Source: Bacteroidales bacterium
GTDB lineage: Bacteria; Bacteroidota; Bacteroidia; Bacteroidales; F082
DNA: 64,000 bases
Assembly: GCA_030690365.1 (NCBI GenBank)
Contig: JAUYGX010000142.1
Location: forward strand, 12,888 to 76,887
Reading direction: 5' to 3'
Below the pieces are notes generated by a model that saw only the letters and a program-made list of their open reading frames with translations, had not been told where the DNA came from and made no database searches. Shown in pieces: positions 1 through 64,000 of the stretch (its first letter is position 1; every line of letters begins with the position of its first letter). The translations under genes and the position numbers were made by a program.

Positions 1-65
1 ATTAATAAACTGATTAAATAAAACTTTTTCATAATGCTTGGTTTTAATTAGAAATATGTGATGTC

Positions 66-1280
66 CTATTTTTTGCTCTTTTTGAGAAGTTTACCTGATA
101 TTAAGATGCTATTAGCAGACTTTATTAAATAAATATAAATTCCTGGTTGGAGGTTACCCAGGTTGTGAATCATATAAGTCAGGGGTTGAATATTTTTTGA
201 ATAGACCTTTTTGCCTGTAATTTCAAATATCTCAAACGTTACAGGTTGTCCATTTGATGTTTTTAATTCGGCTACCGAAATAAAAAGTTGATTATCGAAT
301 GGGTTCGGAAACAATGTTGGAATAATGTTTAAACCATATTCATTAATTTCAACCAATATTCCGCCCACGGTAGTTTTATAAATGTTACCTATCCCCTCAA
401 TACAATAACCAACATCCTCATTGTACATTTCTATGTTATCGTATTCACCTTCTTTTTCCATCCAGTTATAACCACCATCTGTAGTTGTACAGAGTTTTCC
501 ATAATCAGCCAAAGCACTATAAGCAACATAATAACCGGTGTCGTTATTCATAAATTGCAATTGGCTTTGACCATATCTATCTATTGTTTCATTAGGTATA
601 ACCGTCCAATCCTCACCTGCATTTTCCGTTTTATACAAATTATGTCCCACAATAAAACCAGTGTCTGCATTAATAAAGGAACAATAATCTATCCAATCGC
701 CATATACATCACTTAACTGGGACCAGGAATCTCCACTGTCTATGGTCTTAAGTACACCACCCCAATGCGTTATATAGCCAATATGTGAATTTATCATTTG
801 AATATGAGTTACTTGAAAAGCATCTGGATAATAATAATTCCAGGAAGCTCCTCCATCATAGGTTCGCATAATTATATCACCATGATTAGAATAATTCCCA
901 ATAATCCAGCCTGTATCGGGGCTAATAAAGTCTAGTTCAAAAAAATGAGCTGTTGTATCCTGTGAAACTTGTTCCCATGAATTGCCGTAGTCTTCAGTTT
1001 TAAGAATAATATTTGACCTGCCAAGTATATATCCAATCTGGGATGTTGGGAAGTTTACGTCGTCAAAGAAAATATCATCACAATTGTAATTTATATTAGT
1101 CCAGGTAGTACCGCCATCAATTGTCCTGATGGCACATTGATTTCCTACAGCATAAACAATATCAGGATGTACAACATCGAGGGCAATTATGGGCTTTTCG
1201 TTAACATAGATAAGATTCCATTGTGAAAATGCACATAATGGTAATGTAAATAATGTAATAAATATTAGCCTTTTCATCAT
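66..1280 (-). CDS. Secreted BNR/Asp-box beta-propeller protein with T9SS C-terminal sorting domain
   Basis: 404-aa ORF with a signal peptide (MMKRLIFITLFTLPLCAFSQ). Repeated Asp-box-like motifs: DGGTTWT, DYGNSWE, DGGASW, DSGDSW, NAGEDW, DGGYNW. The C-terminal ~80 aa resembles a T9SS CTD (FPNPFDNQLFI...GIYIYLIKS...KLLKK). Confidence 0.7.
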   Translation of the reverse strand: MMKRLIFITLFTLPLCAFSQWNLIYVNEKPIIALDVVHPDIVYAVGNQCAIRTIDGGTTWTNINYNCDDIFFDDVNFPTSQIGYILGRSNIILKTEDYGNSWEQVSQDTTAHFFELDFISPDTGWIIGNYSNHGDIIMRTYDGGASWNYYYPDAFQVTHIQMINSHIGYITHWGGVLKTIDSGDSWSQLSDVYGDWIDYCSFINADTGFIVGHNLYKTENAGEDWTVIPNETIDRYGQSQLQFMNNDTGYYVAYSALADYGKLCTTTDGGYNWMEKEGEYDNIEMYNEDVGYCIEGIGNIYKTTVGGILVEINEYGLNIIPTLFPNPFDNQLFISVAELKTSNGQPVTFEIFEITGKKVYSKNIQPLTYMIHNLGNLQPGIYIYLIKSANSILISGKLLKKSKK

Positions 1281-1750
1281 GTTAGTATTTAATGATTGAA
1301 ATATTTAGGTACTACAAATATTGATAGTTAATGCTTATCATGGGGTATGTAATCAACCCTCCTTGTTGTAAAAAATTGATTTGCAAATCAATAAATTACA
1401 AATTCGCGATATTGTCAAAAGAAAATTTTGGCCGCAAGAAATTTTCCCACGGCTAGGGTATGATAAACTTATTCTTGCCAAGAATAAAAATTGTTTTGAT
1501 CCTGAAAGATAGTGTGCCTGTTCTAATATTAAAACAGGTCTCATAGCCGTCTATTACGTAAAAGCCCTCTCCCGGATATAAATTGGAGGGGGTCGGTGGG
1601 GCGGTAATACGCTTAACTACTATTAGTTGCGTTTTCATATATTTTTTCCGGCTAACGCTTTCCTGTGTTCTCAAGTAAGGATTAACCAAAAATACACAAA
1701 TATTTTAATAGAAGCTATCTGATTTGAAAAAAACGATATTTTTTTTCTCC

Positions 1751-2094
1751 TTACAATTTCACCCACTTCCCCTTTTTAAACACCTGATCATAGTCATAAA
1801 TCCGGTAGAAATAAAACCCTGAGGGAAGGTGTGTCAGGGTAAAAATAAATAATCAGATTTATTGTTGCCAATCGTTTTTTGTTTGCTCCCAAACAATACA
1901 AAATGGCCATTGTCAAGTTCCTTAACAACCTGAAAGTTTCCCTCGTGATAATTCAGCCCCATACTTACTATCTGATCCCAAAGGTAGTTCCCGTTGCCAT
2001 CAACCTTAACAAACGAGGGTAGGTGAACCCCGGCAATATTATCGGAAAAACCTGCTGAAAGAAAACCTTCAGACATTTTAATAAAGTTTTTCAT
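1751..2094 (-). pseudogene. Frameshifted remnant of a T9SS-sorted protein
   Basis: The 86-aa ORF 1834..2094 stops at ...SDYLFLP*. A shifted frame continues as FTLTHLPSGFYFYRIYDYDQVFKKGKWVKL* (stop at 1751-1753), which is the typical end of a T9SS C-terminal domain. The combined length is far too short for a normal cargo protein. Confidence 0.35.
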
Positions 2095-2197
2095 AGTAAT
2101 GCTTTAAGGGTTAGAGTTAAATTTAAAACATCCCGCTCTTTCAATTGCCTTATGGTTGTAAGTTAATTACGCTGGTAAACTTTCAATCCAACAACTC

Positions 2198-2698
2198 CTA
2201 AAGCACCCAAACCGGATCTTTGGTGGTATAATCCAATAACTTAGTTCCCAGTTGAGTAGCCAGTTTTGTTGCCGCTTCCACCGCCATTTCCTTATCCTTA
2301 AAAATGCCCACCGGTATTTGCTGGTGGTTTCCATGCACAATCACCACCTTAATATGCTCATCAAGGGTATTGCCATGAATGCTCAGCATCCACGCCTCCT
2401 GGTTAACCCGTTCATTAAAAATGGTTATGTATTCAATTTCAGGCAGGGGTTTCCATTTTCCCATGAAAATGGTAAAGATTGAGGTATACGACCGAAACTG
2501 CCGTTCCTTAATCCGGATTTCAATGCCTTCACGGAATAATGCCAGCGCTATACCTGCAATAAACAGGATCAACCCGATCGGATTCAATTTCCAGAGCATA
2601 AAACCACCGGCCAGGGTTAGCAACACACCTATAAACCTGTATTGTGGCATGTTTACTTCACTAAATTGTTTGCGGTAAAGTTCTCCTGAATGTGTCAT
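2198..2698 (-). CDS. Hypothetical membrane protein (two N-terminal TM helices plus soluble C-domain)
   Basis: 166-aa ORF with hydrophobic segments FIGVLLTLAGGFMLW and GLILFIAGIALALF. I recognise no family. The start may be the internal MPQYRF. Confidence 0.45.
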   Translation of the reverse strand: MTHSGELYRKQFSEVNMPQYRFIGVLLTLAGGFMLWKLNPIGLILFIAGIALALFREGIEIRIKERQFRSYTSIFTIFMGKWKPLPEIEYITIFNERVNQEAWMLSIHGNTLDEHIKVVIVHGNHQQIPVGIFKDKEMAVEAATKLATQLGTKLLDYTTKDPVWVL

Positions 2699-2787
2699 CT
2701 GCTATAATTTTGCAACCTGTTACAAAGATATTAAAACTACTCAGAAGTCAATCAGGAAAGCAACATACCTGATCAGCAGAAATTTGC

Positions 2788-2795
2788 TAATTTTG
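2788..2795 (+). promoter_or_regulatory. Bacteroidetes-type -7 promoter box (TAATTTTG) for prfC
   Basis: Matches the TAnnTTTG consensus, 19 nt upstream of the prfC ATG (2815). Confidence 0.45.
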
Positions 2796-2814
2796 CAAAC
2801 TTTTTCCATAGCAT

Positions 2815-4389
2815 ATGAATATTCAGAAAGAAATAAACCGCCGCCGTACTTTTGCCATTATCAGCCACCCCGATGCGGGTAAAACGACCCTGACCGAGAA
2901 ACTGTTGCTTTTTGGCGGTGCCATTCAGGTGGCAGGGGCCGTAAAATCGAATAAAATTAAAAAAACGGCTACTTCCGACTGGATGGAAATAGAGCGCCAG
3001 CGTGGCATTTCGGTGGCCACTTCCGTGATGGGTTTTGAATACAACGACATCAAAATCAACATCCTCGACACTCCCGGTCACCAGGACTTCGCCGAAGATA
3101 CCTTTAGAACACTCACCGCAGTGGACAGTGTAATTGTGGTGATCGACGTGGCCAAAGGTGTGGAACCCCAGACCGAAAAACTGGTGGAAGTGTGTCGGAT
3201 GCGGAAAACGCCTACCATTGTTTTTATCAACAAAATGGACCGTCCCGGTAAAGATGCCTTTGAATTGCTGGATGAAATTGAAAAAAAACTTCAACTTCGG
3301 GTAACGCCTCTCAGCTGGCCCATCAATATGGGAACCAATTTTAAAGGCGTCTACAATATTTTTTCACAGAATTTGAACTTGTTTACCCCCAACAAACAAA
3401 CCATTCAGGAAGGCATCGAAATAAGCGACATCAACAGTCCCGAACTGGACAAATATTTACCCAAAGATGCCAATAAACTGCGTGAGGAAGTGGATCTGGC
3501 TGCAGGTGTTTATCCCCCCATGGATGTGCAGCAATACCTGGACGGAGATTTGTCGCCGGTATTTTTTGGGAGTGCCCTGAACAATTTTGGGGTGAAAGAA
3601 TTGTTGGACAATTTTATTTCCTTCGCACCTACTCCCCGCGGAAAAGACAGCGACGTGCGTCATGTAAACCCTGACGATGAAGCGTTTACCGGATTTGTAT
3701 TTAAAATCCATGCCAACATGGATCCCAACCACCGCGACCGCATCGCTTTTGTGAGGGTAGTTTCAGGGGTTTTTCTGCGCAATACCAACTACTTGCATGT
3801 GAGGCTCAACAGGAAGCTGAAGTTTGCCAGTCCCACAGCGTTTATGGCACAAAAGAAAAGTGTGGTAGACGAGATGTTCCCGGGCGATATCGTGGGTTTG
3901 CACGACACAGGCAATTTCAAAATCGGGGATACGCTCACCGAAGGTGAAATCCTGAACTACAAAGGCATCCCCAGCTTTTCGCCCGAATTGTTCAAATACA
4001 TTGAAAATGCGGATCCTTTAAAATCGAAACAACTTGCCAAAGGCATCGACCAGTTGATGGACGAAGGAGTGGCACAGCTTTTTACCGGGAAACACACCGG
4101 ACGAAAAATTATTGGTACCGTAGGCGCTTTGCAATTTGAAGTAATTCAGTATCGCCTGGAGCATGAATACAATGCCAAATGCCGCTACGAACACATTACC
4201 TTGTACAAAACAGCCTGGTTTACCAGCAAAAACAAAGCCCAGCTTGATGATTTCCGTGCCAGGAAAGCCAACCAGATAGCTCTGGACAAAGAAGGGCGGG
4301 AGGTGTTTTTAGCCGATTCTCAATTTTCGCTGCAAATGGCCCAGGATAAATACAAGGATATTCAATTCCACTTTACATCGGAATTCTAG
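2815..4389 (+). CDS. prfC: Peptide chain release factor 3
   Basis: 524 aa. N-terminus is [29 protein letters not shown] (GTPase P-loop), with DTPGHQDF and NKMD G-motifs. The length and overall pattern are typical of RF3. Confidence 0.95.
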
Positions 4390-4812
4390 TCTATCTGAAA
4401 ACTTTCCAAAAGTTTGGAACTTTGGAAAAGTCAATATTATGGATTGAAATTAATCAGGTTGTTGCGATAAATATTCCACTATCGTCTTGCGTTTAATTAT
4501 GTTTTCTCCAGAGGTTACTGTGTGGAAATAAATAACAGTAGACAATAAACCACAGGTCATAAAAAGTACAGAATACATTTCTCGCTTATTGAGCTGATAT
4601 ACAAAGAACTCAATTCAAATTCTTTCATCTGAGTTATTCTGCGAAATCCTGGTAGCAAGACATTTATTATACTTGCGGAATGTAGGTTTATTTTCATGGT
4701 TTTCCCTCAAAACAATGTCTCAAATCCCGAACAATAGGAAACTTTTGCAACAGTTTGTTTGACATGGTTACCACATTAACAAACATTAGAAAGATATATT
4801 ACAGATTCAACT

Positions 4813-4820
4813 TATATTTG
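4813..4820 (+). promoter_or_regulatory. -7 promoter box (TATATTTG) for the lptF/G-like gene
   Basis: TAnnTTTG match 26 nt upstream of the ATG at 4847. Confidence 0.4.
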
Positions 4821-4846
4821 CACGGCAATAAACTTTTAAAACACGA

Positions 4847-6295
4847 ATGAAAAAACTGTACTCCTATATGCTCAAGCAATATCTGGGGCCATTTGTGTTT
4901 ACTTTTTTTATAGCCTTGTTTATTCTCCTGCTTCAATTTTTGTGGAAATACATCGACGACCTGGTTGGTAAAGGCCTGGAATGGTATATTATTGCCAAAT
5001 TGATGTTTTATGCCTCCTCTACTTTTGTTCCACTCGCATTGCCTTTAGCCATTTTGCTTTCATCGTTAATGACCTTTGGCAACCTGGGCGAACAATATGA
5101 GCTGGTTGCCATGAAAGCAGCCGGTATTTCGCTGCGAAAAGCCATGAAACCGCTGGTATATTTATCAGTATTCCTCAGTATCGCAGCCTTCCTGTTTTCA
5201 AATTATGTACTTCCGGTGGCCAACTTAAAATTTGGTTCGTTGCTATATGATGTCCGTCAGCAGAAGCTGGCTTTTAATCTCACCGAAGGCATTTATTACC
5301 AGGGCATTGAAAATTATGTGATTAGGGCAGGAAGAAAGGATAAAGACAACAAAACCATTTACGACATCACCATTTACGACCACACCAACCGCATGGGAAA
5401 TACCATCGTAACCACAGCGGAAAAAGGGTATATGGAAATGTCACCCGACAAAAAAATGATTATTTTCACTCTGTTTGACGGTACCCGCTACGCCGATATT
5501 ACCAACATAGCCAATTACCGTAAAACCAGGCCCTTTGAATCTACCAAATTTGATAAACAGATTCTCACCTTCGACCTAACGGAATTCCAACTGAACAGAA
5601 CCAACGAGGACCTGTTTAAGTCGCATTATACCATGTTAAACATTCAGCAGCTCAATGAGGCCATCGATTCGCTCAGCACTAAACGCAACGAAGCACTGCA
5701 ACGGTATAAAACCAATTTTGTAAAACGATATCCCATAATTCAGGTAAGGGATAGTTTGCACGATAAACCATCCGCACCGGCCAAAATCATTACTCAAAGG
5801 CAAGCCGACACCATGCAACTTGCTGTATTGAAGGATTATTCATACGAAGATCAGAACACCATTCTTGATGCCGCCTTAAAAGGCGCACGGGCTGCCAAAG
5901 ACAACCTTATCCACTACAGGGAGGATATTAAATCGCGCGAAGCGAATATGATCAAACATGAAGTGGTATGGCACCAAAAGTTTAAATTAAGTATTGCCTG
6001 CCTGATCTTTTTCTTCATCGGAGCACCACTGGGTGCCATTATCCGAAAAGGAGGACTCGGACTGCCCGTAGTGGTTTCGGTGTTGTTTTTCGTTATGTAC
6101 CACATCATCTCCATTACCGGGGAAAAAGCCGTTAAAACCGGCGAATGGAATGTGGATATTGGAATTTGGCTGTCAACGCTGGTGATATTGCCGCTGGGAT
6201 TGTTCTTAACCTTCAAAGCCACCACCGATGCTCAGTTAATGGACACCGAAAGCTGGCAGAAATTTTTCAAACGCTTACATTTCAAAAAGAAGTAA
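4847..6295 (+). CDS. LptF/LptG-family (YjgP/YjgQ) LPS export permease
   Basis: 482 aa. N-terminus is LKQYLGPFVFTFFIALFILLLQFLWKYIDDLVGKG, followed by ELVAMKAAGIS, a large periplasmic insert, and C-terminal TM helices. This is typical YjgP/YjgQ architecture. Confidence 0.85.
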   Translation: MKKLYSYMLKQYLGPFVFTFFIALFILLLQFLWKYIDDLVGKGLEWYIIAKLMFYASSTFVPLALPLAILLSSLMTFGNLGEQYELVAMKAAGISLRKAMKPLVYLSVFLSIAAFLFSNYVLPVANLKFGSLLYDVRQQKLAFNLTEGIYYQGIENYVIRAGRKDKDNKTIYDITIYDHTNRMGNTIVTTAEKGYMEMSPDKKMIIFTLFDGTRYADITNIANYRKTRPFESTKFDKQILTFDLTEFQLNRTNEDLFKSHYTMLNIQQLNEAIDSLSTKRNEALQRYKTNFVKRYPIIQVRDSLHDKPSAPAKIITQRQADTMQLAVLKDYSYEDQNTILDAALKGARAAKDNLIHYREDIKSREANMIKHEVVWHQKFKLSIACLIFFFIGAPLGAIIRKGGLGLPVVVSVLFFVMYHIISITGEKAVKTGEWNVDIGIWLSTLVILPLGLFLTFKATTDAQLMDTESWQKFFKRLHFKKK

Positions 6296-6298
6296 GAC

Positions 6299-7528
6299 AT
6301 GCCTGAAGATTTGACCTTATCCGAAACAAAGCCTTTAAGCATCCTATTTATCTGCAATAAGTCTCCCTGGCCTGCGCGGGAAGGAGGACCTATTGCCATG
6401 AACAACCTGATCGAGGGATTGGCCGATGCTGGTCACCTGGTAAAGGTACTGGCTATCAACACCAACAAATATTCGGTAAAGCCGGCAGATATTCCGGCAG
6501 AATACCACGATAAAACCCATATCGAACTGGACTACATCGACTTATCCATCAAACCGGTGGCCGCTTTCCTCAACCTTTTCACTGCCAAATCATATCATGT
6601 GGAGCGGTTTATTTCCAACGATTTCGATCGGAAACTTCGGGAAGTGCTGACGCGCGATTGCTACGACATCGTTCAGATAGAAACCTTGTTTATGTCGCCT
6701 TATTTGTCCACAATTCGGGAATTGTCGTCGGCTAAAATTGTGTTGCGTGCCCATAACATAGAGCACAGAATCTGGAAACGGGTGGCTTCCATTTCGAAAA
6801 ACCTGTTAAAAAAGGTGTACCTCAATCACCTTAGTTCTACGCTGGAGCGATACGAAAAAGAGATTATCAAAGATTACGATGGCGTGGTGCCCATTTCCTC
6901 CTTTGATGCCCCTTTTTTTACAAATCATACCAACCATCCGGTGATGGCCCTGCCAACCGGTATCGACCCCAACCGGATTCCCGAAATCAAAACCGGAGAA
7001 ACGGAACATGCCTTGTTCCACATCGGGGCCATGAATTGGATGCCCAACGAAGAAGGAATAAAATGGTTTATCGATCAGGTTTGGCCCGAAGTACATGCAG
7101 AACTTCCTGATTTGAAGCTCTATATCGCAGGTCGGGAAATGCCATCCTGGCTCAGCAATTTACATTCCAACCAAATTGAGGTGGTAGGAGAAGTAGAAGA
7201 TGCCTGGGAATTCATACAATCCAAATCCATTTTGATAGCACCTCTTTTCTCGGGAAGTGGCATCCGGATCAAGATTATCGAGAGTATGGCTATGGGAAAA
7301 GTCGTGATTTCGACCACCATCGGTGCCGAAGGAATTAACTACACGAATGGCTTAAACATTCTGATTGCGGACGATGCCACTGAATTTGCCGAAGCCGTCA
7401 AAAAGCTTTATTGTGATCCCGGGAAAACGAAAGCAATCGGAATGGAAGCGCAAAAACTCATCCGCAGAGACCACAATACTCCAAAAATTATTGAGCAATT
7501 GGTTGGCTTCTATCGCAATATTTTATGA
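6299..7528 (+). CDS. Glycosyltransferase family 4 (GT-B fold)
   Basis: 409 aa. N-terminal GT4 region is ILFICNKSPWPAREGGPIAMNNLIEGLADAGH. The C-terminus has the E-x7-E-like region (SGIRIKIIESMAMGKVVIST). It starts 4 nt after the preceding gene. Confidence 0.8.
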   Translation: MPEDLTLSETKPLSILFICNKSPWPAREGGPIAMNNLIEGLADAGHLVKVLAINTNKYSVKPADIPAEYHDKTHIELDYIDLSIKPVAAFLNLFTAKSYHVERFISNDFDRKLREVLTRDCYDIVQIETLFMSPYLSTIRELSSAKIVLRAHNIEHRIWKRVASISKNLLKKVYLNHLSSTLERYEKEIIKDYDGVVPISSFDAPFFTNHTNHPVMALPTGIDPNRIPEIKTGETEHALFHIGAMNWMPNEEGIKWFIDQVWPEVHAELPDLKLYIAGREMPSWLSNLHSNQIEVVGEVEDAWEFIQSKSILIAPLFSGSGIRIKIIESMAMGKVVISTTIGAEGINYTNGLNILIADDATEFAEAVKKLYCDPGKTKAIGMEAQKLIRRDHNTPKIIEQLVGFYRNIL

Positions 7529-7597
7529 TTTTTGCACTGAATTGTAGTTGGTGGCAGATGAACTCCTTTTATTGCCACAATTAATGAATAAACGATT

Positions 7598-8767
7598 ATG
7601 CGTATTTTTATTCTGCTTTCCAGAATTCCCTATCCACTTGAAAAAGGCGATAAACTTAGGGCTTTCCATCAGATAAAAGAATTGTCGAAGAACAATGAGA
7701 TCATCCTGTGCGCATTAAATCCGGTTTCAAAAATCGACAAACAAAAGGCTTTCAGCAGCTTGCAACCTTATTGTCGGTCGATCAATTTTTTAGACCTTCC
7801 CCTTCATGGCCGATTGATTAACATGGCACGTGCCTTTTTTTCCAAACTACCTTTTCAATCGGGATTTTTCTATAACCGATCCGCTGCACGCGAGATACAG
7901 CGCTTGATCAAGGAATACAAACCCGACCACATTTATTGCCAGTTGATCAGGACGGCTGAATACGTTAAAAATATCCCCATTAAAAAGACGATTGATTATC
8001 AGGATGTTTTTTCGCACGGAATGAAGAGGAGGATCGCCACTTCGCCGTTTTTTTTTCGTCCTTTCGTTAAACTGGAATTCAACCGACTTTACAATTACGA
8101 ATCGCATGTATTCGATCTTTTCGACCACCACACCATTATTTCTATTCCCGACCGGGATCTGATTCCGCATCAGGACAAAAACCGCATCAAAGTGGTACTC
8201 AACGGGGTAGACCATGAATTTTTTAAACCACAGCAAAAGGAGAAAACAACCGATGTGGTTTTCACCGGAAACATGGCTTATCCGCCCAATGTGGATGCCG
8301 CTGTTTTTTTGGCCAAAGAAATTATGCCACTGGTGTGGAAAGCCATTCCGGAAGCCACCTTGTTGTTGGCCGGAGCAAGCCCCGATCATCGGGTGACCGC
8401 GCTAAAATCTGACAAAGTAAAGGTCAGTGGCTGGATGGACGACATCCGGGAGGCTTACGCCACATCGCGCGTTTTTATCGCGCCCATGCGAATTGGAACC
8501 GGACTTCAGAATAAATTGCTGGAAGCCATGTCGATGAAACTCCCGACCATCACCACTCCATTGGCAAACAGTGCGTTGAACGCAATAGAAAACAAGGAAA
8601 TACTTGTGGGCGATGAGGCAGCATCGTTGGCTGATCACCTGATCAATTTACTCACCAACCAGGAACTCTATTCAAAAATTGCCGAAAACGGTCACCAATT
8701 TGTATTGAAAAATTATAACTGGGAGGAAGCTACCCACCAACTGGAAGACTTACTAAACGCTGACTAA
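7598..8767 (+). CDS. Glycosyltransferase family 4 (GT-B fold)
   Basis: 389 aa. Contains GNMAYPPNVDAAVFLAKEI and GTGLQNKLLEAMSMKLPTITT, which are typical of the GT1/GT4 C-terminal domain. Confidence 0.8.
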   Translation: MRIFILLSRIPYPLEKGDKLRAFHQIKELSKNNEIILCALNPVSKIDKQKAFSSLQPYCRSINFLDLPLHGRLINMARAFFSKLPFQSGFFYNRSAAREIQRLIKEYKPDHIYCQLIRTAEYVKNIPIKKTIDYQDVFSHGMKRRIATSPFFFRPFVKLEFNRLYNYESHVFDLFDHHTIISIPDRDLIPHQDKNRIKVVLNGVDHEFFKPQQKEKTTDVVFTGNMAYPPNVDAAVFLAKEIMPLVWKAIPEATLLLAGASPDHRVTALKSDKVKVSGWMDDIREAYATSRVFIAPMRIGTGLQNKLLEAMSMKLPTITTPLANSALNAIENKEILVGDEAASLADHLINLLTNQELYSKIAENGHQFVLKNYNWEEATHQLEDLLNAD

Positions 8768-8786
8768 CCCGCTAAATAACTGTGCC

Positions 8787-9371
8787 ATGCTGAAAGATCT
8801 CGTCATAAAAAACAGAAGTTACCGCAAGTTTCATTTTGATAAAAAAGTAAGTGTTGAAGCATTGCGTCAACTCGTGGATTTGGCTCGGTTAACGCCGTCC
8901 TCAAAAAACAGGCAGCCTTTGAAATATGTTCTGGTTACTGAGGACCCCGACGCAAACTTTGTTTTTAAGCACCTGAAGTGGGCCTGGTTTTTAAAGGATT
9001 GGAGTGGCCCTACGCCGCAGGAACAACCGCCTGCCTACATTATTCTTGCGTTGGATAAAACCATCAACGAACAAGCCGATATTGATGCAGGAATTGTGAG
9101 CCAAACCATTCTACTGGGCGCTACCGAAATGGATATGGGTGGTTGCATCATCCGTACAGTGAACCGTTACGAACTCAAGAAATATTTTCAACTCCCTGAA
9201 TCGCATGAGATTATCTTGGTGATTGCCATCGGATTTCCAAACCAGGACGTCAGAATTAGTGAAGTCAACGAAGACAGCAACACCCAATATTTTGAGGAAG
9301 AAGGTGGCCGCCATGTGGTACCCAAGCGTTCGCTGGATGAACTTATAATTCTGCCCGCGAGCAAAATCTGA
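8787..9371 (+). CDS. Nitroreductase-family flavoprotein
   Basis: 194 aa. N-terminus is RSYRKFHFDKKVSVEALRQLVDLARLTPSSKNRQPLKY, the classic nitroreductase N-terminal signature. Confidence 0.8.
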   Translation: MLKDLVIKNRSYRKFHFDKKVSVEALRQLVDLARLTPSSKNRQPLKYVLVTEDPDANFVFKHLKWAWFLKDWSGPTPQEQPPAYIILALDKTINEQADIDAGIVSQTILLGATEMDMGGCIIRTVNRYELKKYFQLPESHEIILVIAIGFPNQDVRISEVNEDSNTQYFEEEGGRHVVPKRSLDELIILPASKI

Positions 9372-9543
9372 AATCATCTTTTGTGTTCACATACTTGTTC
9401 AACTCACATAATATCAATGTAACATAGAAAATTTCTTTTAAATAATATTATAAGATCCGTGAAAATCTGTTTTATCGGCGTTATCTGTGTTCCATTTTAT
9501 AAACATCGAAGATGATCATGAATAATACAGGCTAGGAAATGCT

Positions 9544-9551
9544 TAATTTTG
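9544..9551 (+). promoter_or_regulatory. -7 promoter box (TAATTTTG) for hisS
   Basis: TAnnTTTG match 26 nt upstream of the ATG at 9578. Confidence 0.45.
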
Positions 9552-9577
9552 CAGCACTTTTTAAGGATTAACTCTGC

Positions 9578-10948
9578 ATGGCACAAATTATCGGTATTCC
9601 GAAAGGAACAAGGGATTTCAATCCCGATCAAATGATCAAGAGAAACTATCTCTTCGACACCATCAAAACGGTTTTTCAACAGTATGGATATCTGCCCATC
9701 GAAACGCCGGCGATGGAAAACCTAAACACCCTGATGGGAAAATATGGTGAAGAAGGCGACAAACTTTTGTTTAAAGTACTCAACTCCGGGAATTACCTGG
9801 CCAAGGTGAATCCCGACATGATGGGTGAAGAATCGCTGGGGAAAATCACTACCCGGATTTCTGAAAAAGGCCTGCGTTACGACCTCACCGTGCCCTTTGC
9901 CCGATTTGTGGTGCAACACCGCAACGACATCACTTTTCCGTTTAAACGCTATCAGATTCAGCCGGTTTGGCGTGCCGACAAACCCCAGAAAGGTCGTTAC
10001 CGTGAGTTTTTTCAATGCGATGTGGACGTCATCGGGAGCCGTTCGCTTTTGAATGAAGTAGAGCTGGTACGCATGATCGATGATGTGTTTAAGAAACTCA
10101 ACATCCAAATCGTGATCAAACTCAACAACCGTAAAATCCTGAGTGGCATTGCCCAGACCATCGAAAAACCAGAAATGCTCACGGACCTGACCACCGCCAT
10201 CGACAAACTGGATAAAATTGGGCTGGAAAAGGTTTATGAAGAGCTCCGGCAAAAAGGATTTTCCAAAGAAAATATCGATCAACTGGCTCCGATTATTAAT
10301 TTACAAGGCGATAACGACCAAAAGCTGGAAGCCCTACAGAAACTGATCGGACATACCATAGAAGGCAGCCTGGGAGTTGCAGAGCTTAAAAAAGTACTTC
10401 AACACCTGGGCACACTCAACATCAAAGCCAAAGTGGAACTGGATCAATCGTTGGCCAGGGGGTTAAATTATTACACAGGCGCCATTATTGAAGTCAAAGC
10501 ACAGGATGTTCAAATCGGAAGCATCTGTGGTGGTGGTCGTTATGATGACCTAACCAGTATTTTTGGACTTGATGGCATGTCGGGGGTTGGTGTTTCGTTT
10601 GGTGCCGATCGCATTTATGATGTGATGGAGGAATTGGATCTTTTTCCGGAAAACGTACACAACACCACCCAGGTACTGCTGGTAAATTTTGGAGAGGAGG
10701 AAGCCAAATACAGCTTGTTATTGCTCGAAAGTATTCAACAGGCAGGTATCAAAGCTGAATTGTATCCTGATAGCGATAAGCTGAAAAAACAGATGAAATA
10801 TGCCGACCAAAAAGGCATTCCATTGGTTTTGTTGGTGGGAGAAGAGGAAATTAAATCAGGAAGTTACAACCTGAAACACATGAAAAACGGCTTGCAGGAA
10901 AATGTCACCCTCAAACAACTCATCAAAATAATTAACATCAGTCTTTGA
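9578..10948 (+). CDS. hisS: Histidine--tRNA ligase
   Basis: 456 aa. Contains [53 protein letters not shown] (class II motif 2) and GGGRYDDL (motif 3). Confidence 0.95.
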
Positions 10949-11016
10949 TAATTATGGTTCTGCAATAATGTTATTGGTTAATTCAGTTGGCGCACAGACA
11001 AAAGTATGCTGATAGT

Positions 11017-11084
11017 GGGAAGTCCGAAGTTGGAAGTTGGAAGCGGGAAGCCAGACCCCGATAACCATCGGGGGAAGTCGGAAG
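11017..11084. repeat. Degenerate GGAAG(Y)(Y)GGAAG simple repeat with embedded hairpin
   Basis: Sequence reads gggaagtccgaagttggaagttggaagcgggaag ... ggggaagtcggaag. The hairpin ccccgat-aacc-atcgggg lies at 11056..11073. The stretch is G-rich and sits in an otherwise AT-rich spacer. Confidence 0.6.
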
Positions 11085-11186
11085 ATAAGCATCTATTAAA
11101 AATCAATATCATTTGAAAAGAATACTATTACATAAAAGAGTAGGCCGCGACAGTTTCCCCCTTCAGGGGAATAAGGGGGTAAAAAC

Positions 11187-11248
11187 CCCGATCCAGAATA
11201 CACCCGATCCAGAATGCGTTCGGGATTCTGGGCTTTCGGGATTCGGGT
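11187..11248. repeat. Compound direct/inverted repeat upstream of hutH
   Basis: cccgatccagaat occurs twice (11187..11199, 11203..11215). Inverted partners cgggattctggg (11221..11232) and cgggattcgggt (11237..11248) follow. A 7-bp stem ccagaat/attctgg encloses the loop gcgttcggg. Confidence 0.6.
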
Positions 11249-11302
11249 CAATCTTCAAGCCAAATTTTTTACCTATAAAATAACAGTAAAATCTTAATCA
11301 TA

Positions 11303-12826
11303 ATGAATCCGACAATCCAACTCATCCACCACGGGAAGTTAACCTTTAAAGCCATTTTTGAATTGCTCAAATACGGGCATTCCATTCAGCTTTCGGAGGA
11401 AGCCATCAACAGAATAGAAAAATGCCGCAGCTATCTGGATCAGAAAATGGCCAACCAGGAAGATCCAATTTATGGGATTAACACAGGTTTCGGAGCACTT
11501 TACAATAAACGTATCTCACGCGAAGACCTGGGCAAACTACAGGAAAATTTGATCAAGTCGCATGCCTGTGGACTGGGTGAGGAAGTGCCGCAGAAAGTGG
11601 TGAAATTGATGATTTTGTTAAAAATCCAATCCCTTTCCTATGGCCATTCGGGAGTGCAATTGAGTACCGTCCAGCGGCTGGTCGATTTTTTCAACCACAA
11701 CATCATTCCGGTTGTTTATCAATTGGGCTCGCTTGGTGCTTCCGGCGATTTATCGCCTTTGGCTCACATGTCGCTACCGCTGCTCGGATTGGGAGAGGTT
11801 TACGACAATGGCGTAAGAATGCCTGCATCTCAGGCTTTGTCGCAACGTGGTTGGGAGCCTGTGACACTTCGCTCTAAAGAGGGACTGGCCTTGTTGAATG
11901 GCACCCAATTTATGAGCGCCTACGGTGTTTTTTCGTTGTTAAAACTTTTCAGGCTATCGGAATTGGCCGATATCATCAGTGCCATTTCACTGGATGCTTT
12001 TGATGGTCGTATTGAGCCATTTATGCACGAACTTCATGTGATCAGGCATCACAAAGGCCAGATACAAACTGCAGAACGTATGCGCCTGTTGCTGAAAGGC
12101 AGCGAAATTATCAACCGTCCGAAGGAACACGTTCAGGATCCCTATTCGTTCCGGTGTATTCCACAGGTACATGGCGCTTCCAAGGACAGCATCAACTATG
12201 TTTCGGGTGTTTTTTCATCAGAAATAAACGCCGTTACCGACAACCCAACCATTTTTCCGGACCTGGACATCATTGTTTCGGGGGGAAACTTTCACGGACA
12301 ACCTCTGGCGCTGGCGTTGGACAATATGGCCATAGCAGCAGCCGAATGGGGCAACATCAGTGAGCGACGGACTTATCAATTACTAAGCGGGAAACGGGGA
12401 CTTCCTCATTTTTTGGTAGCTAATCCGGGATTAAATTCCGGCTTTATGATTCCGCAATATACCGCCGCTTCCATTGTAAGTCAGAATAAACAGCTTTGCA
12501 CACCCGCTTCGGTAGATTCCATCGAATCGTCGCAGGGACAGGAAGACCATGTGAGCATGGGAGCCAATGCGGCCACCAAAGGATACAAAGTGGTGGAAAA
12601 CCTGGAGCGCATTCTGGCCATCGAATTGTTTAATGCAGCTCAGGCGTTCGATTTTCGCCGGCCTGAAAAATCATCCCCCTTTCTGGAAGACTTTATGTGC
12701 AAATACCGCAAAAAAGTAGCCTTTATACACGAAGATACCCTGATGCATGATGAGATGGAGAAATCCATTCAGTTCCTGCGTGATGTTGAATATGATTTGC
12801 CGGATGCACTGAACCCGGAGGTTTAG
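11303..12826 (+). CDS. hutH: Histidine ammonia-lyase (MIO-dependent)
   Basis: 507 aa. It has the MIO-forming GASGDLSPLAH and the canonical HAL residues: YGINTGFG, LIKSHACG (Ser-His), LLNGTQ, DPYSFRCIPQVHG, GNFHGQP, QEDHVSMG. Confidence 0.9.
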   Translation: MNPTIQLIHHGKLTFKAIFELLKYGHSIQLSEEAINRIEKCRSYLDQKMANQEDPIYGINTGFGALYNKRISREDLGKLQENLIKSHACGLGEEVPQKVVKLMILLKIQSLSYGHSGVQLSTVQRLVDFFNHNIIPVVYQLGSLGASGDLSPLAHMSLPLLGLGEVYDNGVRMPASQALSQRGWEPVTLRSKEGLALLNGTQFMSAYGVFSLLKLFRLSELADIISAISLDAFDGRIEPFMHELHVIRHHKGQIQTAERMRLLLKGSEIINRPKEHVQDPYSFRCIPQVHGASKDSINYVSGVFSSEINAVTDNPTIFPDLDIIVSGGNFHGQPLALALDNMAIAAAEWGNISERRTYQLLSGKRGLPHFLVANPGLNSGFMIPQYTAASIVSQNKQLCTPASVDSIESSQGQEDHVSMGANAATKGYKVVENLERILAIELFNAAQAFDFRRPEKSSPFLEDFMCKYRKKVAFIHEDTLMHDEMEKSIQFLRDVEYDLPDALNPEV

Positions 12827-13155
12827 TTAAAAATCATTTGATAAGGCCGGTCAATTTCGGCAGCCAGCTGGGGAATAGAGATATACTTGCTTTCGCGGCG
12901 GTACTCACGTCCTCCGAAGAATAATAGCAGGGTAGGATTTGAAAAAACCTGATATCCGGCCGGGATTTCAGGATATTTTTCAGAATTCACAAAAAATAAC
13001 TTCAGTTTTGGAAACTGGTCTTCCACCAGTTCCGCCACCTTTGGACGTAAGCTAATGCAGGGTGCACAATGGTCGTTGTAGAAATAGATGATTACAGCCT
13101 CATTGCTTGCTATTTCATTGATTATCTGGTCGTTTGATGTGATTTCGTTGTACAT
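12823..13155 (-). CDS. Thioredoxin-fold protein (CxxC = HCAPC)
   Basis: 110 aa. Reads VIIYFYNDHCAPCISLRPKVAEL ... NPTLLLFFGG, a thioredoxin-like layout. Its 3' end overlaps the hutH stop by 4 nt (convergent genes). Confidence 0.7.
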   Translation of the reverse strand: MYNEITSNDQIINEIASNEAVIIYFYNDHCAPCISLRPKVAELVEDQFPKLKLFFVNSEKYPEIPAGYQVFSNPTLLLFFGGREYRRESKYISIPQLAAEIDRPYQMIFN

Positions 13156-13430
13156 ATTGAGTGAATCGATTTGAAGGGCAAAAGTAATGCAATAAAGTCT
13201 TTGGTAGAAATTGCGGAAATACTATAAACGGAATGGATGGATGGGATCTTTCACTTCGTTCAAGATGACAAATTTGATTGTTGTGATTAAGTAAACAACC
13301 ACATTTTTCCCTAATTTCGCCTGTTGGATTTAGTGCGTCGAAATCAATTACAGCTTGCTTTTGTCGGCTGTACAATATAAAACCCGGAAGCGGATTATTC
13401 AGCTTTCGGATCACATTAAAAACAGATCAA

Positions 13431-14957
13431 ATGACATTGGTAATAACAGGTTCAGGATTAACCATCGAAAATGTAGTTGAAGTTGCCCGAAATGGTAAAA
13501 AAGTCGCGTTGCACCCGGATGCTTTGAGCCGCATAAAAAAATGCCGGGCCATGCTCGAACGAAAAATTGACGCACATGAAATCATGTATGGAGTAAACAC
13601 CGGAATTGGTGAGTTCTCGGAAGTTGTACTTAACGACGACCAGGTAAAAGACTTTCAAAAATATTTGATTTATAACCATGCCGCCGGAATTGGCGAGGCC
13701 ATGCCCCTCGATTATGTACGAGGTGCCATGCTGGGCCGTATAAACGTGCATGCCCATGGAAACTCCGGGATTCGTCCCGAAATCACCCTGACTTTGATCG
13801 AAATGCTCAACAAAGGAGTCACTCCTTTTGTTTGTCAAAAAGGATCGGTGGGTGCCTCGGGAGATTTGGCTCCCATGTCGCAGATCGCTCTGTTGCTGAT
13901 GGGTGAAGGCAAAGCCTACTCTGAAGGAGAGCTTCTGGACGGCAAAGCCGCAATGGAGAAAGCCGGCATTCCAATCCCGGGTCTTCACGCCCGCGACGGA
14001 CTCGGTACCATCAACGGCTCGAATGTACTCACCTCCATGAGTGCTTTGTTTTTGGTAGATGCCAACAACTGGCTCAAGCAGGCTGAAATTGCCGCAGCCA
14101 TGTCGCTGGAAGCATTGAAAGCCAACATGGGACCTTATAACTCCAGGTTACATGAAGTCCGGGGTTTTAAAGGTGCTGTGAGAAGTGCCAAAGCCATTGC
14201 CCGTTTGGTGGAAGGCGGCGACCTGAAAACCGGGAAAGTGGCCCATAAAGTACAGGATGCTTATTCCATGCGATCGACACCACAGGTAATCGGAACCGCC
14301 CACGATGCCCTGGCTTATGCCCGCTCACAAGTTGAAATTGAGTTGAATGGTGTGGGCGATAATCCCATCTTCTTCCCCGATGAAAACATGCAACTTTCGG
14401 GAGCCAACTTCCAGGGAACACCTGTTTCGCTTCCCATGGACATGGCCGGCATTGCCATTACCATGGTCAGTGTGATGTCGGAACGTAGGATGAACCGGCT
14501 GAATAATCCGGCACTCAGCTGTGGTTTGCCACCCTTTCTGACCAAAGGAGCCGGTATGTTTTCGGGCTTGATGTTGAGCCAATATACCGCCGATATGCAA
14601 ATTGTGGAACAACGCATCCTCTCGGCACCGGCCTGTATTCAAAGCATTCCGGCGGCAGCCGACCAGGAAGATTTTGTTTCCATGGGCATGAACACCGCCA
14701 TCAAGAATTTCCAGATTCTCGATAATGCCTATGGCATCCTGGGCATCGAAATGATGGCCGCAGCTCAGGCCCTTGATTTTCGTGAATATCACTTTGGCAA
14801 AGGAGTTACCAAAGCCCATGAAGTGGTGAGAAGACATGTTGATTTTCTTGAAATCGACCGGCCGTTGTACAACGACCACAACAAAATGAAAGAACTAATT
14901 AAATCCTGCGAAGTGCTGTCCGAAGTGGAATCGGCCATTGGCAGCCTGGAAGCTTAA
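13431..14957 (+). CDS. Divergent HAL/PAL-family MIO ammonia-lyase or aminomutase paralog
   Basis: 508 aa. The MIO triad is present (GSVGASGDLAPMSQ), but substrate-contact motifs differ from HAL: LIYNHAAG, TINGSN, AYSMRSTPQVIG, ANFQGTP, QEDFVSMG. Confidence 0.85.
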   Translation: MTLVITGSGLTIENVVEVARNGKKVALHPDALSRIKKCRAMLERKIDAHEIMYGVNTGIGEFSEVVLNDDQVKDFQKYLIYNHAAGIGEAMPLDYVRGAMLGRINVHAHGNSGIRPEITLTLIEMLNKGVTPFVCQKGSVGASGDLAPMSQIALLLMGEGKAYSEGELLDGKAAMEKAGIPIPGLHARDGLGTINGSNVLTSMSALFLVDANNWLKQAEIAAAMSLEALKANMGPYNSRLHEVRGFKGAVRSAKAIARLVEGGDLKTGKVAHKVQDAYSMRSTPQVIGTAHDALAYARSQVEIELNGVGDNPIFFPDENMQLSGANFQGTPVSLPMDMAGIAITMVSVMSERRMNRLNNPALSCGLPPFLTKGAGMFSGLMLSQYTADMQIVEQRILSAPACIQSIPAAADQEDFVSMGMNTAIKNFQILDNAYGILGIEMMAAAQALDFREYHFGKGVTKAHEVVRRHVDFLEIDRPLYNDHNKMKELIKSCEVLSEVESAIGSLEA

Positions 14958-14966
14958 AATAAAATA

Positions 14967-15401
14967 ATGGATCAAAATATTCCTGTCAGACCTACTCTGT
15001 TAACTGTAATTTGCATACTTACCTTCATCGGGAGTGGCGCCTCTTTTCTTACCAACATAAGCATGTACACCTTTTTTGACACCTTTAAATTGGTTTATCA
15101 GGAAGGGGCTTTTAGTGCATTTATCCTGGCAAAAGAGCAAAAAGAAGTGCTGGAGTTGTTATTCAACGCAAATCCAACCTATTATCTTTTTCAAGGGTTG
15201 TTTTATGGATTAAGTCTGGCAGGAGCCATTTTTATGTGGAATTTCAGAAAACCAGGATTTCATATGTACACCGTTGCCCAAATAGTACTCCTTATATTAC
15301 AGCAGGTATATTTACCCTCCCTTCCGTTTCCCGCATTCGAAATGCTCATCTCGGCCTTGTTTGTTTACTTTTATGCCCGACACCTTAGTTTAATGCACTA
15401 G
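14967..15401 (+). CDS. Small polytopic membrane protein (about 4 TM), paralog A
   Basis: 144 aa. Hydrophobic helices surround LAGAIFMWNFRKPGFHMY. It starts 9 nt after the MIO paralog. Confidence 0.5.
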   Translation: MDQNIPVRPTLLTVICILTFIGSGASFLTNISMYTFFDTFKLVYQEGAFSAFILAKEQKEVLELLFNANPTYYLFQGLFYGLSLAGAIFMWNFRKPGFHMYTVAQIVLLILQQVYLPSLPFPAFEMLISALFVYFYARHLSLMH

Positions 15402-15403
15402 TT

Positions 15404-15829
15404 ATGGATAATTTACAACCTGATACGGAAAATACGATAACAGAAACACATCCTGCGAAGCCATTTCTTTTACGGCTGATAGGCGTTTCTTCGATGGTGA
15501 TGGGTATTGTGGGCATGTTATTTTTCAGCTCGGTGATCTTTTATTTACTTATTGACAAAGAATTTTCGCTGCAATTTGCACGCACCTATTTTACCATTGA
15601 AACATTTTGGTTCTACCTGGCCATTGGTTTTGGATTGCACATCCTATTGATGTTATCGGGTTTTTTACTTTTCCGGTTAAAGAAAACAGGTTTATGGATT
15701 TTTTTAGGTGCCACTGCCGGACTTTTGGTATTTGCTAAAATTGTTGACAACAACCTGTTTTTATCGGAAATTCTGGTTTTTCTTTTACTTCTGATAATCC
15801 TTATTGCCTACCGCAAAAAATTGAATTAA
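15404..15829 (+). CDS. Small polytopic membrane protein (about 4 TM), paralog B
   Basis: 141 aa with the same layout as the preceding gene (LSGFLLFRLKKTGLWIF compared with LAGAIFMWNFRKPGFHMY). It starts 2 nt after that gene. Confidence 0.5.
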   Translation: MDNLQPDTENTITETHPAKPFLLRLIGVSSMVMGIVGMLFFSSVIFYLLIDKEFSLQFARTYFTIETFWFYLAIGFGLHILLMLSGFLLFRLKKTGLWIFLGATAGLLVFAKIVDNNLFLSEILVFLLLLIILIAYRKKLN

Positions 15830-16077
15830 AATCTGATTGTTATTTATTAACATCAAAATTAACATTATCAGAGATTTCAAGTCCTGTTTTCCTTCTTTTT
15901 TTGGTGTTTTTTTGGATATTATAAATCAAAAAAAAAGTTTGGTTTGTTAATACATGTTAATTATTTATTAAGTTTGTTGTCTCTAAGCTTAAGCCAGTAT
16001 TAAGCATATGGGACAAAGACACATAAATTTAAGAGTTTATAGTTTTTAAATCAATTCATTAACCAAAAATTATCATT

Positions 16078-19000
16078 ATGAGAAAAATTACAATTTTGCT
16101 GGCGTTCTTGTTTATGCTAGGCGTTAATTTCGCCAACGCGCAAACAAGGACCATTAGTGGTAAAGTTACCAGTGCTGACGACGGAGGCGGATTACCCGGT
16201 GTTACCGTCTTAGTAAAAGGAACCCAGACTGGTACCGTAACCAATCTTGACGGTGACTACACGCTGAATGTCACACCCGAGGCTACCGTACTCGTATTTC
16301 AGTTTGTAGGTATGAAGTCCGTGGAAGTTATCATAGGCGACCAAGCTAAAATCAACGTCGAAATGGAGCAAGACGTCCATCAGATGGATGAGGTTGTTGT
16401 CACAGCTTTGGGTATCTCTCGAGAAAAAAAATCACTTGGATATTCAGTGCAAGAGGTAAAAGGAGATGACCTTACAAAAGGTGCAAGCACCAATGTAATT
16501 AATTCTCTTTCTGGTAGAGTTTCTGGTATTAGTATCAGTAATTCTTCTGGGAACATGGCCGGTTCATCTCGTGTATTAATCAGAGGAGCCTCTTCTATGT
16601 TGGGAAACAATGAACCTCTATATGTTGTTGATGGTATTCCTTTGGATAACTCCAACTATAATACTGCCAATGAAGCACGTGGGGCAGGGGGTGTTGACTT
16701 CGGGAATATGGCTCAGGACATCAACCCTGATGATATTGCGAATATCTCTGTTCTTAAAGGTGCAAGTGCTGCTGCACTTTACGGTTCACGTGCTGCCAAC
16801 GGTGTAATTATCATCACAACTAAATCTGGCAAATCCTCCGGTACCAAAGGCAACAGGATTGGAGTTACATTCAACACAGGTATCACAGCTGAGCAGGTAT
16901 TAGTTCTTCCAGATTACCAGAACACCTATGGTGGAGGATATTACAACTTTTTTGACACTACAAATGTGGGTGGTGTTGATGTATTAACCCCCTATTATGG
17001 TGCAGACGAAAGCTGGGGACCAAAAATGGAAGGCCAACAAGTTTATGCATGGTGGAATGCTTATGATTATGAACAAGGTATCACAGACACTCCGCAAACC
17101 AGCGCATGGTCACCTCAGCCCGACAACGTAAAAGACTTTTTTCAAACCGGAATCTCATACAGAAATAGTATTGATGTATCAGGTGGTGACGAAATTAGTA
17201 GCTTTAGAGCAGGCTGGACCAATCTTACACGTAGCGGTGTATTTCCAAATAGTAAACTCACCCGCAACACACTTAACTTTAACGGTATGAGTAAATTTGG
17301 CAAAAGAATTACTGCTACTGTTGGTGGTACTTATGTAGTAAACGTTTCGTCAGCACTTCCTGAAAACGGATATGGTGACAATTCCATTATGCAAAAATTC
17401 TCTCAATGGGGCCAACGCTCATGGGATATGGATAAAATGAAGGATTATAAAAATCCTGATGGAACACAAAGAACATGGAACAGAACCAGTGTCTCAGATC
17501 CTACTCCTGCTTTTAGCGACAATCCATATTGGACTCAATACATGAATTACAATACCAATGATAGAAACCGGTTTTATGGTAATGTCAACTTGAAATATGA
17601 AATTACTGATTATTTGAATTTAACCGGCGCCATCTATGCTGACCGTTATGCTGATAGAAGAACCACCCAAACAGCGGTTTATTCAGCAGCAGAATCATTC
17701 TACAACCTTGAACTAAGACAATTTTCGGAATACAACGGTGAGGTACGTTTGAATTTTGATAAAATGGTCACAGAAACCTTTAGTTTGAATGCATTTGCAG
17801 GTATCAACATGATGGATCAAAAATATACCAGAAATATACAGACTACCACAGGCGGATTAAGCATCCCTAATTTCTATTCATTGGCAAACTCCAATGGACC
17901 ACTTGATTATGATGATTACCAACGTCATCGTAAAATCAATAGTGTTTTCGGAAGTGTAACCGCCGAGTGGAATCGCATGGTTTATTTAACCGTTACAGGT
18001 CGTAACGACTGGTCTTCAACACTGCCTGTTAATAATGCATCCTATTTCTACCCTTCTGTATCTGGTAGCTTTGTTTTCAGCGAGTTAGCTCCTTTGAAAG
18101 ACAACAGTATCATCAATTACGGACAATTAAGACTGGGATGGGCTCAGGTAGGTAATGATACCGATCCTTATCGCCTGTATTCAACCTATGTGCCTGAAAC
18201 GCTTTTTGATGGAAATCCAAGGTACACTTTACCATCACAGCTGAACAACAGTGAGCTTAGGCCTGAAAAAACCACTTCTTACGAATTCGGGTTGAATATG
18301 AAGTTCCTTCGTGACCGTCTTGGATTCGATTTGACCTATTATAACGCACGGACCAAAGACCAAATATTCCCTGTTGATATTTCCGCTTCAACCGGTTATA
18401 CCAGTATGGTTCGAAATGCCGGTGAAATTGAAAACAAAGGGATTGAGTTGCTTGTTTATGGTACACCAGTTAAATTGAAGGACTTTAGCTGGGACATTAC
18501 TGTAAACTATACCAAAAACCAAAACAAGGTGTTGTCGCTTGAAGAAGGAGTTACCACCTTGCAACTTGCTAACTTATGGGGTGTTTATGTTACTGCCACA
18601 GTTGATCAACCTTATGGAATGTTGCGTGGATCAAACTTTGTATATGACAATAATGGTAATTTGATGGTGGGTACCAACGGAACCTATATGAAATCACAAG
18701 CAATTGAAGATTTAGGTAGTGTGCTTCCCGATTGGAATGCCGGTATCCAAAACACATTCAGATACAAAGATTTCAGCCTGGGATTCCTCGTCGACATTCA
18801 AGAAGGTGGTACTTTGTTCTCAACAACATACATGTTTGGCGGATGGACAGGTATTTTTGCTGAATCTGCTGGACTTAATGCTAAAGGGTTTGAAAAGAGA
18901 GCCGACGTTGCAGATGGCGGTGGAGTATTAATTGAAAACACCTTTTATGGTACATTTGATGCCGACGGAAACGTTCAATATACCGATGCCAACGGCGATC

Positions 19001-19338
19001 CAAGTGATGTGCCAGTAGCAAATACTACTTATGTTGATTCATACGAATATGCATCAGCAAACTATTTCGGCCCACGTGCTCTAAATACCTTCAGTACGCG
19101 ATACATTAAACTACGCGATGTGAACTTCACCTGGAATCTTCCAAAAAAATGGATGAATGAAACCTTTATCTATGGTGCATCACTTACACTACATGCCGGT
19201 AACCTGGCCATTTGGAATGCAGAACTCAAAAACATCGACCCCGAACAGGCTACCAACTCTGGTAACGTGCAAGGAATCGAAGGTGGAGCCAACCCAAGTA
19301 CCAGAACATTTGGTTTCAATTTGAAAATTGATTTTTAA
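16078..19338 (+). CDS. SusC/RagA-family TonB-linked outer membrane protein
   Basis: 1086 aa. Has a signal peptide, a CarboxypepD_reg-like domain (ISGKVTSADDGGGLPGVTVLVKGTQTGTVTNLDGDYTL), a Plug (EVVVTALGISREKKSLGYS ... ALYGSRAANGVIIITTKSG) and a terminal barrel strand FGFNLKIDF. Confidence 0.95.
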   Translation: MRKITILLAFLFMLGVNFANAQTRTISGKVTSADDGGGLPGVTVLVKGTQTGTVTNLDGDYTLNVTPEATVLVFQFVGMKSVEVIIGDQAKINVEMEQDVHQMDEVVVTALGISREKKSLGYSVQEVKGDDLTKGASTNVINSLSGRVSGISISNSSGNMAGSSRVLIRGASSMLGNNEPLYVVDGIPLDNSNYNTANEARGAGGVDFGNMAQDINPDDIANISVLKGASAAALYGSRAANGVIIITTKSGKSSGTKGNRIGVTFNTGITAEQVLVLPDYQNTYGGGYYNFFDTTNVGGVDVLTPYYGADESWGPKMEGQQVYAWWNAYDYEQGITDTPQTSAWSPQPDNVKDFFQTGISYRNSIDVSGGDEISSFRAGWTNLTRSGVFPNSKLTRNTLNFNGMSKFGKRITATVGGTYVVNVSSALPENGYGDNSIMQKFSQWGQRSWDMDKMKDYKNPDGTQRTWNRTSVSDPTPAFSDNPYWTQYMNYNTNDRNRFYGNVNLKYEITDYLNLTGAIYADRYADRRTTQTAVYSAAESFYNLELRQFSEYNGEVRLNFDKMVTETFSLNAFAGINMMDQKYTRNIQTTTGGLSIPNFYSLANSNGPLDYDDYQRHRKINSVFGSVTAEWNRMVYLTVTGRNDWSSTLPVNNASYFYPSVSGSFVFSELAPLKDNSIINYGQLRLGWAQVGNDTDPYRLYSTYVPETLFDGNPRYTLPSQLNNSELRPEKTTSYEFGLNMKFLRDRLGFDLTYYNARTKDQIFPVDISASTGYTSMVRNAGEIENKGIELLVYGTPVKLKDFSWDITVNYTKNQNKVLSLEEGVTTLQLANLWGVYVTATVDQPYGMLRGSNFVYDNNGNLMVGTNGTYMKSQAIEDLGSVLPDWNAGIQNTFRYKDFSLGFLVDIQEGGTLFSTTYMFGGWTGIFAESAGLNAKGFEKRADVADGGGVLIENTFYGTFDADGNVQYTDANGDPSDVPVANTTYVDSYEYASANYFGPRALNTFSTRYIKLRDVNFTWNLPKKWMNETFIYGASLTLHAGNLAIWNAELKNIDPEQATNSGNVQGIEGGANPSTRTFGFNLKIDF

Positions 19339-19374
19339 TCATTTGAATATTTATTCATCTAAAAAGAATTAAAC

Positions 19375-20838
19375 ATGAAAAAAATATCTTATAAAACAAT
19401 TGTTCTCTTCTCCACCCTTTTATTCCTGATGATAGGATGTACGAAGGATTTTGAAGATATCAATAAAAATCCCAACGAACCAACACTGGTACCAGCAGAG
19501 TACCTGCTGACTAATGCCGAGTTCAGAATTATGGACTACACTTGGGATGAATGGTGGAATGGCCGCCAAGGCTTAGTGTATTCTCAATATTGGTCACAAA
19601 CGGCTTATACTGAAGAAAGTCGCTATCAACCCCGTGTAAACATCACCAACTCATACTGGGGATTCTTTTACACCAACATGATGGATCTACAGAACATTAT
19701 TGAGATCAACACCAATGAAGATACCAAAGGGGCTGCTGCTGCCAGTGGACCCAATGAAAATCAAATTGCCGTTGCCCGCATCATTAAGGCTTTCACCTTT
19801 CATATGATGACAGATATATGGGGCGATATTCCTTATTTCGATGCACTTAAAGGTATCGAAAACACAGCACCCAGCTATACTTCTCAAGAAGATATCTATG
19901 CTGACCTCTTAAAAGAATTAACCGAAGCTCAAGGAATGATTGTTGATGGTGACATCAATGGTGACCTCATTTATGGAGGCGACATGACCAAATGGAAAAA
20001 GTTTGCCAACTCTCTTCGCATGAGAATAGCACTTCGCACCTCAAAGGTTAACCCTAACTTCAAAGCTGAAATTGAAGCGGCCATAGCAGCTGGTGCTTTC
20101 ACGAGCTATGAAGACGATGCTTATTTCCAATTCGATAAAATTTCTCCCGGATACAACCCTTTGTACGAAGCAATCGTTGTTAGTGGTCGTCCACCTGATT
20201 TTGCTGTAAGTCAACCTTTAATAGACATGCTGGTCAGTACAAACGATCCACGTTTGCCCTTATACGCTGATAAAGCCGTAGCCTTTGATACAACAGATAC
20301 TCCTTACCGTGGTTTACCTTACGGTTTGAATGCAACACAAGCTCCTGCTGTTGCAGGACCTGGAAGTCAAAATGTATCTCTCCCTTCAGCTGCAATTGTG
20401 GTTGCTCCTGATGCCAAAGGATGGATGATGACATATGGTGAAGTTTGTTTCATCAAATCAGAGATCAATGGTTGGAATCAAACGGAATACGAAAACGGTA
20501 TCGAAGCTTCCATGCTTACATGGGGTGTTGATGCAGCTGACGTTGCCACTTATATTGCCTCTGCCGCTCCCGCCAGTGCTAAAACTGTTGGTGAACAAAA
20601 ATGGCTGGGTATGTATATGCAAGGCAACCAGGGCTGGTTTGAATGGAGAAGAACCGGATTTCCTTTATTGGATGGTCCTGTTGATGGCCCACTGGGTGAT
20701 GTTGGAACAAGAAAAATTGCTTCCAGACTGTTCTACCCTGAGCAGGAACAAGTAACCAACCTAAAAGCCTATGAGGCTGCTGTTGCTAGCCAAGGTCTTG
20801 ACCAACTCTTTACCAGAGTTTGGTGGGATGCCCCTTGA
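19375..20838 (+). CDS. SusD/RagB-family nutrient-binding lipoprotein
   Basis: 487 aa with a lipobox (LFLMIGCTKD). It lies directly downstream of SusC, with SusD-like features such as EWRRTGFP and a C-terminal WWDAP. Confidence 0.9.
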   Translation: MKKISYKTIVLFSTLLFLMIGCTKDFEDINKNPNEPTLVPAEYLLTNAEFRIMDYTWDEWWNGRQGLVYSQYWSQTAYTEESRYQPRVNITNSYWGFFYTNMMDLQNIIEINTNEDTKGAAAASGPNENQIAVARIIKAFTFHMMTDIWGDIPYFDALKGIENTAPSYTSQEDIYADLLKELTEAQGMIVDGDINGDLIYGGDMTKWKKFANSLRMRIALRTSKVNPNFKAEIEAAIAAGAFTSYEDDAYFQFDKISPGYNPLYEAIVVSGRPPDFAVSQPLIDMLVSTNDPRLPLYADKAVAFDTTDTPYRGLPYGLNATQAPAVAGPGSQNVSLPSAAIVVAPDAKGWMMTYGEVCFIKSEINGWNQTEYENGIEASMLTWGVDAADVATYIASAAPASAKTVGEQKWLGMYMQGNQGWFEWRRTGFPLLDGPVDGPLGDVGTRKIASRLFYPEQEQVTNLKAYEAAVASQGLDQLFTRVWWDAP

Positions 20839-20863
20839 TGATGTAGTAAGCTATTTATAAAAA

Positions 20864-20895
20864 ATGACTGCCCTAAATGGGCAGTCATTTTTTTT
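20864..20895 (+). terminator. Rho-independent terminator after the SusC/D pair
   Basis: atgactgccc-taaat-gggcagtcat forms a 10-bp perfect stem and is followed by a run of 7 T. Confidence 0.85.
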
Positions 20896-21267
20896 ATACT
20901 TACCCCTTATTTGACTCCAATCGTTAGCCTACTACCAAACTAAGATAGTTTCTTTTGTACCGCTAATTACATTTATTCTCGCTAATTATTACCATGTGCC
21001 TTTGTGGTCAAAATCCATTGTTAAGAATTATTCTTCAATTAAAACAATTTTCCAAGAAGGACGATTGTTATCTTTGTGGGATAGATCGACCAAAAATGAA
21101 AAAACAGTTTACCATTATTAATGAATTTGGTGATTGGCATCCCATTCTGAAGACACTACTGTTTGCTGTAACAAACATGCAAATGACGGCTCAAGCATTA
21201 AAAGATGGTTTCGATACGGATGTTCCGGCAGTGAATTACCATGCCTTAGATCGGTATTAAACTAACT

Positions 21268-22047
21268 TTGATGATTAAGACATACCAGACATATTTCCGC
21301 TTCTTGAATACCGATATTGGTTTACTCGGATTATGGCTGGTTATAACGTTAATTATGCCAATGGAAATTCTATCACAAAACAAAGAAAATAGTCATGAGC
21401 TATTATCCGTTATTGACTCAACAAGGAAAATATATGGATTAAGTGACATACTTGTTAATGGTGCCGTATACTTTCAGGAAAACCCTAAAGCAAGCGGAAG
21501 TCCGTTTTTATTCTCCCCTGATTATACCAAAGGGGCAGTGTTTATTGGTGGACATTGCTTTGATAATTGCGATTTAAATTACGACATTGTATCAAAACAA
21601 TTGATTCTGCTTTCTACTATGCCCACTGGAGCCCGGTTGCCCATTTGCCTTGATAACATGTTGGTTGATTCTTTTTTGCTTTATGATTACTTGTTCATAA
21701 ACACCAACAAATTACATGTCGACCTTAACACCACCTATGTACTGGCATTAAGTCATGGAAATAATCAATTGGTTTTAGCTTACTCGAAACAATTCATTCA
21801 TCAATACAATCAAAATATTCCTTTTGGCAAGTTTAGTCATGACACACGTACATTATACTATCTAACTAATCATAAAGCTGTTCGGATCAAGTCAAAGAAA
21901 TATTTTCAAAAACTCTTTCCGAATATCAAGAAGGAACTCACTCAATATATCAGTAAAAAGCACTTAAAGATTAAGAAGGCATCACCTGAACAATTGCACA
22001 GGTTGATGGAATTTTGTCATTTTCAAATGAATCTCCAGAATGATTAG
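21268..22047 (+). CDS. Hypothetical membrane-anchored protein, first gene of the TonB-receptor cluster
   Basis: 259 aa with an N-terminal hydrophobic anchor (IGLLGLWLVITLIMPMEIL). It overlaps the next gene by 8 nt. I recognise no family. Confidence 0.5.
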   Translation: MMIKTYQTYFRFLNTDIGLLGLWLVITLIMPMEILSQNKENSHELLSVIDSTRKIYGLSDILVNGAVYFQENPKASGSPFLFSPDYTKGAVFIGGHCFDNCDLNYDIVSKQLILLSTMPTGARLPICLDNMLVDSFLLYDYLFINTNKLHVDLNTTYVLALSHGNNQLVLAYSKQFIHQYNQNIPFGKFSHDTRTLYYLTNHKAVRIKSKKYFQKLFPNIKKELTQYISKKHLKIKKASPEQLHRLMEFCHFQMNLQND

Positions 22048-24823
22048 ATCCAGGCTCCTCATCAGTTTTTCGTTGGTATGGATAATGATCAATGTCACAG
22101 TAATATTTGGACAGGAGATAAATCCCACAATTCCCTTGAGTCTTAACAAAATGGAATGGAATGACTTTAAAAAGCAATCTGAAAGTCGCTTTGACATACG
22201 CTATTACATTCAAAATGATAGCCTTAAAAACATACAAATTCTAATTGATTCGGATAGTATGACTTTAACGAATGTGCTCAAATCTAATCTTGAACCCCTT
22301 GGTTATAAAGTGGCTGCAGATGGAGACGGCTCTTTTTTCATTACCAAAAGAGTGGGCATTAAAACCCAATTACCTTTGGGCTTTTTTAAGCAAGCTGAGG
22401 CCTCCACTCGATTGAAACAACAGGTAAATCACCGAAACAATGATGGCAATTTATCTACAAGCAATGTCTATATTTCCAAAACCATTGTTATTGGCGAAAA
22501 GCGACAATCAACTGAAAGTACGTGCAGCCTAAGCGGACAAGTCATGGGTTCGAGTGATGGACATCCCATAGTTGGAGGTACCATTTATATCGTAGAATTT
22601 GAAAAGGGAACTACCACTGATGAAAAGGGAAATTATCTCTTGAATCTAAAACCAGGTAAATTCACCCTGGTATTTAATAGTTTGGAAAGCATAGAACGCA
22701 CTGTAAAAATCGATTTACGATCATCAGGAATACTTAACATCAATTTAGATCAAAATCTTTACCTTTTGCAGGAGGTCGAGATTAAGTCTTCGCAAAACGA
22801 TAATGTTCATGGTACGCAGAGGGGATTTGAAAAGCTTACAGGTAAGATGATCAAAGAAATTCCGGTGGTGCTTGGAGAACAAGACATCATCAAGGTAGCA
22901 ATGTTGCTACCAGGCGTGACTTCCATCGGCGAAGGTGCTGCGGGCTATAATGTTCGTGGAAGTCCTACCGACCAAAATCTTTTCTACATTGAAGGTACAC
23001 CTGTTTACAACACTTCTCATTTGTTTGGATTTTTCTCTGCATTCAATCCCGATATCATCGATAATTTTACCCTTTATAAAGGAAGTATTCCTGCCCGTTT
23101 CGGCGGGAGGTTGAGCTCAATTTTTGATGTGGGTACCAAGACTGGCAACATGGAACATTTTTCGGCCAGAGGAGGAATTAGTCCGATTACGGCGAGATTT
23201 ATGATCGAAGGGCCAATTGCAAAGAAAAAAGTAAGCTATATTGCGGGCATCAGAACTACTTATTCTAATTGGGTGTTGAATCTGGTGAAGGATCCTGAAA
23301 TTCGCAACTCAAAAGTATATTTTGGCGATGCCATCCTTGGGTTTGATGCCCAAATTGATCAAAACAACAAAATGAAGCTTTTTGGTTACAGCAGTGAAGA
23401 CCGCATCAAACTCTCCAACAGCACTAAATACCAATTTAAAAACCTTGGAGCTACCCTCAACTGGTTCCATGGTTTTAATAGTAAACATGACCTTAACATT
23501 ACATTTATCTATTCTGATTATCAGTTTACTGAAGATAATTCTGAATTAGAAATTGCAGCATACAGACAAAATTACAGGCTCAATCACAATCAGGTGAATG
23601 TGGAACTTAACTTACGGCCCTCCGAAAAGCATACCCTTACCACCGGAATTTCGGGTATTCTTTATTTGCTCGACCGAGGAAAGCACTTACCCTTGAATGA
23701 TGCTTCAACAGAAGTTCCTATTAACTTTGGACAAGAAAAGGCAATTGAATCGGCTGTTTTTCTTAGCGATGAATGGAAAATATCACCGCTGATAACCATA
23801 ATGGGCGGGTTACGCTACAATTTATATTCCTATCTTGGTTCACAAAATGTATATAAATATCAACCAAACAGCCCGCTTTCTTCCAAAACCATCACCGATA
23901 CATTATATTTTGGCAATAATGTACCCATCAAAACCTATGGAGGATTGGATTATAGACTATCAGCCATATTTGTGCTCAATCCGAATCTGTCTATAAAGGG
24001 GGGATACAACCGCTTGCATCAATACATTTTCATGTTAAGCAACACAGTCGCACTTTCTCCGACTGACAATTGGAAATTAGCCGATTATAATATAAAACCC
24101 ATGGTGGGGGACCAATTTTCGGCTGGCGTCTACGCCAATTTTGGTAAAAATTACGAAGCTTCGATTGAGGGCTATTATAAAAACGTTAATGATCTGGTTG
24201 AGTATAAAGATGGTGCCAACCTTGTGATCAGTAAAGTGGTTGAGTGGGATATCTTGCAAGGTAATCTCGAAGCTTATGGTATCGAAATGATGATAAAAAA
24301 ACCTTTTGGCAGGCTCAACGGATGGGTTAATTACAGCTATGCCAAATCTTCCGTTCTGGTAAACGAAAAAGAAACCGGTGAAAGCATCAATTTTGGACAA
24401 CGTTATCCCTCCAACTACGACCATCCGCACACGGTAAATATCGTGGCCAACTTTAAGTCTTCCAGAAGGTTAATACTTTCTGGAAATCTAATTTACTCCA
24501 CTGGGCGTCCTATCACCTATCCCACTGCGATTTATTATCAGGATGGTCAAAAAATATTGCATTATAGTCAACGAAACGAATACCGCATTCCTGACTATTT
24601 CCGCATCGACCTGTCTGTAAAAGTTGAAGGAAACCTCTTCTCCAGAAAACTGGCTCACGGTGTTTTTATATTTTCCGTGTACAATGTAACCGGAAGAAAA
24701 AATGCTTACTCTGTCTATTTTAAGTCGGAAGATGGTCAAATTAATGGTTACAAGATGTCAATATTCGGAACGCAAATATTTTCAGTTACTTACGACTTCA
24801 AACTTGGAAATTATGCAGATTAA
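22040..24823 (+). CDS. TonB-dependent receptor with STN-like and CarboxypepD_reg-like N-terminal domains
   Basis: 927 aa. Has an STN-like segment (MTLTNVLKSNLEPLGYKVAADGDGSFFITKR), a Cna/CarboxypepD_reg-like segment (LSGQVMGSSDGHPIVGGTIYIVEFEKGTTTDEKGNYLL), a plug region (EQDIIKVAMLLPGVTS...YNVRGS) and a long beta-rich C-terminus ending in F-x-L-G-N-Y. Confidence 0.8.
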   Translation: MIRSRLLISFSLVWIMINVTVIFGQEINPTIPLSLNKMEWNDFKKQSESRFDIRYYIQNDSLKNIQILIDSDSMTLTNVLKSNLEPLGYKVAADGDGSFFITKRVGIKTQLPLGFFKQAEASTRLKQQVNHRNNDGNLSTSNVYISKTIVIGEKRQSTESTCSLSGQVMGSSDGHPIVGGTIYIVEFEKGTTTDEKGNYLLNLKPGKFTLVFNSLESIERTVKIDLRSSGILNINLDQNLYLLQEVEIKSSQNDNVHGTQRGFEKLTGKMIKEIPVVLGEQDIIKVAMLLPGVTSIGEGAAGYNVRGSPTDQNLFYIEGTPVYNTSHLFGFFSAFNPDIIDNFTLYKGSIPARFGGRLSSIFDVGTKTGNMEHFSARGGISPITARFMIEGPIAKKKVSYIAGIRTTYSNWVLNLVKDPEIRNSKVYFGDAILGFDAQIDQNNKMKLFGYSSEDRIKLSNSTKYQFKNLGATLNWFHGFNSKHDLNITFIYSDYQFTEDNSELEIAAYRQNYRLNHNQVNVELNLRPSEKHTLTTGISGILYLLDRGKHLPLNDASTEVPINFGQEKAIESAVFLSDEWKISPLITIMGGLRYNLYSYLGSQNVYKYQPNSPLSSKTITDTLYFGNNVPIKTYGGLDYRLSAIFVLNPNLSIKGGYNRLHQYIFMLSNTVALSPTDNWKLADYNIKPMVGDQFSAGVYANFGKNYEASIEGYYKNVNDLVEYKDGANLVISKVVEWDILQGNLEAYGIEMMIKKPFGRLNGWVNYSYAKSSVLVNEKETGESINFGQRYPSNYDHPHTVNIVANFKSSRRLILSGNLIYSTGRPITYPTAIYYQDGQKILHYSQRNEYRIPDYFRIDLSVKVEGNLFSRKLAHGVFIFSVYNVTGRKNAYSVYFKSEDGQINGYKMSIFGTQIFSVTYDFKLGNYAD

Positions 24824-25964
24824 GAAACTCCCTCTCATCCTGCTGATGTTATGGGTTACAACATCATGCATTGATAAATACCGGCCCGACATTGATAAGT
24901 ATGAGAATTTACTTGTTGTTGACGGACTGCTGACAAATAATGATGAGCCTGTAGTGGTTAAATTATCACTTTCAAGCTCACTGAATCGAAGTGAGATAAT
25001 CCCGGTGACACGAGCTAACTTGAATCTTTCCAGTCAGTTCGGAGATTCATTTGTTTATTTCACAGAAACTACCCCAGGTACATACGAAATTCTTGATCAT
25101 TCCTTTAAGGGTGAAATAGGTCAATGGTACAAATTGGATATTAAATTACATGATGGCAGGCACTATGCTTCCGACCTTTGTCAGCTGGCAGCTCCGTCAC
25201 CTATCGATTCAGTTTATGGAGTGAACGAATCACAAGAAATTTCAGGTTATAACCACAACTTGGAGGGAGTACAGTTTTATGTGAATAATCATAGCAACCT
25301 TGCTGACACTAATTATTACCTTTGGAGATGTGTTCAGACATACAAATACAAGGCTTCATTTTCCCTGGACTACATTTGGGTTGGGTATCCCATTACAGTT
25401 GGTAATCCCGATTCGTTGAGAACTTGTTGGAGAACAAAACAGGTGGATGAAATATTTACTTATTCCACAAAAAATCTGTCGACACCCATAATAACCCATT
25501 TTCCATTAAACTATGCTTCCACTGAGACCAAAATGCTCAGTATCAGGTATAGCCTATTGGTAAACCAGTTAACCATTTCGCAATCAGCTTTTAACTTCTG
25601 GGATGCTCTTCGTCAACAAAACATTGAACAAGCTAGTCTCTATGCCCGCCAACCCATTCAAATTCGTGGAAACGTGCACAATCTGGATAATGCCGATGAA
25701 CCTGTACTGGGATATTTTACGGTAGCCGGTATTACAAAAAAGCGTATATTTTTGAACCGACCTCTCAATCTCCAATTTTATTATGACGTTTGTGTACCTG
25801 ATTTTGAAACGGTGACAAAAATTGGTGCTTCGCCCCCTATTTTCTGGCCAATCTTTATCACGGACATTCCAGGCAAAGGTTGGGCCATGGCGTCATCTGA
25901 TGTTTGTTTCGATTGTCGTCTTGAAGGTGGCTCCTTAACTCCTCCCGATTTCTGGGAAAACTAA
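24813..25964 (+). CDS. DUF4249-like lipoprotein
   Basis: The start is reassigned to the ATG at 24813, giving MQIKKLPLILLMLWVTTSCIDKY (lipobox). It overlaps the receptor stop. Size and position after a CarboxypepD_reg-type TonB receptor fit DUF4249, but the family call is from memory. Confidence 0.65.
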   Translation: MQIKKLPLILLMLWVTTSCIDKYRPDIDKYENLLVVDGLLTNNDEPVVVKLSLSSSLNRSEIIPVTRANLNLSSQFGDSFVYFTETTPGTYEILDHSFKGEIGQWYKLDIKLHDGRHYASDLCQLAAPSPIDSVYGVNESQEISGYNHNLEGVQFYVNNHSNLADTNYYLWRCVQTYKYKASFSLDYIWVGYPITVGNPDSLRTCWRTKQVDEIFTYSTKNLSTPIITHFPLNYASTETKMLSIRYSLLVNQLTISQSAFNFWDALRQQNIEQASLYARQPIQIRGNVHNLDNADEPVLGYFTVAGITKKRIFLNRPLNLQFYYDVCVPDFETVTKIGASPPIFWPIFITDIPGKGWAMASSDVCFDCRLEGGSLTPPDFWEN

Positions 25965-25974
25965 ACACTCCAAC

Positions 25975-28248
25975 ATGCCTACCTACAATACAAAATACCT
26001 GGTTCTTTTGCTTCTGTTTCTGCTTTCAACAGGAAAAAGAGGCTTTGCACAAACTACATTTCCTCCCCATCTCGAAGAAATTTCTTTGCTAACCGACCGC
26101 AATCTCTATCTTTCGGGAGAGAACATCTGGTATCACATATACTACTCCCTGCCAAGCGATCCCGACTATATTTTAAGTAAGGTATTGTATATTGAACTTT
26201 TCAACAATGAACTGGAGGTTGTGGCATCACAAAAAGTGGAAATTACCAACAACCTGATTACAGGAACAATTTTAATCCCTGAGCAGGCTGAAACGGGATA
26301 TTATTTGTTACGTGCCTACACAAAATACGATCAAAATTTCCCGGTTTGGGAAATGGAAACGTCTGTTTTGCGTATCGTTAATCCAAACCATCCCCTCATC
26401 GGTATTCCTAATCAGGAGATAGATGATCAGATCAACATGGTAGCCCGAAGTGGCTATTCATTGGAATTCTATATTGAAGAACCAGTTTCACGGGAGATTA
26501 AAAACATTGAACTTTACTCAAATGGATCCAAAGTTAACAAGGAGATTGTCTATTATCAAAATGGGTTGGGCAGAATTAATTATATACCCAATGAAGGTGA
26601 TCGGTTATTTTTGCAAATGACCCTTAATAAAGGTGATACCCTACAAAGTCGCAAATTCACCACCAAGGCTTCCTTGCTTCATGTCGAAACTCAATATAAA
26701 TCCGGTGACCTGGACCTTAACTTAAGCAAGATAAAGTACCAAGATAATAACCTTACCATTAACATTTTAAACATACATAGCGGGATTGAAACCATGCATT
26801 TTGCACAGGTGAATGAACAAAGTGCTTTTATTCGAATTCCAGGTACAATAGTCGGTAAAGGATTGTTAAAGATTTCCATTTTGGATAAGCATAAAGCCTT
26901 GATAGATGAATTTTTCTATTTCCTACCTGAATTTGAAGGCACGAATAAAAACAGCTTTTCAGACACAACTGCAACTCCCGGATCTGTTTTCACGTTTGAT
27001 CTAAAAGAAATGAGCACAAACTACTATCCACTCTCTGTTTCTTGCGTAATCCGGGGAACCACGAATTTAACTGTCAACCAATTGCCTAACTACCTCATCG
27101 ACAACCCATGGTATATTACTCATTTTATAATGGGAAAAGAACAACTCACACCTGAATTGATTGACCAAATCCAACTTGCTTTTTCGATAAAAAAAGGAGC
27201 AATTTTAAATCAAATCAAGTCAATAACGACTACATTTGTCGTGCCAGAAATCTATGGTATGAATGTGGAAGGCAAAATTCTGGATGCCAATAACCATCAA
27301 CCACTCTCCGATAAATTGGTTTATTGCGCTCTTCTGGGTGATCAGTCTCAATTTCACACTACAAAAACATCACAGGACGGGAATTTTGTCTTTACACTTA
27401 ACCACGCATTCGGCACGAAAGACATTTTTATAGGAACACCATCTACCATTGAGTCTGCCACTTCTATCCTAGTTAAAAATGGGTTCTGTCCCATTCCACC
27501 CCTTTGGAATGCCTGTTATTTTTCACCGGATACTTCTTTTGAAAAACTCATCACACAGTTATACTTTAACAAACAAGTAAATCAGTTGTTTGATATTAGT
27601 AAAACCAACATAAGTCAACGAAAAACACCTGTAAGAACTCTATTTGGAAATCCAAGCAACACCATCGTACTGACTGATTTTGTTCAACTGGCAACAACAC
27701 AGGAAGTTTTTAATGAGCTTGTTCCTTTCGTAAAAGTCCGAAAAAAAGAGGGCCATTATAAACTGATTGTTTTGGACGAGACTTTGAAAATCGAATACGA
27801 TGATCCTTTGGTATTAGTAGATCAGGTTCCTTATGATCACATTGATGAGATTCTAAAACTACAACCTACAGAAATAGAAAAAATTGAGGTTATAAGTCGT
27901 GTTTATGTCTATGGAAGTCAAATATTTAATGGTATAATCATGATCACTACCAGTGAAGGGAATCTTGGAGGTTTGCCTCTGGATCCAAGTGGCATTTTTG
28001 CCGAATACAAAACATTTGAAAAAGAAAGTAGTTTTGCATCCTTTAATAATGAGGTCGATAATTCCAATCTCCCTGACTTTGCCAATACATGTTATTGGAA
28101 TATCATACAAGAGTCAGATTCATTGCCTATCCAAATAAAAATGCCTCAATCGATAGCAAATTATAATGTCATGGTCACCAGCATAAAAAAACCAGTCCGC
28201 GCAATGAAGCATCAAACGATACAAATTAAAAAGACATTAGAAAAGTAG
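25975..28248 (+). CDS. Large secreted protein with MG2-like, CarboxypepD_reg-like and plug-like segments but no barrel
   Basis: 757 aa with a signal peptide. TDRNLYLSGENIWYHIYY resembles the macroglobulin MG2 motif. VEGKILDANNHQPLSDKLVYCALLG...DGNFVF is CarboxypepD_reg-like. The C-terminal IEKIEVISRVYVYGSQIFNGIIMITTSEG is plug-like. Confidence 0.6.
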   Translation: MPTYNTKYLVLLLLFLLSTGKRGFAQTTFPPHLEEISLLTDRNLYLSGENIWYHIYYSLPSDPDYILSKVLYIELFNNELEVVASQKVEITNNLITGTILIPEQAETGYYLLRAYTKYDQNFPVWEMETSVLRIVNPNHPLIGIPNQEIDDQINMVARSGYSLEFYIEEPVSREIKNIELYSNGSKVNKEIVYYQNGLGRINYIPNEGDRLFLQMTLNKGDTLQSRKFTTKASLLHVETQYKSGDLDLNLSKIKYQDNNLTINILNIHSGIETMHFAQVNEQSAFIRIPGTIVGKGLLKISILDKHKALIDEFFYFLPEFEGTNKNSFSDTTATPGSVFTFDLKEMSTNYYPLSVSCVIRGTTNLTVNQLPNYLIDNPWYITHFIMGKEQLTPELIDQIQLAFSIKKGAILNQIKSITTTFVVPEIYGMNVEGKILDANNHQPLSDKLVYCALLGDQSQFHTTKTSQDGNFVFTLNHAFGTKDIFIGTPSTIESATSILVKNGFCPIPPLWNACYFSPDTSFEKLITQLYFNKQVNQLFDISKTNISQRKTPVRTLFGNPSNTIVLTDFVQLATTQEVFNELVPFVKVRKKEGHYKLIVLDETLKIEYDDPLVLVDQVPYDHIDEILKLQPTEIEKIEVISRVYVYGSQIFNGIIMITTSEGNLGGLPLDPSGIFAEYKTFEKESSFASFNNEVDNSNLPDFANTCYWNIIQESDSLPIQIKMPQSIANYNVMVTSIKKPVRAMKHQTIQIKKTLEK

Positions 28249-28812
28249 TTATCTTTTAGTTGCCAGCAACATAAACTGCTATACTATTGAATTTTTTACC
28301 GTTGAAAAAATAAAGCTGTCCTAATCGAACAGCCTTTTTTAATTACTGTGTTTTAGTTTGATCATGCAAGTTTAGAATCAAGCTAAATAGCTGGGTGAAA
28401 CCTCATTATTTGCCAGCTCTAATATTACTTCAAACCGAGGGTTGTCAACAATTTTGGGCGCTATTATTTAACAATACTAGGGCTCATTTACATGCTAGAG
28501 CAATAGGTATGAATTTCGACGACTTCGTGAATAAATCTATCGCATTGAAAAGCATTCAATCCTCAGCGTTTTAGCATTTCACTACATAGGAAATTAACCA
28601 AACTCAAGAAAGCGGCAAGCCGGTAAACGGGTCCGCTGCTTCTTCCATTCTTCCGACATTGGCCAACTCGAAAAAGTGTCTGGTGGGTTTGAAATTCAAC
28701 CATCTACAGATATTTCTTTGTTTGATGACGCTGTGTAAAACATGTCTCAATTGGCGATCTAAGTCACAAACTTTAAAGCCGATCATTCTTTTAAGAATCG
28801 ACTATCAATACA

Positions 28813-28839
28813 AGAGGGGTCCCTGAATGGCACCCCTCT
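28813..28839 (-). terminator. Hairpin downstream of the T9SS cargo gene (possible terminator)
   Basis: agaggggt / acccctct forms an 8-bp stem with an 11-nt loop, 29 nt past the stop at 28868. The U-tract is weak. Confidence 0.4.
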
Positions 28840-28867
28840 GTATGATTTAAGATTAGATTTTACCTCA

Positions 28868-30235
28868 TTATTGTTTGACAATCTTGAAATATTTAACAGT
28901 GTTTGATTCAGGATTGTTTAAAACCAAAATGTAAAGACCGTTTGACTGACTGGCAATATTGATTTTGATATCGGTCAGTTTGCCTTCATAAACCACTTTC
29001 CCGTCTAAGGATTTTAAACTAAATGTTTTGTACTTATTTAACGCATCCTCAGGCAATATAATATTCTCACACACGGGATTAGGATATGGTAAAAAATCTG
29101 TACGTGATGAATTAATATCAGTTACTTGAATTTGCTTAGAATCCTTTAATAATGTATTATCCTGATCATTGGTTCCTTGCATATTAAGCGGATGACCTCC
29201 AGCATCCGTATTTCTTGTAAAGAAAAAAGCAATTGCCTGATCGTTGGAACCATCAGTGGCTACTAATTTTAAATATAAATCAAAATTTTCTGGCAAATTG
29301 AGTGTATGGCTGTCAGTTTCGCTTGAAGTGTTTAATGTGGTAGCCCAGGTATAATTGTAATTAACCCCATCGTAGGAATAATACCAGTGATAATTATAAT
29401 TTGGTTCACCATTGCTTAATGTAGCCACCCAGGTATAAGTTCCGGAATTATTACCAGAAGAAGGACCCGATATAACCGCTTCAAAGGGTGATGGCGGTAT
29501 AGGATTAACAAATATGTAACCGTATTTAAACACTTGTCCGCATTCATTTTCTGCAATGACCATTATACTTTTCTGCCCTGAACTAGTAGGAGTATAGGTT
29601 ACGGTAGTTTCTGGACCCTGGTGAAAAGTAGTATTATTGGCTTTCCATATATAGTTTTGTGCGCCCTCGGTCGGATTCGTAGAACAGGTTATTGGTGTTC
29701 CTACATAAGGATGGGAATTGGAGAAATTAAGCGTTGTGAGTTCCACAGGAGGGCCAATGAAAATGTGCTTATCTGCATTTCTATGTGCACCCATGGGAAT
29801 TACCTGGTAAAATTCCACATAAGCATGAATTTTCCCCATGCCATTTTCGTCGTCCCAGTTGATTCTAAACGTGTGTGTTGGATTATTTTGATTAGTACTC
29901 CACTTGTCGCCAGTATGAGTCCAGCCGGTACTTGGATTCACTCCATCAATTAAGAGAACAGTGCCATCTGTTACCGTAACGTCGAACTTTTGAACCGTAA
30001 CATTAGAACCTGATATATGAATTGTGTAGTCATAAGTGTTGTTATAAGGAGGTTGATTATAACAACAATCAGTTTCACCGGTAATTGTAAGCGAAGGACT
30101 TGCAGGTTGAGCATTGTTCAGAGACTCTTTGGTCTGTCGATTATTCCCTTCTGAATTGGGAACGTTGGTGTTATTTTGGGCAAAATTTGTAAGCCCTAAA
30201 AGTAACAAGCATAAAAGAATAATTTTTGTTTTCAT
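28868..30235 (-). CDS. Secreted protein of unknown function with T9SS C-terminal sorting domain
   Basis: 455 aa with a signal peptide (MKTKIILLCLLLLGLTNFAQ) and Ig/PKD-like beta-rich repeats. The C-terminus is PYPNPVCENIILPE...NGLYILVLNN...YFKIVKQ. Confidence 0.7.
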   Translation of the reverse strand: MKTKIILLCLLLLGLTNFAQNNTNVPNSEGNNRQTKESLNNAQPASPSLTITGETDCCYNQPPYNNTYDYTIHISGSNVTVQKFDVTVTDGTVLLIDGVNPSTGWTHTGDKWSTNQNNPTHTFRINWDDENGMGKIHAYVEFYQVIPMGAHRNADKHIFIGPPVELTTLNFSNSHPYVGTPITCSTNPTEGAQNYIWKANNTTFHQGPETTVTYTPTSSGQKSIMVIAENECGQVFKYGYIFVNPIPPSPFEAVISGPSSGNNSGTYTWVATLSNGEPNYNYHWYYSYDGVNYNYTWATTLNTSSETDSHTLNLPENFDLYLKLVATDGSNDQAIAFFFTRNTDAGGHPLNMQGTNDQDNTLLKDSKQIQVTDINSSRTDFLPYPNPVCENIILPEDALNKYKTFSLKSLDGKVVYEGKLTDIKINIASQSNGLYILVLNNPESNTVKYFKIVKQ

Positions 30236-30259
30236 AGTGCATTTTTTTAATTTAAATAA

Positions 30260-31408
30260 TTATAATATTCCAATTGGTAGTACAAACATAAAAATATTTT
30301 CGTAATGGACATAACTAACGCTTTTCAATTGTAGAATTTTCACTGTCAATACGAAAGTTTCCAATAACAGGTAAACGATCAGGGAAACAAAGATTTGGGA
30401 TTTTACGGCATTCTCGCTTGTCCCCACAAAGGTTTTGATTTGGAGGTTCTGCTTCATCAAATTAAAAAATATTTCGATATCCCAGCGTTTTTTATATAGG
30501 TCGGCTACTGTGATTGCCTGCCAATCTATTTTATTGGTAATAAGGTGAATTACCTTGTTTTCATCTTCCTTATAAACAGTTACTAACCTGAATATAGCAT
30601 CTTCAATCCCTGACTTTTTTGCATCTTTGCTTGTGAATTTTATCAACTCGTCCTTCAAAACATTTTGATCCCTGTCATCAGGCAATTCTAATTCCTCAAC
30701 ACTTTCGTATAGTATGTTGCTTTTGAGACGTGTCACAAAAATATTTTTGGCATCATTACCGCTTTTAAATAACTCAAAATCAAAGTAAGCCCTATCCTCC
30801 ACTAGAATAGTGCCTTTCGGGAATATTTGACTGATCAACCCTTTGCTATCATGCACCTTGGCATCAGTTATATTGATATAATCCGGTAGTCCCAAGGTGT
30901 CGTCCCAAACGGTATGGATTCTTAACCCGCCCTTAGCTGTTCGGAACTTAGCCCAGTCAAAGAGGTTCAAACACAAGCTCACAGTGGAGCTGTCAATAAG
31001 TAATAGTTTCATCTTTGACCTCATCAATCACAGCCCTGTCCCGCTTATCTGTCAAGGTGGGCCTACAATGCTCAATCAGCTGATAATAAATATCTTAGAA
31101 AACACGGTAATCCCGTTTTTTGTTGCCATCGCTCGTCATTGATTTGACTGGGGTCTGCTTTAATCCCAAATCAAGTATAAAGGTACTGCTGATTGATAAT
31201 CCGCAACTTATATCAGAAAGTGTATAGCACTTCCTAGCTGTCCGAAACTTAATGCCACCAATTGGTCGTAGATCTTTTATTTATGATACCCTTTGTCAGT
31301 TTGGAATTTACTAACCGATCTGCAAAGTATACGCGTTGGGATTAAATCTAAACCCTGACGAAGTATCGGTTTTTTGTTATTTTTGCTATATCAGTGTAAT
31401 TTCATCAT
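30260..31408 (-). mobile_element. Decayed IS4-family (DDE) insertion sequence; transposase pseudogene
   Basis: The 255-aa ORF carries an IS4-like catalytic core (LLLIDSSTVSL, LRIHTVWD, VEDRAYFDFELF, YKKRWDIEIFFNLMKQNLQIK). The N-terminal DUF4372-like part is readable upstream (MMKLH*YSKNNKKPILRQGLDLIPTRILCRSVSKFQTDKGYHK*KIYDQLVALSFGQLG...). It is broken by in-frame stops at 31391-31393, 31277-31279 and 31095-31097, and by at least two frameshifts (near 31230 and 31027). Confidence 0.8.
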
Positions 31409-31651
31409 TGATGTGAGTTTTTGTCGACTACAAAATATGAGATTCTCAGGCATTTTCGTTTTTTAAAGTTTCGGTTAGTAGTGCAAATAAATATACAAGA
31501 TTATTATACAAAATCACAATAAAATTTATTACACCTCATCAATCCTATAACAAAATTATAACTTCCTTCATTGCACGGATACTCAATATTTGTAACGCAT
31601 TCTGAATCCTTCAAAACACTTGTTATTTACTTTGTTTTAAAATAAATCTAA

Positions 31652-31798
31652 GCCGAAATCCAGCTAAACAACAATAATGCACGAATCCTAGTTTCAGCAC
31701 CCGACTCACCGGGAAAATACTCCATCACCCTGAAAGCCATGGATGAGAAAGGCCGCTACTTTACAAAACAGAAGGTATTTGAAGTAAAACAGGATTAA
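31652..31798 (+). pseudogene. Possible 3' gene remnant (no start codon)
   Basis: An open frame reads AEIQLNNNNARILVSAPDSPGKYSITLKAMDEKGRYFTKQKVFEVKQD*, with a protein-like Ig-type C-terminus. An AT-rich stretch full of stops and the IS remnant precede it. Confidence 0.25.
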
Positions 31799-33054
31799 AA
31801 AGCCAATCTGGATTTATAAACCCCGACAACACTATCGAAAGAGGCACGGTAGGCCGGCTCGATGGGCAAACTGGGAGGAGATTCCACTTTGAGCGGATCC
31901 ACGGCATTTCCATTTTTGTAAAAACGAAAATCAAGGTGCGGCCCCGTTGCAAGACCGGTCTTCCCAACATATCCTATTAACTCACCCTGACGCACATACT
32001 TGCCAACAGCCATCCCTTTTGCATATCCCTTTAAGTGCATATAACTTGTTGAGTAGGTCCCGTTATGCTTGATAGTAAGATAATTTCCTCCTCCAAGCCT
32101 TTGATAAGCTTTTTTAACAATGGTACCATCACCAACAGAAAACACAGGAGTCCCTTCCGGAGCAGCATAATCCACACCATGATGTGGACGGCGTATTTTG
32201 AGCACGGGATGCAGGCGGCTGTTTGAAAATCGGGAACTGATCCGCGTGAAGCGTAAAGGTGCCTTTAAAAATGCGCGTTGCAAACTCAATCCTTTTTCGT
32301 CAAAATAATCACCCTTTTCGTTTTGAATAAAATAAAAAGCATACAGGCTGTCACCCCCATGCAACATCAGGGTGGCTTCAACCCTGCCAAGGCCAATATA
32401 TTGTCCTTCAACATATTGTTTGGTATAGATGGCCTTATATACATCACCTTTTTGTAATCCGAAAAAATCGATGGTCCAGGCATAGATTTCCGAAAGTTCA
32501 TTGGCCAGGTTTGGATCGGCGCCTTGAGCAACCAATGAATTCCACAACGAACTTTCGATAACTCCTTCCAGGGTATCGTTTACAATTTCAATTGATTTTC
32601 GGCCTATTGAAGCAGAAATGGTATCCTTGAGGGCATAAAGCACATAGGTAACGGGTGAAATTTCGTAAGCAAAAAATAAAGGTGTTGCGGTCGAATCGCG
32701 TTGGCTGATCACGGCATATCGGTTCCCTGATTTAATCTTTCTTACATCAAAGGTGTCACGTGTGTTTCGGGCCAGATAGTCAATCATACCGTAATTTACG
32801 CCGTGACGCAACAAAATATCCGAAAGAAACTCATTTTTTTTCACTACGCCTTCGTTTACATCCAGACTATCCACCACAATGCCATAGGCCACTTTAGGTT
32901 CTGTAACAACGGTATCAATACTTTGTTCATATATTACCGATTCCTGGTCGGTGGTATTGGTACAACCGGTTATTAAGATCAGCAATATGAATATAAAGGG
33001 CAAAAATATTCGAACCATCAATGGGCGTATTAGTTTAAAGCAACATGAAAACAA
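31795..33054 (-). CDS. M23-family peptidoglycan metalloendopeptidase
   Basis: 419 aa with a lipoprotein-like signal (LILITGC). Contains HHGVDYAAPEGTPV, GNYLTIKHNGTYSTSYMHL and GLATGPHLDFRF (HxxxD and HxH M23 motifs). Confidence 0.9.
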   Translation of the reverse strand: MFSCCFKLIRPLMVRIFLPFIFILLILITGCTNTTDQESVIYEQSIDTVVTEPKVAYGIVVDSLDVNEGVVKKNEFLSDILLRHGVNYGMIDYLARNTRDTFDVRKIKSGNRYAVISQRDSTATPLFFAYEISPVTYVLYALKDTISASIGRKSIEIVNDTLEGVIESSLWNSLVAQGADPNLANELSEIYAWTIDFFGLQKGDVYKAIYTKQYVEGQYIGLGRVEATLMLHGGDSLYAFYFIQNEKGDYFDEKGLSLQRAFLKAPLRFTRISSRFSNSRLHPVLKIRRPHHGVDYAAPEGTPVFSVGDGTIVKKAYQRLGGGNYLTIKHNGTYSTSYMHLKGYAKGMAVGKYVRQGELIGYVGKTGLATGPHLDFRFYKNGNAVDPLKVESPPSLPIEPAYRASFDSVVGVYKSRLAF

Positions 33055-33065
33055 AAGAATAATAA

Positions 33066-33890
33066 CTACCGGGAGGGGGAACTTATTGTTTTGTTACGGG
33101 TAAAGTAAAGGATAACAAAGCCTCCGATAATTAAAGGAATACTTAACCATTGCCCCATATTCAACATCATCTGGCTCTCAAAATCCACCTGGGGCAATTT
33201 GATAAATTCAATTAAAAAACGAACCGTCCACAAAACAATCAGAAAATAGGCGAAAATACGGCCTTCAACGGGCTTGCCGTCATGTTTCCAATAATATCTG
33301 TAAAGGAAAACAAAAAGAAGCAGATAGCTAAGTGCCTCATATATTTGAGTTGGATGGTGGGCCACAGTTAAACCATCTCTTACAAAAATAAAACCCCATG
33401 GAAGCGTGGTTACGTCTCCATATATTTCAGAGTTCATCAGGTTGCCCATTCGGATTAAAAATCCAGCCAGGGCCGTTACCAAAACAACATGGTCGAGTAC
33501 CCAAAAATAAGAACGGTGGTACTTTCTAGAGAAAAAGTAAAGTCCGATTAGAATTCCAACCGCTGCCCCATGGCTGGCCAGGCCGCCTTCCCAAATTTTA
33601 AGGATATCGAGGGGATGTGCCAGGTAGTATCCGGGTTCGTAAAATAAACAATGACCCAGACGTGCTCCCACGATGGTAAATATCAACATGTAAGTAGCCA
33701 GGTCGTCGAGGACTTTGATGGGAACCCCTTCTTTTTTGAACATCTTTTGCAGAATCAAATATCCAAGAACAAAACCAAGCGCAAAAAGCAATCCATACCA
33801 ACGTATGGAAAATCCGCCAATCAATGGGAAGCTTTCGGGAAGGATAAATATTTCGGGCCTTACGTTCCAGACAATATAATGAAGCAGCAT
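33066..33890 (-). CDS. lgt: Prolipoprotein diacylglyceryl transferase
   Basis: 274 aa and polytopic. Contains IRWYGLLFALGFVLG, GARLGHCLFYEP, GGLASHGAAVG and HPTQIYEAL, which are Lgt signatures. Confidence 0.9.
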   Translation of the reverse strand: MLLHYIVWNVRPEIFILPESFPLIGGFSIRWYGLLFALGFVLGYLILQKMFKKEGVPIKVLDDLATYMLIFTIVGARLGHCLFYEPGYYLAHPLDILKIWEGGLASHGAAVGILIGLYFFSRKYHRSYFWVLDHVVLVTALAGFLIRMGNLMNSEIYGDVTTLPWGFIFVRDGLTVAHHPTQIYEALSYLLLFVFLYRYYWKHDGKPVEGRIFAYFLIVLWTVRFLIEFIKLPQVDFESQMMLNMGQWLSIPLIIGGFVILYFTRNKTISSPSR

Positions 33891-33906
33891 AATTTCAACT
33901 TTTGGG

Positions 33907-33914
33907 CAAAGTTA
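33907..33914 (-). promoter_or_regulatory. -7 promoter box (TAACTTTG on the minus strand) for lgt
   Basis: TAnnTTTG match 16 nt upstream of the lgt ATG, inside the 32-nt gap after the upstream gene. Confidence 0.4.
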
Positions 33915-33922
33915 GCAAATTG

Positions 33923-34948
33923 CTACAAGCGGCGGTATTGAAATGTAGGATATCCTTTTTCGCCTGTAACGGGCTCATAAAAATTGGTGAATTTCAATTT
34001 AAAAAACACGCCGGTACGGGTTTTAATAAAATAATTGTAGTTAGGACGGCACTTATAATAGATATCCCCACCGTTGATGTCTCCAATTAATTCTTTCCAG
34101 TCGTAACCAATAGCATCCCGTTTGGTGCTGTAATTAAGGTATAAAACACTATCAATTGTAACCTCGTCGAACACCATGGTAGTGTCGAATACCACACCCA
34201 CTTCACTTGGATTGATTAATACTCCCGTCAATAAATAAGGATAATCTTCACCGGCATCCGTTATCAACATGGTGGTATATTGGGTAAACAATAAGTCCCA
34301 ATCATCAGTCAATGGCTCAGTCTGTAATGATTCATTGGTTTCAAAACTGAATTGAATGGTGTTGAACCCGGGATCTTTTTCCACCACCACATCATGCCTA
34401 TCGGTATTGTCCATCTGGCAATACGAAAAAGAGTACCTGTCCTTTTTCAAGGAATGAAAAATAATTTTGCGTAAACCAAGGTTGTGACCATATGCATCAA
34501 GACCCCGATTGATGACGTATACCTGTTGAGTAAACAAGGTGTCTGTTCCCAGAATCTTAATCCAGTCGACAAAAACCGTTGAATCCACATTTCCACTCGA
34601 GGGATCGAAGGCCCATTCCAGTCCTGTGGTATCCATTACCTGATCGAAACTAGTTTTATTGGTGGCGGCCGCCATCATAAAACTGGCGGTATTCAGCCTG
34701 ATCAGGAATCCTGTATCGGCCGACGAAAACAACAGGTCGTAATCACTCTTGATGTTTTGCGAAACCTGCTCGCCTTTCAACAAGTTAAAATAAACCTGAT
34801 TGTTATAAAACTGTTTCATCGCAATCATCTCCACTTTTGTAGTGTCCGCCGGATGTGGTTCAATTTTGGTGTCTTTCTTAAAACAGGAAGTAGTGCCTAA
34901 AATCAACACCAACAACATTGACAACCATGGAATTATCGTTTTCATCAT
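33923..34948 (-). CDS. HmuY-like lipoprotein (putative heme/tetrapyrrole-binding)
   Basis: 341 aa with a lipobox (LILGTTSCF). Motifs DYDLLFSS and DDWDLLFTQY, and the C-terminal FFKLKFTNFY...GYPTFQY, resemble the HmuY family. It overlaps the upstream TonB receptor by 4 nt. Confidence 0.55.
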   Translation of the reverse strand: MMKTIIPWLSMLLVLILGTTSCFKKDTKIEPHPADTTKVEMIAMKQFYNNQVYFNLLKGEQVSQNIKSDYDLLFSSADTGFLIRLNTASFMMAAATNKTSFDQVMDTTGLEWAFDPSSGNVDSTVFVDWIKILGTDTLFTQQVYVINRGLDAYGHNLGLRKIIFHSLKKDRYSFSYCQMDNTDRHDVVVEKDPGFNTIQFSFETNESLQTEPLTDDWDLLFTQYTTMLITDAGEDYPYLLTGVLINPSEVGVVFDTTMVFDEVTIDSVLYLNYSTKRDAIGYDWKELIGDINGGDIYYKCRPNYNYFIKTRTGVFFKLKFTNFYEPVTGEKGYPTFQYRRL

Positions 34949-37185
34949 TTGGAAATATTATATTGCAATTTTACAAAAATGGTCCTGCCCCAATCCATTG
35001 GTGTACTGTTTGTTCCACCTGTATGAGGTTCGCCACCACCCAAATACCCGCTTGTGCTTAAATTGGTTACATTAAACAGGTTTTTACCACCTACCTGTAC
35101 ATTCAGCGAACGCTTAAAGAACCATCGGCTGACATTGATATCCAAAGTATTGTAGGCTTCAGCAGTAGTGATCTGAAGCTGTTTAAAATCATCAAATACC
35201 AGATCAGGATAAGAACCGCTGTATTTATAAAAAACACTGAATTCCAGTGCCGGTTTTCGCCAGGTAATGTTTGACTGTACAGTTACATCACTTGAGTAAT
35301 AGAATCCATTATCCTTTAACATATCATTATTAAACATTTTTCGACCTGTAACGCCATAACCAAGAACAACTTTTAACCAGGGATAAACCCTGTTGTTGAA
35401 ATTCACGTCAAAGCCCTGTGTGTAATACTGATCTACATTCACGTAGGTATAAGATAACTGGTCTCCAACCATTTTGGCCAACTGAATCTTATTCTTCATG
35501 TGGTTGTAATACGCGCCAAATTCCAATCCCCAATTGTAAACAGCAGCAGTTTGCGTATTGTAACTGATGTTGGCGCTTAAATTGACGGAAGTTTCTGCTT
35601 CCAGATTGGGATTACCAATGATGGTATGGTTTGCATCCACAAAGGACAAATAGAGTTCCTTTAGAGATGGAGCCCGGAATCCCTTGGCCATGCTTCCTCT
35701 AACAATCAGGTCTTCCACGATGTTCCATTTCACATTTAAGGAATATACCAGAGGGGCCGCATATTTCGTGTTATAAATACCTCGAACACCCGGTTGAATG
35801 CTGATTTGAGGTAATGGTGTATAGGCCAGGCTTAAAAAGGCTGCATAATCACCAATCGATTGAAGGCCATTTTCTACCCTTTTTCCACCGCCACTTTCAT
35901 AGTTCAAATCAAAACCCAACTGGTATTTCAACAATGTATTTGCCAGCAGGTTACTGAATACCGGACGGATTAAAAAGTTATCGAACCAGGAAGTATCCTG
36001 CGCATCCACACCCACATAAATTGATTTTTTCAATGTGGTAAGTTCCTGAAGGTAGGTGTTCTTTATTTTGTTATAGTATGAATAAGCGGTTACTACATTC
36101 AGATTTCCGGTTTTAAATACTTTTTGGTCGATTTCGCCCCTGGCAGTCCAGCGATTGGTAAAAAAATATTTATCATATGCCTTGTCGTAGTTAAAGGTAG
36201 GATGGGGATTACCATAATCCCTGATTTCCTCGTTGTAATAACCCAGATTAAGCTTTGCCGTGGTCCTTTTTACCCGATACATATAGGCCAATTCTCCCTC
36301 GTATTGAAGTTTGGGGTTCCATTCATCATGGCGTGAAGTATCAACCACACTAAATCCACCAAAGAAATTACGCGACCCGGTAAATGAAATGCTGTTTCTT
36401 CCCTTGGAATACGAACCCGTCGCGGCAAAATTATATACGCCAACCGATTCGACATACGTTTCGGCTGAAACAGACATTTTTTGCCTATCGGGGCTTTTAG
36501 TAATCACATTGATCACTCCTGCCAAAGCATTGCTTCCATAAATCACCGACATAGGCCCTTCGATAATCTCCACATGATCCACATTTTGCATACTAATCTG
36601 ATCCAGGTCAAGTTCGCCACTCTGGCGGCCGATAACAGGAACGCCATCGATTAAGAATTTCACATGCTCTCCACCCATTCCCTGCATCATAACAGAAGAT
36701 CCAAAAACACTGCTATGAGTACTTTTAATACTCAATTCACCAGCCAACAGTTCACTCAAATTGTTGGCTGCCTTCTGGTTAATGGTCAGTGTACCAAGTG
36801 TTTTTACTTTATAAATCGAGTTATCCACACGCTCAGGCGATATCTGACCGGTAACAACCACTTCATCAACGTTATAAACCATAGGTTCAAGACGCATGGT
36901 AAGTGGTTTGCCGGGATAAAGGGTATCTGCCGCCTGCAAATATCCAATAAATGAGGTGGAAACCCGCACAGGTGAAGAAATGCTAAATTCCGCCTCACCT
37001 TTCTCATTGGTCATTTGTGTAATAGATTTCCCTTTGGCGGGAGGAAGGATTTCAGCCAACACATGGGCAAAAGCCACAGGTTGGCCACTTACCTTATCCT
37101 TTAAAGAAAGTATGGTGGTTTGCTGACCACTCATGGGAAGGGTGGTCAGCAAAGCCAGACAAATAAAAACAAGTATTAACCTCAT
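34945..37185 (-). CDS. TonB-dependent receptor (HmuR-like position)
   Basis: 746 aa. Has a signal peptide, a CarboxypepD_reg-like domain (LKDKVSGQPVAFAHVLAEI), a plug (DEVVVTGQISPE ... VEIIEGPMSVIYGSNALAGVINVITKS) and a long barrel. Confidence 0.9.
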   Translation of the reverse strand: MRLILVFICLALLTTLPMSGQQTTILSLKDKVSGQPVAFAHVLAEILPPAKGKSITQMTNEKGEAEFSISSPVRVSTSFIGYLQAADTLYPGKPLTMRLEPMVYNVDEVVVTGQISPERVDNSIYKVKTLGTLTINQKAANNLSELLAGELSIKSTHSSVFGSSVMMQGMGGEHVKFLIDGVPVIGRQSGELDLDQISMQNVDHVEIIEGPMSVIYGSNALAGVINVITKSPDRQKMSVSAETYVESVGVYNFAATGSYSKGRNSISFTGSRNFFGGFSVVDTSRHDEWNPKLQYEGELAYMYRVKRTTAKLNLGYYNEEIRDYGNPHPTFNYDKAYDKYFFTNRWTARGEIDQKVFKTGNLNVVTAYSYYNKIKNTYLQELTTLKKSIYVGVDAQDTSWFDNFLIRPVFSNLLANTLLKYQLGFDLNYESGGGKRVENGLQSIGDYAAFLSLAYTPLPQISIQPGVRGIYNTKYAAPLVYSLNVKWNIVEDLIVRGSMAKGFRAPSLKELYLSFVDANHTIIGNPNLEAETSVNLSANISYNTQTAAVYNWGLEFGAYYNHMKNKIQLAKMVGDQLSYTYVNVDQYYTQGFDVNFNNRVYPWLKVVLGYGVTGRKMFNNDMLKDNGFYYSSDVTVQSNITWRKPALEFSVFYKYSGSYPDLVFDDFKQLQITTAEAYNTLDINVSRWFFKRSLNVQVGGKNLFNVTNLSTSGYLGGGEPHTGGTNSTPMDWGRTIFVKLQYNISK

Positions 37186-37188
37186 AGG

Positions 37189-38463
37189 CTAGCGTAACAG
37201 CAACTTTTGGCTGTAAACAGCCTGACCGACAGTCACTTTGGCAATGTACAATCCGGCAGGTAAGTTTACATTTACCGAAGCACCATTGGTTAAAGAAGTA
37301 CCCGAAATAGATTGAGAATAAACATTTCTTCCGTTCAAGTCGTAGATGGCCAACTGCGAATCATCAGTCACTTTAGTATTCAAACGGATGGTGATATTGT
37401 CGGTGGCTGGTACGGGATAGATGCTCATCGACTTTCTATCCGCCATATTGTCATTAATATCAGAAATCGAAACCAGCATTTTATCCAAAGCTAAACTTCC
37501 AGTCATAAAATCGAAGTACACAAATTTTAGTTTAAACACGTTATCCGCGGTATCTTTTACAAAATAGTATGTGGAATCAACCATTTGATAAGAAAAAGTA
37601 GTATTGTCAAATTCCTTCCATCCCGCTGCGATCACATTTTTCTCTGCCACAAAAGGTTTCAGTCCCCATAAGGTAAAGTTTGGTCCGACCGGATAAAAAT
37701 GACTGGCTCCAATCCCTACATTATTAGCAGCCCCTGTAATGAGATAAAGTTGCATATTTCCCTCCATATCAGGAACGGAATCCATGTACTTTGTAAACAA
37801 CAGATCCCAGGCACCAGACAAAGGTTCGCGGTCGAGTTCGGCATTGTTTACCAGGCTGTAGTAAGCAAAATTTTTGGTTTCGTAAGGAACCAGATTAAAC
37901 TCTACCATTTTTTCGTCCGAACCATCAATGTTGGCATATTTAAAATGATAGATGTTTTGGATAGAAAATTTATCCATCATCCAAAGTTTCTTTATACTGC
38001 CGTCAGCAATCTTAATTACGTAAAGAGAATCACCAGTCAAATTGTGGGTAACCATATTGTAGATGCCCCAACCGTAATCATACTCACTGAGCTGGTTTTC
38101 ATTAAAAGCGCCGTCCTCCCAATTATTCACCGAATTATTCATTGATTTCCAGGTGCTAAATCCGTTGGTATCCACAGTGGCCCATGCATTGGTATCTCCT
38201 TTAGGATAGGTATACAGACTAACGCCTGCTCCCTGGTTGATCATAATACCGGCGCTAAATTTGGGTGTATAAAAGGCAATGTCCCAGTTTGAACGAGGTT
38301 CTTCTTTTACCAAACCATTGGCAAAACTATAAAACAGGTCGTTAGCGTATCCCTGGCCCATAGTCAGTGAATCACGTGTATATGCTTGTCCAACAACATT
38401 TTTGACAGGTGAAAGGAGTGCCAAAAATAGTAAGGTTACTATGCTAATGTTTAAAATCTTCAT
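37189..38463 (-). CDS. HmuY-like protein fused to a T9SS C-terminal sorting domain
   Basis: 424 aa with a signal peptide. Contains NWDIAFYTPKFSAGIMINQG, GAWDLLFTKY and FKLKFVYFDFMTGSLAL. The C-terminal CTD reads MSIYPVPATDNITI...LAIYDLNGRNV...LPAGLYIAKV...SQKLLLR. Confidence 0.55.
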   Translation of the reverse strand: MKILNISIVTLLFLALLSPVKNVVGQAYTRDSLTMGQGYANDLFYSFANGLVKEEPRSNWDIAFYTPKFSAGIMINQGAGVSLYTYPKGDTNAWATVDTNGFSTWKSMNNSVNNWEDGAFNENQLSEYDYGWGIYNMVTHNLTGDSLYVIKIADGSIKKLWMMDKFSIQNIYHFKYANIDGSDEKMVEFNLVPYETKNFAYYSLVNNAELDREPLSGAWDLLFTKYMDSVPDMEGNMQLYLITGAANNVGIGASHFYPVGPNFTLWGLKPFVAEKNVIAAGWKEFDNTTFSYQMVDSTYYFVKDTADNVFKLKFVYFDFMTGSLALDKMLVSISDINDNMADRKSMSIYPVPATDNITIRLNTKVTDDSQLAIYDLNGRNVYSQSISGTSLTNGASVNVNLPAGLYIAKVTVGQAVYSQKLLLR

Positions 38464-38551
38464 TGTTTTTTGGTTTTAATTTTTATACTGCGATATGCTA
38501 TCCGGGTGCTTTTGTGGTTCATCAAAAACCAAGCATACCAAAATAACAAAC

Positions 38552-38572
38552 AATTACTGATTTTCAGTAATT
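38552..38572. promoter_or_regulatory. Perfect dyad AATTACTGA-N3-TCAGTAATT upstream of the HmuY/TonB operon (candidate operator)
   Basis: 9-bp perfect inverted arms lie 89-109 nt upstream of the ATG at 38463, immediately after the terminator of the preceding gene. Confidence 0.35.
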
Positions 38573-38573
38573 T

Positions 38574-38601
38574 AAAAAAAAATGTTTCACTTGGGTGAAA
38601 C
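38574..38601 (-). terminator. Rho-independent terminator after the 126-aa gene
   Basis: The minus strand reads gtttcac-ccaa-gtgaaac (7-bp stem), followed by A and a run of 9 U. Confidence 0.75.
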
Positions 38602-38622
38602 GGAAATGAAAAAGAAATGTAT

Positions 38623-39003
38623 TTAAACAGCAGGAGGGCCTCGCAAAGTTCCTGAATATAGGAATCTCTGCTGGTAAATGCTGAGGTAATCAAAGGTAAC
38701 AGTTACATTTTTTGCGAAATCAACTAGCTCTATCGAATAATCATCAGCAAATAGTGCATGTAACGATATGGAGAAAGTATCGCCGTGAGCGACCTTTCCA
38801 TTTTTTGTCTTCAGGAGCAGAAAACCATTGTCGGATTTCGACGGTTTTGTAAAAGGTGTTTGGAAATTGAATAAATCGTAGCCATAAATTGCCTTTTGAT
38901 GGTAAGTAATCAGGTCACCAATTACCAACCAAAAAAAAGTGAAAGCCAGTAGCGGAATAGCTATTCTGAATTTCAAACTTAATTTATATGATTTCGTTCT
39001 CAT
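38623..39003 (-). CDS. Hypothetical membrane-anchored protein
   Basis: 126 aa with a single N-terminal TM (IAIPLLAFTFFWLVIGDLI). It lies 36 nt downstream of flavodoxin. Confidence 0.45.
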   Translation of the reverse strand: MRTKSYKLSLKFRIAIPLLAFTFFWLVIGDLITYHQKAIYGYDLFNFQTPFTKPSKSDNGFLLLKTKNGKVAHGDTFSISLHALFADDYSIELVDFAKNVTVTFDYLSIYQQRFLYSGTLRGPPAV

Positions 39004-39039
39004 CCGGATGCAAAAATAATAAATAAATATTATTACCTG

Positions 39040-39543
39040 CTAGAGGAATTCGGTTTTTAGCTTTTCGACCCAGTTTTTAATCCGATCATCGCTTAATTCT
39101 TCCTGGTTGTGATCGTCCAAAGCAAGGCCTGAAAATTGCCCGTCTTTATCAGCGAGGCTAAAATAATACTTGTATCCGTCCACAGGCCAAAACCCAACCA
39201 CACACGATTTTTCAGGAAGGCGGCAATACAATGTTCCCAGTCCGTCGACGAAACTTTCGGGATATTCCTTTTGATCTCCCTGACCAAAAAGGGCCACTTT
39301 ACGGTCGCTGTAATCCAGTGTTGACAAGCGATCGATGGTCATTTCCCATTCATCCTGCATCTCGCCAATACCCCAAGCAGAGGTACCAAAAATCAGGTTC
39401 GAAAATGGTTTCATATCTTCAACAGTGGCCGTTTTTAAATTAAATACGCTGGCTACATCCTTACCAAAAGCATGCTGTATTTTGATTGCTGACTTCTCCG
39501 TCATCCCGGATGTTGAGCCAAAAAATATTCCTACGGGTTTCAT
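39040..39543 (-). CDS. fldA: Long-chain flavodoxin
   Basis: The start is taken at the ATG giving MKPVGIFFGSTSGMTEKSA (FMN phosphate loop). Also has SAWGIGEMQDEW, FGQGDQKEYPESF and WPVDGY. Length is 167 aa. Confidence 0.9.
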   Translation of the reverse strand: MKPVGIFFGSTSGMTEKSAIKIQHAFGKDVASVFNLKTATVEDMKPFSNLIFGTSAWGIGEMQDEWEMTIDRLSTLDYSDRKVALFGQGDQKEYPESFVDGLGTLYCRLPEKSCVVGFWPVDGYKYYFSLADKDGQFSGLALDDHNQEELSDDRIKNWVEKLKTEFL

Positions 39544-39581
39544 CAATTTCAATTATTTGGATTAAATATAAATTACATCGG

Positions 39582-39589
39582 CAAAATTA
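39582..39589 (-). promoter_or_regulatory. -7 promoter box (TAATTTTG on the minus strand) for flavodoxin
   Basis: TAnnTTTG match 38 nt upstream of the ATG at 39543. Confidence 0.4.
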
Positions 39590-39614
39590 AAGTAATTTGT
39601 CAAACACCACCACT

Positions 39615-39651
39615 AAAAATTAAAAAGCCCTTCAACTTACGTCAAAGGGCT
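39615..39651 (-). terminator. Terminator after the Cys-rich small-protein gene
   Basis: agccctt / aagggct forms a 7-bp stem with a 12-nt loop. On the minus strand it is followed by ttttaattttt. Confidence 0.6.
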
Positions 39652-39676
39652 CAAACCAAATTAATTAATGAAAAAG

Positions 39677-39970
39677 CTATTTTTTGTTCGGATCTGCTTT
39701 GGTTTCTGAAGCAGGTTTGGTTTCAGGAGCTGCCTTTTTATCATTACAGGCAGGATCCATAGCCTTTGAACTGCAACATGATTTTTTATCACCACATGAT
39801 TTCATGTCAGCACACTTTGATTTTGCTTTCTTTTTGTCTTTATCTTTGTCGTCATCTACTCTGGTTACTGTAACGCCGTTTTCGTAATTAACAACAGAGG
39901 CTACTGCAGAACTTGTCATGCCGCCAAAAAACAGCAACATCAGTCCCAATGCTAAACTTTTCATTTTCAT
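39677..39970 (-). CDS. Secreted Cys/Lys-rich low-complexity small protein
   Basis: 97 aa with a signal peptide (MKMKSLALGLMLLFFGGMTSSAVA). The tail reads DDDKDKDKKKAKSKCADMKSCGDKKSCCSSKAMDPACNDKKAAPETKPASETKADPNKK and has 5 Cys. It has its own terminator and is divergent from the two-component system. Confidence 0.6.
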   Translation of the reverse strand: MKMKSLALGLMLLFFGGMTSSAVASVVNYENGVTVTRVDDDKDKDKKKAKSKCADMKSCGDKKSCCSSKAMDPACNDKKAAPETKPASETKADPNKK

Positions 39971-40036
39971 CTTTACTTGAGTTTTAATTATTCGTAAAAT
40001 TACCGTCCAAAAGTAGTAATAACACTGTAGGATAGT

Positions 40037-40075
40037 TGTTAATGCCTTGTTAATTTCTGTTAATGATATGTTAAT
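40037..40075. promoter_or_regulatory. Four phased TGTTAAT direct repeats (candidate OmpR-family response-regulator sites)
   Basis: TGTTAAT occurs at 40037, 40048, 40058 and 40069, with spacings of 11, 10 and 11 bp. The repeats sit in the divergent intergenic region, ending 25 nt before the -7 box of the kinase gene. Confidence 0.5.
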
Positions 40076-40100
40076 CGATGTCCACCAATTAATTTCCGAT

Positions 40101-40108
40101 TATTTTTG
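40101..40108 (+). promoter_or_regulatory. -7 promoter box (TATTTTTG) for the kinase/regulator operon
   Basis: TAnnTTTG match 16 nt upstream of the ATG at 40125. Confidence 0.45.
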
Positions 40109-40124
40109 ATGAGAATTTACATAA

Positions 40125-41399
40125 ATGAAGAAAAAAGCCATCATACTTGTCATCGTACTCACTTCAATGTCGTTAACCGGAATTATATTCACACAGGTTT
40201 ATTGGGTAAATACAGCTTTGCGATTGAAGGAAGATCAATTTGACAACAGCGTCCGATTAGCCATCAAAAGTGTTGTGAACCAATTACTTCAAAATAAAAA
40301 CGACACACTTTTCCAACATAAGCTTAATGTCTTGAGGTGTCGCAGGTCGCGCCTGGATGTGTTCGATTATATTGAGCCACACATGCTCGATTCGTTGATG
40401 AACGATGAAATGAAATGCATGAAAATCAATAGTAAATATTATTTCGCCGTATATAATAAGGTAAACAACCGGTTTGCCATTGGGCCGTATATTTCGCATG
40501 AACAAGCATTGCTAACTTCTCCTTATCAATTTTCGGTTTCCAGCATTTACCGTCCGGGCGACTATACCCTGTCGGTTTACTTTCCGAGCAAAACTGCCAT
40601 TATCATTAAAATGGTCAGTTATTGGCTCATTTTCTCAGTACTCTTTTTAGTGGTTCTGATTTATAGCTTTATTTATGTTATCATGAAAATTCTGGAACAG
40701 AAAAAACTGTCTGAACTCAAAAACGACTTCATCAACAACATGACCCATGAATTTAAAACGCCTATCACTACTGCCTCGCTGGCTGCTGAAATGATTCTGC
40801 GCGAAGAGGTGATGAGCCATCCAAACCGGATTAAAAAATACGCAGGTATTATTCTGGATGAAAACAGCCGGTTGCAGAACCAGATCGAACAGGTACTCCA
40901 GGTGGCTACCATAGAACAGGAAGGCCCCCGGTTTAAAATGAAAAAAACCAATGCCCACTATTTATTGGAGTCGGTGATCGAGAGTTTTGAACTGCGTATA
41001 AAAGAAAGTCATGCCCGGATTTCTGTTGATTTAAGGGCCGCTAAACCAACGGTGATGGCCGACAAATTTCACCTCTTAAATGTTTTTTATAATCTGCTCG
41101 ACAACTCCTTAAAATATACACCAAATGACCCGTTTATCGAAATCAGCACCTGGAATCAGGGTGATCAGCTGGTGATCAGGTTTAAGGACAATGGAATAGG
41201 CATCAGCCACGAGCATCAGAAGAATATTTTTAAAAGCCTTTTTCGTGTACCTACCGGAAATATCCACGAAGTACACGGTTTTGGACTTGGTTTGTACTAT
41301 GTTAAAACCGTGATTGAAGAACACAATGGCCACATTGTTTTAAAAAGTGAACCCGGCAAAGGGTCCGCCTTCGACATCTATTTAATGATAAACGAATAA
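40125..41399 (+). CDS. Sensor histidine kinase
   Basis: 424 aa. Two TM helices flank an extracytoplasmic domain of about 140 aa. Has the H-box NMTHEFKTPIT, the N-box LLDNSLKYTP, and the G-boxes DNGIGIS and GFGLGLYYV. Confidence 0.9.
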   Translation: MKKKAIILVIVLTSMSLTGIIFTQVYWVNTALRLKEDQFDNSVRLAIKSVVNQLLQNKNDTLFQHKLNVLRCRRSRLDVFDYIEPHMLDSLMNDEMKCMKINSKYYFAVYNKVNNRFAIGPYISHEQALLTSPYQFSVSSIYRPGDYTLSVYFPSKTAIIIKMVSYWLIFSVLFLVVLIYSFIYVIMKILEQKKLSELKNDFINNMTHEFKTPITTASLAAEMILREEVMSHPNRIKKYAGIILDENSRLQNQIEQVLQVATIEQEGPRFKMKKTNAHYLLESVIESFELRIKESHARISVDLRAAKPTVMADKFHLLNVFYNLLDNSLKYTPNDPFIEISTWNQGDQLVIRFKDNGIGISHEHQKNIFKSLFRVPTGNIHEVHGFGLGLYYVKTVIEEHNGHIVLKSEPGKGSAFDIYLMINE

Positions 41400-41403
41400 T
41401 AAA

Positions 41404-42117
41404 ATGGAAGAAAAAACACCTCCTGCAAACATCCTGTTCGTTGAAGACGACTCAAACCTCAGCATGATCCTGCGAGATTATCTGGAGATGATCGGTTATA
41501 CCGTCATCCATGCCAGCGATGGCGAAGAAGGGCTGGCTCAATTTTCTTCTGAGAAATTCGACCTGGTTATCCTCGATATCATGATGCCTAAAAAAGATGG
41601 GTTTACACTGGCCAGCGAAATCAGATCGAAAAATAGTCAGGTACCTATCATTTTTCTTACGGCAAAAAATATGAAAGAAGACCGCATTAAAGGTTTTCAG
41701 CATGGCTGCGACGATTATATTACAAAGCCATTTAGTACTGAGGAACTTAGCTTGCGGATAAAAGCCATATTGAAAAGGTGTAGTGTAGCCGACTCACAAC
41801 CACAACACGATACCACCACGCAATTCTCCATTGGTCATTTTACATTCGACAGTGTAAATCTGGTTCTGAATTCACCTGCCGGCGAACGCAGGCTCACCCG
41901 CAAAGAAGCCAGTTTACTTAAACTATTGTGCTTAAACAAAAACACCTTGCTGTCGAGGGAAGTGGTATTGGAAACTGTGTGGGGCGAAAACGATTACTTT
42001 ATCGGACGCAGCATGGATGTGTTTATTACCAAACTGCGCAAATATTTAAAATCCGACTCCGGTGTAAAAATTATTAATGTACACGGAATCGGATTTAAAC
42101 TGGAAGTAAGCAATTAA
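41404..42117 (+). CDS. OmpR/PhoB-type response regulator
   Basis: 237 aa. Receiver domain (ILFVEDDSNLS...DLVILDIMMPKKDG...LTAK) plus a winged-helix domain (LTRKEASLLKLL...VWGENDYFIGRSMDVFITKLRKYL...GIGFKL). Confidence 0.9.
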   Translation: MEEKTPPANILFVEDDSNLSMILRDYLEMIGYTVIHASDGEEGLAQFSSEKFDLVILDIMMPKKDGFTLASEIRSKNSQVPIIFLTAKNMKEDRIKGFQHGCDDYITKPFSTEELSLRIKAILKRCSVADSQPQHDTTTQFSIGHFTFDSVNLVLNSPAGERRLTRKEASLLKLLCLNKNTLLSREVVLETVWGENDYFIGRSMDVFITKLRKYLKSDSGVKIINVHGIGFKLEVSN

Positions 42118-42144
42118 CTTCCCAGTGTCAGAAACTGTCTAAGT

Positions 42145-43422
42145 TTATTTTGCAGGCTTACCGGGATAACCCAGGATTTCCCGGGCTTTCCATGCACAAT
42201 CGTACATGGAGGTAAAGTTCTTTAAGAAGTTATCCTCCGACCTGTAATCTACAGCATTCATCATGACAATAACAGACACATCCACAGACGGATCGTACAT
42301 CATGATGCTTAAATACCCTCTGATACAACCATTGTGGCCAAAGCCCAGGTTGGTAGTCCGGATACATCCAAGCGCATAATTACCCGGCCCGTTGACATCA
42401 GGTGAGAAATCCGTTTGCATCAGCGTAACCGTTTCTGCTTCCAATACATTTTGAGCTTTCATAAGGGTACGAACATAGGTATTAAGCTCGGTAAAATTGG
42501 CATAACCATTTCCTTCGGCCACATGGGCGCTCATATTCGTTTGGTCGTAATATACAGTTCCTTCTGGTTCAGGATTATAAATAACACCAGTGGCGTGCAA
42601 CTCATTTATCGCCACATCGGTTGCCTGAGCAGGGAAATACAGATCGAGCGGTACTATGGAATGCGGGCCGTAAATGTAATCGAACAAATAGTCCTTATAA
42701 GTCTTTCCGGTGGTTTTATTGGCACTGTAAACGCGGGCAATAATCTCGCTTAAAATGGTATACCCTGTATTGCTATAATGATGACTATAACCAGGTTCCC
42801 AATAACTCAGGCCATTTATGGCTATTTGGTTCACCAGTTCTTCTGCGCTGAACTGATGGGTTGGATTATTATGAAAGGTATATTCCACATACGATTCGCC
42901 GCCACAATTGGGTACAGAGTCGTTGTCGATATCGTACACCCCGGCACTGTGCTGCAATAACTGTTCAATAGTAATCTCACTCTTGTGTGGAATATTCCAG
43001 GCATCAGAAGCTGGCACATAAGGGATATTTGTACCGGGAATCAAGCCGGTGATGGTATCATAAATATCCAACCAACCATCTTCATACATATTTAGTATGG
43101 CGGTGGCCGTAAAATTTTTTGTATTGCTGGCGAACCGAAAAATAGTTTCTGTAGTAACGGGCGTTTCATCCGGTTCGTTTGCTGTGGCGAAGTAAGTTCC
43201 TTTTGGTGAATCAATATAAACACTCACCGAAGGAATCACAACACCCAGCTCAGTTTGAGTGGCTTTGCGAATAACTTCCAAGCTGTCAGCAATAGGTAAA
43301 ACAGGCTTGGGATCGGGCGGATCGGTGTTTGTTTCTTTACAGGCACCAAGGCTTAAAACAAGCAATATTCCAACGAATGTAATGAGGTTCTTATTCATAA
43401 GTTCTTTGTTTTGATTTTTCAA
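42145..43422 (-). CDS. Serine hydrolase of the beta-lactamase / PBP4* family (lipoprotein)
   Basis: 425 aa with a lipobox (LSLGACKE). Has the SxxK motif FRFASNTKNFTA, a YSN-type motif (HYSNTGY) and a downstream HNG in place of KTG. Confidence 0.8.
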   Translation of the reverse strand: MKNQNKELMNKNLITFVGILLVLSLGACKETNTDPPDPKPVLPIADSLEVIRKATQTELGVVIPSVSVYIDSPKGTYFATANEPDETPVTTETIFRFASNTKNFTATAILNMYEDGWLDIYDTITGLIPGTNIPYVPASDAWNIPHKSEITIEQLLQHSAGVYDIDNDSVPNCGGESYVEYTFHNNPTHQFSAEELVNQIAINGLSYWEPGYSHHYSNTGYTILSEIIARVYSANKTTGKTYKDYLFDYIYGPHSIVPLDLYFPAQATDVAINELHATGVIYNPEPEGTVYYDQTNMSAHVAEGNGYANFTELNTYVRTLMKAQNVLEAETVTLMQTDFSPDVNGPGNYALGCIRTTNLGFGHNGCIRGYLSIMMYDPSVDVSVIVMMNAVDYRSEDNFLKNFTSMYDCAWKAREILGYPGKPAK

Positions 43423-43582
43423 AAATACTCTATTTAATTAATATGCGCTGTAAATGGTTACAAAACCGAAAGAACAGCCTCTTGTCTCCACATTTTACTA
43501 CCAACGAATTCATCAATCTAAGGCCTGTTTGTTGATTTTATATTAATTTTACCCGATAGAAATCAAAAAAAGAACTACTCAT

Positions 43583-45004
43583 ATGTTTAACAAAGAAATT
43601 TATATCACCAGAAGAAAAAAGTTAAGAAATGAAATCAAATCGGGTATAGGCCTGTTTTTAGGGAATGTTGACGTGGCGTTTAATTATCCGGCTAACACGT
43701 ATTCTTTCAGGCAGGACAGTCATTTCTTATATTTCTTTGGGCTTAATCATCCCGGTTTTGCCGGAGTGATCGATTTCGACAGCAACACCGATCTGGTATT
43801 CGCGAATGATGTTGATATTGAAGATATTATTTGGATGGGAAATCAGCCTGCTGTGAAAGATATGGCTGCTGAAGCAGGAATCGGGCATACAGCTCCTTAC
43901 GGAGAATTGGCTGGTTATTTAAAATCAGCGATCAGTCAGGGTAAAAGCATTCATTTTCTCCCGGCCTACCGGGGCGAAACCATGGTGGAACTTTCGAAGT
44001 TACTGAACCTGAATATCGATAAGTTAAAAAGCGAAGCTTCCGTTGAACTGATTAAAGCGGTGGTAAAACTGAAGGAAATTAAGGAAGAAGTTGAAATTGC
44101 CGAAATAAAAAAAGCCATCGACATCGCCTATCTGATGCACACCACTTCCATGAAAATGGCCAAACCGGGTATGGTAGAACAGGAAATTGCCGGAACCATC
44201 GAAGGAATTTCGCTGGCATTGGGCGGACCTGTTTCATTTCCGATTATCCTGAGCCAGGACGGTCAAACACTTCACAACCATTGCCACGACAAGGTGCTGA
44301 CGGAAGGTCGTATGATGGTAACCGATGCCGGTGCAGAAACCCAGGAAGGCTATTGCAGCGACATTACCCGGACTGTGCCTGTTGGCGGAAAATTTAACAA
44401 ACGCCAGGCCGGAATTTATCAAACCGTATTGGATGCCAATGTAAAGGCCATCGCAGCCATCAAACCCGGAATAAAATACCGAGATGTTCATTTTTTGGCC
44501 TGCCGCACTATTGTGGATGGACTGAAAAAGCTTGGATTAATGAAAGGTGATACACAGGCAGCGGTTGATGCCAGGGCCCACACCTTGTTTATGCCTCACG
44601 GTCTGGGTCATATGATGGGTATGGATGTCCACGACATGGAAGGTTTAGGCGAAAATCATGTGGGTTACGACGAAAATACCACCAGAGCCACTGAGTTTGG
44701 CAACGCCTACCTGCGGTTGGGCAAAGAATTGAGACCAGGCATGGTACTCACGGTGGAGCCAGGCATTTACTTTATCCCGGCTTTGATAGATCAATACCGC
44801 AAGGAAGGCACTTTTGACGAATTTATCAATTTCGATTTGGTTGAAACCTACAAGGACTTTGGCGGAATCCGCATTGAAGACGACGTGCTGGTAACCGAAA
44901 ACAGCCACCGTGTATTGGGAAAACCAATTCCAAAAACCATTGCAGAAATTGAGAAAACCATGGCCGAACCAAGAGAATGGATCAAATGGGAAGGGTTTAT
45001 ATAA
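43583..45004 (+). CDS. Xaa-Pro aminopeptidase (M24B)
   Basis: 473 aa. Pita-bread metal ligands are present: VTDAGAE..GYCSDITRT, HGLGHMMGMDVHD, EPGIYF, IRIEDDVLVT. Confidence 0.9.
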   Translation: MFNKEIYITRRKKLRNEIKSGIGLFLGNVDVAFNYPANTYSFRQDSHFLYFFGLNHPGFAGVIDFDSNTDLVFANDVDIEDIIWMGNQPAVKDMAAEAGIGHTAPYGELAGYLKSAISQGKSIHFLPAYRGETMVELSKLLNLNIDKLKSEASVELIKAVVKLKEIKEEVEIAEIKKAIDIAYLMHTTSMKMAKPGMVEQEIAGTIEGISLALGGPVSFPIILSQDGQTLHNHCHDKVLTEGRMMVTDAGAETQEGYCSDITRTVPVGGKFNKRQAGIYQTVLDANVKAIAAIKPGIKYRDVHFLACRTIVDGLKKLGLMKGDTQAAVDARAHTLFMPHGLGHMMGMDVHDMEGLGENHVGYDENTTRATEFGNAYLRLGKELRPGMVLTVEPGIYFIPALIDQYRKEGTFDEFINFDLVETYKDFGGIRIEDDVLVTENSHRVLGKPIPKTIAEIEKTMAEPREWIKWEGFI

Positions 45005-45034
45005 CCTTGGTCGAGTAGATAATTCACGTAAAAA

Positions 45035-45071
45035 ACGGTATTCTGATGTTTTGGAATACCGTTTTTATTTT
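45035..45071 (+). terminator. Rho-independent terminator after the aminopeptidase gene
   Basis: acggtattc-(10-nt loop)-gaataccgt forms a 9-bp stem and is followed by ttttatttt. Confidence 0.8.
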
Positions 45072-45191
45072 GCTATCAAATACCAGTTGTAAAATGAACC
45101 TTCACTACAAGTTTATTGATTAAACCTTAAAACTTGCACAAAATACAACTTTTAATGATTTCAATGAATGGATCAGATTAAAAGAGAATTA

Positions 45192-45962
45192 CTAAAATTG
45201 TTCTTTCCTTTCCACCGCATATCCCAGAAATAACTTCTGAGCCATCATCTCCTGAACGAATGCTATCATGTTGATTAATAACGGATGTTGATCCGATAAT
45301 GCGAACTGAAGTTTAAGTCCGGCAGCTATGTCGGACAAGGAAAGTTGTTCATGGGCAATATTTTCAAAAGTAAAAGTGTCCAGGGCCGACAGGTCGGCAA
45401 AAAGTACTTCTCTGGTTTCAGGATGCCGATACACCATCATAAAATAATCTCCCGGATGGTTTTTGGCTTCCTCCACAGCATATAAATGAACCGGGTAACG
45501 GAGCGGAATCAGGCGGTATTCCAGATTCACAACAATCGTCCCGTTCCTAATATCTCCCTGAAGAGTAAATGGTTCTGCTTCTATGTCCGGCATTGTATAT
45601 ACTTCAATTTCAATCCATTCAAAATAAAGCAGATCATTTAACCAGGGCTTGCCCCATAAAGTGGCGTAATCCTTTTCTTTCACGAAAGTGACAAATTCAG
45701 CCGGCAACTTCCAGATTTGGGTTGTTTTAGCATCGTGATTGGCAAAAAACAGATTTATCAGTTCATTCCATTCATCATCCGGCAATACCTGACGTGAAAT
45801 CGGGAAAGCCTGCACCATGGTATTGTTGATGTTGTTCCTGAGCAGTCTGCGGTATTGGCGCAATCCTTCTTCTGTAGCGCCCGGAATAAAGGTATCGTTT
45901 CCGGTCCGTCCGAACCGAGACAAATCCTGCTCTATTTTATAAGTATCAGGCTGGTACAACAT
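45192..45962 (-). CDS. DUF2063-type partner protein (HvfC/BufC/MbnC-like RiPP maturation chaperone)
   Basis: 256 aa. The N-terminal pattern is YRRLLRNNINNTMVQAFPISRQVLPDDEWNELINLFFANHDAKTTQIWKLPAEFVTFV, which is typical of DUF2063. The start overlaps the upstream DUF692 gene by 17 nt. Confidence 0.75.
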   Translation of the reverse strand: MLYQPDTYKIEQDLSRFGRTGNDTFIPGATEEGLRQYRRLLRNNINNTMVQAFPISRQVLPDDEWNELINLFFANHDAKTTQIWKLPAEFVTFVKEKDYATLWGKPWLNDLLYFEWIEIEVYTMPDIEAEPFTLQGDIRNGTIVVNLEYRLIPLRYPVHLYAVEEAKNHPGDYFMMVYRHPETREVLFADLSALDTFTFENIAHEQLSLSDIAAGLKLQFALSDQHPLLINMIAFVQEMMAQKLFLGYAVERKEQF

Positions 45963-46794
45963 CTTTTATCCAGTATTTATGGACTATTGAACGTAGTTGA
46001 TTCATTTCGTGGTTGAGCATCCTGATTTCAGGAAAGTTAAAATCCCTTTCGAGCAACACCGGAACAGGCTTAAGTTTTGCCACCGTGAAGTCAAACAGAT
46101 CGTAAACAGGATCAATAATGGCTTCGCCATGGGTATCGACAATCAGCGTGGGGGAAACTTGCTCATGACCTGCCATGTGAATGTAAGCCACCCGATCGAG
46201 CGGCATGTCTGAAATAAATTCGTATGGATCATAATGGTGGTTGAAAGCATTGACATACACATTGTTCACATCCAACAAGAGGTTGCATCCCGATTGCGAA
46301 ACAATTTGGTTGATAAATTCAGATTCGGTCATTTGAGCGGCCACTGGCGTGTAGTACGAAACATTTTCGATGGCAATAGGCATTTCCAAAAAATCCTGAA
46401 CCTGTTTTATGCGGGCTACCACATGCTTCACGCTGTCGTCCCGAAAAGGAATGGGCAACAAATCATACAAGTGCGCATTATCCATCTTTGCAAACGATAA
46501 ATGCTCGGAATAAACCCTGACATCATGTTCTGCAATAAAATTCTTTATCTGTCGGAGAAAATCAAAATCCAGTTCATCCGGACTACCAATGGACAATGAA
46601 AGCCCATGTAGAAAAATCGGAAAACAGCGGCTGATCTCCTTAAACTGAGCACCCCAATAACCTCCCATATTGATCCAGTTTTCGGGTGCCACCTCAACAA
46701 AGTCGGGGATAATTTCATTGGTCTTCAGGAATGCATCCGCGATATCGCGTCTGAATCCCATACCGATGTTACTTATGTTTTTCCGTAGGTTCAT
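45946..46794 (-). CDS. DUF692 / MNIO-family (MbnB-like multinuclear non-heme iron oxidative) peptide maturase
   Basis: 282 aa. Contains GMGFRRDI, DFVEVAPENW, IFLHGLSLSIGS, VYSEHLSF, DLLPIPF, IAIENVSYY, CNLLLDVNNVYVNAFNHHYDP, IHMAGH, VDTHGE and LLERDFNFP, the conserved DUF692 TIM-barrel metal-ligand blocks. Confidence 0.9.
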   Translation of the reverse strand: MNLRKNISNIGMGFRRDIADAFLKTNEIIPDFVEVAPENWINMGGYWGAQFKEISRCFPIFLHGLSLSIGSPDELDFDFLRQIKNFIAEHDVRVYSEHLSFAKMDNAHLYDLLPIPFRDDSVKHVVARIKQVQDFLEMPIAIENVSYYTPVAAQMTESEFINQIVSQSGCNLLLDVNNVYVNAFNHHYDPYEFISDMPLDRVAYIHMAGHEQVSPTLIVDTHGEAIIDPVYDLFDFTVAKLKPVPVLLERDFNFPEIRMLNHEMNQLRSIVHKYWIKDVVPA

Positions 46795-46808
46795 GTGATT
46801 AAAAATTC

Positions 46809-46849
46809 ACAATCGAATTGGCAGCACTTTAACCTGCCAATTCGATTGT
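46809..46849 (-). terminator. 16-bp perfect hairpin between precursor and maturase genes (attenuator / leaky terminator or RNA stabiliser)
   Basis: acaatcgaattggcag (46809..46824), 9-nt loop, ctgccaattcgattgt (46834..46849). On the minus-strand RNA the stem is followed by GAAUUUUUAAUCAC and then the maturase AUG. Confidence 0.65.
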
Positions 46850-46868
46850 TTGATGAAAAGCGATGTGA

Positions 46869-47276
46869 TTAAGAAACCCCACATTTACCTTCACCACATT
46901 TGGCTTCGGTGGTTTTGGTGGTTTCTTCCTTCTTTTCGGTTTTGGTTTCGGTGGTTTTTGCGGCCTTGCCTTCACCGCACTTTCCTTCACCACACTTAGC
47001 TTCTACAGCCTTCCCCTCTTTCTTTTCTACTTTCGCTTCCTTTTTTGTTTCCTTTTTAGTTTCCTCTGGTTTGGCTTCACCACATTTCATTTCAAAAACA
47101 TTTAAAGGCGAAAAGTTAATATTCAGATCGATGATCTGGCCGCGAAGTTCAGCTCCATTGCCAAGCACCTGGCTGGTAGAAGGACGTGCATTTAAATTTG
47201 TTCCTGCAAATGTCACCAAAGCTCCTGCAAGTAAACTGCTGGCAACGATACTGGTAGTTTTCAGTCTTTTTTCCAT
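46869..47276 (-). CDS. RiPP precursor candidate (HvfA/MovA-like, repeated K-C-G / CGEGKCG motifs)
   Basis: The start is taken at MEKRLKTTSIVASSLLAGALVTFAGTNLNA (Sec signal). The remainder is K/E/T-rich with 5 Cys, all in K-C-G context: EMKCGEAK, EAKCGEGKCGEGK, EAKCGEGKCGVS-stop. It lies directly upstream of the DUF692 and DUF2063 genes. Confidence 0.75.
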   Translation of the reverse strand: MEKRLKTTSIVASSLLAGALVTFAGTNLNARPSTSQVLGNGAELRGQIIDLNINFSPLNVFEMKCGEAKPEETKKETKKEAKVEKKEGKAVEAKCGEGKCGEGKAAKTTETKTEKKEETTKTTEAKCGEGKCGVS

Positions 47277-47321
47277 GATATTAGTAATTAAGTAAGATAA
47301 AATTGTATCACCCATTTTGAC

Positions 47322-47335
47322 GTGGATCTATCCAC
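47322..47335. promoter_or_regulatory. 14-bp palindrome GTGGATCTATCCAC upstream of the precursor gene (candidate operator)
   Basis: 6-bp perfect arms with a 2-nt spacer, 46 nt upstream of the ATG at 47276. Confidence 0.3.
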
Positions 47336-47367
47336 ATCCTTACATCATCACGAAAGAAAAACTTAAA

Positions 47368-47532
47368 TTAATTTTTATTCAGCTGTTTTTCAACAACTTC
47401 GGCGAGTCGCATTTTTTGATCCTCTGTCAGTTTCCAGGTCAGGTTTTTGGCCTCAATAGAACCCATTTGGACAAGATGTGAATTGACTATGTGCGATTGC
47501 TTTAGGTAGTGCCTACAGAATTCGCAGACCAT
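47368..47532 (-). CDS. Small ORF with an HxxxCxxC (zf-HC2-like) motif at its extreme N-terminus
   Basis: The 54-aa ORF reads MVCEFCRHYLKQSHIVNSHLVQMGSIEAKNLTWKLTEDQKMRLAEVVEKQLNKN. The in-frame upstream codons read ..LKLHL, so a TTG start would include the His. It is absent from the 60-aa ORF track. It sits between the pepA terminator and the precursor gene. Confidence 0.35.
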   Translation of the reverse strand: MVCEFCRHYLKQSHIVNSHLVQMGSIEAKNLTWKLTEDQKMRLAEVVEKQLNKN

Positions 47533-47596
47533 CAAATGCAATTTTAACTGCGTCCTTTTGAGGCAGGAGTTAATTCCATTTTACAGTTGGTTAATG

Positions 47597-47632
47597 GATA
47601 AAATAGCTCAACCGCCACAACATGCGGTTGAG
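47597..47632 (-). terminator. Terminator after pepA
   Basis: ctcaaccgc / gcggttgag forms a 9-bp stem with an 8-nt loop, 13 nt after the pepA stop. On the minus strand it is followed by CUAUUUUAUC. Confidence 0.6.
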
Positions 47633-47645
47633 ACCGCGACCAGTA

Positions 47646-49082
47646 TTACTGTACCTTTGATTGAATAAAATCAAACAAAAGACGCACACCTACTCCGGTG
47701 CCGCCAATGGGTTTATAACTATCGCGTTTGGTAATAAAAGCAGGGCCTGCAATATCCAGATGGATGTATGGGTAATCAGTAAAATGCTCCAGGAATTTGG
47801 CGGCAGTGATGGCTCCGGCATCGGCTCCGCCAACATTTTTTAAATCGGCCACCTCAGATTTCAGCATGTCTTTATATTCGTCCCACATAGGAAACTCAAC
47901 TATGCGCTCATGAACCAGATCGCCAGATTTTTTCAATAAATCAAATTCCTGATCCGACTTTGATTTCATACCCACCATGGCTATAGTCCCGATGGCGCGT
48001 GAGGCAGATCCGGTAAGTGTTGCCATATCAATCACCAGTTCAGGATTGTAGTTTTTGGCATAACTCAGGGCATCGGCCAAAATCATGCGACCCTCGGCAT
48101 CTGTATTCAGGACTTCCACCGTGGTTCCGTCGTGCATAATCACCACATCACCAGGGGCATACGCATTTCCATCCGGACGGTTATCGGTGGCAGGAATCAA
48201 AGCTACCACATACACCGGCAATTTTGCCTGAGCAATGGCATGAATGGCTGCCGCTACCGCCGCACCACCGGCCATGTCGCATTTCATGGTATCCATGAAA
48301 TTTGTTGGTTTCAGGCTAAGCCCTCCGGTATCGTACACAACTCCTTTGCCAACAAACACATATGGCTTTTCGTTGATTGCATTTTCGGGTTTCCATTCTA
48401 CAATAGTAAAAGTCGGTGGATTGGTACTTCCACGGTTTACCGCCAACAAACCTCCCATTTTAAGGGATTCTATTTTGCTTTTATGAAGAACCTCCACTTT
48501 GGCACCACTGATCTCACCTCTGGCCCTGATTTCCTCAGAAAGCTGTTCCGCTGTGAGATAGCTATCAGGTTCGTTAACCAAATCACGTGCGAAGCAAACC
48601 GCCTCTGTTTGAACCTTTAGATAATCCAGATCAGCATCCTCTATGTCAGGCATATAAACATCCACCTGGCTCAGGCTATTTTGGATTTTGCTCGCATCCC
48701 CTTTATATTTCAAAAATTGATAATTCCCAAGAATCAGGCCTTCTATAAAGGCAAGTACTTCTTCCTTAAAAGCATTAATGGGTATGATTACAACCCGCTC
48801 AATCTGAGCTTTCTTAATCATATGCTGGGTGGCATTGCCATTTTTTCGCCAAGTTTCCAACCTTATTTCGCGGGTTCCAAGCAAATCACCATATACCACA
48901 TAGGCCAGATTTTTATATCGGTTCAATTCAACAACTTTGTGTTTTAAACGGTGTTGTTTTCTCACAAAATCGACTTCATCTTCATTCAGCGAGGCTTCTT
49001 TTAAATCGGTTCCGGCTTTTATCAGGTATATGACATTGGCTGCTGTTGGTTTTCGCAGACCCTTTCGTATTAATATATTCAT
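47646..49082 (-). CDS. pepA: Leucyl aminopeptidase (M17)
   Basis: 478 aa. Contains VGKGVVYDTGGLSLKP, MKCDMAGGAAV, NTDAEGRMILADAL and ATLTGS, the M17 signature. Confidence 0.95.
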   Translation of the reverse strand: MNILIRKGLRKPTAANVIYLIKAGTDLKEASLNEDEVDFVRKQHRLKHKVVELNRYKNLAYVVYGDLLGTREIRLETWRKNGNATQHMIKKAQIERVVIIPINAFKEEVLAFIEGLILGNYQFLKYKGDASKIQNSLSQVDVYMPDIEDADLDYLKVQTEAVCFARDLVNEPDSYLTAEQLSEEIRARGEISGAKVEVLHKSKIESLKMGGLLAVNRGSTNPPTFTIVEWKPENAINEKPYVFVGKGVVYDTGGLSLKPTNFMDTMKCDMAGGAAVAAAIHAIAQAKLPVYVVALIPATDNRPDGNAYAPGDVVIMHDGTTVEVLNTDAEGRMILADALSYAKNYNPELVIDMATLTGSASRAIGTIAMVGMKSKSDQEFDLLKKSGDLVHERIVEFPMWDEYKDMLKSEVADLKNVGGADAGAITAAKFLEHFTDYPYIHLDIAGPAFITKRDSYKPIGGTGVGVRLLFDFIQSKVQ

Positions 49083-49103
49083 GGTTTAAAACTTTAAGAA
49101 GGG

Positions 49104-49111
49104 CAAATATA
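49104..49111 (-). promoter_or_regulatory. -7 promoter box (TATATTTG on the minus strand) for pepA
   Basis: TAnnTTTG match 21 nt upstream of the ATG at 49082. Confidence 0.45.
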
Positions 49112-49228
49112 CCAAAGGTTTTTATAAATTGAAAAATTTAATGTGATCAGGTGTCCGATTTATTATTCCTGAAGCAGAAAGCCGCCAAAAGTTAGCCGAA
49201 TTTTAGATGAAAGAAAAGTTTGATCTAC

Positions 49229-50476
49229 CTAAGATCGGCCAAGATATTCTGCCGCCATTTTCACAATTTTTAAGGTTGCGCCTGCATGGTTGTGAATATA
49301 TTCCCGGGCCGCCTTGCCTGCCAAATTTCGTTCGTCCTCATTACTTAACAACCGGGAAATGGTTTCAACACCTTCTTTTTGATTGTTAACAGAAAACCCG
49401 CCTCCCAGGTTTTTAAGGTCATTGGCTTCTTTAAAACGTTGGTGATTGGGACCGAAAACTACCGGAATTCCATAGGTAGCGGCCTCGGGCAGGTTGTGAA
49501 TCCCAACGCCAAATCCACCACCAATATAAGCCAGCTCGGTATAAGGATAAAGCTGCGATAACAATCCTATGGTATTCAGTATCAACACCCTGGAATATTC
49601 AGGAATCCCTGATTTCAGGTTGGTGTACAACACCGGGTTGAAGGCTGAATATTTATTTACAATTGCAGTAATGTGGTTATCATCCACCAGATGAGGAGCC
49701 AATAAAAGTTTTGTTTCTGAGGAGGTATTTTTTAATACCTCCAGCAATAAATTCTCATCTATCGGCCAGGTACTTCCTCCGACTATCAGCCGGCTATCTT
49801 GTTTGAAGAGTTCGATTTCCGGAAATCTATGCAACTGTTTGGATAATTCCACCACCCTGTCGAACCTGGTATCTCCGACTACCTCAAAGTTGTTTATTCC
49901 GGCCTTCTTTAATAATTCGGCAGAAAGTTCATCCTGAACAAAAAAGAAAGTGATTTTATGCAATTGTCGGCGAAACCATCCTCCCCATGCTTTAAAAAAG
50001 TGCTGCGAGGGCCTGAAAATAACCGACAAAAACAAGGTAGGAATCTTATTTTGATAAAGCACATCCATGTAGTTAAACCAGAACTCATATTTTACAAATA
50101 CCACCAGTACAGGTTTTAGGTGATCGATCAATTCGCGGGCATTTTTTTTGGTGTCGATCGGTAAATAATAGACCCAATCGGCGTGGTTGTATTTTTTTCT
50201 CACTTCAAACCCTGAAGGGGAAAAAAAAGTGAGCAGGATTTTGATGTTGGGGAATTGCTTTTTAAGTGCTTCAATCACAGGCCTTCCCTGTTCAAATTCG
50301 CCCAGACTGGCACAATGAAACCAAACCAGGGGACTTTCGGTAACTACTTCATGCTTTATTCTGGTTACCAACTGCTTTCGACCATCCACCCATAACCGGG
50401 CTTTTGGGTTAAACAATGCCGCAATATTGGCCACCGCCGAATAGAAATAAATAAAAAACTGATACAAACAGGCCAT
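49229..50476 (-). CDS. waaA: 3-deoxy-D-manno-octulosonic acid (Kdo) transferase
   Basis: 415 aa. Contains LVWFHCASLGEFEQGRPVIEALK, GDTRFDRV and YIGGGFG..GIHNLPEAATYGIPVVFGPN, which are typical of KdtA/WaaA. Confidence 0.9.
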   Translation of the reverse strand: MACLYQFFIYFYSAVANIAALFNPKARLWVDGRKQLVTRIKHEVVTESPLVWFHCASLGEFEQGRPVIEALKKQFPNIKILLTFFSPSGFEVRKKYNHADWVYYLPIDTKKNARELIDHLKPVLVVFVKYEFWFNYMDVLYQNKIPTLFLSVIFRPSQHFFKAWGGWFRRQLHKITFFFVQDELSAELLKKAGINNFEVVGDTRFDRVVELSKQLHRFPEIELFKQDSRLIVGGSTWPIDENLLLEVLKNTSSETKLLLAPHLVDDNHITAIVNKYSAFNPVLYTNLKSGIPEYSRVLILNTIGLLSQLYPYTELAYIGGGFGVGIHNLPEAATYGIPVVFGPNHQRFKEANDLKNLGGGFSVNNQKEGVETISRLLSNEDERNLAGKAAREYIHNHAGATLKIVKMAAEYLGRS

Positions 50477-50478
50477 CC

Positions 50479-51258
50479 TTAATTGTAATAGAATTTTTCG
50501 GGAGCCCGGTTATAAATGGGTAAAATCCATCCGATTTTAATGCCGTAAAATAAATCAAGATGGTTGCTGTTGTCTTTTCTCATTTCATCAAAAATCCATT
50601 GACGCTGGCTTTTTGTAAATCCCTGAATAAATTCAAAACCGGCATAAAAATTCAACAGTTTGGAATTGCCCATATAAAAATAGCCAACGAACTCATTCAA
50701 CGAAAATCCGGCTGTAAGCCGATCGTACCCTTTGCCATAATCATCCACAACTTGCGGAGCGGTTTTGTGCTGGTTATCTATTTTCATGCGATGTACCAAA
50801 AAACCACCCCCCACAGAAATCATTAATCCTGAATTTGGGTTTGCCTTCAGCACTGGCAGAATTTTACCTACCGAAAAAGCAACATTGTAACCTCTTTCGT
50901 ACAAAGTATACAAGGCATAGGTTCCATTTCCATCGATAATATATTCGTCACTCGTGGAAACCATTCTCAAAATAGAATCCGCATTTTTGATTTTGCTTCC
51001 AAAAATAAAGTTTACATCTAATGACCAAAGCCAGTTGTGACTGGATTTATACTTAAATCCTCCACCAATGGTAGAATTATTTCCGTACTGTTTGGCCAAA
51101 TCACCACCAGGAATTTGGTAAGAATAGCTGATGGATGGCATAAAAGCTGAAACTACCGAATCGGCAGCATTAATCTGTGAATAAGAAACCTTAAAAATAA
51201 ATGCCAGAAATATCAGGACACCTAACCTTCTATACATAACCCCATAAATTTGTTGCAA
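50479..51258 (-). CDS. Hypothetical outer-membrane beta-barrel-like protein
   Basis: 259 aa with a signal peptide (LGVLIFLAFIFKVSYSQ) and an alternating hydrophobic/aromatic beta-strand pattern. It ends 2 nt before waaA. Confidence 0.45.
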   Translation of the reverse strand: MQQIYGVMYRRLGVLIFLAFIFKVSYSQINAADSVVSAFMPSISYSYQIPGGDLAKQYGNNSTIGGGFKYKSSHNWLWSLDVNFIFGSKIKNADSILRMVSTSDEYIIDGNGTYALYTLYERGYNVAFSVGKILPVLKANPNSGLMISVGGGFLVHRMKIDNQHKTAPQVVDDYGKGYDRLTAGFSLNEFVGYFYMGNSKLLNFYAGFEFIQGFTKSQRQWIFDEMRKDNSNHLDLFYGIKIGWILPIYNRAPEKFYYN

Positions 51259-51355
51259 ATATAACCTGAATATCAGCGTTCGTTGCAGTTATCCTCCAAT
51301 AACTGAATTTTCGACTAAAAATTATGTTTCATCTGGCCAATTACCACACTTTATC

Positions 51356-51363
51356 TATATTTG
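51356..51363 (+). promoter_or_regulatory. -7 promoter box (TATATTTG) for the aminotransferase gene
   Basis: TAnnTTTG match 39 nt upstream of the ATG at 51403. Confidence 0.45.
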
Positions 51364-51402
51364 CACCCTGTTTGTGAATTTATTAACATTAAGAAAATAC
51401 AC

Positions 51403-52533
51403 ATGATTAAACACAACATGGTCGACCTGGTTGGCCAATACAAAAAAATAAAACCAGAGGTGGACCAAGCCATCCTCGAAGTGGTGTCCAATGCCTCTTT
51501 CATCAACGGGCCGGCAGTACAAAAATTCCAGAAAAACCTGGAAACATACCTGAATGTTAAGCATGTAATTCCATGTGCTAATGGAACGGATGCCTTGCAG
51601 GTGGCCCTGATGGTACTCGATTTAAAACCGGGTGATGAAGTCATCACCACTTCATTTACCTTTATCGCCACCGCCGAAGTAATTGCATTGCTTCAACTCA
51701 CTCCTGTTTTAGTTGATGTTGATCCAATTACTTACAACATTGATCCCGAAGCCGTTGAAAGAGCCATTACTCCCAAAACAAAAGCCATCATCCCCGTACA
51801 TCTGTTTGGACAATGTGCCGATATGAACGCCATCATGCAGATTGCCAAAAAACACAAACTGTATGTGATTGAAGACAATGCCCAGGCCATTGGTGCTGAG
51901 TTTACTTTTCCTGACGGTACCGTTAAAAAAGCCGGAACCATTGGTGATATTGGTTGCACCTCGTTTTTCCCCTCAAAAAACCTGGGTGCCTACGGCGATG
52001 GCGGAGCCATTTTTACCAACAGTGATGAGCTGGCAGCAAAAATGCGTGTGATTGTAAACCACGGCATGACCGTTCGTTACTACCACGATTTGGTGGGCGT
52101 GAATTCACGTCTCGATAGCATTCAGGCAGCCATTTTGGACATCAAACTTGACCACCTGGACGAATATGGTGCTGCCCGTTTAAAAGCAGCCAACTATTAC
52201 AATGAGGCTTTTTCGAAAACAGATAAAATTGCCTATCCAAAAACGGCTTCGTTTACCACGCATGTTTTCCATCAATACACCCTTGTGCTGAATGGTGTTG
52301 ACCGTGACGGGCTTATGAAACACCTTAACGACAGAGGTATCGCCAGTGCAGTTTACTATCCCGTTCCATTGCACATGCAAAAAGCCTATCTTGATCCACG
52401 GTATAAAGAAGGCGATTTCCCGGTTACAGAACAACTGAGCAAAACGGTGATGTCGCTACCTATTCATACCGAACTCACCGTAGAAATTTTAAAAGAAATT
52501 ACGGAAGCCGTTCTTGAGTTTGTAGGAAACTAA
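51403..52533 (+). CDS. DegT/DnrJ/EryC1/StrS-family sugar aminotransferase (PLP-dependent)
   Basis: The start is taken at the ATG giving MIKHNMVDLVGQYKKIK. Contains NGTDALQVAL, ITTSFTFIATAE, FFPSKNLGAYGDGGA (PLP Lys region) and LPIHTEL. Confidence 0.9.
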   Translation: MIKHNMVDLVGQYKKIKPEVDQAILEVVSNASFINGPAVQKFQKNLETYLNVKHVIPCANGTDALQVALMVLDLKPGDEVITTSFTFIATAEVIALLQLTPVLVDVDPITYNIDPEAVERAITPKTKAIIPVHLFGQCADMNAIMQIAKKHKLYVIEDNAQAIGAEFTFPDGTVKKAGTIGDIGCTSFFPSKNLGAYGDGGAIFTNSDELAAKMRVIVNHGMTVRYYHDLVGVNSRLDSIQAAILDIKLDHLDEYGAARLKAANYYNEAFSKTDKIAYPKTASFTTHVFHQYTLVLNGVDRDGLMKHLNDRGIASAVYYPVPLHMQKAYLDPRYKEGDFPVTEQLSKTVMSLPIHTELTVEILKEITEAVLEFVGN

Positions 52534-52554
52534 ACTCAGATAAATTCTCATAAT

Positions 52555-52596
52555 AGCCGGATTTTTTGCCCCTGTGCAGGAATCCGGCTTTTTTTG
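52555..52596 (+). terminator. Rho-independent terminator after the aminotransferase gene
   Basis: agccggatt ... aatccggct forms a 9-bp stem and is followed by a run of 7 T. Confidence 0.8.
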
Positions 52597-52640
52597 TGAC
52601 CTGGCGGATTGGAAAAACCCGGCAGGTTGGGGGAAGACAT

Positions 52641-52737
52641 CCCTCTCATCCGCGTTTGCAACACGGATGCAATTCCAAGCCAAATCAAATCTAGATAAAC
52701 GTCTACAACATCCGCGTTACAAATGCGGACGAGGGTG
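52641..52737. repeat. Compound imperfect inverted repeat with internal hairpins
   Basis: The left unit is ccctctcatccgcgtttgcaacacggatg (52641..52669). The right unit is catccgcgttacaaatgcggacgagggtg (52709..52737). The arms are roughly reverse-complementary to each other, and each folds on itself (catccg/cggatg; tccgc/gcgga). Confidence 0.5.
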
Positions 52738-52844
52738 GTTTCAAAAAAAAGCTATCTTAGTAGCCAAAATTTCTATACTGATACATTCGCAAAAACCTCT
52801 ACTACTTTATAGTCATTGTGTGCAACCAAGAAGCAAATTAAACC

Positions 52845-53681
52845 ATGAAAATTATGATTGATAAAATGGAAATCTATTATCCCGATGTAAGGCAAAGTTG
52901 GGGAATAGTTGGAATAGTGATACTCTCAATGCTATTATTTGGTCCTGTAAATATTCTATTAAACAATGTGTTAGGCAGGGAAATTTCTTTTTTAATCTAT
53001 TATCTATTAGCAATGGGAGTTCCTTTTGTAATTGTCCATTCGATAAGAAGTAAAAGAACAGGGATTAGTAAATATAACTTAAGTCTTAGTTCTGTTAAGA
53101 TAATGGTATTGGTTACTATCTCCACAATTGCAATTCAGACAGGAATAATTTCACCAATTGTTAATTTATTGCCCATGCCTGAGTTTATGAAAAAGATATT
53201 TCTTGAATTAGCAAATCAAAATGGAATTTTTTCTTTTGTAGCGATTGTTATTGTCGCACCCATACTCGAAGAATTGATTTTTAGAGGAATTATTCTAAAT
53301 GGACTTTTACGTAAATACTCTCCAGCTAAATCGATTATAATATCAAGTATTCTTTTTGGAATTGTTCATTTAAATCCATGGCAATTTATTGGGGCCTTAA
53401 TAATTGGCCTGTTTTCAGGTTGGATTTATTACAAAACAAGAAAGCTGACACTAGCAATCATGATTCATTTTGTAAATAATCTCATTGCTTTTATAGGGAT
53501 GCAATTCACGGATGCGGAAACAATGATGAATGAATCGCTAACAGAATTGTATGGAGGTACTGCCAACTTGATTTTAATTACTGGCGGTGCAATAATAGTG
53601 TCCATTATTGGTGTTTTCTTATTAAGAAAAGAATTTGATAGTTTGAAAATTAACAATGGCAACACACTACACACAATATAA
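52845..53681 (+). CDS. CPBP-family intramembrane glutamic endopeptidase (CAAX protease / Abi-like)
   Basis: 278 aa and polytopic. Motifs are APILEELIFRG, SILFGIVHL and IHFVNN. The composition is AT-rich relative to flanking genes. Confidence 0.85.
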   Translation: MKIMIDKMEIYYPDVRQSWGIVGIVILSMLLFGPVNILLNNVLGREISFLIYYLLAMGVPFVIVHSIRSKRTGISKYNLSLSSVKIMVLVTISTIAIQTGIISPIVNLLPMPEFMKKIFLELANQNGIFSFVAIVIVAPILEELIFRGIILNGLLRKYSPAKSIIISSILFGIVHLNPWQFIGALIIGLFSGWIYYKTRKLTLAIMIHFVNNLIAFIGMQFTDAETMMNESLTELYGGTANLILITGGAIIVSIIGVFLLRKEFDSLKINNGNTLHTI

Positions 53682-53845
53682 AACAGTTGGAATCCGTTAC
53701 CTCGTCCTCGTTAGAAATCAGTGGTAACGAAGATGAAAAAGGCGAAAAAAGAACCAGCCGAAATGAAGTATTTCGATATTTTAGCTTGTGTTGTAACTTT
53801 TATGCATATCAATCGTCGTAATACTTTAACTTAAAAAAATAAACC

Positions 53846-54517
53846 ATGAGTAGGGAAAATAAAACGATAAAATTCGGAGAAGATGTGGATGGTTATAACA
53901 TTCCGGTATTGAATGAACGCGAAGTAAGGGCAGCCGCAGGTTTGCTCTTCTTATTGATGTTTATTTCTATCATGACAGTGATCATGAAAGGGGATTTCCT
54001 GATGCTAAAATATGCCATCGTCATCTTTCTGACTGATTTCATCATCCGGGTTTTTATTAATCCCAAATATGCCCCAACACTTATTCTCGGTCGTCTGATA
54101 GTGTATAACCAAACACCCGAATACGTGGGGGCGCAGCAGAAAAAGTTTGCATGGATCATCGGGCTAGGGCTGGGTGTGATTATGCTTGTGCTGCAAATCA
54201 TCGTTAATTCATTCAGCCCGATAACCGGCCTGATTTGTTTTATTTGTTTGATATTCCTGTTTTTTGAATCGGCCTTTGGCATTTGCCTGGGGTGTAAATT
54301 CTATTCATGGTTCTATAAGGTGAAAGCGCAATACTGCCCCGGTGAAGTGTGTGATGTAAAAACGAGGCAGCCGATTCAGAAAACATCTGTTACCCAGTTA
54401 ATGGTTGTTCTGGGCTTTATCGCCTGGATTGTGGTAGCCGTATACTTATTTAACGAACCATTCAGTGAAAAACCTTATGACCTGTTTGGCATTGAAAGCA
54501 CATCGCATGCCGAATGA
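53846..54517 (+). CDS. DUF4395-like membrane protein
   Basis: 223 aa with 4-5 TM helices. It begins NIPVLNEREVRAAAGLLFL and has FESAFGICLGCKFY. The family name is from memory of that CxGC block. Confidence 0.5.
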   Translation: MSRENKTIKFGEDVDGYNIPVLNEREVRAAAGLLFLLMFISIMTVIMKGDFLMLKYAIVIFLTDFIIRVFINPKYAPTLILGRLIVYNQTPEYVGAQQKKFAWIIGLGLGVIMLVLQIIVNSFSPITGLICFICLIFLFFESAFGICLGCKFYSWFYKVKAQYCPGEVCDVKTRQPIQKTSVTQLMVVLGFIAWIVVAVYLFNEPFSEKPYDLFGIESTSHAE

Positions 54518-54531
54518 AACCCGACATGAAA

Positions 54532-54571
54532 GCCGGATTTTTTGCACTTTTGCAAAAATTCCGCTTTTTTT
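54532..54571 (+). terminator. Imperfect long hairpin plus T-run after the DUF4395-like gene
   Basis: gccggattttttgca-cttt-tgcaaaaattccgc is followed by a run of 7 T. Confidence 0.55.
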
Positions 54572-54603
54572 AAATTGGTCATTTTTTTTTAATAACTCAA
54601 ACC

Positions 54604-55179
54604 ATGGAAAAAGAATACTTTGCACACGAAACAGCGGTTATCGATGACAACTGCCAAATAGGAAAAGGAACAAAAATCTGGCATTTCTCGCACCTCATGT
54701 CAAACTGCATATTGGGCGAAAACTGTAACCTGGGTCAGAATGTGGTGGTTTCGCCCGAAGTAGTATTGGGCAACAATGTGAAGGTTCAGAACAATGTAAG
54801 CATCTACACAGGCGTCATCTGCGAGGATGATGTTTTTTTGGGGCCTTCCATGGTTTTTACCAATGTGATAAATCCGCGCAGCGGCGTAAACCGCCGTGGA
54901 CAATATACCAAAACCACCGTTAAAAAAGGGGCCAGCATTGGAGCCAATGCCACCATCATTTGTGGTCATGATATTGGTGAATTCGCCTTTATCGGAGCAG
55001 GAGCCGTGGTGACCAAAGAAGTTCCTCCTTACGCACTTGTCATTGGAAACCCGGCCAAACAGATGGGATGGATCAGCGAATTCGGGCATCGGCTAACATT
55101 TAATGAAGAAGGAATTGCTGTTTGCCCCGAAAGCGGGGAGAAATATATTTTAGAGAATGGTGTTGTGAGGAAGGTTTGA
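54604..55179 (+). CDS. Left-handed beta-helix (hexapeptide) sugar N-acetyltransferase, WbpD/WlbB-like
   Basis: 191 aa with hexapeptide repeats throughout ([39 protein letters not shown]). The C-terminus is [19 protein letters not shown], as in UDP-aminosugar acetyltransferases. Confidence 0.8.
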
Positions 55180-55288
55180 GTGTTTATTTGTTTCAATCAA
55201 CCTTAAACCCTAAACAACTAAACCCTAAACCCTGCATCCCCCTATCTGGAAACAGTTTAAATAAAATAGCGAATTTCGTCCGCAATCG

Positions 55289-55319
55289 TTTGTGAATTGG
55301 GATTGCTTTTGTAGCTTTG
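55289..55319 (+). promoter_or_regulatory. Full Bacteroidetes-type promoter for fbp (TTTG, 19-nt spacer, TAGCTTTG)
   Basis: TTTG lies at 55289..55292 and TAGCTTTG at 55312..55319, with exactly 19 nt between them. It is 25 nt upstream of the ATG at 55345. Confidence 0.55.
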
Positions 55320-55344
55320 CAGCCACATCCAAAACCCGATATAC

Positions 55345-57327
55345 ATGAATAACATGGCTGAAAAACAGTATGCTACATCCGAACTACAGGCCGAACTCAA
55401 ATACCTGAAACTGTTGGCCGAAACTTTCCCTAATTTGCAGGATGCAAGTACAGAAATAATTAACCTTGAGGCTATTATGAATCTCCCGAAAGGAACTGAA
55501 CATTACCTCTCGGATATCCATGGCGAATACGAAACCTTTAGCCATGTGCTGGCCAATGCCTCTGGTGTGGTAAAACGCAAAATTGAAGATGTATTTGGCA
55601 AAACCCTTCGCAAAAAAGAAAAAGATTCACTAGCCACACTGATATACTATCCTAAAGAAAAACTGTCCATCGTGGTGAAAACCGAAGAAGACATCAACGA
55701 ATGGTTTAGTATTACACTACAGCGATTGTCAGAAGTGGCGCGTGCTTCAGCCTCAAAATATACCCGGTCGAAGGTGCGTAAAGCCATGCCCAAAGATTTT
55801 GCCTATATCATCGACGAGTTGTTAAACGAGGGCGGTGAGGGAAAGGAAGAATATTACGAAGCCATCATCAATTCCATTATCAGCATTTCGCGGGCCGAAG
55901 CCTTTATTGTGGCGCTCTGCGAATTTATCCAGCGTTTGCTTATCGACCGCCTCCACATCATCGGCGATATTTTCGATCGCGGGCCTTATCCCGAAAAGGT
56001 AATGGACCGGCTGATGTCATATCACTCGGTGGATATACAATGGGGTAACCACGACATCATCTGGATGGGTGCCGCTTCGGGCAACCAGTCACTGATTGCC
56101 AATGTGGTACGTATTTCGCTGCGCTACGACAACCTGGATACGCTGGAAGACGCTTACGGAATCAATATGTTTCCTTTGGCAAAATTTGCCATGGAAACTT
56201 ACAAAAACGATCCATGCGACCTTTTTGAACCAAAATCAGATACTAAAGGCCCTGACTTTGAACTTTTAAAGCAAATGCAGAAGGCCATCGCCATTATCCA
56301 GTTTAAACTGGAAGGTCAGACCATCATGCGTAATCCGCATTTCAACATGCACGACCGCATGATCCTCGACAGAGTGGATTTTAACAAAGGAACCATCACC
56401 ATAGGCGACAAAACCCACGAGCTTTTGGATAAAAATTTCCCTACCATCACCCCTTCCGAGCCGTTTAAACTTACCCGAAAGGAAGAAATTGTGATGGAAA
56501 AACTCACCGGCAGCATGCGCGGCAGTCAGCGCCTACAGGAGCACATCAACTTTTTATATACCCATGGCAGCATGTACCTGGCCTACAATTCAAACTTATT
56601 GTACCACGGCTGTATTCCCATGACCGAAAAAGGAAAATTCGCCAGTTTTGAGGTGGAAGGAAAATCGTATTCAGGTAAAGCACTTTGCGATAATTTCGAC
56701 CGCATTGCCCGAAAGGGATACTACCAGAGCAGCGTTAAAAAAGCCGACGATACCAGCCTCGACTATATGTGGTATTTATGGTGCGGTCCGCTGTCGCCCC
56801 TTTACGGGAAAACAAAAATGACTACCTTTGAACGTTACTTCGTGGCTGACAAAGAAACACACACCGAAGACAGAAATCCATATTACAACCTGGCCTTTGA
56901 GCAGGAAAAATATTGCAACCAGATTTTGGAAGAATTTGGTCTTGATCCGGCTAATTCACACATCGTAAATGGGCATGTGCCCGTAAAAGTTAAAAAAGGA
57001 GAAAGCCCCATTAAGGCCAATGGCCGACTTTTCGTTATTGACGGTGGCATGTCCATTCCCTACCAATCGGTTACAGGTGTTTCGGGTTATACCTTAATTT
57101 ATAATTCTTACGGACTTGTGCTGGTTGAACACAATGCCTTCGAATCGAAAGCAAAAGCCATCAAAGAAGAAAAAGACATTATTTCTAACAGGGTGTTTAT
57201 TGAGACCAATGCATCACGCAAGAGGGTGAAAGACACAGATATAGGCAAAGTACTTCAGGAACAAATCAACGACCTGAAAATGTTGCTGGCCGCATTTAGA
57301 AAAGGTCTCATCAAAGAAAAAGAATAA
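55345..57327 (+). CDS. fbp: Fructose-1,6-bisphosphatase class 3
   Basis: 660 aa. Contains YLKLLAETFPN, LHIIGDIFDRGPYPEKVMD, WGNHDIIWMGAASG and NGHVPVK. The length and motifs are typical of Firmicutes/Bacteroidetes-type FBPase III. Confidence 0.95.
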   Translation: MNNMAEKQYATSELQAELKYLKLLAETFPNLQDASTEIINLEAIMNLPKGTEHYLSDIHGEYETFSHVLANASGVVKRKIEDVFGKTLRKKEKDSLATLIYYPKEKLSIVVKTEEDINEWFSITLQRLSEVARASASKYTRSKVRKAMPKDFAYIIDELLNEGGEGKEEYYEAIINSIISISRAEAFIVALCEFIQRLLIDRLHIIGDIFDRGPYPEKVMDRLMSYHSVDIQWGNHDIIWMGAASGNQSLIANVVRISLRYDNLDTLEDAYGINMFPLAKFAMETYKNDPCDLFEPKSDTKGPDFELLKQMQKAIAIIQFKLEGQTIMRNPHFNMHDRMILDRVDFNKGTITIGDKTHELLDKNFPTITPSEPFKLTRKEEIVMEKLTGSMRGSQRLQEHINFLYTHGSMYLAYNSNLLYHGCIPMTEKGKFASFEVEGKSYSGKALCDNFDRIARKGYYQSSVKKADDTSLDYMWYLWCGPLSPLYGKTKMTTFERYFVADKETHTEDRNPYYNLAFEQEKYCNQILEEFGLDPANSHIVNGHVPVKVKKGESPIKANGRLFVIDGGMSIPYQSVTGVSGYTLIYNSYGLVLVEHNAFESKAKAIKEEKDIISNRVFIETNASRKRVKDTDIGKVLQEQINDLKMLLAAFRKGLIKEKE

Positions 57328-57368
57328 AATGGTGGATTTTTTGTTCTATTAACAAAATCAGGTTTGTT

Positions 57369-58634
57369 ATGTTGAGGGTATATAAATTTGGGGGTGCATT
57401 GTTAAAAGATGCAGCAGGGATCAACAGAGTAGTTTCATTGATGGAAGAATATGGTTGCGAACCCATTGTTGTGGTGGTTTCGGCCATAGGAAAAACCACC
57501 AATGCCCTCGAAGAACTGATCCGGTTGAAAAACCAAAACAATATCCCGCTGCTTCAGCAGGAATTCTTCAATCTCAAACACAAACACCTGCAACTTGTTC
57601 AGGAACTTTTTCCGGATAACAACGACTTGCTATTTAACGAACTGGAAGAACTGTTTCGAAGGCTTTGGGAGGCACTGAACAACCAATATCCCGATACATT
57701 TCAGGCTTACGACAGTGTTGTATCGTTTGGTGAGGAGATGGCCAGTGTTTTGGTAGAACACACTGCCACCGCGCGTGGACTTCCTTTACAAAGAATTCAT
57801 GCAGCCACCCTTATTGCCACCGACAGCAACCACACCAACGCCAGAATCGACTGGAAATCGACCCGAACCAATATCGAAAACAAGGTAAAACCTGTGCTTG
57901 AAGCGAAGAAGATGGTGTTAACGCAGGGATTTGTTGGCTCCAACCCTCTTGGCCACATTACCACGTTGGGGCGTGAAGGTTCAGATTTTACTGCTGCCAT
58001 TCTGGGAAACCTGCTCCACGCCGACGAAGTCACCATCTGGAAAGATGTTCCCGGCCTGATGAATGCCGACCCCAACCGGTTTTCCGAATGCATCAAATTT
58101 GATTTTTTGTCGTACCATGAAGCCATCGAGTTGGCGTTTTATGGTGCTACCATCATCCATCCAAAGACCATTCAACCGCTGAAGCAGTTGAATATCCCGC
58201 TTTATGTGCGTTCGTTTTACAATCCCGAAATCACACCCACCTGCATTTCGAATCAATCCACCGAAGAAGAAAAAACCCACAGCATCATTGTGAAGGATGA
58301 CCAGGTTTTGTTTTCAGTGAGTACCAGGGATTTATCATTTATAGCCGAAGAAAGCCTCACCAGGCTTTTTGCAGCTTTTAGTCAAAATAAAATTCACATC
58401 AACCTGATGCAACATTCGGCAGTAAGTTTCTCCGTTTGTTTTGATTATCATGAGGAAAAATTGATACAGCTGATGACTTCTCTGGGAAAAGAATTTGAGA
58501 TAAAATATAACTCAGGTCTTCAATTAATCACCCTGAGGCATTATACCCCGTTTCTCATTGATTTTGTGACTTCTGATAAAGAAATATTCCTTGAACAGAG
58601 GAGCCGGTCAACTTTTCAGGTGCTAATGAAATAA
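57369..58634 (+). CDS. lysC: Aspartate kinase
   Basis: 421 aa. Contains VYKFGGALLKDAAG, VVVSAIGKTTNALE, GREGSDFTAAILG and VTIWKDVPGLMNADP, plus C-terminal ACT-like repeats. Confidence 0.9.
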   Translation: MLRVYKFGGALLKDAAGINRVVSLMEEYGCEPIVVVVSAIGKTTNALEELIRLKNQNNIPLLQQEFFNLKHKHLQLVQELFPDNNDLLFNELEELFRRLWEALNNQYPDTFQAYDSVVSFGEEMASVLVEHTATARGLPLQRIHAATLIATDSNHTNARIDWKSTRTNIENKVKPVLEAKKMVLTQGFVGSNPLGHITTLGREGSDFTAAILGNLLHADEVTIWKDVPGLMNADPNRFSECIKFDFLSYHEAIELAFYGATIIHPKTIQPLKQLNIPLYVRSFYNPEITPTCISNQSTEEEKTHSIIVKDDQVLFSVSTRDLSFIAEESLTRLFAAFSQNKIHINLMQHSAVSFSVCFDYHEEKLIQLMTSLGKEFEIKYNSGLQLITLRHYTPFLIDFVTSDKEIFLEQRSRSTFQVLMK

Positions 58635-58692
58635 TCTGTACAGCTTTTTCATCAATTATTTAATGTAACTCAGGAAAAAGCAGGTCATTTAT

Positions 58693-58700
58693 TATCTTTG
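58693..58700 (+). promoter_or_regulatory. -7 promoter box (TATCTTTG) for the phosphofructokinase gene
   Basis: TAnnTTTG match 29 nt upstream of the ATG at 58730. Confidence 0.45.
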
Positions 58701-58729
58701 CCGGCTCAGACTAAATTTATTAACTCAAG

Positions 58730-59950
58730 ATGAAAGAATCTATTGCTATTTTATGCGGCGGCGGTCCTGCTCCTGGAATCAACTCGGTTATCAGCTCCGT
58801 AGCATTGGTTTTCCTAAGAACAGGATACCGCGTATTGGGTATTCATGAAGGATACAAAGGACTATTTGCCGAAAACCCCAAAGTACAGGAAATCGATTTT
58901 CAGTTTGCCGACGACATCCACAAACGCGGTGGATCGGCGTTGCAAATGAGTCGCCACAAACCCAAGGATGATGAATTTTCGACCCGCTTTTTCGTCGAGA
59001 ACAACATCGTTTTGTTGGTCACCATTGGGGGTGACGACACTGCTTCTACGGCCAACAGGATATCAAAATTCCTGCGTAACCACGATGTGAGCATTCAAAA
59101 CATCCACGTACCTAAAACCATCGACAACGATTTGCCATTGCCTGTTGGCATCCCGACCTTCGGATACCAAAGCGCCAAACAGGAAGGCGTACGCATCGCA
59201 AAAACCATTTACGAAGATGCACGTACCAGCGGTAACTGGTTTATTGTGGCCGCCATGGGCCGTGAAGCTGGTCACCTGGCTTTCGGTATCGGAGCCGCCT
59301 GTCAGTTTCCCATGATTGTTATCCCGGAGATGTTCAACAAGGTAAATGTTACCCTCGACAGAATTACTAATTTGCTGATTTCAGCCATTTTAAAAAGAAA
59401 GATAACAGGCGTTGAATACGGAACTTCTATCGTTAGCGAAGGTGTTTTTCATTTTATGAGTGATGACGAAATCAATAATTCCGGCATCACTTTTACCTAT
59501 GACGATCACGGGCATCCCGAACTTGGTAACGTAAGCAAGGCGCACATTTTCAATATTTTACTTCAAAACAAATTGAAGAAAATCGGATTGAAAGTTAAAA
59601 GCCGACCCGTGGAACTGGGTTATGAACTCAGGTGTGTTCAACCGGTGGCCTACGACTTGCTTTATTGCAGCATGCTGGGCATTGGCGTTAAAAAACTGTT
59701 CGAAGAAGGCCGCACCGGTTGTATGGTCACCGCTGACAATGTGGGCAACATCGCACCGCTTTATCTCGACGACGTAACCGATGAATTTGGAAAAGTAAAA
59801 CCCCGTTTGGTGGACATGAATGCGGAAAAAACCAAGCTTGTAATACAATATGGTTTGCAATTTATCGAACCCGGTGATTACGAAGCAGCTAAGGCATTTG
59901 TAGCCCATCCTGAAGAATTCGATTTTCGGGCAATCCTTGGTTGGGATTAA
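58730..59950 (+). CDS. pfp: 6-phosphofructokinase, probably pyrophosphate-dependent
   Basis: 406 aa. Contains GGGPAPGINSVI, GGDDTAST (Asp where ATP-PFKs have Gly) and PKTIDNDL (Lys where ATP-PFKs have Gly). Both residues are the established PPi-specificity signatures. Confidence 0.8.
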   Translation: MKESIAILCGGGPAPGINSVISSVALVFLRTGYRVLGIHEGYKGLFAENPKVQEIDFQFADDIHKRGGSALQMSRHKPKDDEFSTRFFVENNIVLLVTIGGDDTASTANRISKFLRNHDVSIQNIHVPKTIDNDLPLPVGIPTFGYQSAKQEGVRIAKTIYEDARTSGNWFIVAAMGREAGHLAFGIGAACQFPMIVIPEMFNKVNVTLDRITNLLISAILKRKITGVEYGTSIVSEGVFHFMSDDEINNSGITFTYDDHGHPELGNVSKAHIFNILLQNKLKKIGLKVKSRPVELGYELRCVQPVAYDLLYCSMLGIGVKKLFEEGRTGCMVTADNVGNIAPLYLDDVTDEFGKVKPRLVDMNAEKTKLVIQYGLQFIEPGDYEAAKAFVAHPEEFDFRAILGWD

Positions 59951-59971
59951 CCAAAAATGATTTCAACATAG

Positions 59972-60005
59972 AAAGCGATCTGGTTATTCCGGGTCGCTTT
60001 TTTTT
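59972..60005 (+). terminator. Terminator for pfp embedded in the 3' end of the convergent channel gene
   Basis: aaagcgatc / ggtcgcttt forms a 9-bp stem (one G-U) followed by a T-run. The T-run encodes the KK of the ...KKSDPE* tail on the opposite strand. Confidence 0.6.
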
Positions 60006-60736
60006 GTCTCCTCCTTTGCTTGAGTCGGTATGGGTTGGCTTACCTCCTGATTTACAGGCAACGTATGAGTAGGAACCGACGGAGTATACACCTGTTTTCC
60101 GGTTAAATATTTCCCAACCAGCAAGGCCACAATCATGGTAAGATAAAGCTGACCCGAGAAACTTAAAAATATAGCCAGGGTACGCGCCAGTGGAGAAGCG
60201 GGTGTAATGTCACCAAAACCAACCGTAGTCATGGTAACAAAACTAAAATACACGAAGTCGGTGGAGACAAACTGTACATCATCGTTAAAGCTAATGGCAT
60301 GAGGATTGGCCAGAAAAATAGTGCGAAAAACGATGGCACCCATGATTCCAAACAAAAAGTAAATATTGATTGCTTTCAGAAATTCGAGGGCTCCCACCTG
60401 GCGGCTCTGTGCAATCTGAATCACCAAAAGCACAATGATATAAAAGAAAAAGGCAAGCGATGCAATGGAAGTAAAATGCTGTACAGCATCCAGTTTCAGA
60501 TAGGTTGATATCCAGGTGAGTACCGTGATAGCGATGGCCATGTACAAGTATTTTATGTGCTTGTCGCTAACGCTTAAAATGGAGGCAAAGAAAATTCCGG
60601 ATACTCCGATACTATACATTTCACTGATATACATACTTTCGGGTACCAGGCCGATAACAAAAACAAAAATAAAATTCAGTGCAAACAGAATCAGGTTGTA
60701 ACGAATTTTGATCTTTTTTAAAGTAACGAACATCAT
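59984..60736 (-). CDS. Two-TM-type potassium channel protein
   Basis: 250 aa and polytopic. Selectivity filter is FVTMTTVGFGDITP. Confidence 0.85.
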   Translation of the reverse strand: MMFVTLKKIKIRYNLILFALNFIFVFVIGLVPESMYISEMYSIGVSGIFFASILSVSDKHIKYLYMAIAITVLTWISTYLKLDAVQHFTSIASLAFFFYIIVLLVIQIAQSRQVGALEFLKAINIYFLFGIMGAIVFRTIFLANPHAISFNDDVQFVSTDFVYFSFVTMTTVGFGDITPASPLARTLAIFLSFSGQLYLTMIVALLVGKYLTGKQVYTPSVPTHTLPVNQEVSQPIPTQAKEETKKSDPE

Positions 60737-60843
60737 AATGCGCGAATTGTAGGTAAACTTCTATCAAAGGTATAGTTTTTTTGAATTATCCCGATAGTGG
60801 GCCGCAACAATTATACTTAGTATCTTCGCCAAAATTTTATTTG

Positions 60844-62070
60844 ATGAGCTATCAATATCATACACTTAAGAATGGAATCAAGGTGATTCACCGCAGCATA
60901 CCCGGATCGGTGGCCCATTGCGGTGTGATGGTAAATACAGGCTCACGCGATGAAGCACCAAACGAAAGCGGCCTGGCGCACTTTATGGAACACATGATTT
61001 TTAAGGGGACCAAAAAGCGAAAAGCCTATCATGTACTCAGTCGGATTGAAAACAATGGCGGCGATTTAAATGCCTTTACGACCAAAGAAGAAACAAGTGT
61101 ATACGCCTCGTTTTTAAACCCTTACTACAAACAAAGTCTTGAGCTGTTTGCCGATGTGGCCTTTCAATCGGTATTTCCACAAAAAGAACTCGAAAAAGAA
61201 AAAGAAGTCATCATCGATGAAATTCATTCTTATAACGACAGCCCTTCGGAGCTTATTTTTGATGACTTCGAAAACCAGCTATTTCGCGGTCATCCACTTG
61301 GCAGAAACATCCTTGGCGATGTTGATTCAGTGGCTTCCTTTACCAGAAAAGACCTGTTTAAATTCATCAAAAAAAATTACAGCACCAATCAGATGGTGAT
61401 TGCCTCGGTGGGAAATCTGCCAATGAAGCAACTCATCCGCTGGACAGAAGATTATTTTGGTGATTTCAAGCCAAACGACCTGCATCCCGAAAGAATCCCG
61501 TTTCAGGATTATCAGCCATCGGTAGTAAGCACACAAAAAGATTCGCATTTGTCGCATTGCATGATTGGAAACCAGGCCTACGGCCAAAACGAAAAAAAGC
61601 GTTTTACCATGCTCCTGCTTAGCAACTTGCTTGGTGGCCCTACGCTAAACAGCCGGTTAAGTATGTCGCTGCGCGAAAAATATGGGTACGCTTACACCAT
61701 CGAATCCTATTATCAGCCCTATTCTGATACAGGTGTTTTTGGCGTGTACTTCGGAACAGAAAAAAACATGGTTGAAAAAAGCCTTCAAATCATCCGAAAG
61801 GAGTTTAAAATCATGCGCGAAAAGCCGCTGGGAACGATACAGCTTCACCGTGCAAAAAAGCAAATCGAAGGTCAGGTGGCCATTGGAGGCGAATCGTTTT
61901 TAAACGAAATGCTGGGCATCGCCAAATCGCACCTGATATACGAAAAAGTACAGTCGATTGAAGAATTGCTGCACGAAATGGAACAAATCACCGCTGTTCA
62001 GGTAATGGAAGCCGCAAATGAAATTCTCGACGAAAGCAAGCTCAGCACCCTCACCTACCAAAGCAAATAG
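60844..62070 (+). CDS. M16-family (pitrilysin/insulinase-like) zinc peptidase
   Basis: The start is taken at the ATG giving MSYQYHTLKNGIKV. Has the inverted zinc motif GLAHFMEHMIFKGT (HxxEH) and EKEVIIDEI. Confidence 0.9.
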   Translation: MSYQYHTLKNGIKVIHRSIPGSVAHCGVMVNTGSRDEAPNESGLAHFMEHMIFKGTKKRKAYHVLSRIENNGGDLNAFTTKEETSVYASFLNPYYKQSLELFADVAFQSVFPQKELEKEKEVIIDEIHSYNDSPSELIFDDFENQLFRGHPLGRNILGDVDSVASFTRKDLFKFIKKNYSTNQMVIASVGNLPMKQLIRWTEDYFGDFKPNDLHPERIPFQDYQPSVVSTQKDSHLSHCMIGNQAYGQNEKKRFTMLLLSNLLGGPTLNSRLSMSLREKYGYAYTIESYYQPYSDTGVFGVYFGTEKNMVEKSLQIIRKEFKIMREKPLGTIQLHRAKKQIEGQVAIGGESFLNEMLGIAKSHLIYEKVQSIEELLHEMEQITAVQVMEAANEILDESKLSTLTYQSK

Positions 62071-62071
62071 C

Positions 62072-62716
62072 ATGATCGACAAAAAAATTGAAGAGTATAT
62101 CGAACAACATACCACCAACGAAGATGAGTTGATGTATGCCATTAACCGCGAAACCCACCTCAGCACCTACTATCCACGCATGTTGTCAGGAAAAGTGCAG
62201 GGAAAATTTCTGGAGATGATCTCATTCATGATCAAACCAAAACACATTCTGGAGATCGGTACATTTACCGGATATTCGGCATTGGCGCTGGCCAAAGGCC
62301 TGCAACCCGATGGCAAACTCATCACCCTGGAGGTGAACCAGGAAATGGAATCCATGCTCAGAAAAAATTTCGCCCGGTCGCCGGAGGCATCAAAAATTGA
62401 ATTGATCATCGGAGATGCCCTTCAAATTATCCCTCAGCTAAAAAACACCTTCGATTTGATTTTCATCGATGCGGACAAAGAGCAATACGTGGACTATTAT
62501 CAAATGGCTTTTGAGAAGTTAAAACCTGGTGGATTTATTCTGATAGACAATGTATTGTGGAGCGGAAAAGTGATAAAGCCATCGGCAGCCCTTGAAAAAG
62601 AAACGGCAGGTATTGTGTCGCTTAACAAGCTGGTAGCCGAAGACCCGCGTGTGGAACAGGTTATGCTTTCGGTGCGCGACGGGCTTTTGCTGGTTAGAAA
62701 ACTTCCGGTAAACTAA
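62072..62716 (+). CDS. Class I SAM-dependent O-methyltransferase (caffeoyl-CoA OMT / YrrM-like)
   Basis: The start is taken at the ATG giving MIDKKIEEYIEQHT. Contains ILEIGTFTGYSALALA, FDLIFIDADKEQY and GGFILIDNVLWSG. Confidence 0.85.
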   Translation: MIDKKIEEYIEQHTTNEDELMYAINRETHLSTYYPRMLSGKVQGKFLEMISFMIKPKHILEIGTFTGYSALALAKGLQPDGKLITLEVNQEMESMLRKNFARSPEASKIELIIGDALQIIPQLKNTFDLIFIDADKEQYVDYYQMAFEKLKPGGFILIDNVLWSGKVIKPSAALEKETAGIVSLNKLVAEDPRVEQVMLSVRDGLLLVRKLPVN

Positions 62717-63219
62717 TTGGTTTTAAACCTGAATTTGATTTGACCCAGTTCTTCGTTGGCCTTCACAATTTTTTCTTTCAGGGCTTCCTTATATGTATGC
62801 AATTTCTTTAGAAGTAGCGGGTCACCAATAGCCATCATCTGAGCCGCCAGTATTCCTGCATTCAACGCTGCATCAATACCCACGGTAGCTACAGGAATTC
62901 CGGGAGGCATTTGAACAATGGCAAGCAGTGCATCCATGCCATCGAGTGCGGCATTGATGGGGACTCCGATAACCGGAAGCGAGGTCATGGAAGCAATTAC
63001 TCCCGGCAAGTGAGCGGCCATTCCTGCTCCGGCAATGATTACTTTAATGCCTTTTGCTTCGGCATTTTTAGCAAATTGCTCTACTTTTTCAGGGGTGCGG
63101 TGCGCCGAAAGGGCATTAATTTCAAAGGGAATCTCCATCTCGTCGAAAAACTGAGCTGCTTTCTCCATCACTTTTAAGTCGGAGGTGCTTCCCATAATGA
63201 TACTTACCAATGGTTTCAT
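62713..63219 (-). CDS. purE: 5-(carboxyamino)imidazole ribonucleotide mutase
   Basis: 168 aa. Contains VSIIMGSTSDLKVM, SAHRTP and IIAGAGMAAHLPGVIAS..PVIGVP. Confidence 0.95.
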   Translation of the reverse strand: MKPLVSIIMGSTSDLKVMEKAAQFFDEMEIPFEINALSAHRTPEKVEQFAKNAEAKGIKVIIAGAGMAAHLPGVIASMTSLPVIGVPINAALDGMDALLAIVQMPPGIPVATVGIDAALNAGILAAQMMAIGDPLLLKKLHTYKEALKEKIVKANEELGQIKFRFKTN

Positions 63220-63290
63220 AAATCGAACTTTTCTTGATACTTGAGTGGCAAAAATAACAAATTAGGGTTAGGATTATGCACCCGTTATGT

Positions 63291-63298
63291 TATCTTTG
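63291..63298 (+). promoter_or_regulatory. -7 promoter box (TATCTTTG) for hpt
   Basis: TAnnTTTG match 59 nt upstream of the ATG at 63358. Confidence 0.35.
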
Positions 63299-63357
63299 TC
63301 GGTTTCTTAATCAACACCATTGCGATTATTTTTGTAAACTACCGATTTTCCAACGAC

Positions 63358-63897
63358 ATGAATAAAATCAGGATACACGACAAACAATTTGAACCTTTTA
63401 TCGGGTACACAACCATTGATGAAGCCATCGAACGCCTCGCCCACCAGATGAACAAAGACCTGGAAGGCAAAACACCTCTTTTTCTGGTCATCCTGAATGG
63501 TTCGTTTATGTTTGCAGCCGATCTGTTAAAAAAAATTTCCATTCCATGTGAGATAAGTTTTGTAAAACTTTCGTCGTATGTAGGCACCCAATCCACCGAA
63601 CAGGTACGCGAACTCATTGGTTTTAACGAAGAAATAAATAACAGGACCGTGATCATCCTTGAGGACATTATCGATACAGGAATCACGATGGAAAAAGTAC
63701 TCGACCGATTAAACCGGATGGGTGCTGCTGAAGTAAAAATAGCCACCTTGCTTTTTAAACCTTCTGCCTTTCAAAAGGATTTTGAAATTGATTATATCGG
63801 TATCGAAATCCCCAATGACTTTATCGTTGGTTTCGGTCTGGATTATGATGGATTTGGGCGTAACCTGAAAGACATCTATAAAATTGTTGAATCTTAA
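63358..63897 (+). CDS. hpt: Hypoxanthine phosphoribosyltransferase
   Basis: The start is taken at the ATG giving MNKIRIHDKQFEPFI. Has the PRPP-binding loop VIILEDIIDTGITM and the C-terminal FIVGFGLDYDGFGRNL. Confidence 0.9.
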   Translation: MNKIRIHDKQFEPFIGYTTIDEAIERLAHQMNKDLEGKTPLFLVILNGSFMFAADLLKKISIPCEISFVKLSSYVGTQSTEQVRELIGFNEEINNRTVIILEDIIDTGITMEKVLDRLNRMGAAEVKIATLLFKPSAFQKDFEIDYIGIEIPNDFIVGFGLDYDGFGRNLKDIYKIVES

Positions 63898-63909
63898 ACT
63901 CAAAAAAAC

Positions 63910-64000
63910 ATGCTGAATATCGCATTATTCGGCCCTCCCGGTGCCGGTAAAGGGACACAGTCGAAAAAACTGCTCGAAAAATACAACCTCACCTACATTT
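63910..64000 (+). CDS. adk: Adenylate kinase (5' part, runs off the window)
   Basis: [30 protein letters not shown] contains the P-loop [10 protein letters not shown] that is characteristic of Adk. Confidence 0.85.

Follow-up and report, generated by a model that had tools for sequence, protein, structure and literature searches.

Does a compact gene cluster in this Bacteroidales genome, in which a lysine- and cysteine-rich peptide is paired with a DUF692 and a DUF2063 protein, represent a new kind of peptide-modifying system, or a familiar one in an altered setting? We examined it within the window, that is, the whole 64-kb stretch of DNA analyzed here. Its open reading frames include three co-directional, tightly packed genes, all on the minus strand: a precursor gene (46869..47276), an MNIO gene (45946..46794) and a gene for a DUF2063/HvfC partner (45192..45962). 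The sequence-only reading of this stretch had proposed just such an arrangement, an MNIO plus DUF2063 RiPP operon with an HvfA-type multi-core precursor, and family models agree with it for both the precursor (NF050137, 26.5 bits) and the enzyme (HvfB, 381.2 bits). By homology, the locus is a three-gene operon for a predicted secreted, cysteine-modified peptide of the HvfA/oxazolin ("captophorin") family. Its novelty had been overstated, as NCBIfam already has curated models for an HvfA-family domain, which covers the precursor, and for the HvfB family, which covers the enzyme. It is an ordinary member of an established family, and the one thing that sets it apart is the deletion of its own regulator genes. 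In our assessment it is likely a functional, minimal (ABC-only) HvfABC/oxazolin/'captophorin' (Lys-Cys, EGKCG-type) RiPP system, of a form that Bacteroidota share with their FCB-group relatives, acting through the mechanism proposed below.

Homologue searches recovered several hundred relatives among species-representative genomes, and the best 80 species-level genome matches all carry the same cluster, every one of them coming from Bacteroidota, Ignavibacteriota or Chlorobiota. Locus counts given here refer to these best 80 species-level loci, with denominators that vary by feature (78 for the precursor, 72 for HvfC, 67 for DoxX and 75 for the promoter). The usual gene order in the relatives is ECF sigma, anti-sigma, precursor, MNIO, HvfC and DoxX.

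The hvfA-like precursor gene, assigned through NCBIfam NF050137, homologues and alignment, encodes 135 amino acids plus the stop. Its full ORF is longer (46869..47315, 148 aa); the 135-aa form begins with MEKRL at 47276, a start that is common to all precursor homologues and sits downstream of the predicted promoter. Codons 1-30 (47187..47276, minus strand, like all precursor features below) specify MEKRLKTTSIVASSLLAGALVTFAGTNLNA, followed by RP. By the n-region/core/c-region rule this is a predicted Sec-type signal peptide, with K3, R4 and K6 in the n-region, a hydrophobic core at about residues 9-24 (Kyte-Doolittle about 1.7) and a polar NLNA/RP site next, where cleavage would follow Ala30. 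The A/RP junction is kept in the closest homologues and the signal pattern across 54 homologues, and a lipobox is absent from the precursor. Past the signal, alignment of the 54 homologues revealed a conserved motif, LGNGAELR (47142..47165; family consensus LGxGxE[VL]R), with conservation of 90% or more at G39, G41 and R45. A regular expression for the consensus matched all recovered locus precursors but one. FonA of Fontimonas has a partial equivalent of this motif (DLGAGY), whereas H. influenzae HvfA has none.

Five cysteines follow, at residues 65, 95, 100, 127 and 132 (MKCGE, AKCGE, GKCGE, AKCGE and GKCGV), and the chain past C65 consists of 27% K, 23% E and 14% T. The ORF, the residue contexts and the rule-based signal reading thus all match the 135-residue, Sec-signal precursor with five K-C-G cysteines described earlier. 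The cysteines fall into three patches. The first, EMKCGE (47076..47093), holds the single Cys65, which is invariant across the 54 homologues; whether an unpaired K-C-G of this kind is modified is uncertain, and FonBC in vitro required a substrate with two repeats (PMC13097082). The second, AKCGEGKCGEGK (46965..47000), carries Cys95 and Cys100 and corresponds to the AEGKCGEGKCG repeat, both of whose cysteines HvfBC modifies (PMC11252979). The third, AKCGEGKCGVS (46872..46904), forms the C-terminus with Cys127 and Cys132, a doublet at least 90% conserved in the family.

The precursor passed the model of the HvfA-family KCGExKCG domain (NF050137, 'KCGExKCG_twice'), for which the cutoff is 19.5 bits, and it aligns over its KCGEGKCG doublets with FonA and HvfA, both characterized and experimentally modified. 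The full-length HvfA equivalog model NF050188 gave 21 bits against a cutoff of 95, with only the C-terminal repeat region aligned, and a Pfam search of the precursor found no domain (no DUF2282). These scores point to a member of the HvfA family and not to an HvfA orthologue, and its substrate rules could therefore differ. The homologues form 281 protein clusters, and the gene is kept in 76 of 78 related loci, which disposes of the concern that the ORF might be a low-complexity artefact. A long K/E/T spacer had also been listed as a departure from known layouts; long K-rich spacers turned out to be family-wide.

The hvfB-like MNIO (282 aa) has the metal-ligand blocks that had been claimed for it. 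It scored 333.6 bits on PF05114 and passed the NCBIfam HvfB family model (NF003818) above its cutoff of 360, so the HMM check proposed for the DUF692 protein had a positive outcome. Other identities were rejected, namely BufB (NF050167, 269.9 bits, cutoff 310), MbnB (TIGR04159, 45.4 bits, cutoff 325) and ChrH (68.8 bits, cutoff 600). The protein also matches PDB 3BWW (H. somni DUF692; E = 7e-76), which is 72% identical to HvfB. Across 22 relatives, residues H63, H98, E143, D175, N177/N178, H206, H210, D220, H222 and E249 never vary; they comprise all predicted metal ligands, which appear intact, and in alignment D220/H222 fall on the DTH motif, where HvfB has its site-3 ligands D242/H244. The hvfC-like partner (DUF2063/PME type 1, 256 aa) matches PF09836 (50.1 bits) and PF22106 (31.5 bits), both above cutoff. 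NCBIfam HvfC is its best match at 117.5 bits, yet below the equivalog cutoff of 142, and a partner of this type was found in 71 of 72 related loci. The two genes share 17 nt, the partner's start lying ahead of the MNIO stop, as had been noted, and overlapping partner starts also occur in the related loci L002 and L004.

Between the precursor and enzyme genes lies a terminator-like hairpin followed by GAATTTTTAAT (46798..46849, minus strand). Its fold (46809..46849) has a 16-bp perfect stem, a 9-nt loop and a T5 run next to it, with -25.8 kcal/mol and z = -5.55, and 0 of 200 shuffled sequences folded as stably. The strong hairpin had been recognized from the sequence and is real, but it is no peculiarity of this locus: across 78 distinct loci, the intergenic stretch 3' of the precursor stop was in most cases more stable than its shuffles (z < -2 in 77%, with a median of -3.2), and most loci inspected by eye showed a stem-loop with a T-run behind it. 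Such a structure is a probable partial terminator that would allow partial read-through. Downstream, a terminator scan found a palindromic A-run/T-run hairpin with a 16-pair stem and a T-run (45031..45066, assigned to neither strand) where the hvfC-like gene and the M24 peptidase gene converge, likely a bidirectional terminator that ends the operon.

Together with the characterized systems, these features suggest how the operon would work. Transcription would start at an ECF-sigma-type promoter (TGTAAGG-N16-CGTC), and attenuation at the hairpin and T-run after the precursor stop would let only part of the transcripts reach the two enzyme genes, leaving the precursor in excess. EGKCG motifs acquire 5-thiooxazoles through HvfBC, FonBC and NgoBC, and the resulting products bind copper (PMC13097082; bioRxiv 10.64898/2026.06.05.730506; PMC11252979). 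By analogy with these pairs, the iron-dependent HvfB-like MNIO and its obligatory DUF2063/HvfC partner would oxidize K-C-G cysteines to 5-thiooxazoles in the cytoplasm, a four-electron oxidation of -4 Da per Cys. The four cysteines of the two KCGEGKCG doublets would be the confident targets and the invariant Cys65 a possible fifth. The modified peptide would then leave through Sec with cleavage after Ala30, and the lysine-rich product of ~105 residues would, by homology, bind Cu(I) in the periplasm and protect against metal or oxidative stress.

The product is probably copper-binding, judging from its characterized relatives. The same biosynthesis could instead serve the response to oxidative or hypochlorite stress, or concern another thiophilic metal. 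In related loci the cluster is linked to an ECF sigma factor with an anti-sigma factor of the ZAS type, which senses thiols or redox state; in H. influenzae the ECF sigma RpoE2, itself under ZAS-motif anti-sigma control, has the operon in its regulon and mediates its induction by HOCl (PMC7907618). Copper-resistance genes were not seen among the neighbors examined, and the authors of the captophorin study call metal specificity unresolved (PMC13097082). However, all characterized members (oxazolin, fontiphorin, gonophorin and bufferins) bind copper, and bufferins guard against copper stress (PMC11252979, PMC13097082, PMC12452194). We therefore regard a role other than copper buffering as unlikely, and copper binding remains the preferred reading.

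How the operon is now controlled is a separate matter. Motif search and alignment located a predicted ECF-sigma-type promoter, TGTAAGG-N16-CGTCA (47318..47344, minus strand), ~40 nt ahead of the start codon of the precursor gene; an ECF sigma factor would recognize its TGTAAGG-N16-CGTC form. Of 75 species-level loci, 56 carry GTAAG-N16-CG(A/T)C(T) upstream of the precursor gene; the spacer is exactly 16 nt in each of the 56, in a search that permitted 15-19, and the chance expectation is 0.017 per 130 nt. The strict form has a single occurrence across the 64-kb window. In 51 of 72 (71%) FCB-group related loci, ECF sigma and anti-sigma genes adjoin the MNIO cluster upstream. At that place the window has a small HxxxCxxC ORF (47368..47541, minus strand), which had been listed among the departures from textbook layouts. 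The ORF is there, but rather than an extra component it is, on the evidence of an HMM built from relatives, a truncated remnant of a ZAS-type zinc-binding anti-sigma factor, reduced to its C-terminal ~57 codons. It matched, with E = 4.7e-17, the HMM of ~90-aa ORFs lying downstream of the ECF sigma gene at related loci. Its full-length relatives, which adjoin an ECF sigma gene, read C-X25-H-X3-C-X2-C; they match Pfam zf-HC2 weakly (15.1 bits, below the cutoff of 22.2), and the NCBIfam anti-sigma match of the relic is also weak (17.7 bits). The relic keeps HxxxCxxC (HLMVCEFC) and has lost the N-terminal Cys ligand and helix, and thus of the ZAS motif C/H-X23-26-H-X3-C-X2-C and its paired sigma gene only H-X3-C-X2-C is left. 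Its dN/dS is raised (0.19-1.06).

Four-way alignment places the deletion junction at AATTAAC/TCCTG (47564..47569, minus strand). About 620 bp are missing relative to the related locus L006, a loss that takes in the entire ECF sigma gene together with the 5' half of the anti-sigma gene. The junction is common to the window and L005, and TCCTG stands at both edges of the deleted segment in L006. In the sister genomes L007 and L001, the same sigma module has lost ~247 bp through a different deletion. No ECF sigma of this family was found within the 64-kb window. With the cognate regulators deleted, we infer that a sigma factor encoded at another site must now drive expression. Such service in trans seems common, because 10 of 21 loci without an adjacent sigma gene keep the promoter motif.

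A bleaker view of these losses is that the promoter is unserved and the three genes are silent remnants. The deletion itself, the want of a sigma factor of this family in the window, the second, independent deletion in L007 and L001, the relaxed constraint on the anti-sigma stump (dN/dS up to 1.06) and the absence of DoxX, too, from the near-relative clade would all fit such decay. But all three core ORFs are intact, and their dN/dS among near relatives, the comparison of the window with L005 included, is 0.02-0.26, so the core genes are under purifying selection. For the precursor the values are 0.02-0.23, with 12 synonymous changes and 1 non-synonymous change between the window and L005, and for the MNIO the value in that comparison is 0.14. 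Since the window and L005 have the same deletion, the dS of about 0.15 between them accumulated after the loss of the sigma gene. The promoter block shows 100% identity among the window, L005, L006 and L007, whereas the flanking intergenic bases vary, and the persistence of the motif at sigma-less loci argues in the same direction. Decay of an orphaned operon is hence quite improbable, and a functional operon served in trans accounts better for these observations.

Among known systems, HvfABC(X)/oxazolin of nontypeable Haemophilus influenzae (PMC11252979; bioRxiv 10.64898/2026.06.05.730506) shares with the locus a Sec-signal precursor with AxKCGEGKCG doublets, an HvfB-family MNIO, a DUF2063/RRE partner, the precursor gene ahead of the enzyme genes and, at the level of the family, control by an ECF sigma and a small ZAS anti-sigma. 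HvfA differs in its unrelated N-region (a C38-C43 disulfide region in place of LGxGxExR), in having three doublets where the window precursor has two doublets and one single Cys, and in its spacers (about 8 residues versus 26-29). The regulator genes are unlinked in Haemophilus, adjacent in FCB relatives and deleted in the window. FonABC/fontiphorin of Fontimonas thermophila, from the 'captophorin' Lys-Cys group (PMC13097082), likewise has a signal peptide, a short LGxG motif, K-rich spacers with EGKCG repeats and an MNIO and PME1 pair without other tailoring enzymes, and by analogy a 5-thiooxazole metallophore would be expected here. Relative to FonA, the window precursor has longer spacers and a first Cys that is a conserved singlet in E-x-K-C-G; the captophorin survey centered on Pseudomonadota, whereas this locus belongs to the FCB group (PMC13097082). 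The Neisseria sigma-E/MseR operon with gonophorin NgoABC (PMC2893595, PMC13097082) has an ECF sigma and a ZAS-motif anti-sigma beside its DUF692-DUF2063 cluster, like the 51 FCB loci above, whereas in the window only the anti-sigma 3' stump is left. Some Neisseria precursors are lipoproteins (PMC13056109), unlike the lipobox-free precursor here.

Bufferins (BufABC, with DUF2282/Buf_6-12Cys precursors; PMC11626156, PMC12452194) have a closely related MNIO clade, the same PME1 partner, Sec-exported precursors and a copper-binding 5-thiooxazole chemistry such as would be expected of the window product. The window precursor lacks DUF2282 and is of the Lys-Cys repeat type, not the folded Cys-Lys type. 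Methanobactin (MbnABC) shares the MNIO fold and a four-electron oxidation of cysteine to a copper ligand, but the window locus has neither MbnC nor a leader-type precursor, and it would rely on Sec export and not on a dedicated transporter. The oxazolone/thioamide pairs that methanobactin carries, and that the sequence-only reading had expected here, were the first assignment for HvfA (PMC11252979), survive in NCBIfam model names and share their mass change (-4 Da) and absorbance near 302 nm with the rival structure, but HvfB-type chemistry was reassigned to 5-thiooxazole in 2025-26, when two groups established that structure by alkylation-assisted NMR for the HvfBC product and it was demonstrated for FonBC and NgoBC as well (bioRxiv 10.64898/2026.06.05.730506; PMC13097082), and with an enzyme at 381 bits on the HvfB model and 45 bits on MbnB, and a DUF2063 (PME1) partner in place of MbnC, such pairs are highly improbable at this locus. 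5-Thiooxazoles thus remain the expected products. The claim that no member had been characterized in Bacteroidota survives in part: the searched literature contains no experimentally characterized HvfB-type system from the phylum, but MNIO RiPPs as such are known there from the chryseobasins (ChrHI of Chryseobacterium; PMC13056109), which share the phylum, the enzyme superfamily and a secreted precursor with this locus and differ in MNIO subfamily, partner, precursor and their macrocycle and hydantoin chemistry.

Two remarks on the neighborhood had been offered as further departures. DoxX of the type in related loci (HvfX in Haemophilus) is indeed found nowhere in the 64-kb window, and its usual place 3' of hvfC is taken by the terminator and the convergent M24 gene, but this is hardly unusual, with DoxX missing from 17 of 67 related loci and from the entire clade of near relatives. 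Domain searches likewise substantiated the flanking aminopeptidase genes, M17 (47646..49082, minus strand, as the operon) and M24 (43583..45004, convergent to the operon), but not their significance: they stand beside the operon only in the window's nearest relatives and are lineage-specific neighbors.

The best-supported reading of the locus is a minimal HvfABC-type operon that is probably still working. The precursor ORF (46869..47315, minus strand) has a conserved ATG at 47276, from which a 135-aa protein (MEKRLK...) would be translated, and an equivalent start (ME[KN]K) is common to every close and distant homologue. Its N-terminus is of the classical Sec type (K3, R4 and K6, a hydrophobic core at residues 9-24, then NLNA/RP), and its five cysteines (residues 65, 95, 100, 127 and 132) are each flanked by Lys and Gly, in the contexts EMKCGE, AKCGEGKCGEGK and the C-terminal AKCGEGKCGVS. 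Past C65, the composition is 27% Lys, 23% Glu and 14% Thr. The 135-aa Sec precursor with five K-C-G cysteines described in the sequence-only reading is borne out by these data, and indeed every detail of that reading's sequence observation was confirmed, including the 17-nt overlap between the start of the third gene and the stop of the second. The precursor has no domain in Pfam and is recognized by NCBIfam only, where it passes the domain model NF050137 ('HvfA family ... RiPP metallophore') with 26.5 bits (cutoff 19.5) and falls short of the full-length equivalog model for HvfA of H. influenzae (21 bits vs 95 needed).

The second gene (45946..46794, minus strand, 282 aa) had been called a DUF692 multinuclear non-heme iron oxidase (MNIO) with intact metal ligands, and both parts of this claim hold. 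Its product scores 333.6 bits against Pfam PF05114 (MbnB_TglH_ChrH) and 381.2 bits against the curated NCBIfam model of HvfB-family MNIO maturases (cutoff 360), with BufB (269.9 vs 310), MbnB (45.4 vs 325), ApyH and ChrH all below their cutoffs. Across the enzyme and 21 aligned relatives, eleven residues do not vary (H63, H98, E143, D175, N177, N178, H206, H210, D220, H222 and E249). The DTH motif that contains D220 and H222 aligns to the HvfB site-3 ligands D242 and H244, and the other invariant residues presumably correspond to the ligands seen in MbnB structures. D242 and H244 are essential for HvfB activity. Among solved structures, the closest is 3BWW, a DUF692 protein from Histophilus somni (E = 7e-76), which is 72% identical to HvfB according to the literature. 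The third gene (45192..45962, minus strand, 256 aa) encodes both halves of the DUF2063/HvfC fold (PF09836, PF22106), and its top NCBIfam match is HvfC with 117.5 bits, under the equivalog cutoff of 142. Because the family models are passed and the HvfA and HvfC equivalog cutoffs are missed, the cluster is a member of the HvfABC family and not an orthologue of the Haemophilus operon.

Homologues of the MNIO number in the thousands; the best 120 are 62-96% identical to it, the named ones being Bacteroidota MAGs, and the closest are 94-96% identical; no protein identical to it turned up in an exact look-up across public assemblies. A scan with one genome per species gave 530 relatives, the best 80 of which are all from Bacteroidota, Ignavibacteriota or Chlorobiota (of the FCB group), bar a few doubtfully labelled bins. 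Two bin labels are implausible for the clade ('uncultured Akkermansia sp.', L065, and 'MAG: Chitinophaga pinensis', L030), which suggests mis-binned or mislabelled MAG contigs. The closest species-level loci lie in three subsurface or groundwater MAGs (HGW-Bacteroidetes-16, GWF2_41_31 and CG18; 94-95% identity), and cultured carriers include Prolixibacter bellariivorans, Chitinophaga skermanii, C. polysaccharea, Carboxylicivirga sediminis and Brumimicrobium mesophilum. We predicted ORFs at every locus, compared them with HMMs derived from this same set of loci and limited the counts of layout to loci with sufficient flanking DNA. The possibility that related loci lack the Cys-motif ORF, which would make it a low-complexity artefact, is answered by 76 of 78 loci, in which a K-C-G precursor gene immediately precedes that of the MNIO. 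HvfC is present in 71 of 72 loci, an intact ECF sigma gene followed by an ORF of ~90 aa lies upstream in 51 of 72, and DoxX lies downstream in 50 of 67. As drawn from these presence counts, the usual FCB layout is sigma, small ORF (a ZAS anti-sigma), precursor, MNIO, HvfC and DoxX. DoxX is absent after hvfC in the window and in its near relatives L005, L006 and L007 (the contig of a further one, L001, ends inside the MNIO gene and is not judgeable), and HMMs from related loci found neither DoxX nor a cognate sigma elsewhere in the 64-kb window at E <= 1.

The precursors of the related loci and 54 database homologues are built alike. Their signal peptide is followed by a near-invariant LGxGxE[VL]R motif and, ~20 residues past it, by an invariant Cys in an E-x-K-C-G context; then come K-rich spacers and at least one KCGEGKCG doublet, the last of which usually lies only a few residues from the C-terminus. 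The NCBIfam HvfA-family domain was matched by 49 of the 54, many of which carry the JGI label 'uncharacterized low-complexity protein', presumably the name of COG3767, to which H. influenzae HvfA is assigned. Alignment with the characterized peptides pairs the window precursor with FonA and HvfA across the doublets; the precursor shares the LGxG core of its post-signal motif with FonA (DLGAGY), whereas HvfA is without it. Its spacers (29 and 26 residues) are much longer than those of HvfA and FonA (~8-10), but their length is typical for its own subgroup. The window precursor is thus real, conserved and unexceptional inside its own clade. The precursors of two loci (L009 and L012) carry GSCG/GTCG cores in place of GKCG.

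In nontypeable H. influenzae, HvfA (oxazolin) is exported by Sec, the six Cys in its AEGKCGEGKCG repeats are oxidized by HvfB together with HvfC, and the resulting peptide is a Cu(I) binder (PMC11252979). A survey from 2025 gave the family its name, Buf_EGKCG/oxazolin, and counted ~2,000 members, 'mostly' from Pseudomonadota, whose clusters contain genes for the precursor, the MNIO, the DUF2063 protein and DoxX 'in various combinations' (PMC12452194). The wider class was defined, under the name captophorins, in a 2026 study that characterized FonABC, re-examined HvfABC and NgoABC, and showed the modification to be 5-thiooxazole (PMC13097082); the original HvfA authors also reassigned their own structure (bioRxiv 10.64898/2026.06.05.730506; 10.64898/2026.07.17.739211). 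These reassignments of HvfBC-type products make the oxazolone/thioamide chemistry earlier proposed for the locus outdated for the HvfB-type subfamily. The accompanying claim that no member has been characterized in Bacteroidota stands for HvfB-type systems, of which the searched literature yielded no experimental study in that phylum; the chryseobasins, already characterized in Bacteroidota, belong to a different MNIO subfamily (PMC13056109). The sole Bacteroidota trace of an HvfB-type system in the searched literature is the Cytophaga hutchinsonii row of Table S2 in PMC12452194, with one DUF692, one DUF2063, an adjacent DoxX and zero recognized precursors. Either Bacteroidota precursors were missed by the Buf_EGKCG profile of that survey, or they were not annotated as genes in RefSeq.

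In the window operon, transcription would be of the ECF type and attenuated after the precursor gene, and, by analogy with the characterized homologues, the MNIO-HvfC pair would oxidize the K-C-G cysteines to 5-thiooxazoles in the cytoplasm. The peptide would then be exported by Sec, with predicted cleavage after Ala30, and the product would bind Cu(I) in the periplasm. We are confident in predicting the four doublet Cys as modification targets. Cys65 is an uncertain one, because FonBC required a two-repeat substrate in vitro (PMC13097082).

A bipartite motif, TGTAAG[G/T]-N16-CG[A/T]C[T], is present upstream of the precursor in 56 of 75 species-level loci, at a median of 42 nt from the start codon, against a chance expectation of 0.017 per upstream region. 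The spacer is 16 nt in all 56, with a search pattern that permitted 15-19. With its two blocks and fixed spacing the predicted promoter resembles the ECF type, and we infer that it is read by the cluster's own sigma factor; it occurs in 46 of the 54 loci where a sigma gene is adjacent vs 10 of the 21 where none is. Autoregulation of sigma was rejected, as only 1 of 59 sigma genes is preceded by the motif. The motif-less loci (e.g., L009, L012, L049, L054-L056, L066, L067, L077, L078 and L084) are mostly also without an adjacent sigma, and loci of this kind may use a different promoter or regulator. In the window, the motif is intact (47318..47344, minus strand) and is the single strict match within the 64 kb. 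The 42-nt block around it is identical in the window and L005-L007, and flanking intergenic positions vary. Most of its spacer is filled by a perfect palindrome (GTGGAT-AG-ATCCAC, 47322-47335, minus strand), identical in the same four loci, which could be a repressor operator or due to chance; short inverted repeats occur in the spacer of some distant loci too, inconsistently. A scan with the sigma-70 consensus, which is unsuited to Bacteroidota promoters, gave 8 sites vs 6.6 expected.

The regulators that normally precede this promoter are damaged in the window and in some of its near relatives. In related loci, the sigma gene is followed by an ORF of ~90 aa with C-X25-H-X3-C-X2-C, the zinc-binding ZAS anti-sigma motif as defined in PMC7907618; Pfam zf-HC2 gives weak, sub-threshold matches to the full-length homologues, and the assignment is based on motif spacing and gene context. 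The small HxxxCxxC ORF of the window (47368..47541, minus strand), earlier listed as an oddity, matches the HMM of these proteins (E = 4.7e-17) over their C-terminal ~57 residues only and is a truncated remnant of the ZAS-type anti-sigma. As read from a four-way alignment, L006 has both the anti-sigma and the sigma gene intact (the sigma being of 184 aa, with regions 2 and 4), whereas in L007 and L001 an internal deletion of ~247 bp joins the anti-sigma gene to the 3' part of the ECF sigma gene. The sigma frame of these two also has a TGA near its 5' end, where L006 has TGG. A larger deletion, of ~620 bp, is common to the window and L005, where its junction is the same, AATTAAC/TCCTG (47564-47569); it lies between two TCCTG copies found in L006 and took out the sigma gene completely, together with the 5' half of the anti-sigma gene. 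The module was thus lost twice, independently, in one genus-level clade.

Pairwise Nei-Gojobori dN/dS among the window, L005, L006, L007 and L001 was 0.08-0.26 for the MNIO, 0.07-0.19 for HvfC and 0.02-0.23 for the precursor, compared with 0.19-1.06 for the anti-sigma stump. The window and L005 diverged after the regulator loss, since the deletion junction is common to both; at dS ~0.15, their precursors differ by 12 synonymous vs 1 non-synonymous changes, and the MNIO dN/dS is 0.14. The core genes have thus stayed under purifying selection without an adjacent regulator, which favours expression driven by a sigma factor from another locus, and the ten loci that retain the promoter motif without a sigma gene fit this view. 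Retained selection and an intact ECF-type promoter despite the loss of the module would imply capture by a different, unlinked sigma. We offer only tentatively the fuller proposal that in the groundwater lineage the operon was uncoupled from its ECF sigma/ZAS switch, is still selected and was taken over by an unlinked sigma or a palindrome-binding repressor, with the FCB-wide precursor motif LGxGxE[VL]R as a recognition or processing element not described before in this RiPP class.

The strong hairpin noted between precursor and enzyme was substantiated: 46809..46849 (minus strand), between the precursor stop and the next gene, holds a perfect 16-bp stem followed by a T5 run and folds at -25.8 kcal/mol (z = -5.55, 0 of 200 shuffles as stable). 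The stretch after the precursor stop is more stable than shuffled at z < -2 in 77% of 78 distinct loci (median z = -3.2), and most of the folds inspected are a GC-rich stem-loop and then a T-run, with sequences unrelated among loci. In line with what is generally known of RiPP operons, we infer a partial terminator that keeps precursor output high relative to the enzymes. Over 44800-47800, leader and hairpin included, Rfam yielded nothing at E <= 1.

Two points distinguish the system and are of modest interest, namely the layout found across the FCB group, including the promoter and the precursor motif, and the repeated loss of the sigma/anti-sigma module by deletion. The result extends a class of copper-binding, thiooxazole-containing ribosomal peptides, so far studied only in Pseudomonadota pathogens and a thermophile, to Bacteroidota, Ignavibacteriota and Chlorobiota. 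The class is common in these phyla and shows a conserved layout of its own, with the sigma-to-DoxX gene order, the fixed-geometry promoter, the hairpin past the precursor gene and the LGxGxExR motif as hallmarks. The cultured carriers (Prolixibacter, Chitinophaga, Carboxylicivirga and Brumimicrobium) would permit direct tests, and the window offers a natural regulator-deletion variant. Since the understanding of the family is unchanged, the contribution is an incremental one, in the form of better annotation and a basis for work in a new phylum.

Aminopeptidase genes on both flanks had been taken as a feature of the cluster, a view which we reject: M17 and M24 homologues flank it only in the window's nearest relatives (L001 and L005-L007) and at no other loci, so they are neighbours by descent. 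The HvfC-like gene is separated from the convergent M24 peptidase gene by a palindromic terminator-like hairpin (45031..45066), and a GC-rich one (CTCAACCGC...GCGGTTGAG, 47607-47632, minus strand) follows the M17 gene. About 45 nt just past the M17 stop (within 47570-47645) differ strongly between the window and L005-L007, with coding sequence and downstream spacer ~90% identical on either side, which looks like a small local replacement. The other neighbours (a beta-lactamase-fold protein, a two-component system, a flavodoxin, a TonB-dependent receptor, a T9SS sorting-domain protein and KdtA) are ordinary Bacteroidota content, with no copper-related genes among those nearby. The histidine kinase and OmpR-type response regulator pair (40125-42117, plus strand) and the flavodoxin gene (39040-39552, minus strand) lie 3-6 kb past the end of hvfC. 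G+C is 0.34 at window positions 1-2000 and 0.37-0.46 elsewhere in the window.
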